DNA of 64,000 nt from Phallusia mammillata (taxonomy: Eukaryota), in the NCBI GenBank assembly GCA_965637545.1, contig OZ281498.1:13144001-13208000 (forward strand), given 5' to 3'. This document shows, piece by piece, positions 1 to 64,000 of the stretch (its first letter is position 1; each line of letters starts with the position of its first letter). The notes beneath the pieces are model-generated. The model was not told where the DNA came from, made no database searches, and saw nothing but the letters and a program-made list of their open reading frames with translations. A program made the translations under genes and the position numbers.

Positions 1-81
1 TTATTAAGGTTACAGCTAGCATTCACAAACAGATCCATTTCAAACAGCTAGGTGTGGAAATGTGTGACGAGCAAAAAATAC

Positions 82-1199
82 CGTAACTCTCCGTATTCTC
101 CCCTCTCTTCGGTAATGTGTTCGATTAGCATGCAAAACTCGCTAAAGTCAAAGGTTGAATCTCCATCAACGTCCATTAATTGTGTAACTTCTTCTATTTC
201 CTGAAGTGTAGGATTGTAGCCAAGAGCTCGCAAAGCCACATCCAAATCTCTGCCAAGAAAACAATCGATATCAATTCAGTCGAGCCGCAAATGCGGTGCA
301 CTCTTTTTTAACACCAATCCCTTGTTGATACAGAGTTACTTTTTGTTTGTTGATGTATACATGGATTAACACAATTTTTACATGAGGGATTTTTCATTTT
401 TAGAATTTGACAAACCACAACTTCTTTATCCTTTAAAAGGTTTAATGTTTGAGAACAATTTTCTGCGTTGGCTTGATTAGCCAGTCATTGTGTAATTAAA
501 TAATTTCTAACAAGGATACTATAAATAATTCCCAACCCAATATCCATTGTTTTGGTATTGTCGATATCATAGAATTCAAAGATTTGTCGAAATTCGTCAA
601 CATCTTCGCTTGAAAAACCCGAAATTCTTTTTGCGTCGTATTGTTCTTGTCGTTGTCTGACTCCATGATGAACTGATCTACCCGTCGGTCGCTTTGCACT
701 CCCCAGTGGGGTCTTCGATCGATTGCCACGTCCAGAAACGTCTCTGCAAATAATATGGCACACCTAATTAGCACTATTCCAGAACCAATGTTAATGTTAA
801 GAAAGCTTTTCCTGCATAATAGGCTACAAACTTTTTGCAAATTTTGACACAAAATATTGTAACACCGCGTGTACATTCGCATATTTGCAGAAAAAGTTTA
901 TTGCGCTAATTTGGGAAAGAACAGGATACGGCCGTTTAAACAAATGTTAAGTGATTATATGTGTGATCAGATTTATCCTTCCACAAAGTGCAACAACATT
1001 TAAACATCATGCTATTTTGTTTGTTTGACAATATTAGCTTATAAGCATTGGTTTTCCTTAAATTTCTGCTGGGTTCGGGAAACAAGTTAATTTACTTTCG
1101 ACATGAAATGATTATTTTCCTGTTTTTTGTAACATACCCTGTCATCCAGCCCATAAAATCTATTAACTTGATATTCTGCCCACGAGATCTGTGCGTCAT
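82..1199 (-). CDS. Calmodulin/centrin-like EF-hand protein with an N-terminal extension (3' part runs off the window start)
   Basis: Three GT-AG exons join in frame: 1199-1138 (ATG, MTHRSRGQNIKLIDFMGWMT), 743-537 and 249-82. The translation includes FSSEDVDEFRQIFEFYDIDNTKTMDIGDLDVALRALGYNPTLQEIEEVTQLMDVDGDSTFDFSEFCML, which parallels calmodulin EF-hands 1-2 (cf. ELGTVMRSLGQNPT). An in-frame TGA lies just upstream of the ATG. The first coding exon is less certain than the two EF-hand exons. Confidence 0.88.
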
Positions 1200-3527
1200 A
1201 ATGGTTCAATGTGCTACTACAGGAAAAACTGAATGCAAAACTTAAAGCAATACACAATATACAACACCTTCGCCAACTTTTCTTCGGGACTAACAAAACC
1301 AATACTAACACATTTACGGCACAGCCAACTAGTCGAACTGCTGCAGTAGCAGAGCTGCAACAATCACGCCGCTCTCTTGTGGCTAATCAAACTCATAGTT
1401 TGAAAATCTTATGATGGGAGAATTCGATCGGCTATACCAACGATTCGATTTTTGACCACCATCACAGTCATAAAGTGGCCCAATAAATAGATTATTATTA
1501 CTTTTGAAAATATTAATATTTCTGCTTACACTAGCATCGATTGACATTTACTAAGGTACGTCTTTCTATAATTGTTATGGAACGTTAAGCTATCCCTCAA
1601 ACGCCCGTCTGCAAAATAGATTTTTTTCCACCTATAGGTAATTTCCAAAAACAATCTTAATCTCGCAAGGATCTAACTTGGTTCCAACAATAGTGATTCG
1701 ACCATCTTCATTATGACGTCACGCTAATACATTTGTATTTCTACCAAACTGTGGTGTTATTAACGTTACATTCTAATCTCAGTTCTGTGGGTTTTAGGAT
1801 TGCTTTGGTCTTCGTTATCATCCTGACGTTTGTCTTGAGTGGACAAACGACAGTGCTCTAAAAATATTGCAGCTGATACGATTTTAGTATTTGCTCAGGT
1901 TAGAACTGTTTGGTACTTTTTTATAATAGTCAAAATACACGGTTTACGCTTGCAAATCGTGTTCGTAAAAGATTCGGTTTCAGCCTAATCGCAACAATGG
2001 ATTTAGATCGAATGCGAATCGTGGTAAAAATAGCTAATTAAATTCGGTAAACGGATTATTCGATACATCAATAGTTCTTACACAAGACCACTGCAACAGG
2101 AAAACAGATTTTACACCCTCAGTTACTTTAAGTTTAACACCTTCCTTTTTATTAGCGCTAGAGAGCACTGAAGTATACTTCTCCTTGAAGGAAATGATTT
2201 TGAATTATTTTAATATTGTTAAATTAACATGAACTTTATACAGTAATTTTTTCACCTTGCAATATAACAAAAAGATTTATCTTCAATGTTATAAACATTT
2301 ATACATAATTTTTGCTCTTTTTCTTGTCCGTTACACTGTTCCTTAATTAGTACTTACGTAGAATTTAAGTGAAGTTTTCCAGCAATTTTGGACATTTTTA
2401 AATGAAGAAAAATGCCTTTACAGCAGAATATGTTTTTTGTTACCAATAATAATTTGAATCGTGCTTCTAACAAAGGGAAGACGTTTTTTCTTAACCTACT
2501 GTAGGCTTATCAAAACCCAAAATTGTTAGGAACCTTATTTTCGGAACTTATGCTCGCAGCGAAGTCAACCCTTCGATTTGGGAAGCGTGTTACAGTCAAA
2601 TAATTACGATGCGTTTACTGGCGTTTTACTAAACATATGATAACAATAAACAACCACTCACATCTGTAAACTGAAAATTTCAGAACATTTTTGTCACGAT
2701 CTTTGCTAAACTTTTAGAGCCCTTTTTCAAAGTTTTTAAATATACTTAATCTATTCTCATCACGTACTTGCACACATTTGTTTAACTTTTGCGTACTGAC
2801 CACCTAAATTGTTTGATTTTGCAAACTAACTAATAAATGTGGTTGTACTCATCTGAGCACCTAATTAAATGTGCATGTCACTGTATTGATCATACTATTT
2901 AAATCGATGTTTCTTGATGTGTGAGTTGAGTATGAACAAAATCGTCTTTCGTCTTCAGCGCAAGATATTTTTGCTGTAACGATCAATAGCAAGACAAAAA
3001 AGCAAAAGTAACCATCTTTGCTAATACGAGTGAAATGTTACTTTAATTTGACTGCTTTAAAGTTGTTAACTGCTTTAGTCAAAGGCATCATTTTGCTTGT
3101 TTTGCTGAATCTGAATATCCCACGTCTTAAAAGCTAATTGCTTTCTCTAATTGCCAGTGACAGTCAATTTACCGACCGCTCAAGTACTGCTTAAATGTAT
3201 TTGTACATTATAATACTTTTTTACTACTGCACTTGAGGTATTAAACGTCTGTATTATGTGCTTTCCTGGACACCGACAATTCCTCGTCTACATATGTCAT
3301 GTACCAAAAAGTATAATAGCTGAAAATTCGTTCTCATTAAAAATTGATAAGAAGACGGTACCGAATTCATTGAATAAATTAATTATGCTTTATTTACAGA
3401 AGTATAGGGCATAACATTTCTGACAAGGAATACAAAAAGGTCGATCAAAGAACGCTATTTAGCAGCGAAAAGCAACCCAAGGTTTCGTCGACCTTCCTCT
3501 GGGCAGAATAGATTATTTCTTACTGAT

Positions 3528-5267
3528 TTGACCCATCTAAATGTACATCCAATAGTTCACCTGGCAGATGCACAAACACCTCTAACAAATTCAACAGATA
3601 TAGCTAATAAATTTAATTCATACTTTTCAAATGTTGGCAAAGATATGGCATCAAAGATCATACCTACCACAACCTCGCCATTTAGCTATCTTACAAACTC
3701 CAATAAAAGTTTATTTGTTTTCTTTGACATTGAAGATAATGAGGTGTTCAACACCATTATTAGCCTCAATGCAAAAAAGGCACCAGGACCATATGACTTA
3801 CCTCCGAAAATGGTTAAACTGGCTGCCCCCGCTCTCACACCATTGCTGTGTAGACTGTTCAATGAGTGCGTTGCGTCTAGCACCTATCCCAACTGCCTGA
3901 AATTAGCAAAAGTTATTCCTCTCTTGAAGGGTGGAAATGCTGATGATGTATGCAACTATAGGCCAATCTCCTTACTATCTGTAGTTTCAAAAATATTTGA
4001 AAAAATTTTGTACAACAGGATGATATCATATTTAGACAAATACAACATACTCACGAAATTTCAAAATGGTTTTCGCACACTGCATTCCACAAACTTGACC
4101 ATTACTGAAATCCATGAATCAATTGTTACAGCCCTTGACAATCATTTTCATATATGTACAATTTTCCTTGACCTCGCAAAAGCTTTTGACACAATTGATC
4201 ACACCATCCTCCTTCAAAAACTAGAATTTTATGGATTTCGGGGCAGCACACTTGAATTTTTCAAAAGTTACCTGGCTGATAGAAAACAATACACTTCAAT
4301 TTCAAACCATTCCTCACACAGCAATGACATTACTTGTGGCGTCCCGCAAGGCTCTGTCCTGGGGCCACTGCTTTTCCTCATTTACATCAATGATTTGCCC
4401 AACTCATCGTCCGTTCAGTCAAGACTGTTCGCTGATGATACCTGTCTCTGGATGAAGCATAAAAACTTTAATGAGTTACAAAAATCTGTCAACATTGAAA
4501 TGATCAAAGTTGATATATGGATGCGGACAAACAAACTTTCACTTAATTACGGGAAAACAAAGTACATGATTTTTTCAAACAGCATCTCACACCTCACAAA
4601 AGGACAAGCATTCCAGTTACAAGTCAATGGTCAGATAATAGATGAAACCACAACAATCAAGTATCTCGGAATAATTATAGACAATAAACTATCCTGGCAT
4701 AGCCATATCAAATACATTTGTGCCAAATTAGCAAAAGCCATTGGAATAATAGGAAAATTGCGTTACTACGTCCCAAAGAACATCTTAAAAACAGTGTACC
4801 ATTCTTTAGTTCATCCAATTTTATTGTATGGCCTTCTTTCCTGGGGGTTTGCAAATAAGACGCATCTGCAGCCAATAGTAATTCTTCAAAACCGGGTGTT
4901 AAAATATATTACAAACAGTCCTTTTCGTACATCAACCGATAAACTATACAAACAAACAAACATTCTAAAGATACGTGAAATGCACCAGTTAGAATTAATT
5001 AAGTTCGTTTCCTTGTTTAAAAACAATTTGTTACCTGCAACATTTAATGGTTATTTTCAACAAACGTCAAACGTACATGACCATGAAACAAGGCGCTCTA
5101 ACAGAATGCAGTACCACTTTCCACGTGTGTTATCAACACGTGCCCAACAAACGCTAAAATACGCGTGCATTAAGGCTTGGGACCATATACCTGATCATAT
5201 AAAACAACTCAGCCTGCCACAATTTAAGCGTGCTGTCAAAACGTTCCTTCTGCAAGAATACACATAA
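3528..5267 (+). CDS. 5'-truncated LINE ORF2 (reverse transcriptase plus C-terminal domain), CR1/L2/Crack group
   Basis: Uninterrupted 579-aa ORF with RT motifs NYRPISLL, QNGFRTLHST, FLDLAKAFDT, GVPQGSVLGPLLFLIYINDLP, FADDT and KYLGIIID. The C-terminus has HDHETRRS...IKAWDHIP...FKRAVK. No APE endonuclease domain upstream, so the copy is truncated; the ORF-track start codon is not a real start. Confidence 0.95.
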   Translation: MTHLNVHPIVHLADAQTPLTNSTDIANKFNSYFSNVGKDMASKIIPTTTSPFSYLTNSNKSLFVFFDIEDNEVFNTIISLNAKKAPGPYDLPPKMVKLAAPALTPLLCRLFNECVASSTYPNCLKLAKVIPLLKGGNADDVCNYRPISLLSVVSKIFEKILYNRMISYLDKYNILTKFQNGFRTLHSTNLTITEIHESIVTALDNHFHICTIFLDLAKAFDTIDHTILLQKLEFYGFRGSTLEFFKSYLADRKQYTSISNHSSHSNDITCGVPQGSVLGPLLFLIYINDLPNSSSVQSRLFADDTCLWMKHKNFNELQKSVNIEMIKVDIWMRTNKLSLNYGKTKYMIFSNSISHLTKGQAFQLQVNGQIIDETTTIKYLGIIIDNKLSWHSHIKYICAKLAKAIGIIGKLRYYVPKNILKTVYHSLVHPILLYGLLSWGFANKTHLQPIVILQNRVLKYITNSPFRTSTDKLYKQTNILKIREMHQLELIKFVSLFKNNLLPATFNGYFQQTSNVHDHETRRSNRMQYHFPRVLSTRAQQTLKYACIKAWDHIPDHIKQLSLPQFKRAVKTFLLQEYT

Positions 5268-6482
5268 AGTTCATACCCTGTCTTGTTTTTGTTTGTTGTC
5301 ATAGTACCACGTGCTGCTTTGTAAACATTCCCCTCTAGATCAACTCGGCAATCGTTTGCCAACATGAGCGTCAATTGCCTCAGTGACTGAAAACTTTGCC
5401 TAAAGCGTGTTATTTGGTGTTATTGCTATTCTTATTATTTTCACAACGTTTCATCATAAATATCTGTTAGCATTTGTTTCGTAAAATAATGTAATGATTC
5501 TTTCATAACAAATTTCTTCACCTGTCTTTGTTTATTTATTTACTTACAATAATAAAATAAGCATCTTCACTTTCAAATGTACATGTATACTTGTCTACGT
5601 TCACGTTTTGTTTTTGTTGTCGCAGTACCACGTGCTTCTTTGCAAACATCCCCTCACGACCAACTCGGTAATTGATTGCCAAAATAAGCGTCGATTGCCT
5701 CAGTGAATAATTTTCCTAAAGCGTGTCATTGTTACTATTTTCACACCGTTTCATTATAAAACACTGTTTACATCTGTTTCCACCCGATCCGTCTGGAAGT
5801 CCCCGATTAAAATCGGCTGTGTTACGCAGAATAATGCGTTTCTTATCGGGCGGGATTAGAATCTTTAGAACCTGTGTTATAACACAGCCCGATTGCGGAC
5901 GGTTTTATCGGTAATGGCAGTGGAGCATTAAATTTGTTTTTTATTGGCAAATATTATTTTTGCTGTGATAATAATCGCAGGTAAATTGGGTTTTATATCA
6001 AAATGGCAGTTGATTGTAAAACAGCAAGACAAAAACAAATGCATTCTAAGCTGTGAAACGAATATGTTAAACACTAAAATGAGCCAAGAATCAAGATTGA
6101 AGTACCTGATTGGCATCAAGGTTCTGGCAATGAAGCAATGCAAAGAGACCTTTCAGTGAGAAGAATTTCAAGTTCTTACCTTTGTATGAAGCAAAGTGAG
6201 GACCAGCACACTATGTCATATGAGGGCTTGTAGATTGGATTTGAATTGAAATGATTTACAGTAAGTGGCTGCCTTGTTACTGCCTTTCTAAACTCAACTC
6301 TTTCTGTATTTCTGGCTGATGTTATTTTGAATTTTAGCACAGTTAAAACCCCCAATATTGAATATTAACTCTGTTTTATAACACTTGACTGCTTATTGGT
6401 GGCTAAACTCAAGCCTCTTTTGTTTAACCCATAATTGTCAAGTCAAATGAGCATACACTTTATCTTTATTTTTTTATTGCAG

Positions 6483-7330
6483 TTCACCATCCGGGAAAAA
6501 TGCTTAAAGCTTGAAAAAATCAACAGAAACATTCCATATCAAAAAAATTGAAGAAACTCTTTCATTGCGGAAGAATTTTGTCGACAAAAACAGCTCTCTC
6601 TTAAAGTGTCAGCAAAATCATTGATGTATACGACCTGTTACTTGCCTCACAGGAGAAAATTGTATGTCGAGATATGCACCACATACTTTAGTTTTACATG
6701 AATCAAATCGGAATATGTGTTATTTCTTTTCCACTGTTCTACCTGCCTGCAAGTTTATTTATTAGTTCTTATACCCAAATTAAGAATTTGTATTCAAACA
6801 TTTGTAGGCGTTGATATTATTTTACCTCCATGGTGATTATGGTCTCATGTAAATTCTGAGAATGTTTTGCACTCTGATGTAGAATCGGACAGTAAACGTG
6901 ATTCATCAGACATAAATTGACAACCTCTAATTTTGACCAGTAGTCTGCATGATAGCATGTTGTAACAATTGAGTGGTTCAACCTCATCTTTCACATGATA
7001 TCCGGTTTAATTTTCTTGATAATTCAGCAAATCATTACATTTTCAGCTGTACAATATTGTTTCACCTTTTTGTTTTATTTTAGTCTGTTTACTTAAAGAT
7101 CCTTGTTTAGTATGTACTATGTACTTGTAAATGCAGGTTTTAACTGACCAATCAACCAATTGCTGTGAATGTAATTATTTATTCTCTTCCCATTTATTTC
7201 TGCTTTCATATAACTATGGGACTCAACTTGAAAATGTTGAAGTGTGGAAATTGGGTTCATAAGGTGCTTTTTCCATCAATAAAGTGTTGTCCTCACTGTG
7301 CATTTGGTGTTTCATCATTTTCATTAGTAC
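6483..7330 (+). pseudogene. Decayed spliced gene fragment in the left foldback arm (mirror copy on - strand, about 8665-9512)
   Basis: Acceptors at 6482 (ttttattgcag), 6807 (tttgtag) and 7136 (atgcag); donor GTATGT at 6662. Broken reading frames include KKIEETLSLRKNFVDK..IDVYDLLLASQEKI, ALILFYLHGDYG and IYFCFHI..VHKVLF. Stops and frameshifts are present. Confidence 0.4.
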
Positions 7331-7374
7331 AGGCTTTAACGTGTTTGAGACCACTAACGACTTGAGGTATATGT

Positions 7375-8620
7375 AAACGGTTTTTACACGCCAACTCTAA
7401 ACAACATTCAGTAAACGCATGCAAAATATCGTTANNNNNNNNNNNNNNNNNNNNNNNNNNNNNNNNNNNNNNNNNNNNNNNNNNNNNNNNNNNNNNNNNN
7501 NNNNNNNNNNNNNNNNNNNNNNNNNNNNNNNNNNNNNNNNNNNNNNNNNNNNNNNNNNNNNNNNNNNNNNNNNNNNNNNNNNNNNNNNNNNNNNNNNNNN
7601 NNNNNNNNNNNNNNNNNNNNNNNNNNNNNNNNNNCTCGAAAATGAGAGGCGTGCATCATAAGCGAACGCAGGACATGACCGCTTTAAAAATGATTTTTGC
7701 GCTGTCGAATTATGTAGCCTATAAAAGCTCCAGATTTTAAACGGTTAAAGATAAACACAAACGGTTTTCACAGATCAACTCTAAAATACATCCAGTAAAG
7801 GCATACAAAATGTCGTATGAATCTGATCATAACCTCGTAAATGAGAGGCGTGCATCATAAGCGAACGCAGGGCATGACCGCTGTAAAATGATTTTTGCGC
7901 GGTCTACCCATATAGCATGTACAGGTTCCAGATTTTAAACGGTTTGAAGTTATTATCACATTTAAACGATGTTTTGTATGCGTTTACTAGCTGTATTTTG
8001 GAGTTGACCTGTGAAAACTGTTTGTGTTTATCTTAAACCGTTTAAAATCTGGAGCTTGTATAGGCTACTTAATTCGACAGCGCAAAAATCATTTTTAAAG
8101 CGGTCATGTCCTGCGTTCGCTTATGATGCACGTCTCTCATTTACGAGGTTATGATCAGATTTAAACGATATTTTGTATGCCTTTACTGGATGTATTTTAG
8201 AGTTGACCTGTGAAAACCGTTTGTGTTTATCTTTAACCGTTTAAAATCTGAAGCTTTTATAGGCTACTTAATTCGACAGCGCAAAAATCATTTTTAAAGC
8301 GGTCATGTCCTGCGTTCGCTTATGATGCACGTCTCTCATTTACGAGGTTATGATCAGATTTAAACCATATTTTGCATGCGTTTACTGAATGTTGTTTAGA
8401 GTTGGCGTGTAAAAACCGTTTGCGTTTACCTTAAACCGTTTGTCATCTGGAGCTTTTATAGGCTACATAATTCGACAGCGCAAAAATCATTTTTAAAGCG
8501 GTTATGTCATGTATTCGCTTACGACGTACGCCTCTCATTTTCGAGGTTATGATCAGATTTTAACGATATTTTGCATGCGTTTACTGAATGTTGTTTAGAG
8601 TTGGCGTGTAAAAACCGTTT
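7375..8620. repeat. 199-bp satellite array at the foldback core, inverted about an axis near 7946-7960
   Basis: Anchor GATCAGATTT at 8153, 8352 and 8551 (period 199). About 3.3 units on the right; oppositely oriented units on the left (7375-7434, 7635-7945). Confidence 0.92.
7435..7634. other. Assembly gap (200 N) inside the satellite
   Basis: Run of N. The flanks fit a true size of 15 bp plus n x 199 bp. Confidence 0.99.
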
Positions 8621-10449
8621 ACATATACCTCAAGTCGTTAGTGGTCTCAAACACGTTAAAGCCTGTACTAATGAAAATGATGAAACACCAAATGCACAGT
8701 GAGGACAACACTTTATTGATGGAAAAAGCACCTTATGAACCCAATTTCCACACTTCAACATTTTCAAGTTGAGTCCCATAGTTATATGAAAGCAGAAATA
8801 AATGGGAAGAGAATAAATAATTACATTCACAGCAATTGGTTGATTGGTCAGTTAAAACCTGCATTTACAAGTACATAGTACATACTAAACAAGGATCTTT
8901 AAGTAAACAGACTAAAATAAAACAAAAAGGTGAAACAATATTGTACAGCTGAAAATGTAATGATTTGCTGAATTATCAAGAAAATTAAACCGGATATCAT
9001 GTGAAAGATGAGGTTGAACCACTCAATTGTTACAACATGCTATCATGCAGACTACTGGTCAAAATTAGAGGTTGTCAATTTATGTCTGATGAATCACGTT
9101 TACTGTCCGATTCTACATCAGAGTGCAAAACATTCTCAGAATTTACATGAGACCATAATCACCATGGAGGTAAAATAATATCAACGCCTACAAATGTTTG
9201 AATACAAATTCTTAATTTGGGTATAAGAACTAATAAATAAACTTGCAGGCAGGTAGAACAGTGGAAAAGAAATAACACATATTCCGATTTGATTCATGTA
9301 AAACTAAAGTATGTGGCGCATATCTCGACATACAATTTTCTCCTGTGAGGCAAGTAACAGGTCGTATACATCAATGATTTTGCTGACACTTTAAGAGAGA
9401 GCTGTTTTTGTCGACAAAATTCTTCCGCAATGAAAGAGTTTCTTCAATTTTTTTGATATGGAATGTTTCTGTTGATTTTTTCAAGCTTTAAGCATTTTTC
9501 CCGGATGGTGAACTGCAATAAAAAAAATGAAGATAAAGTGTATGCTCATTTGACTTGACAATTATGGGTTAAACAAAAGAGGCTTGAGTTTAGCCACCAA
9601 TAAGCAGTCAAGTGTTATAAAACAGAGTTAATATTCAATATTGGGGGTTTTAACTGTGCTAAAATTGAAAATAACATGAAATACAGAAAGAGTTGAGTTC
9701 AGAAAGGCAGTAACAAGGCAGCCACTTACTGTAAATCATTTCAATTCAAATCCAATCTACAAGCCCTCATATGACATAGTGTGCTGGTCCTCACTTTGCT
9801 TCATACAAAGGTAAGAACTTGAAATTCTTCTCACTGAAAGGTCTCTTTGCATTGCTTCATTGCCAGAACCTTGATGCCAATCAGGTACTTCAATCTTGAT
9901 TCTTGGCTCATTTTAGTGTTTAACATATTCATTTCACAGCTTAGAATGCATTTGTTTTTGTCTTGCTGTTTTACAATCAACTGCCATTTTGATATAAAAC
10001 CCAATTTACCTGCGATTATTATCACAGCAAAAATAATATTTGCCAATAAAAAACAAATTTAATGCTCCACTGCCATTACCGACAAAACCGTCCGCAATCG
10101 GGCTGTGTTATAACACAGGTTCTAAAGATTCTAATCCCGCCCGATAAGAAACGCATTATTCTGCGTAACACAGCCGACTTTAATCGGGGACTTCCAGACG
10201 GATCGGGTGCTGTTTCATAGAAATAATGTAATGATCTATTCATAACATATTTGTTTGCCTGTCTTTGTTTTATTATTTACTACAACACTTTCGCAACATA
10301 CATGCATGTTTATTTTTTGTTGTTGTTCAATATAGCTTATCAGTTGTCTTGCAACCCTTGAATTGTTCAGGGTCAGCTCCTGTATAACCACTTGTGGTTC
10401 AAGCTGATCCTACGTAGTGTCATCACGTAAATAAATGAATTGAATTACT

Positions 10450-10960
10450 GCAGGGAGTCGAACCGCTTGCCATGTGGATTCAGGTTTGGTCCGGGTTCAC
10501 TATTTAGTATAGTTTCGGGTTCGGTTCAGGTTCAAAATTGGGAGAATTGGTTCCGATTTAGGCAAAATCGAAGCGGGTTTGCGGTTTTTAAACCAGTTTT
10601 TATCCCATGTTGCGTATATAGTTGTGTAATTCTTCCAATTATCTACACGGCATTAGCAAAACGTAAAAGGGTTTAGTTTAGACTGTGCATTATGGGCACG
10701 GCAAGACATCTTACAACCTGTCAATTTTGACACGCCCTATATAGCTGTAGCTATCATCTCGTGTATTTTTTTAGTCCGCTGTTCTACTTTCCGAGGTGGC
10801 TATATGCTGCATTTAAAAAAATACATTGTGCATTTTACCGGTTCGGTTTCGATTTAATTTCAACGCCAAAAATATAGGGTTCAACTCCGGTTTGGGTTTT
10901 TAAGAAAGTGTAATTTACGGTTCGTAAATTTGATTAACGTAACGGTCGTTTCATTTTCCT
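10450..10960. mobile_element. Degenerate hAT-like MITE remnant with GGTTC/CGGTT subterminal-type repeats
   Basis: Starts CAGGGAGTCGAACC right after the LINE tail. Two clusters of GGTTC(G/A)/CGGTTT motifs at about 10480-10590 and 10838-10925. No TIR pair or TSD found. Confidence 0.3.
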
Positions 10961-11124
10961 AAATAGGACTCGGGGTCCAATTTGAATACAAAGTCAAAGC
11001 TAAATAAAAAAAATTAGCTAAACGGTAAAAGGTATTGTTGAATTTTTCACTGCAACATTCAGGATTTCACCGTGATTCGCATGATTACGTGCATCATGAT
11101 CTAATCGGAGTTTGTGACATTACA

Positions 11125-11208
11125 GAGACGTTTGAGACGTTATATATTGTGCGCAAAGAATTCTTTTTTTTTGAGACTTTTGAGACGTTATATATTGTGC
11201 GCAAAGAA
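11125..11208 (+). repeat. 36-bp direct duplication separated by a T-run
   Basis: GAGAC(G/T)TTTGAGACGTTATATATTGTGCGCAAAGAA at 11125-11160 and 11173-11208. Confidence 0.9.
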
Positions 11209-12675
11209 GCCTTTTCTGTTCCTTGTGATAAAATAAGTTACATTGAACTCAGATAAAAACGTTAGGATGCCTAAACAAATTTCAAGATGGTCGATTTGAC
11301 AAGTTGTATGAAACTTGTTCACAAGTTTGGTGGTTCTAATTTTGTGTCGGTCAAGTAGTATCTGCTGCATCCTAGTAGCGGAACCTGATTGGTTGAACCA
11401 TAGACCACTGTGTTTAGTATGCTATGGTTGAACCAGAGACTACTATTTGGCTGAACTAATGCCTTAAATCAAAAATGTAGGCAAAAATGATTCTACAAAC
11501 TCATTGTGAGCATAAAACGCATTCATGCGTTGCCCGCCCACGAAACAAATGAACAAGACAGACCGTTGAGATAAGAAGATTGAAACAAGAAACGATAAAT
11601 TTATTTGGAAGTTTTTACACAAACAAATCAAGTTTTCTGAGATCTTGCCGGGGAATTCCCAAATTAAAACTTTAAAACGCAGAAACACTGTGGATTTTAC
11701 AATTCTACATTACGAGTGATTGAACTTGCAATGGATTATTATTGGGAAGATTTTTGCTTCTTCGATATTTTGCAAACACTGAAAACATTAAGCAAAGAAC
11801 TAAAAGAACCGGTAACTAAAGTGGATGAGGGAAAAGCGAAAATCACGGGAGCGGCGGCATTTCTTGTTTACTTTTCAGTTTTCAGACAGAAACAGTCGGT
11901 AATGTTACACAGAAATGCCTGAGCGTGTTAGTGCTGGTTGTTGGCAGTGTTGATGATGCTGATTGCTAACATGAAGCTTTGCAGACTAAATGTTGCATTG
12001 TTGTATTCGGAGGTTGACATGCGGAAATGATGTTTCGGTGGTAACTCCAGTTAATGTATTAGAAACAAAAGCTGAACGTAAAACTAAATTTGAGACGAAC
12101 ATTAAAGAAAGAGGTTAACAGGAAAGCAAAATATTGTGGTCAGTGGTAGAGGTTAGAGTTTTATATAAGCTATTGCTGCCAACTACATTTGCCAGAAGAG
12201 CTTTACAAACTTGTTAGAGTTTTATATTTTTACAAAATATTTGTTTATGAGGCATTTGCGCCAGCTGCCAACATAAAATGTAAAAGAAAAACTTTGCTCG
12301 CTTTAATTTGTGAAGTATTTAATGCAAGGCATATCAAAGTCAAACGATGTGTTTCAAGGGCTGTGTGTATACTATAGTGTAGTTACCTTAAACAAAAAAT
12401 AAGGTGAAAATTTGGAGATGCATCAATTTGTTCAGACAAAGTGTCTGAGTTTTCTTCATTTTATTTTTCCTCTTACTCAAGAACTTCACAACTATCATTT
12501 GACTGTATATAATTAAGTTGGCATGTTCAGGGTTTTATTCACACATATAGTCAACCTTTGTTTGTGTTTATTTATTTTTTAATCTTCAAATCACAATACA
12601 TTCAATTTAAAACTAGTGTAGAAAAGGCTGGTGTGGATAGGGTTTTGATTTGAAAACATTTTGAAAAAAACCGAG

Positions 12676-12801
12676 ACAGCTGTTTGTGCAATGGTTTGGT
12701 TTTTAATTGATGCAGTATTACTTTTCCATTTATTTTTTTGCAGTTAAAATCATGTCCAAACTGTTACAAGCAGGCAACCAAACCATTGCACAAACAGCTG
12801 T
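12676..12801. repeat. Perfect 26-bp inverted repeat with a 74-nt spacer
   Basis: ACAGCTGTTTGTGCAATGGTTTGGTT (12676-12701) and its exact reverse complement (12776-12801). Confidence 0.9.
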
Positions 12802-13620
12802 GCTTTTTTCATATTAATGCAACATTTGAAACTTAATGAGATAAATTGAGTAATGTTAATGTTTTTTGCCTGATATTTAAGTTAATTCAAGTCTTCAATG
12901 TAGGGATTTGTAACCTTGTGTATCACCAATACAGGGTAATAAAATGCGGTGTCAAATAAAAGGCCTATTTGTTACATAGTTTAGTGTGGTAATTTTTTTG
13001 TTCTCATGAAAACAACAACGCCACTAAATGAAAAAAGTCATATTAACTTCAGGATTTTATTTTATTATTACTATTTTATGTACTTCATCAGTCGTTGTAG
13101 ACATGAGGTAATAAACATGCCCAAAAAACAACTGATTTTGGGAATAACTGATTTAATGTCTGGTGGTCTTGTTATTCGTCTCTTGAATGGTAGTTTGCCT
13201 TCCATTCCATATTTTGCAACCTTTTCCAAGACTGTATTACTTGCATTTCTATGCTTTCAAAGCAACTCAATTTTCATCTTAAACATATTTCGGACTTGTA
13301 GTTGAATACACGTTACAGTGTCACACCATTTCAAAATAATGCATTGTTTATGTGAGACATTGTGTTGTACCCAAAAACCAGTGTTTTGCCTTTTTAAGCT
13401 TCAGCAATTATTTAAAAAACAAATACTGTATCTTTTTTTGTTGTTTAAGCTGGCTGTTTGTACAACTTTGTTGGGTGGATTACGAAATTGACAGATTGTA
13501 TGCAAAAAGTTTTAAGATTGAAAACTTTTTTTTTAGACAATTATTTGTTACTATTGTGTTTTTATATTCTGTGAAAATGGTACACTGAAAATCTGGACTA
13601 GTGTACATTTACATGCCAAA

Positions 13621-16600
13621 ATGCCTGAAACAAGACGTTTTGCCCAAGGCCTCAAGCGCAAAGGCACTGCATCAAAAAGAAGAGAGAGTGCAAGCATAGC
13701 TGCAAGAGCTAGTAGTATCTACTCTACTGGATTTGAGATAGTAAGTACAATACCTAAAACTTTTAACCATAATTCGAAATAAAATGTTTGGAAACTAAAA
13801 AAGATGATAAAAATAAAAACTGTAATCTGTAAGGAAAAGCAAATTTTAATTACAAATGCACAAAATTAACAAAAGGTTTATTCCGAAACTTGTCAAAAAA
13901 GTGTGTATGTGAAATCTATGCATGTCATGCTGATTTTAACTATGTAGTACATCCCTCTCAATTTTACTATTATTTTTCCAGTTTCTAACCTGTGTGTAAA
14001 GGTTAGCATAGTGTATGTTTTGGTTTTATAGTTTTACAGTAAAATTGTCCATTACACTTCACTTTTCTTGGTGCAGTTCATTCAGACAAAATCATGACTT
14101 TGTTTTTCTAATGCCTTGCACATATAACCGTGGGAAACCTTTGTTGGCAAAAATGACGTATTGCCATTCCCTAAAGATGAGTGGTTTTTCCCTATAAGGG
14201 CAGGTTCAGGGGTGATATCATGGCTATTGATCGCACGTGGTAGCACTTATGTGGCGTTCTGAGCCATGGGGAAAGTTTTTACTTTTGATGAAATAAGTGC
14301 AGAGAAAATGCGGATCGAAAAATACCTGAGTTGTGACTGGTTGGTTGGTTACAGAGCGTTGGAATAGCACAACCTTCCTCACCTGTGACGGCCCTGTGCT
14401 GAAACGCTTCGCTGCTCACCGGGCGCACTTATGAGTGGAAAATCGCACATTTTACCGTTAGAATTGTGCAATTTAGCCTCGGGCCAATTGAATGGACTTA
14501 CTCAGGTTACGGTGCAACATGAAGACTGTTAGCAAAAACGTGCCTAAAATTGAACGTGAATACACATACGTATGATCTGTGACGCAGTTTGTCAGCTAAG
14601 TTCGTATTGATTTATTTAGGGAGCAACAAATGTTTCCCACTGCACGAAAAGAACCCTGATTGTTCTCATTTGTCGTGACATAGGGGTGTGACAACAGGAA
14701 AGTTACTTGCTTTACTGAGGATTTGCTTAAGTTTCTAACAGCTAAGTAAACTTATCAGGTTTAACCTAATAAATCTCGAACAGATGGAAACTTGTTAGGT
14801 TTGACAATGGTTTGTTTTTGTTAGTTTTGAGGGTTTTTTCATTGCCTTCGGAATGCATCAGAAGATAGAGCTTTAGGATAGTATAGCATTGTAAACATTT
14901 GAAACTGTTGGATATGTTTCTGAATGTGAAACTGTTAACCTACTCTCGTCCGAATTCGCATGTACGATTGTTGTCTACACCGCATGAAATCAGACAGCAA
15001 TTTAGGCATAGCGATAATAATATGCTGAAAAGGCGATTAAGGCAGCACAGCTATGTAGCGAAGTTTGTCGACTGCTCTTCATTAAAGCGTGACCGATTAA
15101 GCGATTATATGATCGTAGAATTGAGGCTTTAAAACGTGAGCTGTTTGTGTTTGTTCAAGAAACTCCATTGAATGACGCGCCCTGTAGAGTTTTTACGGAA
15201 CACTTCCGCTTGTGTGCATAATGTGCATTGCTCCCCTCCAGTATTACGTTGCATACACGTTTTGCTAAAGCAAACACATGTTGTTTTGGCGAGAATATGG
15301 AAATTTTTGTGACCTCCAATTTGTATTGCTGAGGAAAGAATTTTGTGTTAGGTTTGCCTGTGCAACCAGTTGTATTGATGCTTTTTATGAAACACTCTTT
15401 TCGTGCCCTTGCTTGTTCGAATAGGCACAAAATACGTTTCTTACATTTCATCATTGATTAAGATCGTTTACTAAATATGCAAATTATATGTAAGGTATAA
15501 ACATGATACAATGTGTCACAGTTATAAAGCGCAACACAAAACGTGGGCGAGTGTTTGACAACAATTCCATTTCCTTCTAAGATTTGGCATTACACCAAGA
15601 CGTGGGTTTAGAATACGGCACTGAAGCCAGTTAAGCTTTTATAGCGTTTTTTTGCTCAGTAGATCTGCTTGTTATGGCTTCTTTGCCAAACATTCTTGTA
15701 ACCAGTGAGGATTCCCGTAAGCAGGTGTGTAGTACCTTTTGCAATAAACGTTTTACGCCAGTTTCCATACACTGATACAGCAGTTTTTTATCGTGGGTAG
15801 TGTAATTAGTTATAAATTGCTTTATGTGGGCTGAGATAGCTCCTGTTAAGGTGGTTACGTAGGCCTTCGTTGTTTAGTGACACTGAGAAACTTTCGACGT
15901 TTGGCAGATTGTACTTATTTCAGTATATGACTTTTTGTCTTGTTTGTTGCGTTGTTTTGATGTAAATCGGTGATATTCAGATTTAATGCCATGACATTGC
16001 GGCCTATAAATTTGCTATTTTGTTTTCAGGATATAAAATCATCGGAACCAGTCGATTACGAGGCTTACGTGTTAAAAAGAGCATCCGAAATCCAACACGA
16101 TTCTCAACGCAACCTCCTCACTTTTCCATCCGACGACATTGCGGTATGTAAAGTGAAGTGGTGAACGTCAAGCAATCTAGCAGAAGACAATGTTTATCAG
16201 TTTGCTACACCATGTCTGATAAGACACCATTGCCCAAATACTTTCATGAGCTTTCTCATACCACTTGCGTTGGACTGTTCACTGAATGATTTGTATTAGA
16301 AATAGTAACGTTTTTTTCTTAATTTAAACACAATCGTGCTATTAGACTCAGTTAATTATGACGACAACCATGCATGTACTTATTCGCATAAAAATCTCCA
16401 GGCCTTGTGCAAGATTGTGTGTAATTTGCGGTTTCTGAAAGAGCCTAAATAATACTTAGCAAAGTGTATTATTTGATCCTATTCAACCATTGGAAACAAA
16501 ATTTGCCGCTCGTTTTGGAACTGTGTCCATACTTCCGTTCCCTGTTTATTGCCAATTCTGCCGGAGTAATTTGCTACTGGGACATATTTGGAAAACATGT

Positions 16601-19600
16601 GTTTGTGAGGGAGTATGTGTGCCAAACTGCTGCCATTTCACACGTTTGAACGACAACAGCCTGTCAAACAATGCTATTGATTTGTTGACCTTTTTGTTTT
16701 GTTTACACTAGGCCACCACACGGGCCCGTGAACGACGGACGGTAGTGGACACTGTCCCTGTGGGTGCGTCCAAAGAAGCGTCAAGTCTCTTTGTGAAAGA
16801 GGTAAGACTTCTGTCACGAAGCACTTTATGCATGTAATCTGTTTAAAGTCCATATGCATAATTATTTGGTCGTTTTTTTGCGATTGTGTGTGTCGGGCCA
16901 ATGGCCTGTTCTTTTTAGTTTTTGAAAAATAATTACCTGTTAGGGTTCTGACCTGTAATTAGATGTAACAATTAACTGTCAGGGTTTCTAAAATTTGTGA
17001 AATTATGTTGAATCGTTTGCAATTTTTTGATATTGAAAAATTCTATGATGTCACTATTGATAATACAATAATAACTCAGGTGTGACGTAAATCACTCTTT
17101 TTTGGAAACAAACTTTGTATTAACATGAATTTAGCTGAGGGACACGGATTTGTACACGATTTGTTCATGTGTGCGTTGTTTCAAAGTCTAGCAGACTTGC
17201 CCTCCCTTATCCATATTCACCAAAACGCCAAAAACAATTGACTCGAAAGTAATAAATCTCAAACAAAACAAACAAAGGCGCGGTGTGTAATATGTCAACA
17301 AACCAAGTTATGTCAACATTGTAGTGCATCAAGACTTACACACAAAACTGGAACTTGGTGGAAAATAAATATGAGGCTTATGCTGGCAGTTATCTCGACC
17401 TACCCTCCAACGACGACAATGGTCCACCAGTCTTACCCGAACAGGTATTTTATGTTTATTACATGGCGCTGCACAGTTTCTCCCTGCCCTCGCACTGTGA
17501 TTATGTATCAATCACCAACATTAGCTCTGTTGTGTTTTGCTGTAACTTGAGACAGACGGGTTGTATTTTGTTGATGTTTCTTCAGTGATGTGCCCAACCC
17601 TATTTAAACGTTTATTTTTAAACCATACCCATGATTAGCAAAACCATTTATGAATCTACAATTGCTTGTTTCGGTATGATGTGGTTAACCTGAACACACC
17701 ACGTTTACCGCAATCAATATAAAACCACCACAATCGACAAATAGCCACTGTACAGGAGCACTCCATCCTGAGCCTAATTGATACAAGTCCCTAGGGAAAA
17801 TTTCCATTTGCAACCGGCCACTGAATTTCTGAATTCAATAACATAATGCATTGCACGGTTTTAAGCAACTTTAGACTCCTGTAATGTTGACTTCAATTTC
17901 TTGATAGGTTTTCGAAGTCGACGAAGCGACTGGACTAGAAGACGACGTTAACACTGTACAAAAAGAAGGGGTGACGCGTATGGGCTATTTACATAAGGCC
18001 CCCGCATATGGAGTATCCAGCATTTCGATTCGGGTGAGTATAAACAACAGTTTCTTGTAAGTTCATTTTATGTTTGCAAATAGCCTCGGTATACACATCA
18101 CCGTATACTTGAAGACATGAAAGAACATGTTGCTAATGATTGCAACAGAGCTTGTCGAACTTCTCACATATATATTCCTATTGACTTTTTTGTGTAAACT
18201 TTTGCAGCATTGAAAATGCAGTTTTGATTACAATCGAAGTTGGGTGGGCACTCTTAGGGTTGCCTGGTCAAGAATGACTTGCATTAATTTTTTACAATAT
18301 TCCAGTACTCGTTCAATTCCGGACGTATTAGTTACAATTAATCTGGTGCTTCCAGCACCAATCAATGTGTATGGGTGACATTTATTACTAAGGCAATTAT
18401 TTTTTGACTTGTCAAATAAAGTCAAAAATTTGTCAAAATTTTTAGAATAGGTCAAAAAATGTCAAAATTGTTTACAAAGTCAATTTTTTTTACAAAGTTA
18501 AAATTGTTTAGAAACTGCATTGTCGTGGTGTTGTAGAGGTTGCATGTCAGTGAACTTTTCATTTCACACCTTGTAGCCTACTTTATACTGTTGTAAATGG
18601 CCCATTATCTCCTTCTTGTGAATCATAAACCATCAAGTGATTGAAATAATTAGGTTGACATGGTGTGATGCTCAACATACCTCAAAACGTGCACAATTTT
18701 AGTAGGTTCCAAGTCATTTTACAGCAGCTGTAAGTTAGGTGCAGCTCTTGCTTCGGTTTTGCTTTAGATACTTCGTGTATCTTTCGTTTAGACAAATGTA
18801 TTGAACAATTTTCGTTTTGTCTTAGCTGCAGTTTTTTGACAGTGATTTTTGATTAGCTCATTTCCGTTTTCAGAATAAGCTAGGTATGCGTTCAGATTTT
18901 TGCCCTTCTGTTAGACTTTTGCACATTTTTCGCTCTAGTTAGATTAGCCTACAGCCATATTTAAACTTTTCGTACAATAATGTGTCATTTAACCACTTGA
19001 ATTCTTCATAGGTCAAAATTTTGTCAAAAAAAAGTTTTTTAAAGTCAAAATTTGTCGTTTTTTAGGTCAAAAAATAATTGCCCTATTTATTACACATAAA
19101 AATCACTACAGTTGTACCTGCATCGCAAAAAGCAATTTACTAATTTGATGTTTAGTTATAAAAAGGTATCTTGCAGCGCGTCTGGTCAAGGCACGACTTT
19201 GATTTGTGACGTGAAAGGTGACGTCATATTTCCGACCAAGTTACATCCGCCCTTGCGCTTTAAGAACATAACTTTTGTCAGTGACGTAGGTTACAAGCCT
19301 TTTTTGCGCAAAACAGTCAAAATTCAGATTAAAGCAAGTGCTATAATTGATGTTTGGTATTTTTGTAGTCGTGCATTTTTCCAACACAAAATAGACCATT
19401 CACAATGCACCGATAGCTTGGTCTGTTTAAAAGCAAACAGCTTGAAGTGTCCTTTATACTTGAGTCATTTATATCTGCCATGACTTGAAATTTGCAATCG
19501 TACAAGAGCGTGTGAATAGCAGGAAAATTAACTGAGGAAATAGGTTACCATTGAATAAGATTTAGTGCCCTTCCTGTTTTGCCCGATCTTCAAACGTACT

Positions 19601-22600
19601 AGTATATAAATAATGTTACACACATTTTTTAGTTTAAATGATGCCGTGTCTAGATGACTGATATTTTGTTCCAAGCATTAAACGTTTGTGGCAAACAGCT
19701 GACATCCAATTGTATGATGACGCAATACTGCCAACACACCCAAGGAAGTAATTTGTCGTTGACAGTTCATTGTGGCACAGGAATGATTAAATGTTAACAT
19801 ACCAATGAGCTTGCAATGTTTTTACCAAAATGAACAGTTTAACCCAAAATGCTAACACATGGACACGACTCTTATTATTTTAACTGAACATTTTCACTGG
19901 TGCACTAATAAAGGATCTTCTAATGTCGTTTTCCAGATGTCAAGACTGCTGACCTGGTGTAGACACCTTTCCTGAATATTCAACCATGAACGGAACTATT
20001 TAACTTATGTTTGTTTTGTTCGTTGACAGTCATTCAAGCGTCGATATTTCCACCTGAAGCAACTCCCTGATAGCTCCTACATCCTCAACTATTACAAAGA
20101 TGAAAAGATCAGCAAGGACCCGAAAGGAGCTATATATCTTGATTCATGTATTGGTGCGCACACGGTGAGTCTGGTGAGTGCATGCATCAGTGCCTGGTGC
20201 AGTTCGTTATTTTGCTTCTTTTGTTTTTAAGAGTGCTGTTTACATTGGTTGCCCATTTTGCTGGGTTGTTGTTTCAATAGGCATTGAAGCGGTTTTTCGT
20301 TGAAAATAAGTCGCTGAGTGCTGTGTTACTAACGCATGTCGGTTTGTATTTTGTATAGATGTGTATTTATTGGGTGCAACTGCATAATTGGTGTTCATTT
20401 GATTAAATAAAAGTGATAAATTGATATTCCTCTCTTTACTCGGAATCAAACTGACACGTTTGTCAAAAAAGGCCGGCGATCACTCTACCAGATTTCCCAA
20501 ACCCACTCGAAAACTTAACTTACAACTAGTTCCCACTGAAGCAAAAGATTTCACCAATTTCAAGCATGTTTGTTTTTTGTTCACCACACATCATTACTAT
20601 GCATCTTGTAAAGCCATGCCCACGTACGTCGTGTGTTCGACGATGTGCTTTAAACGCACCTTGGATATTTGCAGACCACAAAGGGTAGAAAACATGCGTT
20701 TGAAGTTCGGATGCAGGATCAGACCTGTCACTTGTTGGCTGCTGACACTGAATCTGACGCTAACGAATGGATAGCCACAATCAACATGGCTTTGCAAAAC
20801 ACCATAGAGGCGCAAGTCATACAAAAGGACAAATGTGGTGAGTGCTGCATAAGTTCCGTTTTTTTTTTCTGTTTACGATAAAACATTACCCGACATTTTT
20901 CAATTGGTACATGGCCAATCATGTAGTTTAAATAAGATCGTTGTTTGTACTACTTTCTATTTAGCAAAGTTATGCATTAGCATTGAGTTGTTGCATGACT
21001 TGCTTGTCGAAACTTGTGCACAGTTAAAGAACAATAGACTCTTATGATCGACGACCATCGCAATAGCCAATTTTCATTTGCACAGAACAAGAATCGAAAC
21101 AAAACGGCGATTCATGCGGAAGTTTGGAAGGTGTCAAGAGTACAATGCATCCGGAACTGGTAAAATATGCACGAGAAACTGATCAGAAAAACTCGATGGC
21201 TCGAAAAGAGGGAAGACAAAATGTATTTCGTATCTACCCTGATTTCCAAAACCGATACGTCAAGGTGGGTGTCATAAGCCAACTATCTATTATCTGTTTA
21301 TATTGTTTTTACTACTGCCAATGTGGAAAAAGATGAAAATATAGCTGATGATTACATGTGTTTTCCATAGTAAGGTAAACCCACAGCTAAAGTGAGTCCT
21401 ATCTCATACTTTTTTTGTGTCATATTTGTTTTTTACGCAGTTTTACAGTACATTTACCAAGTCCAAAATATTTTTACAGTTACAAAAATTACAATTAAAG
21501 ATACACTGATTTCCTATGCATCATTTGTTTAGATGTTGCTTTTCAGCTATGATTTGTTCTGGCACATAAAGCTGTTGCCTACGCCCCTTTTATTCTTCCG
21601 ATGCACTGACCAATATATTACTCACGCCCTAATGGAAACGGTGACGTAACATGCAATTACATCGCCGCCCTGTCTGCGGCCGTCATAGCTAACTTTAGCT
21701 TTGTTGACTGTCTTATTTCAATCGAAACTTGCTTTGACATGTAGGCTTAACAAATGCTTTAACTTTAAAACCAAAAAAATTCCGATCTATTTTTGTTCAT
21801 TCGCCTCCAAGTTTAACCTTTTCAGTCTCATATTTACATTCACTGCCATTGTAAACGTTCGTCAATGTACCTCTGTTTACATAAGCGCTTAAGAAATCAC
21901 CCCAGGCGAGTTGGACTTGGCCGTACAAGTTTAAGGTGATCGTTCTTTTAGAACGCCAAATTTATCAAAAGTTCTTGATTTTGACATTCAGAACCCTGCC
22001 AATAAAGACAAATCTCCAGACATAGTTCCACCAACCATCCTTAAACCGTCTACCCGGGTTTTGGTGTCGTGCAAGAGCATTTCCTTCTCACTGACTGGGG
22101 TTGTTATTGATGGTGCTGAGGAACCAGTCACTAATGTAAGTCAAGGGAGAAAGTGCATGTGTATTCATATGTTATATATTTGAATTGTAATCTAGGTGGA
22201 GCCGTTTTTTGTCACCTTGGCTTTGTATGACGTGACTGCTGGAAGGAAGATTTCAGCGGATTTGCAAGTGGATTTGAATCATCCACTTGTAAGTAAACAC
22301 AAATTTATACGTTCTTTTACCTTCTCTTTATTATCATATTATTGTTCAGTAATAACCGAAATGACTGATTTTATTTTCGTTGAGAAATTAACCTCATGTG
22401 AAAACCCTTAGTGTTCTGTCTGAAAAAGAAATCACGCATTTATCAGTACAGTAACTAGATGACACTGTACAAAGCAATATCACAATTCACTTTACTTTAT
22501 TACACGTTATAATTCGTATGAAGGCAACTTGAAATAACGTATAATTGTTTTACTTGTGACGTAGGTTCGACGTATGATCCCCGATCGCGCTTTGACGAAC

Positions 22601-25600
22601 ACAAAGCGAACTTCAAACATATCGGAGGATCCAAAAGTGGGCGAACCTACATTACAGAAAGTCGACACACAATGGATTGCTTATCCGAAACAGGTAAGTC
22701 TTCGCATTTTACTACCTTGGTCAAACCGAAAGCGTTTAGCACACTTAGCCCTTATGCAACATCTACGTAAGTTGGATAAATCATTTATCTTTTTGATATA
22801 ATAAGTGTGTGTTTGCCATTGTCATGCCTTAAATAAATTTCGTGGTAACATGATTTTAAAAATATTTCGTGTTAACATTTTGCAGGGAATTTTCTCGGTG
22901 ACGAAACCTCACAGCGAAATCTATCTTGTGGCGAAGATTGAAAAAGTTTTGCAGGGCAGCATTAAGTCGTGCGCACAACCCTACATGAAATTTGACAGTG
23001 ACAATCACAAAACTGCTTTGAAAGTAAGCTTTACTGCTTATATTTTTGACAAAAATCGGAAGCACAATCGTTAAGATCTACTTACAGTTTTACATAGGAT
23101 TTGTATGCCTTATGATTTAATAGCTTTTTAAAGTTGTAAGGTTGCGTAGGATATTTATCTTTTAATACATTTTTGCAATATAACTTAACATGTTCCCTAA
23201 AAATATCGTATGTTTGCAAGTCTTAGATGAGGGTGATTAAGATATGGCGTTTGATTGCTAAATCCCTGGTTTGTTGAGCAAGCACGGGTATTTGCTTGGG
23301 CAACGATTTCACTTTAACCAATATTTGCCCACTCTTGGTCACGCGGCAGTGTAATGAAGTTTTATGGGGTTGCGCGCTTAACCCAAATTGCAACTGCATC
23401 CCTTGTCAAATTATTTAGTCTTTGTTATTGTAGTCCAGTTTTGTAACAAAATCAAAACCAAACCAGTGAGCGTTTTCCCTTATGTCTGTGTTTAAATGTG
23501 GCAATATATGTCGGTAAATGCATTTCTTTATGTTGTGAATCGGCTCCTTGGTACAACTGACTTAGTGACACGTTGGGTTGCTAATCAAGTTTTAGCTCAT
23601 TTGTGGATATTTTTACACAGGTATTAAAGCATGCGAAAACAGCTTGCCAGAGATTAGGACAATACCGTATGCCATTCGCGTGGACAGCAAAGTGAGTATT
23701 GGTCATCAGTACTTCGACTGAATGTTTGGCTTTTTTGAAATCCTCGCTTTTCAATATTTTGACACAAGAATTTTCAAAAAATCATTTTTTTCAAAAATAT
23801 CTGGAAGGAGAAATTCATACATCCATGCGCTTTTAACGTTAATTTATTGCTTTCGGCATAATAAACAAAGTGTAAACCTAAATGTATCAACATATCCGTT
23901 TTTGAGGTAGCAAATGTATATGTGGTGTGAAGTAGATAATTAAAAAAACATTTGTCGTTAGGCAACTGTTCACCGACACCAAGGGTAACATTAATCAACA
24001 TGGATTTGAAGTTGTTTACAAACAGGAATCGTCCAAACTAGCTGAAGAAGATTTGCTGAAATTTCTTTCTGACTTTAAAAGGTAATTATTCAGTCTTATT
24101 TACTAACCGGACTATTTGGCGCGTAGAATTGTTTTGGTTTGAACTTCGCTATTGGTAAAGGCGAATATGAAAAAAATACAAGAACCTAAATATTTTAAAT
24201 TAATTAAAACCTTTTTATTTGCATCCGCCCCGGTTATGCTGTCTCGATATTTTGGCAAGTGGTTCGATAATGTCAACGAACTTGTGTGACCTGCTTAGTG
24301 TTCCACCAATGTGGATGACATTACATGACAATTACCAATCGTGGAAAGCACTCAATGTTTCAAATGTCGTTTGGACAATAATCCGGTCATGGCCCACGAA
24401 GTAAACTTTAAGCTTGAGTGATATGAAATTGTGTGTTCTGCAGTACGTACTTCCCTTAGAATCGTTACCTTTGCAAATAAATTTAAGGTATTGTATGCAA
24501 ACATAATGGTTTTACGTTCGGCCCACTACCCAGCATTTAAGGATTGGCTCTGTAGACTCTTGGCGACCTTTAGACATTTCGTTGTGCCCCACATAAAATA
24601 TTTATTCGTTTTACCAACCTTTTTACGAATGCGTGCTGTTCCGAATTTTTGATGTAAAATAAAAATTTAACATTGTTTGTTTTTTAGACCCGAAAAATTG
24701 TCAAAGCTCGAATATATTGATTGTGATTTGCGACTTGGAATTGATTCGGTTCCCAGAGATTTGCCAAGTAAGAGATTTAATTAATTTTGTGGTATTATGG
24801 GTCCCCTTCCCTGAAGGGGACACATATTGATTTTACTCGGAATGTTTTTGTTTTTTTTGTTTTTTTCTTCTTTTTTTTTTTCTTCCCAAAGTTTGTCTGA
24901 CTCGTTTTTCCATCAAATGTTTGATGGATTTGGCTGAAATTTACACAGATGGTAGATATAGTTATGTAGATGTGCATCCCACTTTGTTTTTGTTGATAAC
25001 CCCAGTATTTACCCCACTAGCCCCCTAAATTTGGTATTTTTCCCCCGAAGTTTGTCCGACTCGTTTTTCCATCAAATGTTTGATGGATTCGGCTGAAATT
25101 TACACAGATGGTAGATATAGTTACGTAGATGTGCATCCCACTTTGTTTTTGTTGATAACCCCAGTATTTACCCCACTCGCCCCCTAAAATGGGTGTTTTT
25201 ACCCAAAGTTTGTCCGACTCGTTTTTCCATCAAATGTTTGATGGATTTGGCTGAAATTTACACAGATGGTAGATATATTTATGTAGATGTGCATCCCACT
25301 TTGTTTTTGTTGATAACCCCAGTATTTACCCCGCTAGCCCCCTAAAATGGGTGAGTTTTTAAACAGTGTCAGAATTGGCTGAAATTTGGATTTCTTGTAT
25401 AGTATGCCATGTTACTGGGCACCACAAACGAAAGATTTCTTTGGAGCAATAGTGTTACAAGGGCAACCAGTTGTATTTTGCTCGTTGGTGGGTTGCTTGG
25501 TGGTCGTTTTTGCGCCATGGCAGTTAGGGGCTTGTTAACAGCCCTATGACGTCAGAAACATTAACGGTTGTTGCTTAAAACACCTCTAGTGGTCGAAATT

Positions 25601-28600
25601 TTAAACATTGGCGGATTGGGCTGAAATTTTGCAGTACTATTGATTGAGTCGTTGTGGTTTTTATATATTTTTTAGTTTGTGTGTCGAACCCAATTAGTTG
25701 CCCTACTAGCCCCCTAAAATGGGTCAGTTTTTTAAAACGTTAAATAGGACATACTTCAAACAATATCTGCAGATATTCACCCCAATGCATTGGGTGAATC
25801 TAATTTTATAGTTTGTATTCTACATAGTATTATTATTTCAGCCCAGTGCCAATCACTGTGTTTTACCTTACAACACCCGACTTTCTTATGGTTATCTCTT
25901 GAATTGCATTATTTTCAACTTTGCATGTGTGGGGACCCATGAGTTTTTGCCTGCAGAAACGACTAAAGTTATAAAAGAGGATGGCTAATATGGGACCCAA
26001 TACAAAATAAGCCTAGGAAATATATTTATGTTTTAAAAAAGGTTATAGTGTATATGCAAGGGCAATATGTGCTAAGCCACCCTTCTAGTTTTTATGGAAA
26101 TTAATCGCCGGCTGTGTGATGGATTTTATTTGTTTCCAAAAAAAGGATTAATCTCACATCAGAAACCACATAACGTATTGATTCGTTGAAAATATATATT
26201 GCTGCGTATTTGTTTTATCTATCAACAATGTCTGTTTCGCTTCGGGCGTTACGATGATGGAAATACACTGAACTCCTTTGTTGTTACTTCTAAAAAGCAG
26301 AATGTTTCAATAAACACGAAAAAGGCCGGTATAATTTTTAACCTAAATGTTAGTGCCAAAACATAAATACAATTTCCTGATTACTTGAAGACATTCTTAC
26401 TTCGTCGTTGGTCCCGGTCAGACCGTACATGCCCACGTCATCACCTACGTCAGGAAAGTTGAACAGTGGTGGAACTGAACCCGTGATGGAAGTCGACGAA
26501 TTTCTCAAAAACTCTCCCACCGACCAACACCCAAACATGGAGTACACGAATCACTGTTATATTTATCCCAAAGCCCTCAATTACGACAATCAAAAGACAT
26601 TTGCAAAGGTACATTTGTAAAACCTTCTGTATGATAATATACAATAAATAGTAAAATCGTTTTTATCACCTACATATCTATTAAAAAAGCACATACTTAC
26701 TGCTGTTTTGTTTATGTTTACCATTTGCTTTGTATTTTAGGCTTGTAGTACCTTTCGTCATTTATTATTGTTTGCTGCCAAATAAACAGTTGTCTTACGA
26801 CTTTTTGTACAGCAAATTATTTTCTTTATTGATATTGACACCTTTTCGTAACACACTTAAAAACTACTACGTTTGGGCCCCGACAATAAAAAACTACCTT
26901 TTGGCCCCGACAATAAAAAAGGTTGAGGACGGCTGGTTTTGAGTTTGCTAGTAAAGGTAATATCTTTCTGAAACAAACATAAAACCTACCCTCCCCAATT
27001 AACATTCAAGTGTACACCACCACTATTTCATTATTTCCCCGGTTTTCCTTGGTATATTACACACAGCGTACTCAACCTGCACATATTTCTTATTTTTCAG
27101 GCTCGCAACATTGCAGTTGTGGCCGAATTTCGTGATTCGGATGCAGAAGGTGCTCAACCTCTCCGTTCATTCCACAAACGACCTGGTCCACCAGGGACGG
27201 GTGCATTCACCACCCGTGTATCAGCCGCTGTACTTCACCATCACGAAAAACCCGAGTTTTACGAAGAGGTTGGTTGTTTGGGAACTCAGCTTTTGCGGGT
27301 CTTGCGTCTTGAGTACCGTGTAACTGTTGAGTCACCCGTCTCAGATGCACACCTGGATGTAAAGCTTTCTTTAGATGAAGTTGTTTGTTAAAATATAATG
27401 TTTAATTTTATAACAAAGGAAATGAAGGTCACATGTATGCTCAATTGACACACTTTACATACTATTTAGTCTGCAATTTTTACACATACACACCTTAGTT
27501 ACCAGTTACCAGTTAAACACTTAAATCCGTTGAGATGTTTATTCACGACCTACAAAAACTGCTTGGTTATCTATGTTAAATTATGTGTTTTGTTGTTTTA
27601 AGTGGAAGCTTTCTCTCCCCACCCAACTCCATCATGGTCACCACATCCTATTCTCTTTCTATCATGTTATTGTTGACACAAACGCAAAAAAGAAAGATTC
27701 CGTCCAGATGGAAGGTGAGTTATGACCGCTAGGTGGGGACACAGATCCGTCACACGAGGAGTGTCTTCGTTACTTGACATATTTGGGACAAACTGCTACA
27801 TCATATGATTTTCACGAATAAAATTTCCGTGTTTGTTTTAATGAATCAAAACAATAGATGCAGTTGTTTGACGAAATTTTTTACTGAAGCTTCAGAAATT
27901 GTTTACTAGCTTGTCGTATCACTGTAGAATTGTGGACCTATTGCCAATAAATACGTTCCGTTGTTCAACAAATTTTCAATAGCACTGCCACACACATTTG
28001 CCTTCACCCGCACCTTTAACACTTGTACCTCTCTACAACGCAAATCCATTAACGCAAACCACCTTTTCGCTGAAACACGAACTCCTCTGTTCGCAGTCGG
28101 TCATGCTTGGGTGCCTCTACTGACGAAGGACGGGCGAGTGACGTGTGGTGAACATCAGGTGCCTGTAGCAGGAAATCTTCAACCTGGTTATCTCGCACTA
28201 CACGACCAATTGGCGCTCGGAAAGGTGAGTGTTAACTGCTGACACCTAATTTCGAAACTCTATCGTGGCATTGTGATAGAAATTGCGAGCTTTACACAAG
28301 CCTTATATTAGGTTTTTGTCCCAAAACAAAATGTGTTGTGTATGGAGAATGCATTGGGATGTTTAGCAAAAAGATTGGGCCTTAACAAAACGGAAAAAAT
28401 AGACAGTGTCGTGAATGATATAGATAAATTAAATGTTATTGGTTTATCCACGGTATAGCTTGATGTGAATTAACACACGTTCTAATACATGAGTCGCTTA
28501 ATAACGGTTTATGTTCCTTCCTGTGCAAACATGTGCGGTTATTATTTATATTTGAGCAGCAAGACGTGCGAGTATACAGTGATAAAACTTGCTGAACATA

Positions 28601-31600
28601 CGTCGTCATAATAGCCTCAAGACAATTTTGCTGTCCTAATCTTTTTATTATACTGTTGTGCTACGGTGTTGGAATACTACACTTAATTGTGCGACGTTGG
28701 GAAGAACTCCACGGTCAATAGATTTGTTTAAACGACGTTAGATATTCCTATGGTCATGGTTGTGTAAAGCAACAAATGTTTTGCTGGATACAAATTAAAC
28801 CGGCAGGAACCATGTACAACATTTGATGGCACGATTATCCACATCACACACTGCAATTTAGCGATATTTATCAGTTGTTAAGCACGGTTTATCCTATTTC
28901 ATCGAACCTCCGTAATGTTTATCGGATGAAAGTGTGTGAGGCGGTCTAAAACCCAGTAAACATCCGTGGCAGGTGGTCTGTCAGCTGTCACACCATATAT
29001 GGATATGCCGTCTTTCTCACCAGCCCGGTAATCGAATTCACCTAATACGGGCTTTGACAGAAAAGAATACTAGCGTTGTTGCATGGAAATGCCAACCTGC
29101 AAAAATTATGTGATGTACCAGAGTTGTTAATGTGACTATACTCTGGACCATTTCGTTGTCGTTTAGAGGCGGAACTTTTATAAGACTTAGGCGGTAGAGT
29201 AATGTAGTATGTTAGAAAACCACTGGTATAGGGAACATAGGCAAAATTTGCAAGTTAATGTCAGCTGCCATTGGTTTATATGCGTGTCGGTTGTTTTTCC
29301 TTTGTTTGTCCAACAAAGAGCGCGTGGACAAATGTACCAAAGATACACGCTTTAGAAATCGCTAGCGTGCCTAATTTTTATATTTTTTATGTTTCTGTAC
29401 GATACACTTTTGTTACCAGAATAAACGATTTGTTGGGCTTTCAGCTTAGTTACAATCGTGCGGTGGTAAACACCTATTTATCATACATTCTTTACAATGA
29501 GTTTCTAACCACTTTTTCCTCACAGACTGAAGCAGTTTTAAAACCACTGTTACACAACCACAAACCTCTACAGTTTTTAATTCAGAAATCGATGCGTTTG
29601 GCAAGCGAGCATGTGTCATTGCGGGCAAATGCGCTTGAGGGTTGAAGATAAGACTGGGAATGTAGGCGACCACAAACTGCGTTTTGCCTTTACTGTGATT
29701 GACGTCTACCGCTGTGAGATCGAATTCATTATCGATCCGCCAAGCTTAATTCTGGTTGCTTGCTGGGTGAAAGTCAAACCCTTCGCGTGTGGCTTGCTCG
29801 TCACGGCCTTGCTCACTTTCTATTTTTGTGCTCGGGCGTAAGTCGGATAAACCTTTATTAGTTGACTTGGTTCCGCTCGTTTGCTGCAATTTAAACTCTA
29901 TTTTGCATGTTTAGTTTTTAAGTCTAGAGGCGCGTTTCATTTGCGCCGCATTAACCTTTAGCAGCTTGTCGATTTTAATTTACCAATTTCGTTTGTAGCA
30001 CATAGCTTGGACTGGTCTAATACGTAAAAAACTTGACTAAATTCCCAAAAGTGGTGGAAAAATATATAGCACTGTCTATTTAAATGAACTCATTTTTAAT
30101 ATCAAAATTTTCAGCGTTTTTTATTGCGTCTTATACTCTTACGCAACAAGTAAAGCGAAAACCTTAACGTAGTAACACCTTTACGACAAACAACGAGAAA
30201 ATGAACCTTTAAGTGTGATTTAAAGACACTGAACAAATAGCAACGTAAATAAAATAAATATATTTAGAGTGTGAAAAGTTGAAATGCAATTGCTAAAGAC
30301 GGTGAAAATGAATTTTGCAACATCCGTGATTCGATTGTCATTGATTTGTACTCTCGTTAATGAAAATTATACTTGCAACCCTTACAGCGTTGTGGCAACA
30401 CAAATGATTGTGACTTAAACGAACGAGAAATGGGTTTTTAATGGCAAGTTTTTGTGTGCGTTTGAACTTGTACTTCGCATATAACGTCGATCAACGACGC
30501 AATAACGGAGCTATGACGTGAGTTATAAAGTCGCCTTGATGAAGAGATTTCGTGTTTGACGTCATTGACTTCAATCGTTGCCTGTCATGGACATCATTGT
30601 GCCACTCATAGATCTGGCGCGGGCTGCAGCCTCTTCGGTCAACAAGTTTGATGTAGCACCTTTGTACAGCGCATAACTCGTTCCAGTTTTGTAACGCTGC
30701 TGGGCAAAGGCAGCTGTCACATCCACAGCCTCATCCAGCTGGATCGAGTAGCCCGAGAAAGTTGTGTAGTGTGAAGGACTGTGGCCGTACGCCACGCCTT
30801 GACGCAGTCTCACCCAAACTACGTCACCTCGCCGCAGCTGCATCACTGCCGTTGCTGACGTCGTCTCGAACCTCGAGTCCTGATTGGTTGCTGAGCTGAT
30901 CATTTCGCCGTTTCGCATCAGGTGGACGTAGAGTGGCCCGCTGCTTCTACAACGCAAGATATGCACGTGGAAAACGTAGATTCCTGCCGCTGGTACAATA
31001 AAGCAACCGGTGGCGGAACGGTATGCGCCGCCTTGGTTTGTTATCACGTGATCAAAGCAGATCCCACGGTTGTTTCCCTGGAAGTTTCTCGAAAGACCAG
31101 CCATAAATGCGACCTTTTCCTGGTGGCAACACAGCGTACTGCCGCTGCTCATGCCCGTGTTTGTACGTGAATGTGTTGAGCGTCCTGGTGGACCTGGCGG
31201 TCCGGGCTCGCCTTTAATTGAAGGTCCGGGCAACCCCATGTCACCCTTTATTCCTTTCTCCCCACGGCCGCTTCTGCCTTGACTACCTGGGCGTCCGTGT
31301 CTTCCTTGCTGTCCGGTCATTCCCTTTTCTCCCTTCATACCTCGTGATCCTTTCATGCCTGGAGGACCCTGAGGCCCAGTCGGACCAGGCTCACCGACCT
31401 CTCCTTGTGTTCCAGATTCTCCGTTCAGTAACCCATCGCTGTCAGTTTGACGTTTCGGTATTCCAGGAGGACCTGGGGGTCCTGGCAATCCTGGTGTCCC
31501 AGGGTTTCCTGGTTGTCCATCCTGGCCGCTTTCACCTTTCTTTCCTTCAACGGCACGACCTGGTGGACCTTGCGGTCCAGGTGGCCCAGGAAGGCCAATT

Positions 31601-34600
31601 CCGGGTTCTCCTGCCGGTCCTTGGTCGCCTTTAATGCTTTCACCAGGTATACCGTCGATTCCGTCCTGTCCAGGGCGACCTGGTGGTCCGACAATTCCAA
31701 TACCTGCTTCACCTTTGGGGCCTCTTGGGCCCGCAACTTCACGCGTGACTTTGGACGTTTCAATGTCACTGGAGGAAAATCCTGGTGGCCCTCTAAGTCC
31801 TGGAGGTCCTGTCATGCCTTTCTCGCCTTGCATTCCCTTTTCGCCTTGTGGGCCTTCCACGCCTGTGACTGTGATCGGAGAATTGCGAAATTCTTCATAG
31901 TCAATCTTGCCAGTCGGTCCTGGCGGGCCTGGTGGTCCTGGTTTGCCTACTTCAGACGTTCCTGGTTCTCCCTTGGGCCCACGTGGTCCACAATCTCCTT
32001 TTAATCCAAATCCAGGGGGTCCTGGGATACCTTGCAGACCAGGTGGTCCCTGAATTCCGGGATGTCCAGCTTTTCCGGGAGGCCCTGGCATGCCCGGAAA
32101 TCCTGCCGGTCCTTGTAGCCCAGGAGGTCCTTGCGAGCCGGGTGGGCCCTGTGTTAAACGGTTTAACGTATGCAGCAATAGAGTAACATCAGACGCCCCA
32201 CCGCCGCCATTGCCACAGCAGCCGCAAGCACAACCGCAGCTACAGCCTGTGTTGCAGTGTGTTGCGCAGGATGAGGTAGAAGAACAGGCACTTGAGCTTG
32301 AACTCTCACATGAAGACGACCCTGTGCAGTTCGACTCGCATTCTGCACCCTCAGAAGTAGTCGTCGTTTCTTCCGATCTGTGCACTTCAACCTCGACCTC
32401 ATGTTGAGTGCTTTGCCGGATCCTCGTGTCCACAAGTTTTCTTACCGTCTGCGGTTCGTTGCTTTCTGGTGGACGCATAAATCGAAGTTGTGGCGCAACT
32501 AGCTCTTCATTTCCATCTTGTGCTGTGGCGCCTTGAGCCGCTGTAGACAATATTAACCCAATGGCAATTGCCATAACATACATCTTGTTTAATAACATTA
32601 CACTGCAATCTGTAATGCAAAACAAAATCTAATAATATGTTGAAATCAACCACAAATCTTCACAATAAATCTGAACCGTCAAAGGAAAGTTTCCTTAATT
32701 GTTTCGTTGACTAGCAGCCATCTTTATGCTAACTGTTTTTCGTTTTTCGTCAATATGTAAACATCTGCGCAATCCAACCTTTTTTTGATCGGAAAATCCC
32801 TGCTGTTCATGACAGGATAAAGGTGGTGACGTGCCCTACCTAAATCGAACATTACAGCGCTGCGAAAAGAAAAGTGATGTGTGGCCAGTGTTTGAATACA
32901 CACTGGTGGCTTATTGTCATTACGTGTGCTGCGTGTCGTGTTGTTGCATGCTATTGCGAAATAAGTCCAATGTCTTTGTCACAGGAAGCCATTAAATGAC
33001 GCGCTACCTTCATCTTTGTTTTAATGTATTGGGAAAAGCGCTCAATGTTGTGTGAAGTATTGCCCTGTGGTTAAGGAGATTCTTTCCCTCGGCGTTTTAT
33101 TGTGGCCCAAGTCCAGCGAAAACGGTAGATTTCTGCTCGACGGTGCTTTGCGGTCAACTCGAATCGCTACAATCGCTACAAGCGTAAAATTGCCATGTCT
33201 CGCGTATTGCCGTTTCAGGACAGATCACCTGCTGATATAAACCTGTGCCAATGTGCCCCCGTCGACTCGCTTTCTGCCAGAAGCAGCGGGTCGTTCAATT
33301 CACACGTGCAAACTGCTTTGTGCTTGCGGCTTAATTAAGAATAGACCTTTTAACAGTTCTAATTTACGTGCGTATTGCTTCGAGTTTGTAAGCACCTCGC
33401 CCCGCTCTGCCTTGGTACGAAAACCTTAGTGTCGAAAAATTAAGATACAATGTCGCACGCCTAGTAAAATAACCTCTTGCTAACTGTGAAGGTGAGCTGG
33501 TTAAAGCTTGTGTGAATATTACACAGCATGTATCACAGCACGCAGTCTATAAATTCCACATTTACCGTCCCTAAATATTCTGTCCAATTTACGTTTCGTC
33601 GTCGTGATGCGGAAACTGGCTATGACGTCACTACGCCGCAGTCATTTTTACAATGATGTTGTAATGACGCAGACCCGCCCTCTGACACTGCGCCTGTGAA
33701 CAATGCACAGCAATCTAGGTTAAATGTCAGAGCTGACTTATCTCGGCCGATATTGGGTAATATAATTTCCTTGACATGTTAATTAGCCGGTAGAGAGCAA
33801 CAAAAGGTCGATGAGTTCTCACAATACGTTTTTGTTTCGATACGATCCTTGCAAAAACTGTGCTATTAGCTGTGCCGAATGTTAATACATTTCTAATGAA
33901 ACATGTAAGAAACATATAGCTGTGATCCGTCTGTATACTAACAAATTGCCCTCTAAACGTACTTATGACAATACATGCGCCTGCTGTAAACCAGCGTGTT
34001 ATTTGACTAGCTCGACTGTACTATTGGGTTTAAGTTATACTGCGCCGATTGGTGCCGACAAATTCATGTCAAAATATTTCAGGTTTATTAAACCCGCAAG
34101 GGTCGACTGAAACGAAGCGTTGCCCGAATTCTTTCGTCAATATTTGTTTTTCCACTGACCATCGCGAAGAATAAAGAGGGCTTCTCAATAACTAACAGGT
34201 TTCCGAGTCAGGCGAACACGTGAAAATGTGTTTAGCCCTCGACACTATAACTCGATCGAGTGGTGATTCGTCACCCGCCCCACGGTGCCACAAACACGAG
34301 TTAAGTGGCAATTTGCTTATACCTCGTTTGTCAGAAGTTTTTAGTCAACACTTTCTTCCGCTGACGGGATGGAGTACTGATAAGGCACCAGTATCCTTTC
34401 GAACGTGACCGTGCGGTTGTCATTGTGGCGTGTAAACGTTGCGCCTACACTTAAGTGATGATATCATGCCTGGAATTTTATACGAATGCCACAAATTTCC
34501 AAATATTAAAACGAAAACATCATATTGTGATATGGCCTAACAATCTCGATGCAGTATTACAAACAATGTTTACTAAATACCGTGCATCCGTTTAGCTAGC

Positions 34601-37600
34601 TACGTCGCCACGCGAAATCTCAAGTCCTGGCTCCTGGAACAAGTTCAAACACTTGTGGTTCTGATCCCCTGGGATTTTATTCTAAATTCTGGTCAAGACC
34701 ACAAGTCGCATCTTCAAACGCGCCCGCACATATGCTTGTGTTACGGTGTATTACATAGCATGTGCTTGATCTCAATGACCTCTTTTACTTTTTAGTATCA
34801 AACCCCGCTTTGCCATTGACGTATTTGACAGCGCAAGCTCTATGTACCTGGTTTAAGGTGAAACGTGCTCGAATTAAGCTGTATAGTTGTTATCTTCACA
34901 TATGTGCTCTATCTCAAACTTCATCGCTTCTTCGTGTACTTATATACCGTTGACTTATCCTTAATCTCTGCGCGTTTCTTATGCGCACACTTGACGCCAA
35001 CCCCGAACTTGGCTGCATGAAAAGTTCACATTACCTCGCGCAACTGCAAAACAGCTATTATACACAACGCAGCATTGTTGGACCAGACCAAGTTTTGCGA
35101 GAACAACAAGCTATTTACTGGTTTAACCAGAATCCATCAACGGTGTCTTGTGTCGACTTATCGAAACAAAGAACATATGTGTAAAGCTCGGCAGCACCAA
35201 TTTAGTTGTAAATACTTGCTTGCGAAATACCTACAGTGATCTGAGCGGAATTTCTGACATATATAAAGGTCTAAATCGATCGATATGACTTTCTAAATTT
35301 GTTCACAATGTTTCGTACGTGCTTGTCAGCCTTCGAATTTTCTAACCGCTGTAAGACATTTTGCCATTAGACATGATTTAACATTTGTTCTGGTGGACAA
35401 CGACAAGTTAGAAACCCACAATGTCTGTTGAGACAATCTGACATATGACGAGTCAATATTGTCCACTGGCAAAGCAAATACTTGTATTCGAGTGGCTATG
35501 TACTTTTGCCATCTTCCCTCGTAGTCAATAGACACACAATTATTAGTGGCAATGTATTGTTCAGGTCGGTGACCTCAGCTTGCGCAGCTTCTTACTGCGC
35601 CATTTACTGTTTTATTTGTCCGTATAATGCTTTTGTACAACTAAACTTGATCACAATATCGCGTTAAATTACGAATTTACACCTGTCAGAACTAAATCCA
35701 CATTATTTTAAATGTTGAGCAAAATTTTCTCATAGCGAATACCGAGTCCAATTATCAACTTAGATCAAGTATTTTACCTTTGATTGACGGCACTGGTTTG
35801 GTTTTATTTCGGGACGTTTTTTATACGAAGTATGTCGGTCGGTGGGCACGCGTACGCACGTCCAGGAATTTACTCAGCCATTCGAATTGCTGTTCAGATC
35901 GGTAAATGCCAAGTGTATTTGCCAACAGTTAATATCTTTTTGTTGTCAGTTGCTTCGACTGTCTCCGACTACTCTTTTGACTTTACAGGGTACGTTGACT
36001 TGCTTGGGTTTATTGTGCCCGGAATACTTAAGTTTTATGCGTCTGCTCGGCGCAGTTGCGTGCGCTTTAAACGCCGCCAATGTCAATATTTAGGCTTGTT
36101 GCCATATTCAACTATGTTTAATGGCGCGGACCGTCTCATAATGCCGTTTGAGCCGTGCTGGGTTCTTTTGACGACGCTTTTAAATTATTAAGCGGTTCAA
36201 TCCCGTTTAACAATTCGACAGATATTGTTAGTAACTATTTAAAATCACTAAAGTTCTGCGTGTCCAAGTGGGTTGTTATTTGCAAAACTTGGTCCAAACG
36301 GCTTTTAGTGCGACAATCTACCGAACACAGGGCGAAAAGTTAGCCCGAAGCATTGCGCGCAAACGTTATCAGCAAGTGGATTTAACGGTTGTTAATTGAC
36401 CACAAGCACCCGAGTCGCCCAGTAATAGAAATTTAATAAAATTACCGCTAAAATGACAAGGCAAAATCCTAGACCCTGCTTTTCAGAAACAACATATATT
36501 ACTTCACAACTGCGCCGAATTTTTTAACCACTGACACTGAGCAACAGTCAAGCAATACCCACTTCCTATTTTCGTGTTACCTCAAGACGACCTTGGCAAG
36601 AATTAAAATGCAAATTACTCGCTAACAACCACAATATAATCCTGTACTTCGCATTTACAGAGAATACATTGCTTAATCTGCCTGAACTTCCTTTTTTGTT
36701 GCACATAAAAATGCCCGGTTATGAATATCTCGTCTGGCAACGATGCGAGCGCCTCGCCGCAATTTGTAGTCACTCGCTTCTCCCAAACCCCTGCGTTTTT
36801 TCCGTTCGCTCTCACAATGGAAGTTATGACGTGCCCGTTTTCGAGCAACTACGCAGGCATTTGCGTGCGTGTTCCAATCACCTTTGAAAACCGACGTTTT
36901 TATGATTGTTTGCGACACTTATTCTTAAGCCAGCTTTGCTCGTCCTGAACAAAGTTCAAGACCCGCCGTAAATTTGCTCAGCAGGTAAAACAAAAATAAC
37001 TGGACTTGTCCGCGTTGCTTGTCGGCCTTTGCTTATTCATAGATTTGCTTTTCCCATTGTTACTGGGGCGTTTCAGTTTTCCAATCTTTCTGGAAAACGT
37101 GCATTGACAATTATAAATTTGCAGCGTCCAAGGAGATGGCCTTGTCAAAATGGGATAGGTCACATCTATCATTTTAGGCACCGTTTTTGCGCAATCAATT
37201 TTTTTACCAAGGTTTATAGGTGATGTAATTTCTTACAACTGTTGCAGTCAGCTTATAAATGCAAACTGGGCTGTGAAATCGTGTACAAATCTTATGTTTG
37301 TCCCCACATCAAATAACATTTCTGAAGTCTTGTAAACCACCAGCACCAGAAGTGCTGGTATTATTCGCCGAACTCTGAATGGCACCAAACAAAATATTTT
37401 CTTATACCACAAAAAGCGGGGTGTGTTATTTGGGATATTTTACTGTGAAATGTTTCAGATTCCTTCAAGTGCTTCATATTGATGTCAATCACATGGGCAA
37501 AGTCAATTTTTAATGAAATACCTTTGTTCTATAAATAGTAGGATCTTCATTACTTCAGCGGAATTTACGACCCTATGTTGGGACGTATTCTTGGAAGTAT

Positions 37601-40600
37601 AAAATTGTGCCTGGTTTTTGAACTTCGTTTTGGCCTTTTTTTCGTCACCATAAAACGCTAAACAAACATTTAAAAAAATTGCATATCCCAATGGAGGCTG
37701 CAGTTGTTTCTGACCTGGTTTGACTTGAGAATTTGTGCTTGTTCAATGGCAATACCAGGTGTATTCACCGAATATGCATCACATTAAATTGCTACTTTGA
37801 CATACAAGCTGTTGAAAACAGGATACAACGTTTCCTTTGCACACTGTACACAAGATTGTAACCATTGAGATACGTCGGAAAACGAAACCTCACAATTTCC
37901 GTACCGGTTGGGTAACACTAGTTAAAATGACGTAGCTGATCACGTGTTGAAATATGGCGAAAAGAGATGATTCACGTTATTATGGTGGCTTGCACTGAAA
38001 GCATCGTGCGCAGAGTTCGAGCTACTAGCCTGGTGTTTTGCTCGGAACCCGGCCTGGTTTCACTTCAACTTTCAACACCAAACGTAAGCATGCGTAAAAC
38101 AAGGTCTGTGCCCTCGCAGAAAACACTTACGACTGGGACACACTGTGAGTATCTCTTAAGTAACTCTTGATGGGATTTGGTAACTGTTGGGAGAAATGGA
38201 CGAGTTGGGATTTCAGATGCTTATTGATGAGTTGCTGATCCAAAAACAGCGCACCCACGGGCATTACATCGAGAAGTTCAATTGCTTGTGTCTGACCGTT
38301 TGATATTGCACCCAAGGCAATATCGCAGCCAAGAACGGCATTGGATCACTGGATTAACATTCTCGATGTTTGAATATAACTTGGAGGCTTTGGATGCTTC
38401 TCAACTGAAATGAGATTATAATTTACCGCTAAATTTGTCTCTAAATACGACGCTGAATATACAAATTAAGAATTGATTAATATAATTCAGTTGCATTGGA
38501 TTTTTATATACGGGCAGTGTTTCATTTAAATACCAAAATATAGCCATATTTAATTTTGGGAAACCGCTGGAGAAATTTGGGGGACCCCCAAAACACCTTA
38601 AAAAAAACACTGTATAAGGGGATGGTGAGTCTGATACCAGTAATTTTAATACTTACTGATATAACTCTGCTTTACAAACTCTGCAAAGAATATTTCTTCT
38701 CATTCACATATCTGATAGCAAATTTGCAGCAGAAAACGTTTTTACAGAACCGCTTTGTTGTCGCACATGACAAGTTTTTCAGATTTCCTTTCATTTCGGC
38801 ACTTTGATATGATCGATTTCACTCTCCAGCTTATGTGGGAGACTGGCTTTTTAGGATCGGGCACCTTGCCCAGGCGCCAACATCAGCTATTCACTTTCGG
38901 TATTCCAAAAAGATTAAAGCGCATGGCAGTTGAATAAGACTCGCGCGACTTCGACAATTGTTTTGTTGATGTGTAAGAGCCCCCGGCCACAAAGGTGCGA
39001 CACTTTCTGTGTGGGAAAGCGTGGAATTCGTGTGGCCGACGCCAAATGTTGGTTCACTGTCCTACTGACATTTGTGGCGGCCGATTGAACACGGTTTACG
39101 CATGTCGATCTTGTAACTGTCCAAACAGGACATGGTGTTTGGTCTGCGTATTTGAACTACCTCCTTGGCGGACATCAGGTTTCGTTTTCCGTATCCTGCG
39201 CTATATTGTGTATTCAAACTGATAATAAACATTTTGAAAGGTTTGCAGCAAGTTTGGCAAATGTGGTGAACATTTGTACAGGGTTGCAATAATTTTAGGA
39301 AAGTCATGGCCATTTGGGAGTAGCTCCGTATTTTTTAAAAAGCTGTTCAAATACTCGCAAATACAAACTTTGCTATTTTTATTCACTTTAATTTAAACCA
39401 ACAAACATCACATTTGCGATTATAACGTATGTTGTAGGAACATACAGGTGTTTAGCCCCACTGTTGTTTGATCCATCGGTAACAACAGGCCACAAATGAC
39501 CTCAGCTGTGTTGTCGTATCTTATCTCGCTTTACCACAATACTGATCCAAATCTAAGTGTGCTGGTGGCATGTCCCGGCTGAAAATCGGGTCTGTGAAGT
39601 CGAACTCTTGCGGTGGGCATATAACGTTACAGAATAGGTTAGGCATTATAAGCTGAGCCCACACAAAAGTGTTTGCCGCCCACTGTTTAAACTTCGGTTA
39701 AACCTATTAATGTTGCAGTTTGTTTATCTGTAGGTGGTTATCTATTCGTTTTTGCTCTTGATAAATAATTCAGTGGTACCAGAATTTAAGTAGATTTTTA
39801 CGTTGTGTTCCATATTGACCATATGTTGTACTCCGCTCATGCCTCATACATTTAAAAGCATTTTGAAAAAAATACGTTCTGTGCTTTAATTCCCAAAATT
39901 GTTTTAGGCCAGAAAATAGGACTTTACATGTTTGGTCGGTTTACGATAAACTATACGGTGCCAAATTGCTCGGCTTGCATAACAATATACATCCACAAAA
40001 TGGCTGCCACCTTTTTACAAGCAGCTCGAACAACGCCAAACTTGCAGTTGCCGCAAATACTCGATTACAACTACGAGAAATGTATTGCGAAAGCCAGATG
40101 TTCGCACCGATATCCCGTTTGTCACATGAACCAATAAGACGTACAAGCACCGCGTGACGTGAGCAGATCACGTGTTTCTTGATTCCACGGCAATTATGAC
40201 CTGCAGATGACCGCTGTCTATTGATCAATCAGACTGCTCGTTGTAAAATTGTTATCGCTAGGTATTTGATGTTGGCGCTGACATTACGCGACATGCTTGG
40301 AATATTAAATTGCTTCGGTTTTGTGGTCTTACGTATCCGATGTTCTGAAATACACGCATGGAATCGTTCCTTTAAACATATTAAAGCGAACAGCAATGTT
40401 TTGGTCCCACGTGTTTGTATGACGCAATATCGATTGAAGTAGAATTCTGGGCGAACTTGAAAGGAAACCCATTTTAATGTTTATAGTACGCCAAGCCCAT
40501 TGGAGTTCACCATCAATACAATAATCTTGTAATTTTTCTATTTTTGTCATTTGAAACATTTGCTAAATATTTATCGAAGCGTAATTTAAGGAACCTTTTT

Positions 40601-43600
40601 ACGGACATGCATATCATTTGTCGATTTGTTTTTTGGCATACTTTCACAGGAGACAAGGCAGTACCTCAACAATACAAACCTTTACATTAAATATTTCTGA
40701 CTGCATACATTGTTTGAAGGAAGCCGCTTCATTGCATGAGCGTCATAGGAAGCATTTTTATCGTTTCGCACAGGCCGGTGAACCTTACCTATGTCGCACG
40801 GTTTCGCATTTTTCGTCATTCAATAGGTCATATGATTGAAATGGTTATTTTTAAATACTTGGTGTCCTCGGTCTTCCCAGCGGAATTTTTCCTGCGAATT
40901 GTGTCGTCAAGATGCCTTGTCTGTTCGAACTTTCACATTATTGAAATGTGCGGTTTTACGTCATCGGTTGGAATCGAACAGGAACTAGTGCATAGCCCCG
41001 GTCACATGGCGCAAGGGAGAATCGAAACAACCAAATATAGTTGTTCAAAGAAAACCCTCGGGTATTGAGGTTTGGAGGAAATTTAGCAAATGCTTACGAC
41101 CTAGCAATTAATGCTTACAGTAGCGACTGCGCTTGGCACTGTTTAGATTTAATGCAAGTGCAAAAGCAAATACTTCCGATTCATTTCTTTCTCCACACAA
41201 GAGAAAGACTTCGTCGAGTTCGTCGAAATTGTAACTGTGTGGTTTTGCCTTTGTTGCCAAGTAGGTCAACATACATCGATCGGAAAAGCAAAGTCATATT
41301 TAAAGATACCTACAAAAGTGTTGCGGTTTCAAAACATTGTTATTTGTTTTTGATACAGTTTAACCTAATCAGTTTGTTACGATCAACAAGCATTTTGAGT
41401 AATTTCATCATGTTGGCTATTCCAGTTTTACAAAGCGAGACATCAATGTATATGGAAATTTTTGCTTTTTTACCCAATCTCGCCTGTGAATCTTAAGGGG
41501 GGTTATCCTATTGCCGTTTGCGTTGTATGTAGTTTCTTATTTAATATCGTGCAAACCAAGTTTTTCTACTGTTCTGGACCGAACGTTGGCCTTTTCACAG
41601 GAAGGACAAATAAGAGCAGCGATTTATTTCGGTAGCAATCCGTTCGGTGCGAACCTCGTTTGTGAGTGCAAAGTTTTGCAAAGCTTGTAAGTTTAAGTCG
41701 GATTTTCGGCTCTTTTTGTTGTAACACCTGCTGAAAGTCACATCAAGCTGCCAGGAAGTCGTGTGGCCACTTTGCTGGCACCAGTCCCGCTTTGGCATAT
41801 ATGGGTACCCGGCTCTTACGCGTTTCATGTTCAATTATGTGATGTTAGGGCGAACTCGAGGCATTTCAAGTACCCCTGTAGCTTCCGATTGCATACCCGC
41901 GGTGACCTTAAGCGGTTTGCGCACGTTGTTTCCGCTGCTTAAGGAGAAAGGGGAGGTGTGCCCACTGACCAGTCCAGACGCTGCGTCTGTATTGCAAACT
42001 AACTTACCGATTGAGTTTCTTCGAACCAAGTATGTAAAACGTCCAAAATCGCTCAAATGTTCGGCCATTCATAGCGTTTCACATGATCGCAGATAAAAAA
42101 AATACCCAAAAAACAATGGTTACTTAAATATTTAGCCCTGTGCTTTGACGGTCCGATGCATACTGTTTTTTTTTTACAATACTTTACATATCAAGTTCGC
42201 GCTTTATCAGATACGCAACATATCACGACACCATAACAAGTTTTCACGAGCCTCGCTCCTTATCAGATGGTATAAAGCGCCTTGGATACCTCGTTTCGCT
42301 AAACTGAAACAATTTGTTTGTATATTTGCAGCACTCATCCGAAGTGAAGTGGGTGGATGGCGGCAAACCACTGTTCCGTGTCTATCTCTCGCTCTCATCC
42401 ACTATCTACACCGAAGATCAACACATTTGTAACTTTTTCGAAGCTTGTCAGAGATTTTCCAACAGCGGCACAGACACAGATATTGTAAAATATCTCAAGG
42501 TAACTGCGATGATTACAATGCTGAAAGACGCTTTTTGTTAAATCTTAACGTTTTTAAACTACTCGCGAGATCCTAATGTTTATCAAAAGAGATGCCGTCT
42601 TTTGTGAATACGTGGCTTTTAATTTAACTTGAAAAAATATGTCTAAAGATTGCCCATCGCTTGGCAGAACTTTTATGCTCTTGAAGTTCTTTCAGATTGT
42701 TTCAGAAAGTAAACAAAACACGATTGAAGTATTTAGTTGATAGTTATTGCATATGACAGTAACGGGTGTTGAATTTTTTTCATTAAACATGTGTTTCCAG
42801 AGTTTGCTTGCGGCCGATCACAGTGCGCTCATCCGACATCTTCCAACCATCCTCACTCAACTCTTGTATTTGTTGACTGCTGATGGGATGACGTCAGATT
42901 CCGAGTCGAATTGTATGAAAACGCTTATCCACGTGATCGCTTCGTGCCATCAGCGCGGCAAGGAAAGTTTGTTGCAGCAATATATTAAGGTGTGGCATGA
43001 GATACACTTCACTGATAAAACTGTATGTAAATTAAATTACTTCACAAAAAGCATAATATGACTTCGCAGTGTGGTACCAGGCTAAACTTGGTTTATCGAA
43101 TCCTTTTTCTTTCGTTTTTTTCTCTGACAAAAGTTTGAACAAGGTGAAAACCGTGCTTTTTTGTGCAGTACATTTTCGTTGTGCCAACATGGAAAGACTA
43201 CAAGAGCAAAACAGTTCACGAGCAGTTGACTTCAGGGATGGAAGCCATGCTGCGACCGACTGCTGCAGATTTTCTCACCACGAACAAACTTCTTCTACAT
43301 TCATCATTCTTTCTCCAGATCATAGTCAAAAGCATGGCACAGCATCTCATTTTTACTCAAAAGTACATTTGCTTTACATTTTAGCCGATAGATTCCGCGT
43401 TTTTGCTAATTTGTAAAATTCGCCCGTTTTGTTTTTAATATGAAACGATGTTTTTGTTTATTTCATAAGGCGAAGTTGTGAATCCGACTTGCTTGTGTGT
43501 TTTAGGTTGAAGATGAAGCGGAACGAACGCTTTCCCGTGTCTTTCCAGTACGCCGTGCAAAGTCTCTGTAACACAGCTGTCACCCATATTGTCAAAAAGT

Positions 43601-46600
43601 GGAAGGTATTGAGTTATACTTAATCTCATCTCGAACAATTACGTTTTGGTTGATTGAAAAGTTAATTTGAATTCACAGTTTCTAAACAAAGTTATGTTGG
43701 GTCATGCTACTTCAAAGATTGTAAGCTTAAAAGATACATTGTCAAATCCTCACACGAACACTTTGTGTTAGCCCAACAAGCTGAATCTCTGCAACATGGA
43801 CTTTTATTGCATGTTGTTCATGCTTTAGTGGATTATTTGGGGCATCAGCAACTTCTGTGTATATGTTTTTCCAGTCGAACTACGCTGATGTCCACAACGC
43901 CAATGTGAGTCTTGCGACCTTTATCAAACACTGCTTCACATACATCGACCGTGGATTTATGTTCAAACTCATCAACCAGTACATGGACAACTTTGCTCCA
44001 GGCGATTCCAAGGTTTGTAATATACACAAAAACAACGGGAAATGTGAGAGCTTATTTTTAACTGCCCACAAAATAAATCACGACCAGTTTTTGGATGTTC
44101 ACACATTGCCATACATCATTTTGTTTTCAGTTTTTAAAAGTAGTACGTATAATACTAAAATTGTAGTTTTTTTGTTTGTATTTAAGGTTTGAGTTCCACT
44201 TAAGGTTATGCAAACATGTCGTTTTTGCAACAGAAATGCATTTTCAAGACTAAAAGCAGTGGTTTGTTTTGTTCACAAACTCTCGTGAAACGCAAACACT
44301 TTACGCGTCGTTGCGCTCAATCGCTATGTCGAGATGTGTACTTGACTCCTGCTAAGGAGATCAACGGTGGTTTCAAACATTCTAAATATCGAGCGTTTTA
44401 TCTATCGCCACTTGTGATATTTTAGTACCATGGATACAATCCTTTGTTTGGTTGCGTGAGAAATGATTGTAACATGTTTGCAAATATTTAAATTACCTTA
44501 GCATTTATAAGTGTACTCCTCAAACTGTATATGCTCGCAGCACACTGACAAACTAAAATTGATTCGTTTTAGACTTGCAATCAGATAAGCCAAAAACTGT
44601 AATGTGACGGGTAAACTGCTTTTGGTAACAAATAAGTTTAAAATGTGTTTCTAGCGTTGTCATGCACAGTCGACTTTCGCCACCTAGCCCTAAACTGACT
44701 TTGCAAAATCGAATATATCTCGATACACTTTAAAATCTCATGCGACAAACATATTAAGAATCAGTGCTGGTTTTTGTTGTATTTAATGTGTATTCCGCCT
44801 TATGACATGATTTAAATACTATGTGTCAACCCTGCTTGTGTCATATTTCATGTACATCTTGCCGTTTCAGGTGTTATTCGAGTTGAAGTTCGAATTTCTT
44901 CGGATCGTTTGCTACCACGAACATTACATTCCACTAAACCTGCCATTTCCATGCAATGCGAAAAGCTCGAAAAACGGTTAGTAATTATCAGTTTTTGGCA
45001 GGAATTCAATCTAGCACAAAAATTTTGAATGCACCCGACTGTCTACTAAAGTACAACCTATCACAGACTACAGTAATACCGTAATGCACTTGGTTCCGCA
45101 TTTCACAAAAACATTGCTTTAATATATTTCAAAACCAGATATTGATTTAAAAATCAAGTTTTTAAACTTAATAAAATAATTACTAGTTTTAGTTCTTCGT
45201 TTTGAAAAAAAATCACTAGAAAACGGTACACTTGTGTGCTCCAAAATCAACGTTTGTCAATACTGGGAAAAGCAATGTCATTACTAATGGTGTTTTACAA
45301 GTATTCATGTATCAACCCAAAACATTCATCTGGTGAAATACATTTAACCTCGATACATACATATTGTGTAAAAAACTTTGCCATTTACTCGCTACATCGC
45401 CAGACGACAGTTGGTGGATCACGAAAGGGGAAAGAAAAGTAAAGATATCACGTGCTTGCAGAGGTCAGGCTGCAACCCCATGTGCATTGCTTTGATCATC
45501 ACAGTAACATGTTTTAAGCATCAACTATCATTGCCAAGCATACGCTACTGTCAGTAGGTGGCAGTAGAGCGGCGAATTCGTGCTCAAGCTGGTCCTATCT
45601 ATCACATTGTAACAGTCCATCGTACCCAGTGTTGTAAAAGGTCCACAGCTTACCTAAAATAGTTTCAAGAATCTTAGCTTCACTCATATTACTTAAACTG
45701 CAAAAAAAATTTGCAATTTGCTGTTAATACAGTTTTTAATCATATTGGTGGATAAAATTTAATTTTGAGGTGGACCTTTTACGAAAGTATTGCATACTTG
45801 AGCATACAACACTGTCATTGAAACTTGCATTAACGAAGAGCAACGCATTTCTAACGCTTTGTTGACTTATATTAATTTTCTAAAACAAAATGACATTTTA
45901 ACCAATTAAGTTGTCACAAAGCGATAGGCATGCGTTCGCTTCATGTTGATGCACGACTAAACTGCATGTCTGTACCTTCACTCCATTGGTCGAAACGTAT
46001 CACGTGCTGTGCTGTTTTTCAACCAAATAAGTATCATGCCTGTTTATGCGTAAAGGAAGCAGTGGACAAATTTCGATTTGTTCGTGTGGGTTTGCTATTT
46101 GGGTTCTGAAAAAAGACACGCTTACTGATATTTTGTTATGTTTGAGATGAAAGTTTTTTTACTATCATAACTATCCCAGATGTAAACAAGCAACATATGT
46201 AATTGTCCTAATACCTACATCAAACAAATACTACCATTTTTGATGTTTATTGTTTTGACGGGTTTCTTTTCAACAAGAAGGCTGTTTTTGATTGTTGAAT
46301 TGTGCTATGTCATTCTTTCCCTCTTAATAAGGCGTTCTCTTTACTAATGTCTGTTGTTGTTTGTGATAAATTAGAACAAAAAAGGCTTTTTTAACATAAA
46401 AAACGTTTTGATATTTTTCATGCATACCACATTGGGTCAGACACTTTACCACGAATCTGTTGCGTTTAGATTACAGCTATTGTCTGACTGACGAATATTG
46501 TCGGGTGCACTTTCTTACTGCCCTCCTTCTCAAGAGCTTGTGCTCGGCAATGTACGAATCACCTGAAGTACGAAGCATCGCCATCGAAACCTTTCGCAAC

Positions 46601-49600
46601 ATTCTTGCTAAGCATGTGTTCGATGATAGGTAAGCTATTCTATCGGCCCGATGATTTCAAAATTCTCAGTAGTAGGGGTACGACGTTACGGTTCATTGTG
46701 AAAATTATGGGTTAGAAAATATTTACATTCCTATACAATTTTGAAATCTTTCTATAAAATTTTATGCAATTTTAACTGTGCTGACGAACATCAGGTTTGG
46801 GTTGTCGGTAAACATTTCAAAATATTAGAAACGTATAAATAGCCAGCAAAACGTTCTTTCTGTTGAAAACCTCATAGCCAGGGTTACAAGCGTTTTAGTA
46901 ATAGGACATGTTAAAAAATATCTAGATTTATGTGAATAATAGCAGTAACATATACAGCGTCAGTAGAATATGTGTTATCTTCATTGTTTGCTGATTGGTT
47001 ACGGTTGTTTACTGACAAATAATTTCAGATACAAAAGTCGCGCCCAGCAGTCACGCATCGCTGCACTCTATCTTCCCTTTCTTCGCATATTGCTGGATAA
47101 TGTTGGTCGACTTAGTGTGGATTCCGATACTTCACTTAACAAGGATGGTTCACACGTAAGTTTGTGTGCTTCAATCCAAGCTGTCTTTTAAAAACTGAAT
47201 AATTCTCCCAAAGAGAAGTATAATAACTTGAAATATGTCACACAGTCGTCACGTGATGATTTGACTGAACCTAGCACACCGCTACGTGGCGCTGGAGAGA
47301 GCACACCAGCTTTGGCAAACGTCTTCACACTGCCACCTATCGGCGATAAAAGCGGTAGTTTGCGAGCAAGACTAACAGATCCCAATGTGATGAGTGCAAT
47401 TTGTGAGTATTACATGTAATGCCACTTCATGTGTACATTTCCTTGCTACGATGTAGAGTAGAAAAACATCTTTTTAGTTATTTCAGTTTTGCTGTGATTG
47501 TGAACTATGTCAGTTGCTGATAAATTGCATTGCATTATTTTGTTCTCTGCTCGTGAAATTACACGGCTTGTTTTTTCTATTTTTGATCATCGAAACGCTT
47601 CATATTTTTCTTGCAGCAAATCCCGGAAGTAGCTTGCTGTCACGTGGGTCACGTGGTTCAGTTGCGGTTAACGAAAGCTCAAACAACGTTGCTAATGGAG
47701 CCGAAAAAACACCAGTGGACAAGGTAGCTCTTAGCAGTCTTTTCAAAACGCCATTTCTGGTTATTTTTTCCTGCCACAAAAATAAATGTAACAAACTGTT
47801 ATAGTTCATTGTTTGATATATTCACGCTATGGTTTTCCAAGAGATATGAAAAGTATTTTTCGAAACAAGATGCAACGACATTACTTTTCTTAACACAACT
47901 GTTATTTACCTTTTTTCACAGACTTTCAGTACAGCAAGTGCCACTAAGTTTGTTGCCAACGAAAGATTGGACGCTACTGAGATTCGAAGTTTACTTCTGT
48001 GTTTTCTTCAAATCGTAAACCAGCTTCCAAGTGACGCTTTACACGGCTTCTGGAGAGAATCCACAACTGAAGAGCAGATCGACTTTTTCGACGTTTTAGA
48101 GTTAGTCTTTTTGTTACATCGTGTACATTCGTACAATGTTGCTATGGGTCGGGCTGAGCCGAACCAATCCAAATATGTATTTGGCGAGTTTTATTATGCA
48201 AATGCACGAAACGCATTAACATTTCCTATTTAAAGAAAAGGCTATGATCACCAATTTGTCATTGTGGCATATATGTAACGTCACTATATGCAAGCATTAT
48301 GATAACTTTCTGTAATAGCAACTGTTTGTGTGTTTTGTCAACACCTAAAACTTACAAACTAACTTTAGATTTGTTGACGCTTTGTAGTTAGCATAAAAAT
48401 ATCTAGTGAATTTTTTTGGCTACACTGAACAACATAATGCGTTTTGCAACCTTCAACCTAACTAGGACTAATACGCTTATGTATTACCGTTTATTCAAGC
48501 TTTTGTCTTACTGTTTAATGTTTTGTTACAGAATGTGTATGCATCACTTCAAGTATACTGGGAAAAAACAACAGTTCCAGGGAATCAGGTAAACTTTTCA
48601 TCATTAACAATCGCTGCCCGCGTTTTAAATTGACTTTTAGCTGTTCAGCTATGTAATCGGCAGCATATAATGTTCACCTATTTGTAGCCCTGTTATGAAC
48701 AGAAACACAAGGTAAACGAATGGCTTTGCTTGACTGGAAAGTAACTTGTTGCTTGTTTGTATGATAACTGATAAATATCATAGACCACATAAGTATGTGA
48801 TATGTGGACAATTATACTCAATAGTACGTGAAGCAAATTATATCTTTTTCCCAAAGTTTTCAAACCATACTTGACCTCACCGACAGTTCAGCGAAGAATT
48901 GAACATGCAAAAGCCCTTAACTCTTTATATATTCTCATCACATTTTTGTTACCCACGGCAATATTCAAACCATAACAAGCATTCGTCCATAAGAAACTCC
49001 ATTTTACGTCATTCATTAGTTAGCTACAGAACCACTAAAATATGTCGCTTTGTTTTTACATGCAATTGTGCGTTTTCAACTGAGCGGTTCAACGTATTTC
49101 CGCCTGTGTGTTATCTTCACTGTACGCAAGTTATGTATAATGGTAAGCTACTCGACTTGCGTGTTATCTGCTGGATTCACTGATTCTGCTGCATGTTTCT
49201 CCATTGGTCCAACTCTTGCCTGCATTAATTCAATGTAATTCTGTGGAAGGTCGAGTCTATGACCGCAATCCCCATCCCGTTAAGCAGAAAACAATCCGAC
49301 TTTCCAGTCATTGTAATTGAAATTTAGTGATCATAAAGTTTTCGGCACTAAAATGTGAAATTCGTCTGCTGTGAAATATGTTTTTGTGTTAGCTCTAGTG
49401 CATGGTTTGTACCATGTCCAGATTTTTTGGGTTTTTTAATGTCAAATATCTCCGGTAAACTGATATAATTTAAACAGGAGAAAGAACTTTTTTGATGCCC
49501 CCTATAAACAAGTGAATGTTCGTACTGGATAAATTTGTCAATCATACAATCAAATTGCCATTTTTGTTTTAAATCATGTCATAGTCATTTATTGTATGTA

Positions 49601-52600
49601 ATTCTGTCGAACAAGTTGTATTCATTTGTTTCGACAAAAGCAAACTAACAACAACTTTTTGCTACCAACCCATTTCGGTTGGACTAATTTGGATTTTTTT
49701 ACTTAAATTCCGTAAACCCAACAAATAAGTTATATTTAATTTGCTGGTTTAAGGTGATGGTGGCTGTGTATAATTTTTAACAGTAATTTGCTCTAATTTT
49801 AAACAGGTGATACTTTTTACTATCGAATCTGGTACTAATTGTTAAGAAACCTGCATTGTGTTTTCACACATTACATTATGGTATAAGCAAAATAAGATTA
49901 TACATTTGGTTTTTATTGTTTTTGCAAATAACCATACAATTCATTTTGCCAAACTATCAATTCATTTTTACTTTTACTCATATAAAACTGAATGCCAAGT
50001 AAAGCCTTGTTACCGCAGATTTGGTTCTCTTTCAAAAATTAACAACAGCAACAAGTTCAAGTCTCTTCCCGTCCGCATTCGACCATCGTCGGCACAACCC
50101 AAGCACTTCAGCATCTTGGCTGAACCGATGGTTACCCGTAAGTACATGTTTTCATCTTTTTGTAACACACCATTTTTCTAATTTTTAAACTTCTACATGA
50201 AAGGCAACAAGATGTGTTTTTCAATGCAAGGAAAATTGACCTTGCTAAAAACTGTTTTTGCCCTTAAGTTTCTGCCACAATGAAACAATATTTTGTTTTT
50301 AGTTTCTGCCGCAAATAAAACTATATTTTTTTACGGGCTTACTCTTACTGTGTTCTTTGAGTGTGATAAACTCCAGCAAAAGAATTGAAAACTTTGTTAA
50401 ACTTGCGACTCTTTCAACATTTACAATTTTGCTGTTTTTCTCTTAAATTAATTTTCTACCAAATTCAAATATTTTTTGCCGCCACAGAAGCGTCACACAT
50501 GGTCGATGATGCGGAACTAAATCAGCTCACTCTACTGGAGTCGAATCTGTCCACTGAAGTGAGCTTGGTGGTGCTCGATATGTTGGCCGAATTCATGAGG
50601 CAGTACAAAGTAAGTCACGTGTTGCAATCCGTTCTAAATAGCTTTTACGACATGTTCATTACTCAATCACGATTTTTTCGAATCGTGCTGTGAGGTTTTA
50701 CTCTTGTAACATTGACGTTTAAACTGTTTTGCTGAACTTGTGCTGTTAAGTAAAGAAAATTTTAAAAATATTTTCCATTTAAAAAAGAATGTTTGTGACA
50801 CGATTGTATGTAAACACAGCTTTATAGATAAAAGACATTTCTACTGTTGATTTCGCGAAAAACGTTTTTTTACATTTTTACCTAAGCCTAAATACTTGTG
50901 AAAAAGTCCAATGTATATATATGTGATGTTTTGCGCAGAAACAATTGCAGTCACGTGACGGCGACAGTCCGCTCATGCGAAAGGTGTTCGGCGTCATGCT
51001 GACGTTTCTTCAAATCAGCCAATCGGAGTCGGTTCTGAAACACGCGTTCGCCTCTTTTCGTTTGTTCCTTTGCAAGGTACTGAAAAAAAGATTTTCCCCA
51101 GAAAATGTAACTGTGCACTACATATTGTTGCTTAGTCATCAACTTGGCTTCCAAAATCATGAAATTTCAGTTGACTCAATCCCAGCTACAATTTATTTCC
51201 GGGTGATATGACAAGTAAAATTCAATATGTGCGTTAATGGTTTCCGATAAAGTAGAAAAAGTTTAAATGATGTCAAATTCAAACAGTTTTTATGTTCATA
51301 ATGAAGCACCGACAAACAATTTTGAAAAAAAAAACGAAAAAAAATAAGTACCGAGTTTTCTACATATATATTTTTTTTAAATATCCACCGATAGACATTG
51401 ACATTTACAGTCAAATCATATAAATGTTTGTGTGTTTTATCGCCTTTGTTGCTTTATAACAACTTTGTGTTTTCAATTTTCGTCATTACCCTGATGAAGG
51501 TGTCTCGTATGGGACATCGAAACGACGGCCTATTTTAATAAAAAAGCTAGAAGAGTTACATGTTTGTTAACATATGAAATCTTGTTGCAGTTCCCAAACG
51601 TATTGTTCCGTGGTTCTGCCGACAAATGTGCGTCCATTATTTACCACTCGTTACGATGTTGCAACTCCCGATTGGCGTCAACTCGCTCGGAAGCTTGTGC
51701 TCTGCTTTATCTCCTTATGAGAAACAACTTCGAACATGGCCCGGGTCGAAATTTCGTGCGATCCCATTTGCAGGTTAGATATGTCAAATTCAGTGAAGTT
51801 TAATTAAAACGTGATAGACACTTCCTAGTGATGATCGGTGACCAATTTTAGGGGAACAGTGGACTGATATGTTAACTGTAAATTACAACACGCAGATTTT
51901 GGGGTTTTTCGCTGGGAAATGAAAACGTTTTTAAAAAAATTATTTGAAATTATCTTAATGAGTTTTTGTATCGTTTTATACACTGATCCCTTTTTAAGAT
52001 CTGAATGGTTATTTGCAAACCTCTTTGAGCAAAAATTAAGTTTGGATAATTTGCGCAAAGTTACTTAAAAATGTTTGACTGATCAACAGAACACCATTAT
52101 TATATCTTGCGAACCTTAATATGACTATTTGCAAAGTAACCAGACATCTTTTTAAGTGAATAAAAATGCGTTCGGAGAAGAAGAACAGTACAGGACCGTA
52201 TTTGCATTTAAGCCTTAACAGTTTTAACCAAATCACAACACGTTGTTAGATCGCACAACCTCCACGTCACCGCTTCGAACCACGTGACCCAGACTCTTGT
52301 TCCCGGAAAAGCTGCGAAAAGTGACTGACACTAAATTTACTGTCAGACATTTTGCGCCCAGTCTCGGTCTTTTCCTGCGTGCTGTGAAAATTGCGTCAGC
52401 AGGCAAGAGATGAGCAATACTGCTCTGTCCAAAAAAAGAGGGCGCGTTATCCTTTTGCCCTTGCCACGTTCATTTTTCGTGGCGTGATGGCTAATTTTAA
52501 GTCACCTAGTTACATTTCTTTCCAGGTCTATTTTAGTTTAACATATTTTGCTAATGTTAGGTAGATAATTCCAAGAAATTTGAACTGCCAGTTTAATTGC

Positions 52601-55600
52601 TGATAAAAAATAACAAAAAATATACGGCCGATTTTTCCATTAAATGCATCAATACTACCACTGTGTTTACAAATTCTGTTTTACCTAACATTGACAAAAC
52701 ATTTCATAGATCCAAGAATGAGAGGCGTCCGCAAATGTGACACTGGTTCATCGCTAACACCTCTCTAATACACACCAGTCATGTTTATGTTAAATGATTT
52801 CACGGCATCGGTTGAATACAATCAGCTAGTGACTAACCGAGCGTTGACGAGCAGTGCATAACACTTATTTGCATGATGATGTAAATTGTGCTGCTTCCGT
52901 TTCAGATGATCAAGTCAGTGTCACAACTGATAAGTGACGAAGTTGGGATTGGCAGCTCCCGATTCCAGCATTCTTTGTCCGTCATCAACACCTATGCAAT
53001 CAGTGACAAGGGCATGCAGGTAAAACTCTGCTCTCTGACTAAACTTGTAAAATTTAAATTGTACAACTTTCTTAAGTTGGAAATGGGTACATTTTTTGAC
53101 ATTGCTTTCGACCAGGAGTCATTTATGAAAACTACAGATACCAATCACAACAACGTCATAAGGTCAAATCTGTGTTTTTGTTGCTAACCGTATTGGCAGT
53201 TTGGCCTAGTCCAGTGGTTCCCAACCTTTTGTGGACCGTGGCCCCCTGAAAGTAACTTTTTAGCCCTGTGGGCCCCCTTAAAAAGTGGGTTGAGAACCAC
53301 TGGCCCAGTCAGTTGGCCAGAGCAACGTTATAAGTTGTGATTCACCAAAGATGACCGGCCATATATTGATTTGCATAAGACTGTGTGGTTACTGCCAGTC
53401 AGCAGGGACGTTTTACTGCAGACTCCAGAAATGGATATGCCCTTGCAAATTATACCTGTTTAGATCAGAGATTGCACGAGATCGTCACATAATACTTACA
53501 CCCAGTCATCGTGACGTCTGTGTTCGCGGATTAACCTATACACCACCGTGTTGTTTGTTTTTTGGAATGACATACAAAGATGATTTTGTTGTACTTTAAA
53601 TCACAACAAAGAAAAAGCCGTGTTGTTGCTTAGCTTGTTAACCTAAAATACTACAAAAACAATTAGCTTTTGGCAACTGGATTGTAGTTTAATCTACCTG
53701 AATATCATTTACTTTTGGCCAACAACAAGCTCGTGCAAAACATGGAAGTATAGTGAGATGACATGATACTTCTTGTAAATATACTACACTTTGTCGAAAA
53801 ACATCTAACTAACCGTATTAGTAGTCACAAACAACCTTACGTTTATGGTATTTAAAAAAAACTGTTATATTAAACAAGAAACGTCTAATTGCCCTCTTAC
53901 GTATTCAGAACCGTGAATCTGCCACGACTCAAGTGTTTTCGATTTTGGTGACAAACATGTTTTTGTGCGGAGCAAACCTGGACCAACATGTTTGCTCCAT
54001 TGAACCCCGAGGCCATCTCTCACCGCTAAGCAGTGTTGTTTTACGCACTACGAAGATTAGTAGATTGGCGGCTGTATATTGGGTCAGGTGTTTGTAGTAT
54101 TACAGAAATTACAACAACCATTAGAGTCGTATGGTAACTACTTTTAATTGCCCCTAACCCGATCCACGTATTGTGGTTTATTCCTGGACGACCTTATTAA
54201 GAAATCCGATTAAGTGCCCAATTTTTACGAGTAATCACTGTTCAAGGGTTTCAACTTCACAGTAGTGGTCACGTATTTTAAGTGGCCTAGTTTCATATGC
54301 TGGTTGACTTTATCGTGGTCAAGTATTTCAATACGTTTGCGTCCAATTCGGTCGCACGCGACAAATTTGCATAGAAACTGCCCAGTATGGAAATTTGCCA
54401 AAACATTTACGACATCCTGTCATTTGTAAAAACTTAATCATCAGAAATGAACCACACTGTTTGTCAAAATTTAATGCAATGTTTTGCGATAAAACTTTGC
54501 GCAAATAACAAAAACGAAACAAAGACAACATAGAAGAAACGTATTCGAAGATAAGAATAAGGGCGGAGTTCGTGATGGGCGTCCCATCGCTTGAAGTTGA
54601 TATATCAGTTGCTAGGGAACAGTAATGCACGCGGCATGCGAGGGCAATTAACCGACCACGAAGCAATCTGTCAGTTGCGTCGATTCAGACGGACATCGTC
54701 TAATTAGCCAATCGAGCTCCTAAAATACCCGATGCTTTAACTGCATCACGTGGTGCATTTGTACATTCGTAATATCGCGGCGGTGTTATTGTTGTGGTTG
54801 TTCTGGTTCTCCTTGTTGTTGCATTCGCTTAGAACTGTCGCTTTATACAAAGCCTTAAGCGGAGATTCATCTTTGCTGCTACTCCGCGATCTGTTGCCAG
54901 AGGAACCGTTTTCCGTCCGTCCCAAAATCTTAGCGAAACTGCTAGACCGAAAAATTCCGCCTTTGTTGTCATTTTTGGGCGATTTTCCCACTCTGCGAGC
55001 TGGGGACACATACTGATAATCCCTTTTTACTTCACCGTCTATTACAACCGGCGGCGTGATCACGTGATCGTCGTGGCCACTTACAGTCGAGCTTCGAAAT
55101 CGCATTCCAATTTTGCCAGGTGATATCGGTGGCTTTGTAGTTAATGTCACCGACAGTCGGTTAGATCCTGAGCTGCCAGCACTGTCTTGGTGTTGGTCAT
55201 AAGCCATGGGTAGAGGATAATCCATGTTGTCTTCTTTCTTTTCTTCAACTGCGCCGTTAACTGCTTCTTCCTTGGCAAAAACCTCGCTATTAATGCTACT
55301 TGTCTCCGACTGGTCGTATCTAATAACTTCTTCACTTGGCTCGCGTTTTACAACTCGCGGCGATGTTCTCTGCGAACTTGATGAACCGCGATTTGACAGC
55401 TTGCGTTTGATGGTGCTTTGCGCGTTCCGCAGTGTCGACCTCAAACTGCTTCCGCCCGCTCCGACTCGCTTGTCCGAATGACTGCTGCTCGCGTTGCTCA
55501 AGGCAGGACTGGGCGCACGCGTTGCCTCTTCTTGAATTGTGCTTTCGTGTGGCGTGAACTCCTTCAGACGCGACTTCTGCAACGATCGAAAAGGTCGTGA

Positions 55601-58600
55601 TGACTATTTTAGCGCTAACGAGTCTCAAAGCAGTCACGTTATGTCGATTTTGTGTTGTCGCATGGGCCCTAGCTTTCCTAATATGAACCGGTAACGAGAT
55701 ATGCACAGGCCACGATGCTGCCCGAACAACGCGCTTCACAGAAGATGCGACTGATTGTAGATACTATCGTCGAAATTATATCTCGATTATGGTTATCTGT
55801 CTAAGCCGTGACAGTAGTTTTACAGCTGTCGCGCAAATGAAAACCTCATTAGTTGCCAATAACTGGCAATTCTGTGCCAAATTATTTACGGGAAAAGCTT
55901 TGGAGAAACACTAATGCATTGAGGTAATTAGTGTGGTACCTAATCCCAGGCATTACCAGCTTTCCATTAGCTACAAACCTGTTGTTCAAAGTTGACTATC
56001 ATCTCGTCATACTCCAGTTCGAGCTTATTGAGACTTTCCCCAACTGCGCTTCCGAAATCCATTAAGAGTGATCCGCGCCACGCTTTCTTCTCATGTCTTT
56101 GTTCGCTCACCACTTCCATCTTTCTCACTTTCAGTTTCTACCAAGCTTGTAGTGCAACGACCAGCGTCGCTAAATTAAAACACAAACGAGCATATGATAT
56201 TAACAGAAACCTGCGTGAAAAACAAAATGGTTTGAACAATGAGGCATTACACGCTTCCTCAGCCGATTTAATATATACCAACACAATGCTAGTGTTTAAA
56301 GTGCTTAGATATTTAGCACAATTAAACATCATTTGTGACGGCTCCTTCATAGGCTTCCTCGTTGTTTAAATAGCTCTTTCTTCTACGGCTTATAGCACTA
56401 AGTGGTACGGCACTTTCGAAGCTTAGCATAACGAAGTTCTTACCCGACTGAATTTGCATTAACAGTCGCTTACCTTTTAGTCTGAACAATGCTTGTGTCA
56501 GTTAGCCTAAACATATCAGTAAAGTTATACTAAACGGTGAAGAACCTTTCTCCTATTGGACGTCGTTTAGTCTTCCCTATGGGCTTCATAAAACAATTAC
56601 AGGTTTAGCTTTGCCCGAACTACAATCACTGACGCAGCGACATGCAAAAGTATGACGCGCTTTACAACACCACTTGCACTTATGTTGTAATCGCCCACCT
56701 AGTTTTCAAACTTGTGACCACAACCCATGTAAAGAACATTTGCCAATACATCGCGATCTTACTACATTGACTCAGTTCCAGCTCGTGAGTGGAGCTCAAC
56801 ACACTGACACGAAAAATGCGTCATTTTTTCCCAAAGTTCCCCGAGTTCCGTTTCAAGATGATCTGCAGTTCGCACTGTGATCAACTAATCTCGTCGTCAT
56901 TGCGCTTTGTAGCTTACTACTGATGATTGTGCTGACTGTGCCTGGCGCAAATCATTGTTGCTTGGAGATGAGACAGGAAACGGTGACATCTCTCTCGATT
57001 ACGCCACATCATATGTGCAGCAGCAGAACAATTCGAACTACATCACAAACGCTAATCTAACATCGCAGAACTGGGTTATCGATGTACTGCTTACATCAGT
57101 TTATTTTCGTTGCTTCTGGGTCGTCAGCGTGTGTCGAGTCATCCATACAATGTCTGCCTCTGCTTTTTCGTTTAATATCACGAAAGTTCCGGGATTTCCT
57201 TGCGCATTGCAATGCACCACACTTTTACCACAAGCGACAGTTAACCAAGTTCGTACGCAGCGCGGTATTCGTGTCAGTAAAAGTATGACGTATTCGACAA
57301 AGCGAAATCAGACGTACATAGAAATCTCACATATACAACAGAACCTATTGTTTCTGCACAACTATTTCAAAGTTACACTTGCAACTCTACTATTCAGTTT
57401 TCAACAGACTTTGGCTTGTAAACAACGTAATGAATCAATAACGAAAACGTGAAGATACACGGTATTACTAATTACCCATTGTCTCATCTAGACTGAATAT
57501 GCCAAAAGAAAATCATAAAAAAGAGAGATGTCTGCTCAAAGGTTGTAAATCTTCTAAACTAAGTCATTGCAAGTAACCACTGACTTGCGTAAATCTGGTG
57601 GGCTGAGTCCACTTCACACATATATCAAGTAATAATTTATTGCTTTCATGAACTAAATAAACATTTTCCATTGGGCATAGCCACAACAGTCGCCACCGAA
57701 CGCCTGTGCCCAAAAGTCACCAGGCTGCTTGCTATTTCCTTCCCTCCTATGTTCAACTTCGGATCATTTTACGTCCTGTGTGCCCTACGTTCGCCCAACT
57801 GCTAATCTAAAGTCAAAACACAATTCCCTACGAATAACTCCCTGTCCAATTAGCGCCCGAACCAGCCGACTGTCCCATGCTGATATTCGCCTGTCAAACA
57901 GTTTCCCAAGTGACCAACAAGTGCACTGCCCTAACCTCACCGACCTTACACAGCTGCTGCCAATTGGGATTTATAATGACAAGTTTTACGGTTTTGTTGT
58001 CAAACCTGACTTCAAACTCGTCCCGCTGTGCGATTAAGCAAACAAGTCATTACAGCCTGAAGCAAGCCATCGTTACCTCCATACTCGTCTAATTAGCAAC
58101 ACGTCTGACCACTGTAATTACTCTATTCAGAGCACCTCATACCCGATGGAAGTAAAAGACCTGACCAAGAAAATTCGAACCGTCCTCATGGCAACAGCGG
58201 CAATGAAAGAACACAAAGACGATCAAGAGATGCTTGTGGACTTGCAATGCAGCCTCGCCAAGTCATATGCCGCTACCCCGGAACTGCGCAAAACCTGGCT
58301 CGAGTCCATGGCTCGTGCGCACGAGAAGAACGGCAATTATTCAGAGGTTTGTGTGTTGCAGTTTTAATAACTACGCGATTGACCACTTCGGGCCGCCAAA
58401 CACTATGTTGCAATATTTCGTTCACCTCAAAATATTGGTGACATGATTCTGATGACACGAAGTCAGCACGCACAGTTGCGTTGCGTTACACGTCTTGTCA
58501 TTTTCCCCTGAAACGTACAGCAGTGAATAAAATGGATAACAAACATTTTTGTGACGTATTTTAAATGCCGCCGGAAAGCAACATTTAAATTGTCAAATAA

Positions 58601-61600
58601 CGCGAGTTTATAACGTAACAGTAAACCATGATATGTTCATCCGACCCAGTTGTGATTTCATATTTTCATTGAATCTTATTATGTTGTTTTAGGCTGCCAT
58701 GTGCTACGTCCACATCGCCGCTTTGGTCGCAGAATATCTCAAGAGAAAAGGTAAAACAATTTTGTCGTTAAACTGTCGCCATTGAATTATTCATATCCCC
58801 GTGACAGCTGTAAAAAGTCGATTACCGCACATGAGCTCATTTTTTCTTGATGACGTCAGTGCGTGTAGTTAACTTTACAGGGGCATTTTTTTTTTCTTTT
58901 TATGATGGACAACCACCGAACAACAGTTATAATGAGAAATTTTAACATTTAGGCTTAATTAGTTGTCTAAAATTGTTTGCAGTAAAATACCTATTGATTT
59001 CTACATTTGATTGAGTATCTTTAAAATCAATCGAAAGCGCAAACTGGAGTAAACATAGCTGTTTTTAAGTAGCAACACCATAATAGACATAATAAGTACA
59101 AAGGCGGCGAAATTCTATTTTAAAGGGTCTTTTTACTTTTTTGCCTCAACACGCGAGGCGGATTGTCTAACAAAACTAGAGTTAATTTTTGACAAATGCA
59201 AACCACATTAGATGTGAAATGTAAAGGACAAACAGCAACAGTTTGTTTCCAAATGTTTTATTACGGCTGATAGAAAAGGACAATCAGGCGAATACGCCGT
59301 CTTCGATTTACACTGGTCTCTCGACGGCTTTTATTTCTCGCGTGTTCGGGACTTCCCCCGACGTGGATACAGATCGCACTGCAGAGAATGAACAATCAGA
59401 TCGCGTGTTTCAACACAGTGAGAAACTGCGATGTTTTTTGTTTCCCAGGCGCAATTATCATTAATTACGTAAAATGAAAATCAAAGATTGATCGATTGCC
59501 CCAATTCTCGGTGATGAAAGAAAAGAGTGAAAATTTGTCGTCACTTTTTCTTTTGCATGTTCAGAGTTTTAAACCTCGCTCCTGATTTAAGATTTGTAAA
59601 GTATCTGTAAATTTATTTTTGAGTCGTTTTTGCCAAAATATCAAAGTTGTCTTGATGTTTATAAAAATCAAAACCAAAAAGCAACTGGGGATCTCCTACA
59701 TGGTTTTGTATTTCAATGCCCTTGAAAAATCATCAATTGATAAAACGCTATTGGGACTACGGTTGAGAAATCATGTCAAAATTTGCATTTGTTTATAGTC
59801 ATAATTCCATTGATTTTGATTGATTCTTACATGAGAATCGTACGATTTTCGTTTATACCTTATAAGTACGAAGTCTAAATTGTGATTACTTCAATAGTGC
59901 AACTGATTGTTTTTTTGTTGTTGCATTTTTGACAAAAAATATACATCTATCTTTGGTTGCATGGTTTCAACCATATGTTTCCCTGCTTGTAATTTAGGCG
60001 TGTTTTTTTCCGTGTATTGTGCATTCGAAATGGACGGCGAACATTGCAAGCATGATGTAATCGGGTAATTTCCTGCTATTAGTACGAACGACATGACAAA
60101 GTAATTTGTGACGTTTAAATGTAATAAGACAGATACAAAATATTGCATCGTCACCTCGAATAAGATGACATATTTTAACCGCACAAAATATTTTAATCTA
60201 TATATTATATACACCAGGTATTGTAAGCAAAGGTTGCTCTGCATTTCGAACGATTTCTCCCAACGTCGAGAAGGAGGAATCAGCATTGAAAGAGGATGTT
60301 GGGATGCAAGACGTGCAATATGATGAGGTACTTGGCAAACAGCTGTGTAGTTATCAATTCAATTACTTCATAAATATGCATCCGGAATAACACCACATGC
60401 CAGGAAAAACTCCAAAAAATTCCATAAAAATGGGGAGAAAAAAACAAAACAAAAAACCTTGCATTTAATTAACTCGGAAATATAACTTTAAAACTAAATT
60501 CTATGATCACAAATGTTCACGGGTTACTAATTAAAAGCTGGAAACCCATCGGGGGTCCGTGATGGCTAAAAATTACGCAAAAGACGTTTTTAAATTTCTA
60601 AACCATACTGTTATATGAATCAGACACTTTTTTCGACAATATGATGGTTTCCATTCTTTTTCCAATAGGCCATACCAGTTTTGTTTCAAGATGTGCACAA
60701 TTTATTTCGAAAGGGACCGCAATCTTAATGAACTTAAAAAGTGATCTATAAATGAGTTGGAATAGCTTTCCACATTTAATGGCATCGACAATAAATGTTT
60801 CATCGAATGACTTCGGACAACCCAATTTTTTTTTAATTGTTAACTAATTTCGCCGTTTTAGGATGTTCTTACCTTCATGCTCAACAACTGCGTCGATCAT
60901 CTGCAAAAAGCCGAGAGATACGAATTGATGGTTTATATTTACAACATGATTATTCCATATTATGAGAAGCGTAGAGATTATCAGGTAAGTGGACCTATTT
61001 TGCGACTTCAGCTTTATAATTATCGGGATTTGTGTACAGAAAGTGTCAATAAGGGCTTGGTACCTGATAGGTCATCATGGTACAAAGATAGGATAAGCGT
61101 ATCGTACGAGTAATTGTGGCTCCCACTTCCTAAAAGAGACACATATTGTTTTGTCCGCATTTTTGTTGCCCAGCGAGGTTTTGTTTCAGGCATTTGACCA
61201 AAAAAGAGTGCTTACTAAAAAATATTACACAGATGATAGTTAGCTAGCATTGATCCTTTGTAATTTGACCCCGAATGACCCAGCGGTTAACTTCAGAACG
61301 AATAGTATAAAACAGCTCATGACCTGAAAGTTACATACATGTTGCTTGGTGTATTACTGGGTGCCTCAAAATATTTTGTAACTTTTAGGTGAATTTACCT
61401 CTTCATTCTTTACCCCAAATATGTTGATGTTCACAGGACCTAAACTTTAGGCACTTGTTGTGAAAGTGATCCTAGTTTGTTGTTTAATTTTTAATACTAT
61501 ATCTGTAATTTTCTTAGCACTATTGCAAGGCAATATTTGTTTTACTGTTGCAGCACTTTTCGTTTTGTAGCACATCTTTTGTGGCAATTGATGTTTATTT

Positions 61601-63231
61601 AATAAAGTGCGAGATGCAAATGACACCAATTTGAATATTTTTTTAGTTGAAAACTCGCTCTTTTCAGGCGCTGATAGATATTTATGGGACGTTAAAAAGC
61701 GGCTACGAAAAAGTTACGGAAGTAAATCGGAATGGAAAGAGATTACTGGGAACATATTTTCGTGTTGCTTTGTACGGTCAGAACTTCTTTGAGGAGGAAG
61801 ACGGAAAACAATATATTTACAAGGTCGGTTTGGATTCTGTGCAACTTCTAGAAACTTATACAACAGGTCTCATTTTTTAACCACTGTCTAACAAATAATA
61901 TCAAATGTATGTAGTATATAAAAAAAAATGAAAAAAATTGAAAAAAAAAACGTTTTTTGCATAATCGTTCGTGAATCGTTTTTGGAAGCAACGACCAAAC
62001 CGCGAAATGCAACAACTATATTTTATTCAGGAACCAAAATTGACGCAACTATCGGAGATATCACATCGGTTGCAGCAAATGTATGGAAAGAAATATGGGA
62101 ATGACAATATCAAACTTATTCAAGAGTCTGGGAAGGTAACAACAAAAATAAAGAATACAGTTTCGAAACACTTGTGGCACACAATAAAATAATCGAAATC
62201 GGGAAACTTCGGCTTTCGCATGCCAAGCTATGGTAATACCCCAGTACTGGACCGACTGTGCGATTAAATTGACATGTTTTTGGGTTTTGTTGCCAACCTA
62301 ATTAGCAAAGTGCAAAATCTGGCTCTGTTGATTTACAAAACTCTCACCACGATGACTTCTATTAATTGTATACATTGTGAAAATGTAGAATGTCTTCTAA
62401 CCTGAATCACTGACGATTATACAAACAATTTAAAAATAGATCAGAATTTTTTAATAAAGGTTAATAAAAGTGGATTTTAACTTGCCTATTTGCGCGAAAG
62501 ATCACTTAAAAAGTAAAAACATTCAACTGCCATTTATGAGATATCTGCTCAAACTTGTGACAGAAGAGCAAACAAAATGTTTCTCGTGTTGTCTTTTGTT
62601 AGGTTTTGGCAACCCGAAGTCTTTTTTAACCTAGAAAAGGGACAAAAAACTACGAAGAGAATGTAGTGCCAAATAAACGATAAAAAAGACTTTTTTTTCG
62701 GTTTCGAGATGTAAGATGAACATAAATTCATTGCTGGGATCAGCCCTGAAGCGTCTATGCAGACCAGCGATCACGGCACACTCATATATAAATCACAGTA
62801 CGCCAGGCCCATTGAAGGCGTCTTCAATGGGCCTGGCGTACTGTGATTTCAAGATGTAAATGTTTAAATAATTTTAAACTTTTACATTAAATAGTGGTGG
62901 TCGGCTTTACTGGTTTCAGCGAATGAGGAAGCGGGTTTAATTAAAAGTGCATCGAACGTTTTGCATTTGCCGCAGCGCCCACTGCCGGAATGTTTACAAA
63001 TATAATTATGTTCTCAACAGGTTAATCGCAAGGATCTCGACCCGAAGTTTGCGTACATTCAAGTCACTTACGTCACTCCGTATTTCGACGAACAGGAACG
63101 CGGACAGCGTCGCACTTATTTCGAAAAAAATCACAATGTCAGAAACTTCGTGTTCGAAACACCGTTTACACCACAAGGGCGCGCTAGAGGGGATATTGAG
63201 GAGCAGTGGAAGAGAAAAACTATCCTTACAA
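13621..63231 (+). CDS. DOCK9/10/11: Dedicator of cytokinesis DOCK-D family (DOCK9/10/11, zizimin) Cdc42 GEF; 3' end outside the window
   Basis: 43 phase-compatible exons: 13621-13740, 16030-16143, 16712-16801, 17325-17444, 17908-18033, 20030-20164, 20675-20837, 21086-21264, 21992-22135, 22196-22288, 22565-22693, 22886-23023, 23621-23691, 23962-24081, 24688-24767, 26391-26608, 27101-27268, 27603-27714, 28097-28224, 42332-42499, 42801-42989, 43169-43362, 43506-43605, 43875-44012, 44871-44976, 46470-46629, 47029-47155, 47246-47402, 47617-47723, 47922-48100, 48532-48588, 50019-50137, 50488-50609, 50939-51076, 51591-51773, 52906-53019, 58131-58346, 58693-58750, 60218-60327, 60862-60984, 61668-61823, 62031-62135, 63021-63231. 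Hallmark peptides: [106 protein letters not shown]. Confidence 0.97.
18391..19083. mobile_element. 693-bp MITE with 18-bp TIRs and TA flanks in DOCK intron 5 (superfamily unassigned)
   Basis: AGGCAATTATTTTTTGAC (18391-18408) versus GTCAAAAAATAATTGCCC (19066-19083) match at 17/18. TA lies on both sides, and there are many subterminal GTCAAAA repeats. Confidence 0.75.
18706..18729 (+). other. Candidate 24-nt in-frame cassette exon (VPSHFTAA) inside the MITE
   Basis: ttttagtag|GTTCCAAGTCATTTTACAGCAGCT|GTAAGT; phase 0-0, matching intron 5. No homology support. Confidence 0.25.
21375..21447 (+). other. Candidate pair of frame-compensating DOCK microexons (17 or 5 nt, plus 7 nt)
   Basis: Donor GTGAGT at 21392, acceptor ttttttacgcag at 21440, 7-nt TTTTACA, donor GTACAT at 21448. 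Joined they add VNPQLNFT or LNFT in frame. Confidence 0.5.
24797..25970 (+). mobile_element. Helentron-associated (HINE / DINE-1-like) non-autonomous element
   Basis: Subterminal inverted repeats ATGGGTCCCC (24797-24806) and GGGGACCCAT (25931-25940). 5' short hairpin TCCCCTT..AAGGGGA, T-rich low-complexity tract, central tandem repeats, and an imperfect 3' stem-loop (25942-25964). Confidence 0.75.
24888..25350 (+). repeat. 158-159-bp tandem repeat x3, plus degenerate copies to about 25730
   Basis: Anchor GTTTGTC at 24891, 25050 and 25208. Each unit contains the hairpin CCATCAAATGTTTGATGG. Confidence 0.93.
26787..26935. mobile_element. Degenerate hAT/Charlie-like MITE remnant
   Basis: Right end AAAAAAGGTTGAGGACGGCTG resembles the 53212 MITE end. 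Degenerate left end CAGTTGTCTTACGAC. Internal duplication GGCCCCGACAATAAAAAA x2. No TSD. Confidence 0.4.
30571..32598 (-). CDS. Secreted collagen/C1q-domain protein (otolin-1/CTRP-like), 675 aa, nested antisense in DOCK intron 19
   Basis: Acceptor ttttgcattacag precedes the exon start at 32609; ATG at 32598. Order of parts: signal-peptide-like N-terminus, Cys/Ser-rich module, about 325 aa of interrupted Gly-X-Y, C1q domain (VAFMAG...[12 protein letters not shown]...[13 protein letters not shown]...LRRGDVVWV...TTFSGY), and a C-terminal tail of about 50 aa. Confidence 0.95.
37421..37850 (+). pseudogene. Possible ancient LINE ORF2 remnant
   Basis: Short peptides [19 protein letters not shown] and [13 protein letters not shown] occur in the order expected after the RT core; heavily broken. 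Confidence 0.3.
45627..45814. mobile_element. Old hAT-like MITE remnant
   Basis: CAGTGTTGT...ACAACACTG ends, with an inner inverted pair AAAAGGTCCAC / GTGGACCTTTT. Flanks do not form a TSD. Confidence 0.4.
48703..48711 (+). other. Candidate 9-nt DOCK microexon
   Basis: gaacag|AAACACAAG|GTAAAC; phase 2-2, matching intron 31; would insert NTR (R-N-T-R reading). Confidence 0.35.
49348..49545 (-). pseudogene. Degenerate LINE RT fragment
   Basis: [10 protein letters not shown]...[17 protein letters not shown] parallels the RT motifs NYRPISLL..IFE and GFR..HST..AL...I. Confidence 0.45.
53212..53302. mobile_element. 91-bp hAT-Charlie-type MITE
   Basis: TIRs CAGTGGTTCCCAACC and GGTTGAGAACCACTG; 8-bp flanks GCCTAGTC and GCCCAGTC (7/8). 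Confidence 0.85.
54746..56119 (-). CDS. Uncharacterised 323-aa protein (short N-terminal helix plus Ser/Arg-rich disordered region), nested antisense in DOCK intron 36
   Basis: Exon 56169-55979 (acceptor ttttaatttag, in-frame upstream TAG, ATG 56119, 47 codons, donor CAG|GTTTGT) splices in phase 0 to exon 55576-54746 (acceptor gatcgttgcag, 276 codons plus stop). Starts [47 protein letters not shown]|KSRLKEF. Confidence 0.85.
60600..60830 (-). pseudogene. Possible LINE 3'-end remnant
   Basis: Minus-strand MWKAIPTHL resembles the ORF2 C-terminal AWDHIPDHI motif of the LINE at 3528; otherwise broken. Confidence 0.3.
62790..62849. repeat. Perfect 28-bp-stem, 4-nt-loop hairpin in DOCK intron 42
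   Basis: AAATCACAGTACGCCAGGCCCATTGAAG-GCGT-CTTCAATGGGCCTGGCGTACTGTGATTT. Confidence 0.95.
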
Positions 63232-63558
63232 GTAATGTACTTTTGTGTCTTGTAGGAAATGTTTTTAATACTGTGTGTGTCTATGAACGTTTAATTGGGC
63301 TTCATTTACTAAAATTTGTGCTAATATCGAAGTATTGGATCAGAATTTTTTATAGGTTCAACCCGAACCTATCCCGTATTGGTTAAATAAAAAACGTATG
63401 GACTTGTCCCATAAAATAAAAATACCAAGTAATAGACAAGACTGCTTCAGTTGATAAATAAGATCTGATCGCGATTAATCCTGAAACATTAGATTGCACT
63501 TGCAGTGTAAAAAAATAATTATTTTTGTGCACATGTAATTACTCTCTAAGGTCTACGC

Positions 63559-63630
63559 CAGGGGTGGGCAAACTACGGCCCGCGGGCCGCATGCGGCCTG
63601 GCAAAGGAGCTCATGCGGCCCGCCAAATGT
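63559..63630 (+). mobile_element. 5' end of a hAT-Charlie family element
   Basis: CAGGGGTGGGCAAACTACGGCCCGCGGGCCGCATGCGGCC is the characteristic Charlie/MER58-type terminus, preceded by GTCTACGC (NTCTANNN-like target). The partner end was not found in the window. Confidence 0.8.
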
Positions 63631-64000
63631 TGGGAAATTTTAAAGAGAAAGTTACCGAGCAACGCTGAATAGTATTATAACCACAGGCGTAGTTTTAAAT
63701 ATCGGGGGTGTTTACGTGCATTAGCCTGCTGTTTCTGCCACGTTATCATGCAAATATTCACTTGAAACAATTTCCTCGTTCGATAAAAGTAAAAGCTATT
63801 CATCACGTTTTCAAATACAGCCCACTTTGTACTGTTGACGCCAAAACTTTGGTCACATCGGATCAAGTTTAGGTCGTTGCAGTACATTGCAAACGGACAT
63901 TAAACACGGGTTTAGAATCATTAACACACACCACACCACACTTAAGATGGATACTAAATGCGGCTCGCTTTGTTTAATGTTGGCGCAATTTATTAACAAA

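Follow-up and report, generated by a model that had tools for sequence, protein, structure and literature searches.

Galileo, a member of the P superfamily in Drosophila, duplicates 7 bp of its target, and its terminal inverted repeats (TIRs) are very long and can form the whole element (PMC3573991, PMC4168063). Its so-called 2-TIR copies have long TIRs with internal tandem repeats of about 200 bp, and some of these copies carry unrelated 7-mers at their ends (PMC3573991). The Galileo repeats also carry secondary THAP sites (PMC3688188). P, Galileo and 1360 are characterised by a target-site duplication (TSD) of 7-8 bp (PMC4168063; the values are also given in PMC7776569).

The tunicate element described here resembles Galileo in its 7-bp TSD, in the very long TIRs that make up the whole element, in the tandem repeats of about 200 bp inside these TIRs, whose number differs between the arms, and in having other transposable elements nested in some of its copies. 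In both, moreover, a few of the copies have 7-mers at their ends that are unrelated to each other, and assembly gaps occur between the TIRs. Unlike Galileo, the tunicate family showed no transposase-bearing copy, its repeats are central, with no terminal motif repeated in them, and its target preference is much weaker than the GTANTAC of Galileo. Its host is a chordate, and the likeness shown is one of architecture.

Two other groups invite comparison. P elements of a THAP9-like clade, which occurs in the tunicate (families A and B) and in other marine animals, also begin with CAC and end with GTG, and intact ORFs of this clade are present in the same genome. However, they encode their own transposase, their TIRs measure 30-45 bp, their TSDs 8-9 bp, and their termini read CACTGATCT... 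and not CACCCGATCC... as in the family described here. In Drosophila FB/FB-NOF, in Tm1 of Meloidogyne and in the giant MULEs of the tunicate genome, arms-only copies far outnumber coding ones, a likeness to the tunicate family, and Mutator-type foldbacks share with it a hairpin-forming architecture and satellite repeats inside the arms. In contrast to the TSD of 7 bp and the unique sequence of 1.59 kb per arm found in the tunicate, Mutator-type foldbacks have a 9-bp TSD and arms made of repeats almost to the tip.

Structure of the element and its insertion site

The window is the whole stretch of tunicate DNA that was analysed, 64,000 nucleotides in length. The element at 5781-10209 is a near-palindrome of 4.4 kb, as the first-pass annotation had described it, and the inversion spans the whole element, beyond the 1.65-kb arms. 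An inverted-repeat search of the window paired 5781-6312 with 9678-10209 (532 nt, 99%), 6319-6475 with 9521-9677 (157 nt, 99%) and 6469-7434 with 8561-9526 (966 nt, 100%). When the two arms were compared in an alignment anchored to a reference, 7 sites out of 1648 nt were mismatched, in agreement with the nearly identical arms of about 1.65 kb noted in that annotation.

Each arm consists of about 1.59 kb of unique sequence followed by a tandem array of 199-bp repeats. The unique part of the left arm lies at 5781-7374 (inverted repeats I1, I2 and I6) and that of the right arm, which ends in ...GGATCGGGTG, at 8621-10209. Between them, the left array (7375-7945, minus strand), which is broken by an assembly gap at 7435-7634, meets the right array (7946-8620, plus strand, 3.4 units) at 7945/7946, where the orientation of the repeats flips. 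TRF assigned a period of 199 to the array at 7949-8620, with 91% matches, and the repeats are also inverted with respect to each other (7635-7888 versus 8093-8346, 96%). The central 712 nt (7635-8346) are predicted to fold into a single DNA hairpin (-337 kcal/mol, z = -46) with a poorly paired tip at 7946-8034, which corresponds to the 89 nt between the arms of inverted repeat I10; the element may form cruciforms or dsRNA.

The ends of the element are exact, with CACCCGATCC... on the left and its CAC answered by GTG on the right. Within the window there are two occurrences of the 27-nt end, as against none in 100 shuffles. The hexamer CCCGAT is found four times in the first 140 nt, at element positions 3, 22, 65 (other strand) and 108, as against 0.07 expected, and none of 2000 shuffles reached four. 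The remainder of the 2.26-kb arm has no CCCGAT, and the terminal 160 nt have no 9-mer in common with the 199-bp repeats. Given the contrast with the shuffles, we regard the left terminus at 5781-5895, which holds all four hexamers, as a candidate transposase-binding region.

The insertion lies in the 3′ tail of a host LINE, whose reverse-transcriptase ORF (579 aa, 3528-5267, plus strand) matches Pfam RVT_1 with E = 5.9e-30. Sequence and flank comparison place the direct repeat CTGTTTC at 5774-5780 on the left and at 10210-10216 on the right of the element, and on both sides the flanks continue the LINE tail. An uninterrupted paralogous unit of the LINE tail at 5286-5544 (plus strand; direct repeats D2, D5 and D6, about 85% identity; alignment A1) serves as an empty site, and in the alignment it contains a single heptamer, TTGTTTC, at 5474-5480. 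The CAC/GTG termini and the duplicated CTGTTTC reported earlier are therefore present in the sequence, and the single heptamer in the empty unit supports the claim that the duplication arose on insertion.

Copies of the element across the tunicate genome

Searching the tunicate genome (240 Mb) for the 27-nt end with up to 3 mismatches returned 124 ends, as against 0 for the reversed control, and the exact 16-nt end had 112 matches. The family numbers about 60 copies with 97-99% identity. We examined 28 complete copies, all of which carry the same arms, as do the single ends. A perfect 7-bp TSD was found in 21 of the 28, three more were one mismatch off and four had unrelated flanks; when TSD lengths from 4 to 10 bp were tested, no length but 7 fitted any copy. 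Duplications of 2-3 bp, or none, at the other copies, which the first-pass annotation had named as evidence against its reading, were thus not the pattern observed. The target heptamers are varied and unrelated among copies. A weak palindrome could be recognised in 65 unique flanks, with a purine at TSD position 1, a pyrimidine at position 7, five mostly A/T positions in the middle of the TSD and a T three bases outside it (position -10). The proposal made from the window copy, that of a recently mobile, non-autonomous foldback with CAC/GTG ends and a true 7-bp TSD, is supported.

The differing flanks and TSDs argue against the copies being segmental duplicates. No inversion partner was found for the chimeric copy L036. 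A search for excision footprints (both tips within 60 nt) returned a single 41-bp derivative, at C2:7920663; 28 nt of it come from one end and 13 nt from the opposite end, the kind of remnant expected when gap repair is aborted once an element has been excised.

The longest ORF in the window element is 71 aa, which bears out the reported absence of a transposase ORF, and the element had no match in Rfam. No protein-coding copy was found among the 28 full copies and the single ends, so that the expected copies with the same termini and a THAP-DDE transposase did not materialise in this set. The large copies (9.9, 8.1, 7.2 and 6.5 kb) were considered as possible coding copies and rejected, their ORFs having no Pfam match. 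The larger copies carry nested insertions, two of which come from an LTR retrotransposon: the extra central DNA in L047 and L031 is a 1.2-kb LTR, found elsewhere as direct pairs about 9.47 kb apart and belonging to a retrotransposon family of about 130 candidates. Since no copy encodes anything, we infer that mobilisation must occur in trans; no autonomous copy with these ends was found.

Inverted arms over the whole element, insertion at many sites with a TSD of fixed length and the lack of a transposase gene are the characters of a foldback-type TIR transposon. We are thus confident in assigning the window element to a young, multi-copy family of cut-and-paste DNA transposons of the tunicate genome, non-autonomous and of the foldback type. 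The family is putatively new, of the known foldback kind, and as it stands well documented. A metagenome scan with the 27-nt end gave no match, and our literature search found no paper treating foldback together with ascidian.

Candidate transposases for the family

A DDE transposase encoded elsewhere would bind the ends of the element, where the four CCCGAT hexamers in the outer 115 nt on each side are its probable, candidate sites, and would then excise the element and cut the target with a 7-bp stagger. The most likely mover is a transposase of the P superfamily that makes 7-bp duplications, as in Galileo and 1360, an unproven assignment that we put forward tentatively. The TSD of exactly 7 bp falls within the 7-8 bp of this superfamily, the genome contains intact P-type ORFs, the longest of 744 aa, in which HTH, RNase H and GTP-binding domains are present, and the CAC/GTG ends are shared with the THAP9-like clade. 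The weak palindrome at the target positions would also fit. P-type matches in the genome number 11 for PF12017 and 52 for PF21787, and none of them sits between paired foldback ends. A tblastn comparison of the genome's P-type ORFs with the foldback copies detected no transposase remnants, and a DNA comparison of the foldback with the P-transposase loci gave only chance matches of 13-17 nt. The sole P end readable in this genome is the terminus of family B (CACTGATCTGGAAAAAAGCC...), and its local alignment with the foldback end was not significant, the fraction of shuffles reaching its score being 0.03-0.19.

TSDs of 8, 8 and 9 bp were read at three P elements related to the young tunicate family A, with 63% identity between the transposases, and the relatives of family A show the short TIRs and the termini given above for the clade. 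The species' own P transposase is absent from the protein collection, where the best match was 65% identical. A P-like match 3.5 kb inside the solo end C7:15430492 was dismissed as chance, since two probes detected no second end nearby and sister P-like fragments have no foldback ends near them. Of the earlier proposal of mobilisation in trans by a P-type transposase, the non-autonomous foldback with its 7-bp TSD is supported, while membership of the P superfamily is a possibility for which neither P remnants nor linkage were found. The fuller reading, that of a Galileo-type P-superfamily foldback in a chordate, still moved by a P/THAP9-like transposase of its own genome with 7-bp cuts, is possible and somewhat more doubtful than the assignment of the enzyme, and the alternative that the mover is a transposase type not yet described carries similar weight.

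This alternative would place the family in another, perhaps undescribed, TIR superfamily with a 7-bp stagger, whose autonomous partner either has a short terminal similarity to the foldback copies or was lost from the assembly. We take it seriously, without holding it to be probable, given that the attempts to connect the element with P or with MULE both failed. Moreover, the exact 16-nt end is never commoner than the 27-nt end, which indicates that there is no second family with the same tip, and to our knowledge CCCGAT is no recognised THAP site. However, an unknown enzyme is an argument from absence, and a 7-bp TSD is given by just two of the eukaryotic superfamilies described so far, P (7-8 bp) and Dada (6-7 bp). 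hAT elements have 8-bp TSDs and YARNG ends, CMC elements 2-4-bp TSDs and CACTA-type ends, and hAT and CACTA/CMC are both ruled out by a TSD of 7 bp only and by the CACCC end. Dada, which has no TIRs, targets small-RNA genes and has a TSD of 6-7 bp (PMC3706591), is ruled out by the perfect TIRs and by the varied, unrelated target heptamers.

It is improbable that the family stands to the giant Mutator foldbacks (NOF/Rehavkus-type) of the same genome as FB does to FB-NOF in Drosophila, as their arms-only partner. The genome does contain 31 PF10551 matches, some with long ORFs, and two of them lie 9-11 kb from foldback ends, but none of the MULE matches falls between paired ends, and those nearby lie outside the elements. 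The duplications of FB, NOF and Rehavkus elements measure 9 bp, whereas 21 of the 28 copies have a TSD of exactly 7 bp and none has one of 9-10 bp, and the foldback arms are mostly unique sequence with satellite at the centre only. Tm1 also has a 9-bp duplication (PMC3169594).

The assembly gap and the identity of the arms

The gap inside the left array has flanks that are collinear with the right arm: 7434 mirrors 8561, while 7635 mirrors 8346 (96%), or 8545 (89%), or 8147 (91%), implying a missing length of about 214 nt, or 15, or 413, as against the nominal 200. From these mirror positions, the true length is about 15 + 199k nt, and it cannot be fixed further because unit numbers are unequal between the arms in gap-free copies. 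A 200-N gap is present in 10 of the 28 complete copies, mostly in or beside the 199-bp arrays, a placement that points to a systematic assembly difficulty. It is extremely unlikely that the palindrome was created in assembly, by long reads forming a foldback chimera at a locus with a single arm, as the first-pass annotation had allowed for: the gaps in the window copy and nine others speak for it, but 18 of the 28 copies were assembled gap-free and show the same structure, the duplicated heptamer adjoins the element at both ends, the LINE tail continues across the insertion, and the arms differ at 0.4-4% of sites, which is unexpected of an artefactual copy.

Arm divergence has a median of 1.4% within elements versus 2.4% between elements, and 52 variants found in both arms of one element occur in no other element. 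Such private variants, common to the two arms, indicate that the arms have been homogenised against each other, and their identity may be maintained by conversion or by hairpin-templated repair. An arm may hold anything between 0 and 8.2 units of the 199-bp repeat. Where a copy is free of gaps, the two array orientations abut directly, with unit numbers that differ between the arms. The length differences among copies could have been caused by unequal exchange or slippage in these arrays. The homogenisation of the arms provides a clear example, on a small scale, of conversion within a palindrome.

Foldbacks are difficult to assemble, and they are a powerful source of inversions, deletions and hairpin RNA. 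With about 60 nearly identical copies, and gaps in more than a third of those examined, the present family is a likely source of structural variation and of assembly gaps in the tunicate genome. If the Galileo-type reading is true, no element of this type would have been known before from outside Drosophilidae, and a THAP9-like enzyme would have a natural substrate in the group that is sister to the vertebrates. Should the mover prove to be of the P/THAP9 type, the family would offer an in vivo substrate for this class of enzymes in a chordate, and the Galileo architecture would no longer be confined to flies.

Structure of the foldback and its target site

The foldback at window positions 5781-10209 is a 4429-bp near-palindrome with nearly identical arms, as the first-pass annotation had described it. 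In a repeat search of the window, 5781-7434 paired in inverted orientation with 8561-10209 at 99-100% identity, as three adjoining pairs, and 199-bp repeats also paired inverted (7635-7888 with 8093-8346, 96%). TRF called a 199-bp array at 7949-8620, and a single unit mapped back on the element gave one orientation at 7375-7945 and the opposite one at 7946-8620. Unit mapping and inverted pairs together indicate that the element consists of a unique arm (about 1.59 kb), a left array, a right array and a second unique arm, with no unique centre. Folded as single-stranded DNA, the central 712 nt are predicted to form one hairpin (-337 kcal/mol, z = -46 against shuffles). The ends read CACCCGATCCGTCTGG... 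and ...CCAGACGGATCGGGTG, and the heptamer CTGTTTC does adjoin both of them directly on the outside. The reported lack of a transposase ORF also held, the longest ORF being of 71 amino acids, and the element had no match in Rfam.

The insertion was said to lie in the tail of a LINE, and a 579 amino acid reverse-transcriptase ORF (RVT_1, E = 5.9e-30) is indeed found upstream at 3528-5267. Downstream of this ORF, at 5286-5780 and 10210-10281, a LINE tail unit of roughly 320 bp occurs twice in tandem with about 85% identity, the two copies lying about 320 bp apart in the repeat search. The first unit is intact, with a single TTGTTTC at 5474-5480; the element interrupts the second, where CTGTTTC flanks it on either side. 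The intact unit is thus an internal empty-site control for the duplication, in line with the proposal that it arose on insertion.

The family in the genome

We searched the 240-Mb, eight-chromosome assembly, where the window is C5:13144001-13208000. The 27-nt end, with up to three mismatches, was found 61 times in forward and 63 times in reverse orientation, against none for the reversed control, and the exact 16-mer of the end had 112 matches. Each end sampled was followed by the same arm at full length. Among 28 complete copies (the window copy and 27 others, 2430-9902 bp), identical 7-mers flank 21, 7-mers one mismatch apart flank three and unrelated ones four; when lengths of 4 to 10 nt were tested as target-site duplication (TSD), only 7 ever matched. 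The tabulation proposed beforehand thus yields 124 ends and a perfect 7-bp TSD in 21/28 copies; a pattern of 2-3-bp TSDs or none in the other copies, which would have spoken against the claim, was not seen, and the palindromic foldback with its 7-bp TSD is confirmed. The duplicated heptamers differ from copy to copy, and target preference is weak: over 65 unique flanks, the heptamers tend to begin with a purine and end in a pyrimidine, with A/T in the middle positions, and a T tends to stand three bases outside.

None of the family copies encodes anything, and their size variation is mostly due to the arrays (0 to 8.2 units per side) and to nested insertions. The 1.2-kb centre of copy L047 and the 5.5-kb centre of copy L031 belong to a separate repeat, and their ORFs had no match in Pfam. 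Many loci have this repeat (130 candidate matches) as a direct pair with a spacing of about 9.47 kb, so we infer it to be the LTR of a retrotransposon of roughly 10.7 kb; it has inserted in the foldback repeat centre of at least two copies (L047:2976-4208 and L031:2389-6939). In L031, a 4.25-kb piece flanked by LTR sequence contains coding-like tandem repeats of 45/85 bp and a 254 amino acid ORF with no Pfam match. The same insertion with identical flank was observed on the small contig C54 and at C2:20462865, so that C54 is probably an unplaced haplotig. Facing foldback ends with none between them were seen at C4:17906305-17935622 (29.3 kb), C8:9471605-9500980 (29.4 kb) and C2:14017441-14031439 (14 kb), the 29.3-29.4-kb spacing thus occurring twice; such pairs may represent giant or heavily nested copies, or duplication of a segment.

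In the window copy, an N run of nominally 200 nt (7435-7634) lies within the left 199-bp array. Its left edge mirrors position 8561 of the right arm and its right edge best mirrors 8346 (96%), with one-unit-off alternatives at 8545 (89%) and 8147 (91%), so both sides have the same orientation and are collinear with the right arm. Perfect arm symmetry needs about 214 nt here; however, arrays are unequal between the two arms in gap-free family copies, so symmetry is no basis for the gap length, which may be any value of about 15 + 199k nt. As there is no coding sequence around the gap, reading frame is not an issue.

Arm copying, tip motifs and probable excision traces

Arms within one element diverge by a median of 1.4% (0.42% in the window copy), against 2.4% when the arms come from different elements. 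For 20 elements in which both arms were well covered, the partner arm was first or second in rank among the 39 others in 26 of the 40 comparisons, and 52 variants were found in both arms of one element and in no other element. Independent mutation cannot explain these shared private variants, and some arm-to-arm copying must act in the family; it might proceed by conversion or hairpin-templated repair, for example, whether at the present site or earlier, in the parental lineage. Each end has four copies of the hexamer CCCGAT within its first 115 nt, and the rest of the 2.26-kb arm has none (expectation 0.07; four reached in 0/2000 shuffles), which makes these tip motifs candidate transposase-binding sites. 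The 199-bp unit and the terminal 160 nt have no 9-mer in common.

A 41-bp remnant at C2:7920663-7920703 consists of 28 nt from one tip fused to 13 nt from the opposite one. This remnant and the four copies with unrelated flanks, which resemble chimeric Galileo copies (PMC3573991), are probable traces of excision and rearrangement, and no partner copy with exchanged flanks was found for L036.

Possible source of the transposase and likeness to Galileo

Dada, the only other superfamily with a 6-7-bp TSD, has no TIRs, and its targets are small-RNA genes (PMC3706591). Elimination by TSD length leaves the P superfamily as our best guess, still unproven, for the source of the transposase. P-type genes are present in the genome, where profiles PF12017 and PF21787 gave 11 and 52 matches. 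P family A comprises three copies (C6:6995482, C3:17509693 and C3:17561903) whose identity is 98.5-99.4%; their open frames span 531-744 amino acids and encode HTH, RNase H-N, GTP-binding and RNase H-C domains. On C3 the two copies face in opposite directions at a distance of 52 kb and have flanking DNA in common, and thus belong to an inverted segmental duplication. P family B is degraded; its terminus, ...AGATCAGTG, or CACTGATCTGGAAAAAAGCC... read inward, has CAC and GATC in common with the foldback end, but otherwise the likeness is not significant. At a distance of 430 bp from one transposase fragment of P family B there is a 205-bp tandem array of at least five units (L065:2058-3129), whose sequence is not related to that of the foldback 199-bp repeat.

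No P-type gene lay between paired foldback ends among the profile matches, P-type loci and foldback had nothing in common at the DNA level, and tblastn of the genome's P ORFs against all foldback copies found no match. The same-ended copies encoding a P-type (THAP-DDE) transposase that the first-pass annotation had suggested looking for, the defining feature of P membership, were thus absent from the copies and profile matches examined. A weak P-like match 3.5 kb inside a solo foldback end at C7:15430492 was rejected as a link, there being no second end nearby and its sister copies having no foldback ends. None of the 31 MULE domain matches lay inside any foldback copy.

The best match to the family A protein in the protein collection was 65% identical and not the species' own. 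The contigs of two relatives at 63% identity, from two ENA samples, carry complete 4.6-kb P elements (L069:6906-11496; L070 and L071:6718-11370); the TIRs (30-45 bp) start with CACTGATCTAAAAAAAAGACTGG, and the TSDs are 8, 9 and 8 bp long. The 30-bp TIR of these elements (CACTGATCTAAAAAAAAGACTGGATCGAGC) is almost identical to the P family B end (L060:2983), indicating that the P TIR is conserved across hosts, which would fit horizontal spread among marine animals. Taken with the family B end, the TIRs and TSDs of the relatives make it most likely that the P clade that is young here differs from the foldback in its short TIRs, its ends and its 8-bp TSDs.

The P/Galileo interpretation is therefore only partly supported: architecture and the 7-bp TSD match, but no P-type gene was found between paired foldback ends among the copies and profile matches examined. 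The family is built like the '2-TIR' copies of Galileo, which are made of arms only (PMC3573991, PMC4168063): both have TSDs of 7 bp and TIRs of kilobase length, tandem repeats of ~200 bp inside them whose number varies between arms, nested TEs and chimeric copies, and assembly gaps between TIRs. None of the papers searched mentions foldbacks together with ascidians. The foldback is a real, well-bounded and new family of an already known kind and, by analogy, it would appear to work like Galileo.
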